This document shows, in pieces, positions 1 to 64,000 of a stretch of DNA of 64,000 nt. The DNA is from Eledone cirrhosa. Its lineage: Eukaryota. The position numbers and the translations under genes are program-made. The notes below the pieces were generated by a model. That model was given only the letters and a program-made list of their open reading frames with translations. It made no database searches and was not told where the DNA came from. The stretch lies in contig OZ024761.1 of the NCBI GenBank assembly GCA_964016885.1, positions 15,686,001 to 15,750,000 on the forward strand, read 5' to 3'. How positions within the stretch are numbered: position 1 is the first letter of the stretch; each line of letters opens with the position of its first letter.

Positions 1-911
1 TGGTCATCCAGGCTATGTTTTCGTTTACGACTGATATTTCTGGGATCAGCCAACAGCCCCTTATATGGGGTTTCCTCCAGCTGTTCTGACCTCTTAGAAG
101 ATGTCGCTGTTGTCACATTTCCTTGCACTAACCCTTCGAATTCTCTATCCCACTCATTCACAAGAGACTCTATGTGTAAACCTGATGACTGTGTAGACAA
201 GATATTTTTGAAGTCATCGATTAATTTCGAAACTGCCAGAATCTCGGGAGGTGCTGGTACTGTCATATTGTTGGGTGGGATCATCTCTACCTTCTTGCTC
301 TCCTGTGATGAACGACCTCCCTTCTGAGAAACGAAGAAAGGAGGTGACCGAGACGACAGCACACCTGTGGGTAGAGAGTCTGTGAGAGAGTTATCCAGAG
401 TAAACACGGTGTCTTTGGACCCTTTATCACAATTCACATCCTCCTCCGATAACGATTCCGATGAAATCTCAAAATAATCTTTCAGACGATTCTTATTTGA
501 TGACACACAACTGAATCGAAAACGAGAGCTGCTAATGTCACCATTGTGATCATTAAATTCCTCCTCCTCCTTCTTCTCCTTTCCCTTTTTCTTCTTCTTC
601 TTCTTCATTTCCATCGGCAACACCTCTTCCTCCTCCTTCTTGTTTTTACTCTTACCGACCAGTTTCTTTCTCTTCTCCTTCTCCTCCCCCTCCTCTGCAG
701 TTTTCACCGATCTGATGACATCACTGGCGCCATTTGTCTCCTTCACTGAAGACTCCATTGTTTTCTTGCTGACCAATTTCTCTCTAAGCTGGAAGTCAGT
801 GTCATTCAGATCTGGAAGCTCGCAATCATCATCATCATCACTGTTTGGTAACAAGAACATCTGGTTTCTTCCAGGTTCATTAACAGAACTACTTGGACCA
901 CTTGAGGTCGA
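1..911 (-). CDS. FANCM: FANCM exon 12, large disordered central region (continues beyond window)
   Basis: atttcag| acceptor at 912; frame open for >300 codons to the window edge (STSSGPSS...DDDDDCELPDL...KKKKKKKGKEKK...VNEWDREF). Confidence 0.85.
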
Positions 912-1237
912 CTGAAATGGAAATAAAGAAAGGTTTTCACAATATTGAATATTTTCTATCAATATAGAACATTTTTAAAGTAAACTTAACCCTTTAGTAT
1001 TTACATTACTCTATATTTACTATTGTATTTTCATGGTAAAGCCTTTATCTCACATAATATCGAATCTATGAGATTTTGATGTTATTTATTTTGAGAACAA
1101 TACCTTAACATCAGTATGAGTGGCTGGTTACAGCCAGTTTGAAGAGAAAGAGGTGAGAGCATTTAAACCAGCCATATCTGGCCAGAATTCTTTCACCAAT
1201 ACCACCACCACCAACAACAATAACAACACCAACTAAC

Positions 1238-1326
1238 CTGTAGGTAAGGGTCAGCAGTAGTTACAACAGGGGAGGTAAACAATGTTATATCTTCGTTAGT
1301 TTTCTTGGAAGTTTTCTTACGGGTCT
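1238..1326 (-). CDS. FANCM: FANCM exon 11 (short, low complexity)
   Basis: 89 nt, (K)TRKKTSKKTNEDITLFTSPVVTTADPYLQ; tacag| acceptor, CAG|GTTAG donor; bridges phase 1 to phase 0 exactly. Confidence 0.75.
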
Positions 1327-1354
1327 CTGTAATATACAACAACCCTGTTAGTAC

Positions 1355-1746
1355 CAGACTACCCCACCATCACCACCACCACCTCCACCACACTACCCCA
1401 CCGTCACCACCACTAACAACCACCACCACCTCCATCACACTACCCCACCACCATATCACCACACTAGCCCACCACCACCACTACCATACCACCAATAACA
1501 ACCACCACCATTACCACCACCACCACCACACCACTAATAACAACCGCCACCACCACCACCATTACCACCACCACCACACCACCAATAACAACCACCACCA
1601 CCTCCATCACACTACCCCACCACCATATCACCACACTAGCCCACCACCACCACCACCACACCACCAATAACAACCACCACCACCATTACCACCACCACTA
1701 CTACACCACCATTACCCCACCACCACCACCACCATCACCACCACCA
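1355..1746. repeat. (CAC)n-rich microsatellite
   Basis: Seen directly; fills FANCM intron 10. Confidence 0.92.
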
Positions 1747-1757
1747 AACATACTCAC

Positions 1758-1959
1758 TTGGTGATTTCTTCATTTTTTTCTGTTTGGAAGTGGGAACATT
1801 CTGGAAGGATTCTTTAATGGTGATGTAGGTTTTCAGACAGCGTGGTATGAGCCCTTGAGGAATGAGGTTGGTCTGGTCAGAGGAGAAGATCAGTTTACTG
1901 CAGCCCTTCATCAGGGAGTTATTGATACTGTTGCACTGGTATCGGGCCTGTTTGTACAT
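1758..1959 (-). CDS. FANCM: FANCM exon 10
   Basis: 202 nt, MYKQARYQCNSINNSL...NLIPQGLIPRCLKTYIT, resembling the post-helicase segment; A|GTGAGT donor. Confidence 0.88.
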
Positions 1960-2065
1960 CTGTACAGGTGTGGGGGGGGGGGAGAAAAAAGAGTAGATAT
2001 TCATCATCATCATCATCAATCATCATCATTTAATGTAAGCTTTCCCTGTTAAATGAGTCTACATC

Positions 2066-2330
2066 AGTGGTTCCTAACTTGTTGTGCACCATGTCACACC
2101 TCAACATCTAAAACATTATCTCCTTCTTTGACATGAAAACATCAATGATCAACTGCAAAGATACACAATAACATGTGTAGAGGAGATGAGACAGGAGTTT
2201 CTGACAGTAATGTGTACCAATGTTGTCTTGGTGTAAAAGTAATAAAGTAAAACCTGAAGTTCGTTCTCATTAATATGATTTTCAAATGGTCCCCTTTGTG
2301 GGGTGTGCACCCCACGTTGGGAATCATTGG
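2066..2330. mobile_element. hAT-like MITE (similar elements at ~48020-48332 and 61880-62085)
   Basis: Termini CAGTGGTTCCTAAC...GTTGGGAATCATTG. Confidence 0.55.
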
Positions 2331-3384
2331 TTTATATAGACCAAGTCAGTGCTGAAGCGGGGCTACTGACCTCCTAGATAGGCCAGGGACCTGTATCTCC
2401 AGGGACCAAATCCTGCCAAGATAAACTTTACCTTTCATCCTTATGGGGTTGATAAAGCACCAGTAATGCACTGGGGTAATTGCTGGCCTTGTGCCAAAAG
2501 TAGAAACAATTATTTAAATTATGTAAACATTTTTGGGTGTTTACATACAATTGAATTATGTCTCTGTAAATCATTTTATTTGCGGGAAAGGCTGTGTATT
2601 CTAATAAATATTGCCTGTACAGGTAATCAAAGTGTGTAATCATGTTTTAAGGGACACCCTGTATATATGTTATGATCATATATTATATATATATAGAGTA
2701 ACGGCCCTTGCCATTCTGAGTTCAAATCCCGCCGAGGTTAACTTTGCCTTTCATCCTTACGGGGTCAATAAAATAAAGTACCAGTAATACACTAGGTAAT
2801 TGCTGGCCTTGTGCCAAAAGTAGAAACAATTATATATATTATGACACGTGACTGGGATCTATGACGACACGCAGTAATACAGAAGACCCAACTTCTCACG
2901 AGCACAAGCTGAAGCATATGTACAGTATGTCCTACCCCGCCCCCCACAACAGCCAACATTGTAAAGTGGATGTGTAAAAGACACAGCAAAAAGCACCCAG
3001 CCCACACTGTCAATGTGGTTGGCGTTAGGAAGGGCATCCAGCCGTAGAAAACCATCCAGAAACACCTTTATATATGAGCGAGACACGGTCACCCGACACA
3101 ACTTGCCTCTAAATGGGACCCGTCTAACCCATGCTAGCGTGAAAAGCACCCAGCCCACACTGTCAATGTGGTTGGCATTAGGAAGGGCATCCAGCCGTAG
3201 AAAACCAGCCAGAAACACCCTTATATATGAGCGAGACATGGTCACCCGACACAACTTGCCTCTAAATGGGACCCGTCTAACCCATGCTAGCGTGGAAGAT
3301 GGACGTTAATCGATGATGATGATGATGATGATGATGATCAGAAAGATGATCAGAAATCAACATAAGAAATATTGAAGTCCTTAC

Positions 3385-3591
3385 TTGTTCTTCTTTGCCT
3401 TTCGTGATCAACATAATGACTTTCCCGTCACGCTTTCGTCCAGTTCTGCCCATCCTTTGGATAAACCGAACAGGGCTCTTACAGGTATCATAACATATAA
3501 TGAGGTCCACGTCACCAATATCTAATCCTTCTTCCCCTACACAGGTAGCAATCAATGTATTGTAACCACCTTCTCGAAACTCCCTCATCAC
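3385..3591 (-). CDS. FANCM: FANCM exon 9 (motifs V/VI)
   Basis: 207 nt, [31 protein letters not shown]...[12 protein letters not shown]; CAA|GTAAG donor. Confidence 0.97.
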
Positions 3592-3647
3592 CTGTAATAT
3601 AACAACATTGTAGAATACATTAATAACAGAATTATATATTTAAAATA

Positions 3648-3650
3648 TAA

Positions 3651-3696
<46 letters not shown>

Positions 3697-3719
3697 TGCA
3701 GCAACAACAACAACAGCAG

Positions 3720-3775
<56 letters not shown>

Positions 3776-3794
3776 TCATCAACAACAACAACAA

Positions 3795-3848
<54 letters not shown>

Positions 3849-3916
3849 TAGCAGCAGCAGCAGCAACAACAACAACAGCAGCAGCAACAACAACAAAAAC
3901 AGCAGCAACAACAGCA

Positions 3917-3951
<35 letters not shown>

Positions 3952-4022
3952 AACAGCAACAACAACAACAGCAGCAGCAACAACGGCAACAGCAACAGCA
4001 ACAACAACAACAACAAAAGCAA
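3648..4022. repeat. (CAG/CAA)n trinucleotide tract
   Basis: Seen directly; intronic. Confidence 0.95.
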
Positions 4023-4269
4023 CAATAATTGCTTCTACTTTTGGCACAAGGCCAGCAATTACCCCAGTGTATTACTGGTACTTTATTTTATTGACCCCGT
4101 AAGGATGAAAGGCAAAGTTAACCTCGGTGGGATTTGAGCTCAGAATGGCAAGGGGCCGTAACTCTATGCTGCAAAGCATGGTGTCTGACCCCTCTACCAA
4201 TACTGCCAATCCACCGCCCCTAACATCAACAGCAACATCAACAATAGCAACAACAACAACAACAACAGC

Positions 4270-5650
4270 TGATGGTGATGGTGGTGGCAGTGGTGGTGGT
4301 GGTGGTGGTGGTCATGACGATGATGATAACGGTGGTGGTTGTGATGATGAAGATGATGACGATGATAGTGATGGGCGTGATGGTAATCATCATGATGGCG
4401 ATGGTGGTGGTGGTGTGATGGTGGTGGTGTGATGGTGGTGGTGTGATGGTAGTGGTGTGATGGTAGTGGTGTGGTGGTGGTGGTGTGATGGTGGTGGTGT
4501 GATGGTAGTGGTGTGATGGTGGTGGTGTGATGGTAGTGGTGTGATGGTAGTGGTGTGGTGGTGGTGGTGTGATGGTGGTGGTGTGATGGTGGTGGTATGA
4601 TGGTAGTGGTGTGATGGTGGTGGTATGATGGTAGTGGTGTGATGGTGGTGGTGTGATGGTAGTGGTGTGATGGTGGTGGTGTGATGGTGGTGGTGTGATG
4701 GTGGTGGTGTGATGGTGGTGGTGTGATGGTGGTGGTGTGATGGTGGTGTGATGGTGGTGGTGGTGTGATGGTAGTGGTGTGATGGTGGTGGTGTGATGGT
4801 AGTGGTGTGATGGTGGTGGTGTGATGGTGGTGGTGTGATGGTAGTGGTGTGATGGTGGTGGTGTGATGGTAGTGGTATGATGGTGGTGGTGTGATGGTAG
4901 TGGTGTGATGGTGGTGGTGTGATGGTAGTGGTGTGATGGTGGTGGTATGATGGTAGTGGTGTGATGGTGGTGGTGTGATGGTAGTGGTGTGATGGTGGTG
5001 GTGTGATGGTGGTGGTGTGATGGTGGTGGTATGATGGTAGTGGTGTGATGGTGGTGGTGTGATGGTAGTGGTGTGATGGTGGTGGTGTGATGGTGGTGGT
5101 GTGATGGTAGTGGTGTGATGGTGGTGGTATGATGGTAGTGGTGTGATGGTGGTGGTATGATGGTAGTGGTGTGATGGTGGTGGTGTGATGGTAGTGGTGT
5201 GATGGTGGTGGTATGATGGTAGTGGTGTGATGGTGGTGGTGTGATGGTGGTGGTGTGATGGTAGTGGTGTGATGGTGGTGGTGTGATGGTGGTGGTGTGA
5301 TGGTAGTGGTGTGATGGTGGTGGTGTGATGGTGGTGGTATGATGGTAGTGGTGTGATGGTGGTGGTGTGATGGTAGTGGTGTGATGGTGGTGGTGTGATG
5401 GTGGTGGTGTGATGGTAGTGGTGTGATGGTGGTGGTGTGATGGTGGTGGTGTGATGGTAGTGGTGTGATGGTGGTGGTGTGATGGTAGTGGTATGATGGT
5501 GGTGGTAACACTGATGGTGGTGGTGGTGATGATGGGGGGGGGGGTAGTGGTGATCATGGTGATGGTGATGTTTATGGTGGTGGTGGTGATGATGATGGGG
5601 GGGTAGTGGTGGTGATGGTGATGTTTATGGTGGTGGTGGTGATGATGATG
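4270..5650. repeat. (TGATGGTGGTGGTG)n-type minisatellite and GGT microsatellite
   Basis: Seen directly; FANCM intron 8. Confidence 0.95.
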
Positions 5651-5658
5651 AGCCCTAC

Positions 5659-5828
5659 CTTAATCTGCTCCTTCTGTGTGAAGCCCTTGGTATTTTTACC
5701 AACAGACTGACCAATAAAACTCATGGCCTTAATTAGGGGTCGCTCCCGCTTCAACATCTCCACAATGTCAATGACACTGTTCCGGTACTGGGAGAAGATC
5801 ATTACACGTGTGTCAAGGGTCCCATTTT
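5659..5828 (-). CDS. FANCM: FANCM exon 8 (helicase C, motif IV)
   Basis: 170 nt, DTRVMIFSQYRNSV...FIGQSVGKNTKGFTQKEQIK; AAG|GTAGG donor. Confidence 0.94.
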
Positions 5829-5859
5829 CTGAGGGGACAGAAAGGGAGTGTGAAAGGGT

Positions 5860-6700
5860 GGGTTAGAGAGAGAGGGGGAGAGAGAGAGGGTTAGAAAGGA
5901 TGATAGTGTGTGTGAGAGGGAGAGGGTTAGTGAGGGTGACAGTAAGAGGGAGAGGGTTAGAGAGAGTGAGTGTGTGTAAGAGAGAGAGGGTTGATTAGAG
6001 AGAGTGCAGTGTGAGAGAGAGAGAGGGAGGGAGTGAGAGAGGGTGGATTAGAAAGAGACTGTGTGATAGAGAGAGGGAGGAGTAGGTTAGAGAGAGTGAC
6101 AGTGTGTAAGTGAGAGAGGGATGATTAGAGAGAGTGACAGTGTGTGAGAGAGGGATGATTAGAGAGAGTGACAGTGAGAGAGGGGGATGATTAGAGAGAG
6201 TGACAGTGAGAGAGGGGGGAGGGGGTTAGAAAAAGACTGTGATAGAGAGAGGGAGTAGGTTAGAGAGTGACAGTGTGTGAGAGAGGGATGATTAAAGAGA
6301 GTGACAGTGAGAGAGAGAGAGAGTGAGAGAGGGTGGATTAGAAAGAGACTGTGTGATAGAGAGAGGGAGTAGGTTAGAGAGAGTGACAGTGTGTAAGTAA
6401 GAGAGGGATGATTAGAGAGAGTGACAGTGTGAGAGAGAGAGAGAGAGAGAGGGTGGATTAGAAAGAGACTGTGTGATAGAGAGAGGGAGGAGTAGGTTAG
6501 AGAGAGTGACAGTGTGTGAAAGGAGAGCAATGATTAGAGAGGGTGACAGTAGAAGAGAAAGACAGAGACGGTGACAGTGTGTGAGAGAGAGAAAGCGAGA
6601 AGGAATGACAGGAAATGAGGGTTTAGAGAGGGTGGCAGTGTGTGAGTGATTAGAAAAGAGAGAGTAGTAGGGGATACAGAGAACAAGGAGCAGCAGTTAG
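5860..6700. repeat. GA-rich compound minisatellite
   Basis: Recurring GATTAGAGAGAGTGACAGTG units with higher-order duplication. Confidence 0.85.
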
Positions 6701-6800
6701 AGGGCAAGAGAGTCAGATAAAAACAACAACAAGCACAACAAAATACAAAAAAATAAAATAAAATAAAACAAAAAAAATCTAATTCTTGCAAATTTCATAC

Positions 6801-6919
6801 CTTTTTGGAAATTCTTAAAATGGTCCACCACAATTTGCTGAAGCTTCTCTAGCTTGGGGTGACCAATAGCATAGGGGAGACTTTGTTGTTGGGTTGACAT
6901 TTGCGTAAATGATATATTT
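6801..6919 (-). CDS. FANCM: FANCM exon 7
   Basis: 119 nt, ...GHPKLEKLQQIVVDHFKNFQK; phases match both neighbouring exons. Confidence 0.92.
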
Positions 6920-7040
6920 CTACAAAACGTGTGAGGGTGAGTGGGAGAGAGAGAGAGAAACAGAGAGATAAATAGATAAATATATAGAACAATATATACA
7001 ATATATTAATAAATGGAAACTATATTTATAAAACCATAAT

Positions 7041-7106
7041 TATTTTATTATATATATTTCAAGGGCAACCAAGGCAAATTTTGGTGCGCTTTCATCAGAT
7101 AAAATA
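7041..7106 (-). ncRNA. Minimal type-I hammerhead ribozyme motif, intact core
   Basis: UAUUUUAU-CUGAUGA-AAGCGCACCAA(AAUUUGCC)UUGGUUGCCCUU-GAAA-UAUAUA-UA-AUAAAAUA: 8-bp helix I, ~10-bp helix II, palindromic helix III, AUA site. Confidence 0.8.
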
Positions 7107-7328
7107 CAAAATTTGTTTTATAAATGTTGACATACCCGAGGAAAAACAACCTTAACGGCTGATGGTTCTTAGAACAATATATATATGTGTGTGTGTAATA
7201 TATATATATATATATATATATAATGAAGGAATTGTGGTAAGGAACCAGATGGACCATAACGCACCAGAGTACTCAATACTTAGGGTAGTAGAGTGGGTAA
7301 TAGGAAAAAGTATGGGGTCATACTTTTT

Positions 7329-7365
<37 letters not shown>

Positions 7366-7404
7366 ATAATAATAAATGTGAAGACTAAAATCCAAAGAGG
7401 GTCA

Positions 7405-7548
7405 ATAGCGGGTTTATCGAGGGAGATCGAAAGAACAAGTCATGAAGACAAACTGACCCAAGTTTGATAAATAAATCTTAAAAAATAAAACTACTGTGTG
7501 ATTTTTTCCTAGACAGTAATCTTGCGAACAAATATCGTCCGCACCCTG
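7405..7548 (+). mobile_element. Terminal fragment of the same Tc1/mariner family
   Basis: Reverse complement of 58802-58945, including the TIR. Confidence 0.85.
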
Positions 7549-7583
7549 AACAAACTTATATATACACATACATATATATACAC

Positions 7584-7646
<63 letters not shown>

Positions 7647-7977
7647 TCATCATCATCATTATCGTTTAACGTCCATCTTCCACTCTAGCATGGGTTAGAC
7701 GGTTTTGTTCCATTTGATGTGGGAATGGTCATGAAACTGTGTCTCACTCACATATATATATATATATATACATATATACATATCATCATCATCATCATCG
7801 TCATCATCGTTTAACGTCTATCTTTCATGCTAGCATGGGTTAGACAGGAATTGTCCCATTTGAGGCAAGATTGGTTGGGTGACCATGTCTTGCTTGTATA
7901 GGACTATCTGGCAGATTTTCTATGGCTGGATGCCCTTCCTAACACCAACCACATTTACAGTGTGGACCATATGTATG

Positions 7978-8030
<53 letters not shown>

Positions 8031-8031
8031 G

Positions 8032-8065
<34 letters not shown>

Positions 8066-8158
8066 ATTTATTTATTTATACACTCACACATTTAAAACAG
8101 AAACCAAGATGTGTCTAGCAGTGAAATATATAAATAGAAGACAAAGAGGATATCTTAC

Positions 8159-8370
8159 TGTTGACCATATTCTTTCTGAAGTTGTTCATATATCTCAACA
8201 AATGCTGGGTTCCTGAGGAGTTGGTGACCAGACCTGTTATTGCAGCCATCCACCATGTTAGCTAGATATTGGTAGAAGGACCTTAGACCATGAAGCTGTA
8301 GCAACTCATGGCCGTGGCACAGACTGATCAATAGACAGAAGTCTCCCTCAATGTTCTTCATTATGTTTGG
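8159..8370 (-). CDS. FANCM: FANCM exon 6 (insert domain)
   Basis: 212 nt, IEGDFCLLISLCHGHELLQLHGLRSFYQYL; CA|GTAAG donor. Confidence 0.92.
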
Positions 8371-8935
8371 CTGCAAACAAAGAAGATACAATGAAGATAG
8401 GATAACTTTCTTTTTTTTTTTTAATACCAGCCAGCCCACCTACCAACTTTGCCACTGGCCAGTCCACCTACCAATTTGCCCTCCCTCTACAATTTTTCAA
8501 CCCACCCCCTGTGTTATCATTCTGCCTATCCATCCACTTGTCTGTCCACTCTCCTACACACGTCCCCCACCTACCCACCCTCCGTATGTAGGTCCACCTA
8601 GACTTATATTCGAATATATATGGTAGATAGATAGGTAGACAGATAGGTAGACAGATAGGTAGGTGGGGGGGGGGACGTGTGTAGGAGAGTGGACAGACAA
8701 GTGGATGGATAGGCAGAATGATAACACAGGGGGTGGGTTGAAAAATTGTAGAGGGAGGGGAAAATTGGTAGGTGGACTGGCCAGTGGCAAAGTTGGTAGG
8801 TGGGCTGGCTGGTATTAAAAAAAAAGAAAGATAGATATAGATATATAGACAGAGAGACAGACAGATAGATTAATAAATGGACACATAGAAGATAGATATA
8901 TAGATATATAAACAGACAGATAAATAAATAAATAC

Positions 8936-9067
8936 CGCTAGGTTTTGAGGAGGTTTCTGCCTGAAGGTGTCTCGAGCTTTCAGTACACTATACTTGGTCA
9001 GGTTTTGACCGTTGACCTTATACAGTAACTTCCGACATACTAACCGGTTCATCACACACTCCACAAT
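8936..9067 (-). CDS. FANCM: FANCM exon 5 (insert domain)
   Basis: 132 nt, IVECVMNRLV...LTKYSVLKARDTFRQKPPQNLA; AG/GT boundaries. Confidence 0.9.
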
Positions 9068-9494
9068 CTGTAAAGACAAATAAAACAAACTAAAATTGAT
9101 ACTTTAGTGAGATGTCCGCCCTGTAAAGCGGTAGTGCTGGTGCCACGATACAAAGCACCCAATACACTCTGTAAAGTTGTAGTGTTGGTGCCACAATATA
9201 AAAAGCACCCAGTACACTCTGTAAAGTGGCAGTGCTGGTGCCACGATATAATACATCCAGTACACTCCGTAAAGTGGTAGTACTGGTGCTACGATAAGAA
9301 AGACCCGGTGCACTCTGTAAAGTCGTAGTACTGGTGCTACAATAAAATACACCCAGTACACTCTGTAAAGTGGTAGACAAAAAGCACCTAGTACACTTTG
9401 TCGGGTTGTAATATCAAGGTCCCCATAAAATGCTCCCATTCAACACTGTAAAATACTCTTCGACAAATTTTGATTTGCAACCTTGTAGAATATC

Positions 9495-10600
9495 ATCATT
9501 ATTTTACATTCGCTTTTTCCCTGCATGCAAGGGTGAGACCGGTCCTCTTCAGCACAGCATCTCTCCATTTGTCATGGTCCTTCGTCATCTCCTCTATGAG
9601 CTTCAGCGATCTCAGATCAGCTCTCACCTCCTCCACCCATGTTTTTCGTGGCCTTCCTTCCACCGGAATTACTTGGCACTTCTTCACCCAGCGATCATCT
9701 TCAATGCACATAACATGGCCATACCATCGCAGTCTTCTCTCCCACACACCACAACATATCCCACTTATACACAGTTTCACTCTCAACTCGTCCATGCTTG
9801 GTCATTCACGCACATTGACTTAGTACATCCATCGGAGCATGCTTGCTTCATTTCTCTCCAGCCTTCGCATATCCTCGGTAGTTGCTGCCCATGTCTCACT
9901 ACCATGCAGCCTCACGCAGCACACACAGGCATCATACAACCGATTTTTCGTTCTCAAGGAGAAACCCTTCATTGTCCACAGAGGAAGCAGCTCCCTAAAC
10001 TCCTTCCATCCTGCCCTTATTCTAGATACTATGGCCTCAGACCATCATCCTACCTTGCTAATTTGATCAGCTAGATATCGGAAGCTACCAACCACCTCTA
10101 TAGATCCTACCTGCATTTGAAAAATGTGCCTATCACTGATACTTCTATTAGATTTCCCCTGAACATCTACTACATACAAAGTTTTCATTTCCTGTTAGTT
10201 TGCCTTCTATCCCACATGTCTTGTGTACCCAAGATCTGCATTGTGTACATTCTATAGAGTTAATGCCAACTCTTTTTCTACATATCCAGCATGGCCATTT
10301 CCCTGATGGAGTCAAAGTCCTGTCCTTTTTCCTACTTATCAATACTTTAGTCTTTGCTAGATTCACTCTCAGTCCCCTTGATTCCAACTGCTGTTTCCAC
10401 AGTCAGAATTTATTCTCTAGCTCCTCTACTGAATCTGTTATAAGTACCAGAGCGTCAACAGAGAGAAATTGCCATGGGCAGCCAGTCTTAAACTCCTCTA
10501 ATATGGCTTAGAGAACTATAATGAATAAAAGTGGGCTGAGGATTGAACTCTGATGAACTCCTACTTGTATGTGGAATTCCTCACTTAACTCCAATATCTG
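9495..10600 (-). mobile_element. RTE-clade LINE, 5'-truncated, frameshifted
   Basis: ESRGLRVNLAKTKVL, GKWPC..C...C..C..WVHK cysteine motif, RLRWYGHVM, GRPRKTW; (ATG)-type tail. Confidence 0.9.
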
Positions 10601-10758
10601 CCAACATTTTCTCCTCCATCACCTTTAGCCATGAATAAACAATGACAACCACTCCATCACCTTTAGCTATGAATAAACAATGACCCCCCCCCCCCCCCCC
10701 CACCACCACCACCACCAAACGAAACCAAACAAGGAATTTAACAATTTCAGATCCAAAC

Positions 10759-10917
10759 CTCAACATATTTTTTCTCAAGAGCTTCCATCTCTGGGCTGAG
10801 AGATACAACAATCTTCTCTATTTTGCGTTCATTAGTGTAAACCTTCACATCAGGAGAGTCTTCCATTCTGATTTCTATGTGGGAGATCAATAAATTAGTC
10901 AATACCTCTTGGACTAA
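10759..10917 (-). CDS. FANCM: FANCM exon 4
   Basis: 159 nt, LVQEVLTNLLISHIEIRMEDSPDVKVYTNERKIEKIVV...YVE; AG/GT boundaries, phase 0. Confidence 0.92.
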
Positions 10918-11259
10918 CTGAAAATAGAAATATATAAAATATATATTGGCGTTAGGAAGGGCATCCAGCCATAGAAAACCAGCCGGTAACACCCCTATAT
11001 CAGCAAAACACGGTCACCCGACCCAACTTGCCTCTAAATGGGACCCATCTAACCCATGCTAGCATGGAAGATAGACATTAATCGATGATGATGATAAACC
11101 TCCCTTATACCTACGTCCCTAATTTCCCAAAGTGTCTTCCCCACCCCTCCCAAGTTTCCAACCTCCTCTATAAAGTGATGCCCCCTTGAGCCACAACAAA
11201 AGAGCTCAACCCACACTATAGTGGTCATGTAGGTGCCTTGACAATAGCGACCGTGCAGT

Positions 11260-11895
11260 CCACACTGTAAAGTCGTTGTGTAGGTGTCACGAGAAAAAGC
11301 ACACAGCCCACGCTGTAAAGTGATCGTGTAGGTGTCACGAGAAAAAGCACACAGCCCACGCTGTAAAGTGGTTATGTAGGTGTCACGACAAAAAGTACCC
11401 ATTCCACACTGTAAAGTGGTCGTGTAGGTGTCACGAGAAAAAGCACACAGCCCACGCTGTAAAGTGGTCGTGTAGGTGTCACGAGAAAAAGCACACAGCC
11501 CACGCTGTAAAGTGGTCGTGTAGGTGTCACGAGAAAAAGCACACAGCCCACGCTGTAAAGTGGTCGTGTAGGTGTCACGAGAAAAAGCACACAGCCCACG
11601 CTGTAAAGTGGTCGTGTAGGTGTCACGAGAAAAAGCACACAGCCCACGCTGTAAAGTGGTCGTGTAGGTGTCACGAGAAAAAGCACACAGCCCACACTGT
11701 AAAGTGGTCAGGTAGGTGTCACGAGAAAAAGCACACAGCCCACGCTGTAAAGTGGTCAGGTAGGTGTCACGAGAAAAAGCACACAGCCCACGCTGTAAAA
11801 TGGTCGTGTAGGTGTCACGAGAAAAAGCACACAGCCCACGCTGTAAAGTGGTCGTGTAAGCGACATGGCAAAAAGCACACAGCCCACGCTGTAAA
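11260..11895. repeat. 48-bp minisatellite, ~13 copies, derived from an internal SINE module
   Basis: Unit GTAGGTGTCACGAGAAAAAGCACACAGCCCACGCTGTAAAGTGGTCGT, running into the SINE 3' part. Confidence 0.92.
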
Positions 11896-12443
11896 TGTGG
11901 TTGGTGTTAGGAAGGGCATCCAGCTATAGAAACCAAGCCCAAATCAGTCTGTGAGAGCAAATTCACGGTCCCCTGACCTGATCCCTCACAAAAGAACAGC
12001 CCGTTCTACCCATGCTAGCGATGATGATGATGATGATGATATACGAGGGATGGCTGTAAAGTTCATAAGCTGACCAAGATACTCTCATGGAATGACTAAA
12101 TGAGGTTTATTTTTCAACATATAATCGTACAAAATCCTGTACCTTGGCTTTGAAACACTGGCCATCCACACAAATATGTTTACCAAGGAATTCTATCTAA
12201 AACTTGATGAAATTACCAAAAATATCCCCTTTTCATTGACTTCATGCAGAGTAACACCAGTGCATTTAGTCACATAACATGACAATGCATCTAACCCATG
12301 CAAGCATGGAAAATAGACATTAAATGTGATGATGATAATTATTATCATCATCATCATGGTGATGATGATGAGTAGATAAATAAATAAATAAACAAACTAA
12401 ACAACAAAACTTCAAAGAAAAAAAAATTCCTAATGTTACTGAC

Positions 12444-12521
12444 CTTCAAATTATTGCCAGGGGTAGCACTCAGTGCTAACACACGGAAATCCTTGCTTTT
12501 CTTGGCAATTTCTCGTACAAC
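12444..12521 (-). CDS. FANCM: FANCM exon 3 (motif III SAT)
   Basis: 78 nt, VVREIAKKSKDFRVLALSATPGNNLK; tag| acceptor, AAG|GTCAGT donor; not in the ORF track. Confidence 0.93.
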
Positions 12522-12584
12522 CTACAAAACAAGATTTCATCTCAAAATTATTCTATTTCTTTCTACGGCAGAATTTTACATGTT

Positions 12585-12830
12585 AACCCTTTCATTATCA
12601 TATTTCTAATGAAACACACTGTCTATGTCTTTAACCCTTTCAATACCATATTTCTAATGAAAGACACTGCTATGTCTTTAACCCTTTCAATACCATATTT
12701 CTAATGAAAGACACTGTCTATGTCTTTAGCCCTTTCATTACCATATTTCTAATGAAACACGCTGTCTATGTCTTTAGCCCTTTCAATACCATATTTCTAA
12801 TGAAAGACAGTGCCTGTCTTTAACCCTTTC
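12585..12830. repeat. Tandem ~48-bp repeat of a MITE terminus
   Basis: TTAACCCTTTCAATACCATATTTCTAATGAAAGACACTGTCTATGTCT, ~5 copies; resumes at 13807-13925 after the RTE. Confidence 0.8.
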
Positions 12831-13806
12831 TTTTTTATTTTCCAAATGCAGGCAGGTGCTATAGAAGTGGTGGATAGCTTCCGGTTCCTAGATCAGATTA
12901 GCATGGGAGGGGGGTGTTTCCGAGGCCATAGCTTAGTGGTTAGAACATTGGCCTTGCAATCGAAAGGTTGTGAGTTCAATTCTCAGACTGGGTGATGTGT
13001 TGTTTCCTTGAGCAAGACACTTTATTTCACATTGCTCCAGTTTACTCAGCTGTAGAAATGAGATGATAGGGACTGAGGTCCATATCATTCCACTGCAAAG
13101 TGGTCGTGGAGGTGCCACGGCAAAAAAGCACCCAGCACTCACTGTAAATGAGGTTCGTGTTAGGAAGGGCATCCAGCTGTAGAAATCAAGCCAGAATCAG
13201 TTCCCGTCCCACCCTTGCAAGCAGGGAAAAGCGGACGTAAAATGAAATGATGATGATGATGAATGATAGCATCTAGAATAAGGACGGGTTGGAAGAAGTT
13301 TAGGGAGTTGCTTCCTCTGCTGACAAAGAAGGGTTTCTCCCTGCATACAAAAGGCCAGTTATATGATACCTGTGTGAGGAGCGCGATGCTGCATGGTAGT
13401 GAGACATGGGCAGCAACTGCAGGGGATATGCGACAGCTGGAGAGAAATGAGGCAAGCATGCTCCGTTGGATGTGCAGTGCCAATGTGCGTGAACGACCCA
13501 GCATGAATGTGTTGAGAGAGAAACTGTGTCTGAGAGGGATAGAATGTAGTGTGTGAGATAGGAGACTGAGGTGGTATGGACATGTGATGCGCATGGAGGA
13601 TGACCGATGGCTGAAGAAGAGCCAGGAAATGCCAGTTGAAGGAAGACGTGGTAGAGGTAGACCACGAAAAACATGGGCGGAGGTGGTGAAAACAGACCTC
13701 AGATCGCTGAAGCTCATGGTGGAGATGACGAAGGACCGTGACAAGTGGAGAGATGCTGTGCTGAATAAGACCCGTCTCACCTCACGTAAAATGATGATGA
13801 TGATGA
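12830..13806 (+). mobile_element. RTE LINE 3' fragment with nested SINE
   Basis: RIRTGWKKFRELLPLL...AMLHGSETW...GRGRPRKTW; SINE inserted at ~12926-13262. Confidence 0.9.
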
Positions 13807-14452
13807 TTTCTAATGACATTGCCTATTTCTTTAACCCTGCCATTACCATATTTCTATTGAAAGACATTGCCTATGTATTTAACCCTTTCATTACCATATA
13901 TTTAATGAATGACACTGTCTATGTTGCAGACTGGAGAGAAATGAAGCAGCCATGCTTCGTTAGATGTGCAATGTAAATGTGAAAGAAAAGCAGACCTTGG
14001 ACAAGCTGAGTTTAAGAGGAATCCAAAGTGGTGTGCAAGAGAAGAGACCTGCACCTCGTGAGCGATGTCGAGTGTTTTAATGATAGAGTGGGAGGGCTAG
14101 TCTTATCATGAAAAGCAACATGAAATGAAGCATCTTGTTCAAGGACACAATGCACCACCTGGTCCAGTCACCAAGCCCACAACCTCATGATTGCGAGTCC
14201 AACACCCTTAACAAATAGGCCCCACTCACTGATGAGAGCCAATGGAAGAGTCCATTAATGCAGAGGTGTAATGGGACTAAAACAGCCCATTAATAATTGT
14301 TTCTACGTTTGGCACAAGGCCAGCAATTACCCAAGTGCATTACTGGTGCTTTATTTTATCAACCCCGTAAGGATGAAAGGCAAAGTTAGCCTTGGCGGGA
14401 TTTGAACTCAGAACGTAAAGGGCCATAACTCTATGCAGGAAAAGCAACATAC

Positions 14453-14625
14453 CTGACAGTAGGCATAGTTGCCCAGAGACTTATGCGCTTCGTCCACAAC
14501 AACACACTTGATAAACTCCGATTGGCAAGTGGCTCGGCTCAAATCATTTGTCAAGACCTGTGGCGTGAGGAATATTAATCTTTTGTCTTGCCACAGTCTT
14601 CGGCGTGACGCCGGCGCCATTTTAC
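14453..14625 (-). CDS. FANCM: FANCM exon 2 (DEAH box)
   Basis: cag|GT acceptor, phase matches exon 1; FLTPQVLTNDL...VVVDEAHKSLGNYAYCQ; CAG|GTATGT donor. Confidence 0.95.
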
Positions 14626-15049
14626 CTGTGGGGGAAAACATAAAGAAAGAAAAACATCATCTCTTTGATAAAGGAATTGCTCAGTTTGGTTGTTCATTTA
14701 TTCTTTTACTGTTTATCATTAGATTGTGGCCATGCTGGGGCACTGCTTTAAATGGATTTAGTCTGTTACTATTTTAATGGTTTCAGTCCTTAAACTGTGG
14801 CCATGTTAGAGCACTGCTTTAAATGCTTGGATGTTCATTTATTGTTTTACTGGTTTCAGTCAGTAGACTGCGGCCATGTTGGGTAATCAAAGTGTGTATA
14901 CATTTTGGGTGGACACCCTATATATATATATGTGTGTGTGTGTGTATATATGCAGAAGTTATATATATATATTTATAATGTACTGGGTAATTGCTGGCCT
15001 TGTGCCAAAAGTAGAAACAGTTATATATATATATTTATTGGATTTATCC

Positions 15050-16365
15050 CCAACTCCAGCTGCTGTGATCAACTTATCGAGTTTCTTGAAGACATCACCC
15101 GGATCACTGATGGCGGCTCATGGGTGGATGTTGTTTACCTTGACTTTGCGAAAGCCTTCAATTCTGTGCCACACAAAAGGCTTATGGCAAAACTCTCTGC
15201 CATGGGTGTGAGGGATGATCTTTTTAACTGGTTGAAGTCCTTCATTCTCAGTCGAAGAGAGGTAGTTACGGTTCTGGGACAGTATTGCTCACCATGAGAT
15301 GTCATCTGGTGTACCACAGAGATCTGTTCTTGGCCCCCTTTTGTTTGTGGCATATATTAATGACATAGATGCCAACTTAAAGAATGACACAGTACTAAAG
15401 TACGCAGATGACATCATGCTGTACCTTGAGATAAAAAGGACAGATCCTGAACACTATAGATCATGCTTGCAGTCTGACCTGGACACAATGTAACAATGGA
15501 TCTCAGACTGGCAACTCAAGCTAGCTGTGGACAAGTGCACCACCATGCATTTTGGGAGTAAAAACCCAGCGTCCACATACTCCCTCCATAGCACTAATAT
15601 CAAGAAGTCTTCTTGTGAACGTGACCTGGGCATTACGGTCAGCAGCGATTTGCGTTGGACGAAGCACGTCTCTAAAATTGTCAAGAGGGCCGAGGGTGTC
15701 TTAGCATCACTCAGCAAGACCTTTGTCAGCCGCTCTCCAGCTATCTATTTGAAGCTGTATATGGCTATGGTGCAGCCACACTTAGAATTTGCATAACCAG
15801 TCTGGAACCCCTATCTTGCTCAGAACATTGACTGCCTGGAAACTGTTCAGAGACGTGCAACCAAGCGAATACCCTCCATCAGGCATCTACCATACTCTGA
15901 GCGCCTTGCTTCCCTGGGCATCGATTCATTGAAGCTCCAACGCCTGGCAACTGACTTGGTAAACACCCACAAAATTGTTAACCATCTTGCCAACAACAAC
16001 CCTGAGTACCTTTTTGATTTCCATGTGTCTAACACACGTGGACATGCCCACAAAGTCAGAAAACAGTACAGTTCCCATGACTTTCGGAAACATTTTTTCA
16101 CACTCAGAGTTGCTGAAGCATGGAACAAACTACCTGTATCAGTTGTTAGCTGTCGAGACACTGCATCCTTTAAGGCCTCCATGCTTCCCGAGGTTCGCCA
16201 ACACTACACCTAATGTTCCCCCTCCATACACATACACACATGTATACCATGACTCATACACTATTCACTTCCCTGACATTTGTGTATTATTCTATGTACT
16301 ATACATGCACCTTTGACGAGTTATAGTGCACCTGAGCACTTTACACAATAATTTCATTATTATTA
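15050..16365 (+). mobile_element. CR1-clade LINE, 5'-truncated
   Basis: VDVVYLDFAKAFNSVPHKRL, SGVPQRSVLGPLLF, YADD, ERDLGI, TRGH; 3' stem-loop and (ATT)n tail. Confidence 0.92.
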
Positions 16366-16994
16366 TATACACACGACGGGCTGCCGCATAGTTTCTGTCT
16401 GCCAAATTTCACTCATGTGGCATTGATCAACCCGAGGCCATAGTAGAGTAGTGGGACTGAACTCGAAACCACCTGGTTCGTTGTTTTTTTTTTCTTCTTA
16501 CTTTCAATTTAATAATTATTAAACAGGGGAAATAACTCCTCTTTGTTACTGCCGTTTCTTTTTAGGGACCTGAAACACGACATTACCCATGATTGGTATT
16601 ATAATAAAGATTTACCCTTTTTTTTTGGAAAAAAAAAAAGGAAGAGGCTATATAGCCGGTAAGAGTGTCAGACACCATGAGTTGCGGCCCGAGTTAGGAC
16701 AGTTTGAAATCTTTTCCACCATCAATTGTTAAAAAAAAACAAGTTAAAATCATTTAGTCGTCCATTCGTAACGTACGTTACGCTTAGTTACCTACACACA
16801 CACATCTATTCGTAAATACATAAACAGATACAGAAAACAGAAGGGAGGGGCTGGTGAAACGCTATAGCAACGTGTGTTGCATCCCTTTAGTCTTTACCGG
16901 TTACATAGCCTATTCGGAAAAAAAAAAAAGAAATGATAATGTTTTTTTATCAACGTATAACATTAGTACATTCAAAAACTAAATTAAGGTTTAC

Positions 16995-17628
16995 CTGTCA
17001 TCTCAGTCATATCCATTTGTGGAATTCCCATGATGTTGTAGCAAGCTTCGATTTGTTGGGCCACTAATGGTTTCGTTGGGGCCATGAATACAACTTTACC
17101 GGAGGGATACCAACGATAGAAGTTGAACATAACCACAGCAGCGATGAAGGTTTTTCCCAGACCAGTCGGTAAAACCACCAGCGTGTTCTTGAAGAGGGCT
17201 TCTTTCGCTATTTCGAATTGGTACTGACGTACAGGGTAGTTGGTGGGGTAAATCCAAATCCTACCGGCGAATTTGTCAAAACCTGGCAGATCAGGGATGC
17301 TTTTTAAATCGATTTCGTCCTCGTCAGATTCGATGTCAGCTCCAGCTGCAGTACCACCATCCCCACTTCCACCACAAGCGCCATCGATACCAGAATATAT
17401 CGTGTTGTTCCCATGGGGCGATGTCACCCCACTTTGGTTAGATTCCAAAGCTTGTATTAACATATCATCGACATCGTCGTCACTACTCATCACAATGGTC
17501 GTTGCAGACGAGTTATTTTTCGCCCCCCAAGTCTGGAATAAAGTCGTCTGGATGCTTCCAATTCCACCCTTCGCCGTAACTTTATTTGTTTTTTTGTCCT
17601 TCATTGCTGTAAATTTATATTTTGGCAT
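16995..17628 (-). CDS. FANCM: FANCM coding exon 1 (DEAH helicase N-terminus)
   Basis: ORF MPKYKF...WIYPTNYPVRQYQFEIAKEALFKNTLVVLPTGLGKTFIAAVVMFNFYRWYPSGKVVFMAPTKPLVAQQIEAC, typical of FANCM/Mph1 (Walker A LPTGLGKT); donor G|GTAAAC after 16995. Confidence 0.96.
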
Positions 17629-17699
17629 GTTTGAATAAAGTTATGGCCACAATACTACTCGACGTTTTAAAAACCTGCTCGAAAGTGTTAAGTATGTAA

Positions 17700-17790
17700 T
17701 GACCTACACTCCGCGGGCTCAGCTCAGCCAATCGCGACCAGCGTAAGAGAATGTAATCTCTACACACTGAGGGAAAAATTAAGGCGTCAG
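17700..17790 (-). promoter_or_regulatory. Putative FANCM promoter
   Basis: CpG-rich patch ~70-160 bp upstream of the ATG with CCAAT (17728-17732) and TCGCGA. Confidence 0.35.
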
Positions 17791-19049
17791 GCTCAAAAAC
17801 TCTCCCTCTTGACCGTGCTAAGGTAAAGACCACTGATTCTCTTGCTCCGTGAACACAAACAATATGTAACGGTGAGATTTGCACTCTGGCCTGTCGGCCT
17901 TCCTTGGGCCTGGCACAATGCCACATTCCTTTTGTAGCCCTTTTATGTTTAACTTCAACCATACAATTTAACAAACATTACTTTGTGCTACAACAAAATA
18001 AACATACATTTCATCTCTTATTTCTGCTGTTGATATCATTATTATGTTACTCGTGTCCCAATTACATTTATATAATTCGCTGCTAAAAGTATATATAAAC
18101 ATTTATTTACGAATGGCGGAATACAATAAAACAGAATAGCAATGATGTTATTTCCAACAGAGAGAAGAAATATGATGGGGAAAAGACTAATGAAGACACG
18201 GCTGGATAGTTTGAAGGAAAACCTTTCAAACAACTTAAGATCACATAGAAAGAGGGTGCCGTATGACAACAGAGCTGAGATAATTGGTAACTTCTTATTA
18301 CTAAATGTACTAGACAACTAACGGGAGGAATAAAGTAATAAAGTTTAGTATCTAATATATTATATATAAATATAAATTCGTTACACTTTATATATATACA
18401 ATACGTTATATATATATATGTGTGTGTGTTGTTTACATACACATTTATCTTAGTTTCGGTTAAACCCTGTACTGTTCCTGTGTAGTGACGAATTTAAAAA
18501 ATTACAATTTAAAGTAATAGTAATAAATAATATTTGTACCAGGACCAAACCAGAAAATGGTAAACATTGGATTTTCAAATCATACATAATCACACGCGCT
18601 TCTTCAACTTCCTGTTCACTGAGACTTCCGGGAGTTTGTTATTTAACCCTAGGTCAGTCCTCGTGTAAGCAATAAATTTGAGACCCTTCTCTAAAAAATA
18701 AATAAAATTATAATCAGGTAAAAATTTTTTTTTTTTAATAATTATACATGATTATCAGTATCGGTAGCGCGCCAGACACCATGCTTTACAACATGGAGTT
18801 ATGGCCCTTTACGTTCTAAGTTCAAATCCCGCCGAGGTTAACTTTCCTTTCATCCTCACGAGGTCGATAAAAATAAAGCACTGGGGTAATTGCTGTACTT
18901 GTGGCAAAAGTAGAAACAATTATTTATTAATGATTACATAATTAAATTAGTTACAAAATGTTCCTTTTGTCACATGCCAAAATAAAAATATATTTTTAAA
19001 ATGAGGGCCCCTGAGCCTGTGTGGCCTTGAGCTATAGATTATAGGGAAG

Positions 19050-19640
19050 TCCAGTTATTTCTGAATTTTGTTCCGTTCGGCAACGGAAGCAGTGATCCCC
19101 ACAATTACCGCGATGTGGGAATGAGCAAAAGACCCACTGGCTGTGGCGTTCAGATGAGACACCTACCCCTTACATACGGACAAAGAGTAAGGCTGTCTAG
19201 CCTCTTCACATCACTACTGGATAATCTTGTAATTATTTTTTCCAGCCTGTCGTGTTCGAGACGTTTGATGGAGTTGAGCCGCTGACAGCGTAGTTCTTGT
19301 CATCGCTGGCGGCTCGCCTTACTGAGGTATCAGGTGATGCCCGTGAGGGTGCCTGGTTGTTCAGTGCCTAAGCTTCGCCATCACCCGGTCATATCGAGGT
19401 GTCATGCGATGCCCGTGAGGGTGCCTGGTTGTTTCAATGCCTAAGTGCCGCTGACAGCGTAATCCGTCATCGCTGGCGGCTCGCCTTACTGAGGTATCAG
19501 GTGATGCCCGTGAGGGTGCCTAAGCCTCGCCATCATCGGGTCATGTGATGCTCGTGACGGTGCCTGGTTGTTGCAACGGCTTAGCCTCGCCATCACCCCT
19601 GGTAATATTGCGAGCGTGTTGGGTTGCCTCAAAGCGTTTT
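19050..19640 (+). mobile_element. CRE-like (RLE endonuclease) non-LTR retrotransposon 3' remnant with internal duplications
   Basis: FQPVVFETFDGVEP...FLSSLAARLTEVSGDAREGAWL...QRLSLAITPGNIASVLG. Confidence 0.7.
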
Positions 19641-21824
19641 GTTGACTCTCATGATGTGTGGCCGATTGTCGCACTTGGTGGAAAATTGTTGGTCGTTTTT
19701 GTTTAACCGTATATATTTGTTAACTATTGAATATATTATTTGTGTCTATTTTCATTCAGTAAGTCCAGCATGATGATCTCAGACGATCATCTGATCGTAC
19801 CACAATATAAATAACAATTGTTTCTACTTTTGGGACAAGGCCAGCCATTACCCAGTTCATTACTGGTACTTTATTTTATCGACCTGGTAAGGATGAAAGG
19901 CAAAGTTAACCTCGACGGGATTTGAACTCAGACTATAAAGGGACGTAACTATGCTGGAAAGCATGGCGTCTGATTGTGTACAGTGCTCTGGTGTATTACA
20001 GCACCCTTCCGTCGCCAAGAAAGGAGGTGAATGCTACTACCACTCACCAATTTAGTAAAATTTATGCTGATATTCTTATTCCGAAATTCTACCTTGGAAT
20101 TATTATTACGAATCGGCTAATAATTGTTTCTGCTTTTGGCACAAGGCCAGCAATATACCCAGTGCATTACTGGTACTTTATTTTATCGACCCCGTAAGGA
20201 TGAAAGGCAAAGTTAACCTCGGCGGGATTTGAACTCAGAACGTAAAGGGCCATAACTCTATGCTGTAAAGCAAGGTGTGGTTTTGTTCATTTGATGCGGG
20301 AATGGTCGGGAGACCATGTCTCGCTCGCACAGAATTGTCTCTGGCAGGTTTTTTTACAACTGGACGCCCTTCCTAACACCAGCCACATTTACAGTGTGGA
20401 CTGGGAGCCTTTTCACCATGTCTCCTACATGGCCACCTTAGTGTGAACTGTTGTGTCATCGACACAGTAGACGGAACGGGAAAGGAAGGGTGGTGTAGGG
20501 TGTACACTGAGTTAAGAGTGCCTACTGACTAATATATATAGTTTTTCCTTAAATATATTTTTTACTTGCTATGTTCTTAATCTTAATATCGGTTGGACTG
20601 CCAAGTTTTTTTCATGGCACCAGCACTACCTCATTAGAGGGTGGACTGGGTACTCTTTTCATGGCTCTAACACTGCCTCATTACAGGGTGGACTGGATGC
20701 TTTGCATCACTGCACCAGCACTACCACCTTACAGGGTTGACTAGGTGCTTTTTTATGGCCCCATTACTACCACATTACAGGGTGGACTGGGTGCTTTGCA
20801 TCACAGCACCAGCACTACCTTACTGGGTAGACTGGTGCTTTTTTCATGGCACCAGCAGTACCTCATTACAGGGTGGACTGGGAGTTTTATGTCACAGCAC
20901 CAGTAGTTCTTTATTACAGGGTGGAGTGGGTGTTCTGTGGCATAACACCATGTATACTACAAACCCGTAGTTAACCATAGATATTAGAATGGTTCATGGT
21001 ATTAAATCTGTTGAAAGTAGATGATACCAGTTGTTTATGATGACTGGTGGTGATGTCAAGTGAGGGTTATGATGACTGGTGGTGATGGTGATAGCAATGA
21101 TGATGATGGTGATGTCAACTGGGAGTTATGATGACTGGTGGTGATGGTGATAGCAATGATGATGATGGTGATGTTAAGTGAGGGTTATGATGATGACGGT
21201 GATGTCAAGTGGGGGGGGGGGTTATGATGACTGGTGGTGATGGTGATAACAATGATGATGATGATGGTGATGTTAGTAAGGGCTGTGGTGGTGGTGGTGG
21301 TGATGATGGCAATGATGATGATGGTATTAACAGTAAGGGTTGCTATGGTGGTGGTGATGACGGCAATGGGCAGTAAAACAAAAACAACAACAACAACAAA
21401 ACACAAAATCCATGTTAAATAGACATCTCATTTATTTATTTATTTTTCAAAATTTGTTGTTTTCCTCACAATTTCATATATAACCATTTTCTCTTCATAT
21501 CATTACAAAAGCTGAAACTGTTACCATGGTAATAATATTATTACAAATAAACATCAAATTGTTGTTATTACCATTATTATTATTGTTGTTACAACTTTTA
21601 CACAAAAAAAAAAAAAAAAAAAATGGGCCCATGACTCCTGATAGAATTGTAGGGGTGTCATCCTGGGAATTTTAACCCTTACAGAACCCATCCCCTCTCT
21701 AGGTCTCAACACAGCTGATTTCTTCCAAAGAAGAAGAGCAGACAGAGAGAGCAAGAGAGAGAGAGGGGAGGGGAAGGAGAGAAAGAAAGAAACAAAGAGA
21801 TATAGAGGAAGAATTGACTTCAGT

Positions 21825-23340
21825 ATTAAACTGGTACTTTATTTTATTGACCTTGAAGGGATGAAAGGTAAAGTTGACCGTGGCAGGTTTTGAACTCAGA
21901 GTTGTAGAGAGCTGGAATACCAGACAAACCATTCTAACAACTCTGCCACTTTACCTCCTTTACAAAGAGTAATAATATTATTTCTACTTTTGGCACAAGG
22001 CCAGCAATTACCCAAGTGCATTACTGGTACTTTATTTTATCGACCCTGTAAGGATGAAAGGCAAAGTTAACCTGGCTGGGTTTGAACTCAGGACGTAAAG
22101 GGCCATAACTCCTTAATAATAATAATGGTTTCTTATATAGGCACAAGGCCAGCAATTTGGGGAGAGGGGGGGGGGGGAATCAATTAAATCAACCCCAGTG
22201 CATTACTGGTACTTTATTTTATCAACCCCGTAAGGATGAAGGGCAAAGTTAACCTGGCGAGATTTGAACTCAGAACATAAAGGGCCATAACTCAATAATG
22301 ATAATAATAATTTCTAACATAGGCACAGGGCTATTTACTAAGAATTCAAAGAGAAAGGGAATTTCATCAATTAAATCGACCCCAGTTTTTGACTAGTACT
22401 TTATTTTATCAACTCTGCTAGAAGGATGGAAGCCAAGGCTGACCCCTGAACACAAAGGAGTTATAACTAAATACCACAAGGCATTTTCTCCAACACCCTA
22501 AACATTCAGACAAGGCCAGCAATTTTAAGGGAATTATGTTGACCTCAGTACATCACTGGTATTTTACTATATCTAACCCTGGAAGGATGAAAGACAAAGT
22601 TGACCTCAGAATGTTAAGGATCGCACCTAAATACTGCAAAGCATTATGTCTGACTCCCTAACAAGTCTGCCAATTCTTTGCCCTCACTATCTTGTTTCTA
22701 CTATTGGTACAAGGCCAGTAATTTTAGGGGGAGGGGAAAGGCGATTAAATAAACTCCAGTACATTACTGGTACTTCATTAACCCAGTAAGAATGAAAGGC
22801 AAACCTAACTTCAGTGGGATTGGAACTCAGAACGCAAAGGGCCATAACTCCATGCTGCAAAGCATGCTGTCCAACACTACCAATACTACCAATCCACTGC
22901 CCTTATAATAATAATTTCTACTATAGGCACAAAGCCAGCAATTTGGGGAGAGGGGAAAGTCAATTAAATATACTTCAGTGCATTACTGGTACTTTATTTT
23001 ATTGACCCTGTAAGGGTGAAAGTCAAAGTTAACCTCAGTGGGATTTGAACTCAGAACGTAAAGGGCCAAATTCTATGCCGCAAAGCATGGCGTCTGACCC
23101 TCTACCGATACTGCCAATCCACAATAATAATAATAATAAAACTAATGGTTTCTAATTTAGACACAAGACCAGCAATAATGAGAGGAAGTGGGGAAAGTTG
23201 ATTCAGTCAACCCCGAAAGGATGAAAGGCAAAGTTGACCTCAGCGGGATTTGAACTCAGAACATAGAAAGTCGTAATTAAATGCTGCAAAGCATTTTGTC
23301 TGACAGAAATAATTGTTTCTACTTTAGGCACAAGGCCAGC
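21825..23340 (-). mobile_element. Cluster of ~8 co-oriented SINEs with a GCCTTTCATCCTTACGGGGTCGATAAAATAAAGTACC core (Meta-domain-like)
   Basis: Repeated core with (AAT)n tails; further copies at ~2430, 2695, 4026, 14293, 18760, 19815, 20120, 33900-34880, 35500, 37080, 63135. Confidence 0.85.
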
Positions 23341-24104
23341 AATTACCCAGTGCATTACTGGTACTTTATTTTATCGACCCCGTAAGGATGAAAGGCAAAG
23401 TTAACCTCGCCGAGGTTAACTTTGCCTTTCATCCTTACGGGGTCGATAAAATAAAGTACCAGTAATGCACTGGGATAATTGCTGGCCTTGTGCCAAACGT
23501 AGAAACAATAATAATAACTCCTAATTAAGGTGTAAGACCAGCAAATCTTTATTGGCTCCAGGAGGGGGGATAAAAGGCAAAGTTGAATCTGAACCTGACA
23601 GAATTTGAACATATATGACAACATAGAAATTGCACCAGGTTAATTCTGCGTTTCATCCTTCTGGCAGGGTTGATAATGAAATAAAGTACCAGTCATGCAC
23701 TGAGATGAGAGATGGGGGATGAGGGGGTCGATATATATTCAACTAACTCCCACTGCCCCTCCTGATATTTCTGACTTTGTGTCTATGTTAAAAATAATAA
23801 TAAGAAGAATAAGAGCTCATGTATCCTATACAGTATAATACATTTTCATTATGTACAGAGTTTTTTTTTTTCCTTTCATATGACCAGAAGAAGACGAAGA
23901 AAAAAGTTAACAAGGAAACAATCCCTTCACCTTAAATTTTGTCAGGGCCCCCTTTTTTTAGATGAAATCATCATCATCATTTTCATCATGTTTAATAATA
24001 AGGGGACCTTGTCAGAAACAAAAAGAAAACAAAAAAAACAGAATAATGTAAAAACTGCAAGCATCATCATTAGCAAAATGGCTGTAACGGTATTTGAATC
24101 GAGT

Positions 24105-24105
24105 T

Positions 24106-24149
<44 letters not shown>

Positions 24150-24720
24150 TGTGTGCGTGTGTGTGTGTGTGCGTGTATATATGTATATGCATGAAGTGAT
24201 ATATGCGTGCATCTGTCGATATATATAAATATATGTACACAAATATGTATACATATATATACACATATATATATATATATGTATACATATATGTATACAT
24301 ATATATATACACATATGTATACATATATATACACATATATATATATGTATACATATATATAGGTATACATATATATATACATATATGTATACATATATAT
24401 ATAGACATATGTATACATATATTAATGTTTATGTGTTTATAGATATATACGCACAAATATATATATATATATATGTACATATATACACACACACATACAT
24501 ACAAAATATATACATATTTTACATATGCATATATTATAAACACATGTACATTCATACATATATTACACACATACATACACACACACACGCACACATACAT
24601 ACATTCATACATACATACATACACATACATGCATATGCATACATACATACATAAAGTTAAGGACTGAAAGAGAGAGAGAGAGAGTGACACAAACACACAC
24701 ACACACACACACACACAAAA
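24105..24720. repeat. TG/TA/CA compound microsatellite
   Basis: Seen directly. Confidence 0.9.
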
Positions 24721-24863
24721 AAACCAGACAGATAGATAGAGGGAGGAAGTGTGAAGGGGGAGGGGGAGGAGGAGGTTAAGAAGTAAAGAAACGAAGGTGT
24801 TCATGGCAAGCTGTCTTTTCCACAGTCCTAGTACCCCTCTTCCTCCTCCTCCTATCCCTCCTG

Positions 24864-25085
24864 CTACTCCAGTCCACTAGTCAGGACATATTTCACAATG
24901 TAAGCAAAGGCTGCAAACACAACGACCACCAAAAGGTTGACAACAGCGTTGCTGAAGCCACTGTTGCGATAATTCCGTGTCAGCTGTACAGAATTGTTTG
25001 ACGTGCTATCGTTGTTTGCTGCATCTGACTGCTCAGAGCGTAATGCATTCTGTTGTCTCCGCAACTTCTGTTCACAGCGAATATT
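24864..25085 (-). CDS. UBE2J2: UBE2J2 last coding exon (C-terminal tail anchor)
   Basis: 222 nt, ...AVVNLLVVVVFAAFAYIVKYVLTSGLE*; total CDS 708 nt = 235 aa + stop. Confidence 0.94.
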   Translation of the reverse strand, partial: NIRCEQKLRRQQNALRSEQSDAANNDSTSNNSVQLTRNYRNSGFSNAVVNLLVVVVFAAFAYIVKYVLTSGLE

Positions 25086-25864
25086 CTGCAAGAAGAAATT
25101 TTTTTTAAATACTAGAAATTTTTTTTTTTTTTCCATACGCTCACGCATATTTGTATAGGTGAAGGTGCGTGTGCGTGTGTGCGTGCGTGTATGTGCATAT
25201 GCATACATTTATATGTATGAGTATCATCATTCATCATCATTTCATTTTACGTCCGCTTTTTCCCTGCTTACAAGGGTGGCACGGGAACTGATTCTGGCTT
25301 GATTTCTACAGCTGGATGCCCTTCCTAACACCAACCTCATTTACAGTGAGTGCTGGGTGCTTTTTTGCCGTGGCACCTCCACGACCACTTTGCAGTGGAA
25401 TGATAGGGACCCCAGTCCCTATCATCTCATTTCTACAGCTGAGTAAACTGGAGCAATGTGAAATAAAGTGTCTTGCTCAAGGAAACAACACATCACCCGG
25501 TCTGAGAATTGAACTCACAACCTTTCAATTGCAAGGCCAATGCTCTAACCACTAAGCCATGTGCCTCCAGAGTATATAAATATAAACGTGTAAACACAGA
25601 CACGCTCAGGCATACATTCACACAAACACACAGCGTAGTTTTTTTCACCATCCCCTTCCTTTCTTTTACACACACATACATTCACACAGGCAACAGATGT
25701 AAAGAGAGAGGAGTAGTATGAGGTAGTCAAACTACTCCTCACTCTCTCTATGTATTGTGATAGAATAGCAGAAATTTACATATAAATATATGTAGTCTAG
25801 CAAAACGTTTGTAAATCTATTAAATGCTTTAATAATAATCCTTGTCTATACTTTAGTTTATATA

Positions 25865-26075
25865 GATACTCCCTGGCGAGGAATGCACCTCCCAACATAA
25901 CCTAGTAGTCAACGACCTCATTGTCAGAGCTAGCCAAACTTGGAAACAGAAAGCAACCTGGAGGGGAAATATTTAGAAGTTGAAAGAGCCCTTAGCCAGT
26001 AACAGATTTAGAGATATTCTGCTTGGCACCTATGACAGTAAAGAAGAACATATAGAGACATTCAATATAGAAAAG
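25865..26075 (+). mobile_element. RTE endonuclease/linker fragment
   Basis: IPGEECTSQHNLVVND-like translation followed by KLKEPLASNRFRD. Confidence 0.65.
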
Positions 26076-26077
26076 CA

Positions 26078-64000: not shown

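What the first reader, a model, noticed from the sequence alone, without database searches (positions are those of the whole stretch)
7041..7106. Intact-core hammerhead in sense orientation inside FANCM intron 6, ~120 nt upstream of the exon 7 acceptor
Seen: canonical core (CUGAUGA, GAAA, AUA site), perfect 8-bp helix I, ~10-bp helix II and palindromic AUAUAUAU helix III, on the same strand as FANCM pre-mRNA. Inference: it could cleave nascent FANCM transcripts or influence splicing. Minimal hammerheads usually need dimerisation, so monomer activity may be low.
Basis: partly seen in the sequence, partly recalled or inferred. Interest (0 to 1): 0.75.

Follow-up and report, generated by a model that had tools for sequence, protein, structure and literature searches.

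The report
Penelope transposon tail in FANCM intron
The hammerhead ribozyme shape in this FANCM intron is real, but it is the tail end of a young jumping gene with thousands of copies in the same genome, and a lone copy is predicted to be unable to cut the gene's RNA, so it is most likely an ordinary passenger.

Summary
The motif is there as described: a type I hammerhead on the minus strand, sense to FANCM, in intron 6, with its cleavage site 129 nt upstream of the exon 7 acceptor. It is not a FANCM feature. It lies in a 171-bp insertion (7169-6999) flanked by a 14-bp direct repeat. A 25-mer from it has 5,387 exact matches in the genome, and the same kind of core has 53,922 (one per ~56 kb). 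Longer copies show that the insertion is a 5'-truncated pseudo-LTR of a Penelope-like retroelement. Its RT/GIY-YIG protein carries Hydra-clade motifs. The intronic copy equals the family majority over 140 nt. Folding predicts essentially no helix III in the monomer and a competing hairpin over the cleavage site; no compatible same-strand partner was found in 114 kb. No cleavage, RNA or orthologous-site data were obtained. The scan noted the same class elsewhere in this genome (e1-8664257). Ordinary; low interest.

The parts
6999..7169 (-). 5'-truncated solo pseudo-LTR of a Hydra-type Penelope-like element (171 bp, short 3' end, no tail)
   Evidence: 95.5% over 178 nt to the 3' pLTR of full-length locus L061; shared 3' end in related copies
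7170..7183 (-). 14-bp direct repeat, upstream copy; likely target-site duplication, in a (TA)n tract
   Evidence: the 14-mer occurs exactly twice in the window, on each side of the insertion
6985..6998 (-). 14-bp direct repeat, downstream copy; likely target-site duplication
   Evidence: 11 of 11 Watson-Crick pairs with 7034-7024; pair probability 0.86-1.0 in 7130-7018
7107..7114 (-). internal loop of helix I, 5' strand; with 7115 it is complementary over 9 nt to 7083-7075 (possible pseudoknot)
   Evidence: duplex -5.7 kcal/mol; weak comparative support
7099..7106 (-). helix Ia, 5' arm
   Evidence: 8 of 8 pairs; covariation across families
7092..7098 (-). catalytic core CUGAUGA
   Evidence: sequence
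7061..7091 (-). helix II and loop II (10 pairs, one mismatch, one bulge)
   Evidence: pair probabilities 0.5-1.0
7049..7060 (-). GAAA, palindromic helix III (7057-7050) and H17; predicted cleavage 7049/7048
   Evidence: sequence; monomer helix III probability 0.0, self-duplex -3.2 kcal/mol
7041..7048 (-). helix Ia, 3' arm
7024..7034 (-). distal helix Ib, 3' arm
7000..7058 (-). predicted competing hairpin that pairs helix III and the cleavage site with the element's own 3' end
   Evidence: minimum-energy and centroid folds of 7169-6999; U16.1 sequestered with probability 0.74-0.81
6920..8158 (-). FANCM intron 6 (1,239 nt, GT...AG), the host
   Evidence: splice sites and reading frame continuous from exon 6 to exon 7
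6801..6919 (-). FANCM exon 7 (119 nt)

Best explanation
This is a 171-bp, 5'-truncated copy of the hammerhead-bearing pseudo-LTR of a Penelope-like retrotransposon with Hydra-clade protein motifs, likely inserted by reverse transcription into a TA-rich site of FANCM intron 6 and predicted to be silent there as a lone monomer. In the parent element the ribozyme sits in both pLTRs around an RT plus GIY-YIG ORF (shown, L061). Two copies in one tandem transcript would pair their AUAUAUAU palindromes into an 8-bp helix III and could then cleave (inferred from published dimer work). Insertion would start at one of two fixed points about 90 nt apart, giving copies with or without a tail (ends shown, mechanism inferred). 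The intronic copy began at the short point and stopped after 171 nt. Its sense orientation and nearness to exon 7 are what one motif per 56 kb gives by chance.
For: 42 places 100% identical over 96 nt among 50 matches from 40 scored of 902 candidates. 5,387 exact 25-mer matches, control 0, split 2,734/2,653 by strand. 53,922 core matches versus 46. L061 is pLTR(2560-2967), ORF from 3014, 3' UTR, pLTR(6655-6970). GIY-YIG by Pfam, E 1.2e-5. RWR, DKT, YRDD, CxCX5C, CxxC and CxH motifs match the Hydra definition (PMC8557442 section 11). 14-bp flanking duplication. Of 39 copies, 17 have the tail and 22 do not; 8 of 10 multi-copy loci pair one of each, the PLE signature in PMC8557442 and PMC11167929. 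Positions 7138-6999 equal the majority of 19 copies picked on another part. The constrained active monomer has probability 1.6e-4. One Schistosoma PLE motif showed no monomer cleavage (PMC4209133), and the Anolis one needed protein (PMC11167929).
Against: No cleavage assay and no RNA data: silence is predicted only, and ViennaRNA ignores tertiary contacts, Mg2+ and co-transcriptional folding. The core is intact, and long helices I and II with a possible loop pairing could support more activity than minimal PLE motifs. The competing hairpin is not family-wide: sister copies L082 and L094 fold helix Ia with probability about 0.9. An empty site was not seen, so age and polymorphism are inferred from identity. 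Clade assignment rests on motifs and reading by eye, with no tree; Pfam found no RT domain in the four RT-region fragments. The end of FANCM was not located, so the partner scan may not cover the whole gene.
Confidence: 0.9

Rival explanations
1. The insertion is a transposon copy but does cut some nascent FANCM RNA, by pairing its palindrome in trans with one of the many related hammerhead RNAs or with help from the element's protein, as an unselected side effect.
For: Intact core; 53,922 motifs carry the AUAUAUAU or AUAUGUAU palindrome; protein-assisted cleavage is reported for the Anolis element (PMC11167929).
Against: The duplex is only -3.2 kcal/mol. The site is predicted to be sequestered in context. 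The same paper found no RNA reads ending at the cleavage site. Dimers of PLE motifs cleave poorly in vitro (PMC4209133).
Confidence: 0.07
2. A domesticated intronic ribozyme that regulates FANCM splicing, like the amniote RECK hammerhead.
For: Sense orientation, 129 nt from the acceptor of a 1.2-kb intron; precedents in amniote introns (PMC6155905 passages).
Against: Identical to a young, high-copy family with no host-specific change. The flanking duplication is still perfect. It lacks a stable helix III. Runs of other organisms laid only on the repeats, not on the FANCM exon, so conservation is untested.
Confidence: 0.02
3. A monomer of a non-autonomous retrozyme (tandem, circular-RNA type) rather than a truncated pLTR of an autonomous element.
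For: Type I hammerhead with short palindromic helix III; many copies begin near one 5' point; other retrozyme-like families were noted in this genome by earlier agents.
Against: The same sequence flanks an RT/GIY-YIG ORF in L061 and adjoins ORF pieces in other loci. No head-to-tail array of short units was seen in the 30 loci.
Confidence: 0.01

Closest known systems
Hydra clade of Penelope-like elements, including Hydra-1_Obim (Craig et al. 2021, PMC8557442; passages, section 11 and supplement rows read)
   Same: RT followed by C-terminal GIY-YIG; DKT, CxCX5C linker, CxxC and CxH motifs; (TA)n targets; hammerhead near the 3' end; clear likeness by eye to the printed Hydra alignments
   Different: A different family from Hydra-1_Obim, which is listed with no pLTR and a 4-bp helix III. 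RWR instead of RWK; unit about 4.1 kb against generally under 3 kb; tail about 90 nt against 30-40 bp. The listed Hydra hammerheads have 3-4 bp helix III and mostly 3-7 bp helices I and II.
Metazoan PLE hammerheads with short palindromic helix III (Cervera and de la Pena 2014, PMC4209133, parts 1-2 of 4 read; Lunse et al. known only through the review PMC6765202)
   Same: Type I fold in pLTRs, palindromic 15.2-16.2 region, dimer requirement, most copies dispersed as single truncated motifs
   Different: Helix I is 8+11 bp rather than 4-5 bp, there is no extra base before helix II, and 10.1-11.1 is A-U rather than G-C
Poseidon element of Anolis (PAc; Frangieh et al. 2024, PMC11167929, parts 1-2 of 4 read)
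   Same: Two fixed 3' ends defining a tail, AT-rich targets, inserted copies spanning an uncleaved hammerhead
   Different: Other clade; there the ORF starts inside the hammerhead, here about 240 nt downstream of it
Conserved intronic hammerheads of amniotes such as RECK and C10orf118 (passages of PMC6155905, PMC3088659, PMC10761166)
   Same: Type I hammerhead in an intron, extended helix I, possible helix I to loop II contact
   Different: Those are conserved across species and cleave as single motifs; this is one of thousands of young copies and lacks a stable helix III

Membership tests
Type I hammerhead ribozyme | Core CUGANGA, GAAA and NUH in order, with helix I open-ended | tested here: met
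Type I hammerhead ribozyme | Helices I and II supported by covariation | tested here: met
   32 cluster representatives: position 1.1 is U-A in 24, C-G in 5, U-G in 1, unpaired in 2; first six pairs 89% paired versus 79% permuted; clusters are related, so this is not a probability
Type I hammerhead ribozyme | Stable helix III in the monomer | tested here: not met
   predicted pair probability 0.0; an 8-bp helix forms only between two copies
Type I hammerhead ribozyme | Self-cleavage at the predicted site | not testable with these tools
   needs an assay; no RNA holder listed
Type I hammerhead ribozyme | Tertiary contact between helix I and loop II | tested here: inconclusive
   8-9 bp possible in 6 of 32 representatives (one of them competing with its own helix II); permutation p 0.04 on related sequences
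Type I hammerhead ribozyme | Match to an Rfam hammerhead model | tested here: not met
   no hammerhead family at gathering score or up to E 10
Penelope-like element | pLTRs flanking one RT plus GIY-YIG ORF | tested here: met
   L061; this ORF is broken, and no intact ORF was seen in the 20 long loci
Penelope-like element | 5' truncation, inverted pairs and optional tail | tested here: met
Penelope-like element | Hammerhead inside the pLTR | tested here: met
   both pLTRs of L061
Hydra clade | DKT motif, CxCX5C linker, CxxC and CxH around the conserved E and N | tested here: met
   against section 11
Hydra clade | RWK motif | tested here: inconclusive
   RWR, a conservative change, in L061, L063, L071 and L077
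Hydra clade | Absence of the CCHH motif in the endonuclease | not tested
   no alignment with reference endonucleases was made
Hydra clade | Insertion into (TA)n | tested here: met
   flanks
Hydra clade | Placement in the clade by RT phylogeny | not tested
   reference proteins were only readable in the supplement
Non-LTR retrozyme | Tandem non-coding units, each with a hammerhead | tested here: not met
   solo copy; the family flanks a coding ORF; definition from bioRxiv 10.64898/2026.07.22.740005, part 1 of 5
Domesticated intronic hammerhead (RECK type) | Conserved at the orthologous intron across species | tested here: inconclusive
   contigs of other organisms covered only the repeats
Domesticated intronic hammerhead (RECK type) | Distinct from a currently abundant mobile family | tested here: not met

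The most novel reading that the evidence does not exclude
This genome carries over 50,000 hammerheads with the same self-complementary helix III. Any two could complete each other in trans, so transposon transcripts would switch on cleavage in host introns such as this one, aided in this branch by a Watson-Crick pairing between the helix I internal loop and loop II that appears as A-U, G.U and G-C in sister subfamilies.
Probability: 0.06. Interest if true: 0.7.

Novelty: new member of a known kind. Interest (0 to 1): 0.15.

Why it matters
As a FANCM finding it matters little: at one motif per 56 kb many large genes in this genome will hold one. As a family it is a modest addition: a young Hydra-type element with clear pLTRs and a 90-nt tail. 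The number of copies makes one open point cheap to test, namely whether PLE hammerheads cut RNA in vivo. If they do, sense copies should be depleted from introns relative to antisense ones.

Tried and rejected
Rfam gave no hammerhead match. Sequencing runs: no RNA holder listed. Laying 8 of the 22 listed runs showed only repeat-derived cover and no joint across the insertion, so nothing on an empty allele or on orthologues. PDB sequence search with the 647-aa related ORF found nothing. Pfam found no RT domain in the ORF fragments. The ORF beside the copy in L015 has its own different terminal repeat and was set aside as a neighbouring element. Naiad was rejected because the endonuclease here is C-terminal. 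The pseudoknot as a general feature was rejected: absent in most clusters. Lower divergence in parts of the ribozyme (about 1-4% versus 4-7% elsewhere, 19 copies, 8 of 30 loci dropped beforehand as self or duplicates) is not read as selection, because helix II and GAAA/III were as variable as the flanks and the 3' stretch outside the ribozyme was as conserved. The Lunse et al. paper was not held. Literature searches: hammerhead+Octopus+Penelope returned only PMC8557442; FANCM+ribozyme returned 8 listings, none on this subject by title and abstract start. Earlier-finding look-ups by sequence and by relatives were empty.

Full report
Observation. On the minus strand the sequence reads as a type I hammerhead: helix Ia 7106-7099 with 7048-7041 (8 A-U pairs), CUGAUGA 7098-7092, helix II 7091-7061, GAAA 7060-7057, the palindrome AUAUAUAU 7057-7050 and cleavage at 7049/7048. 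The host gene is FANCM. Seven exons can be counted down to 6919, so the motif is in intron 6 (8158-6920), sense, with the cut 129 nt before the acceptor. It missed that helix I continues after an 8x6-nt internal loop into an 11-bp helix (7125-7115 with 7034-7024). Its proposed construct 7030-7120 keeps only part of that helix (mean pair probability 0.25 against about 1).

It is a repeat. A genome search with 96 nt gave 902 candidates; of the 50 matches from the 40 scored, 42 were 100% identical over the whole length. A 25-mer pattern has 5,387 exact matches against 0 for the control. The looser pattern of core, 15-45 nt and GAAAUAURUAUA has 53,922 against 46, one per about 56 kb. The window copy runs from 7169 to 6999 and is flanked by a 14-bp direct repeat that occurs only there in the window. 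Positions 7138-6999 equal the majority of 19 copies that were chosen on a different part of the element.

What repeat. Copies share 3' ends at two points about 90 nt apart and vary at the 5' end. Of 39 copies, 17 have the extra tail and 22 do not; 8 of 10 loci with several copies pair one of each, one of the 8 mixing two subfamilies. Searching with the longer 5' part and fetching 20 long stretches gave L061: terminal repeat 2560-2967, ORF from 3014, a long AT-rich 3' region, terminal repeat 6655-6970. [quoted passage not shown] These fit the Hydra clade of Penelope-like elements as defined in PMC8557442 section 11, which reports canonical hammerheads and (TA)n targets. Its supplement lists Hydra-1_Obim, homologous by eye but with another hammerhead. 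No tree was built. That the host is an octopod is taken from those notes and was not established here.

How it likely works. The architecture and the ends are shown; the following steps are inferred. The element's protein would nick TA-rich DNA and start reverse transcription at one of two internal points in the pLTR, as shown in vitro for the Anolis element, where uncleaved RNA was the main template and the hammerhead cut only with protein present (PMC11167929). A short-start event that stopped after 171 nt gives the FANCM copy. In the parent, two pLTRs in one transcript could pair their palindromes into an 8-bp helix III (-3.2 kcal/mol), the dimer mode described in PMC4209133 and the review PMC6765202. 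The G variant of the palindrome, common in the family, keeps pairing through G.U.

Activity in the intron. The monomer with helices Ia, II and III has a computed probability of 1.6e-4. With the element's own 3' end included, a hairpin from 7058 to 7000 covers helix III and the cleavage site (probability 0.74-0.81), and helix Ia falls to 0.08 or less. This holds for the close copies tested, but not for the sister subfamily L082/L094, where helix Ia stays near 0.9. In the window plus 50 kb downstream, five motifs passed the scan; the two others on the minus strand have different palindromes. The cut would lie upstream of the polypyrimidine tract and a branch-like CUCAC, leaving the 3' splice signals intact (sequence); that slow intronic cuts often do not block splicing is recalled and comes from no call. 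None of this is a measurement: no RNA run was listed, and the laid runs said nothing on an empty allele or orthologues.

Structure across families. In 54 distinct copies forming 32 clusters, helix I covaries (U-A to C-G at the first two positions in 5 clusters) and helix II keeps pairing next to the core. The internal loop of helix I is complementary over 9 nt to loop II in this subfamily, and one position reads A-U, G.U or G-C in sister subfamilies. But 8-9 pairs are possible in only 6 of 32 representatives and the permutation p of 0.04 ignores relatedness. Such pseudoknots are known in about 40% of hammerheads (PMC3088659 passages), so even if real this is a known device.

Verdict. A real hammerhead motif, explained as a passenger fragment of a young Penelope-like element. 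New member of a known kind, interest 0.15. The bold reading, trans-activated cleavage of host introns by tens of thousands of compatible motifs, is not excluded but has no support here (probability 0.06). Supplementary figures of PMC4209133 and PMC11167929 were not looked at, and the preprint's supplements are closed; they may list closer hammerhead relatives.

Noticed in passing
window 53828(-) and 53934(+): Inverted pair of another hammerhead family with palindrome AUGAUCAU, the same two-armed Penelope layout; the + copy has lost its helix I 5' arm.
   Followed up: partly
L133 7520(-) and 7655(+); L135 9021(+): Further hammerheads within 50 kb downstream: an inverted pair with palindrome AUGCGCAU and a sister-subfamily copy. 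Different palindromes might keep families from cross-pairing.
   Followed up: partly
L001 1319-1460, L030, L061 2560-2690: The longer pLTR has an ATTTGCAT octamer and a PSE-like stretch (likeness recalled) just upstream of the point where many copies begin; it may be the element's promoter.
   Followed up: no
L015 60-1416: A different Penelope-like fragment (RT end, Cys linker, GIY-YIG) with inverted terminal repeats, next to an inverted pair of this family.
   Followed up: partly
window 7204-7314 and 7400-7550: Two more high-copy repeats in the same 1.2-kb intron; not identified.
   Followed up: no
G000 C1:217.3-217.7 Mb and C3:74.3-74.6 Mb: Clusters of near-identical long copies at spacings of 50-140 kb, suggesting segmental duplication.
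   Followed up: no
window 15266-16210 and 26042-26962: Two similar LINE-type reverse transcriptase fragments, the first inside FANCM intron 1 on the opposite strand (type recalled).
   Followed up: no
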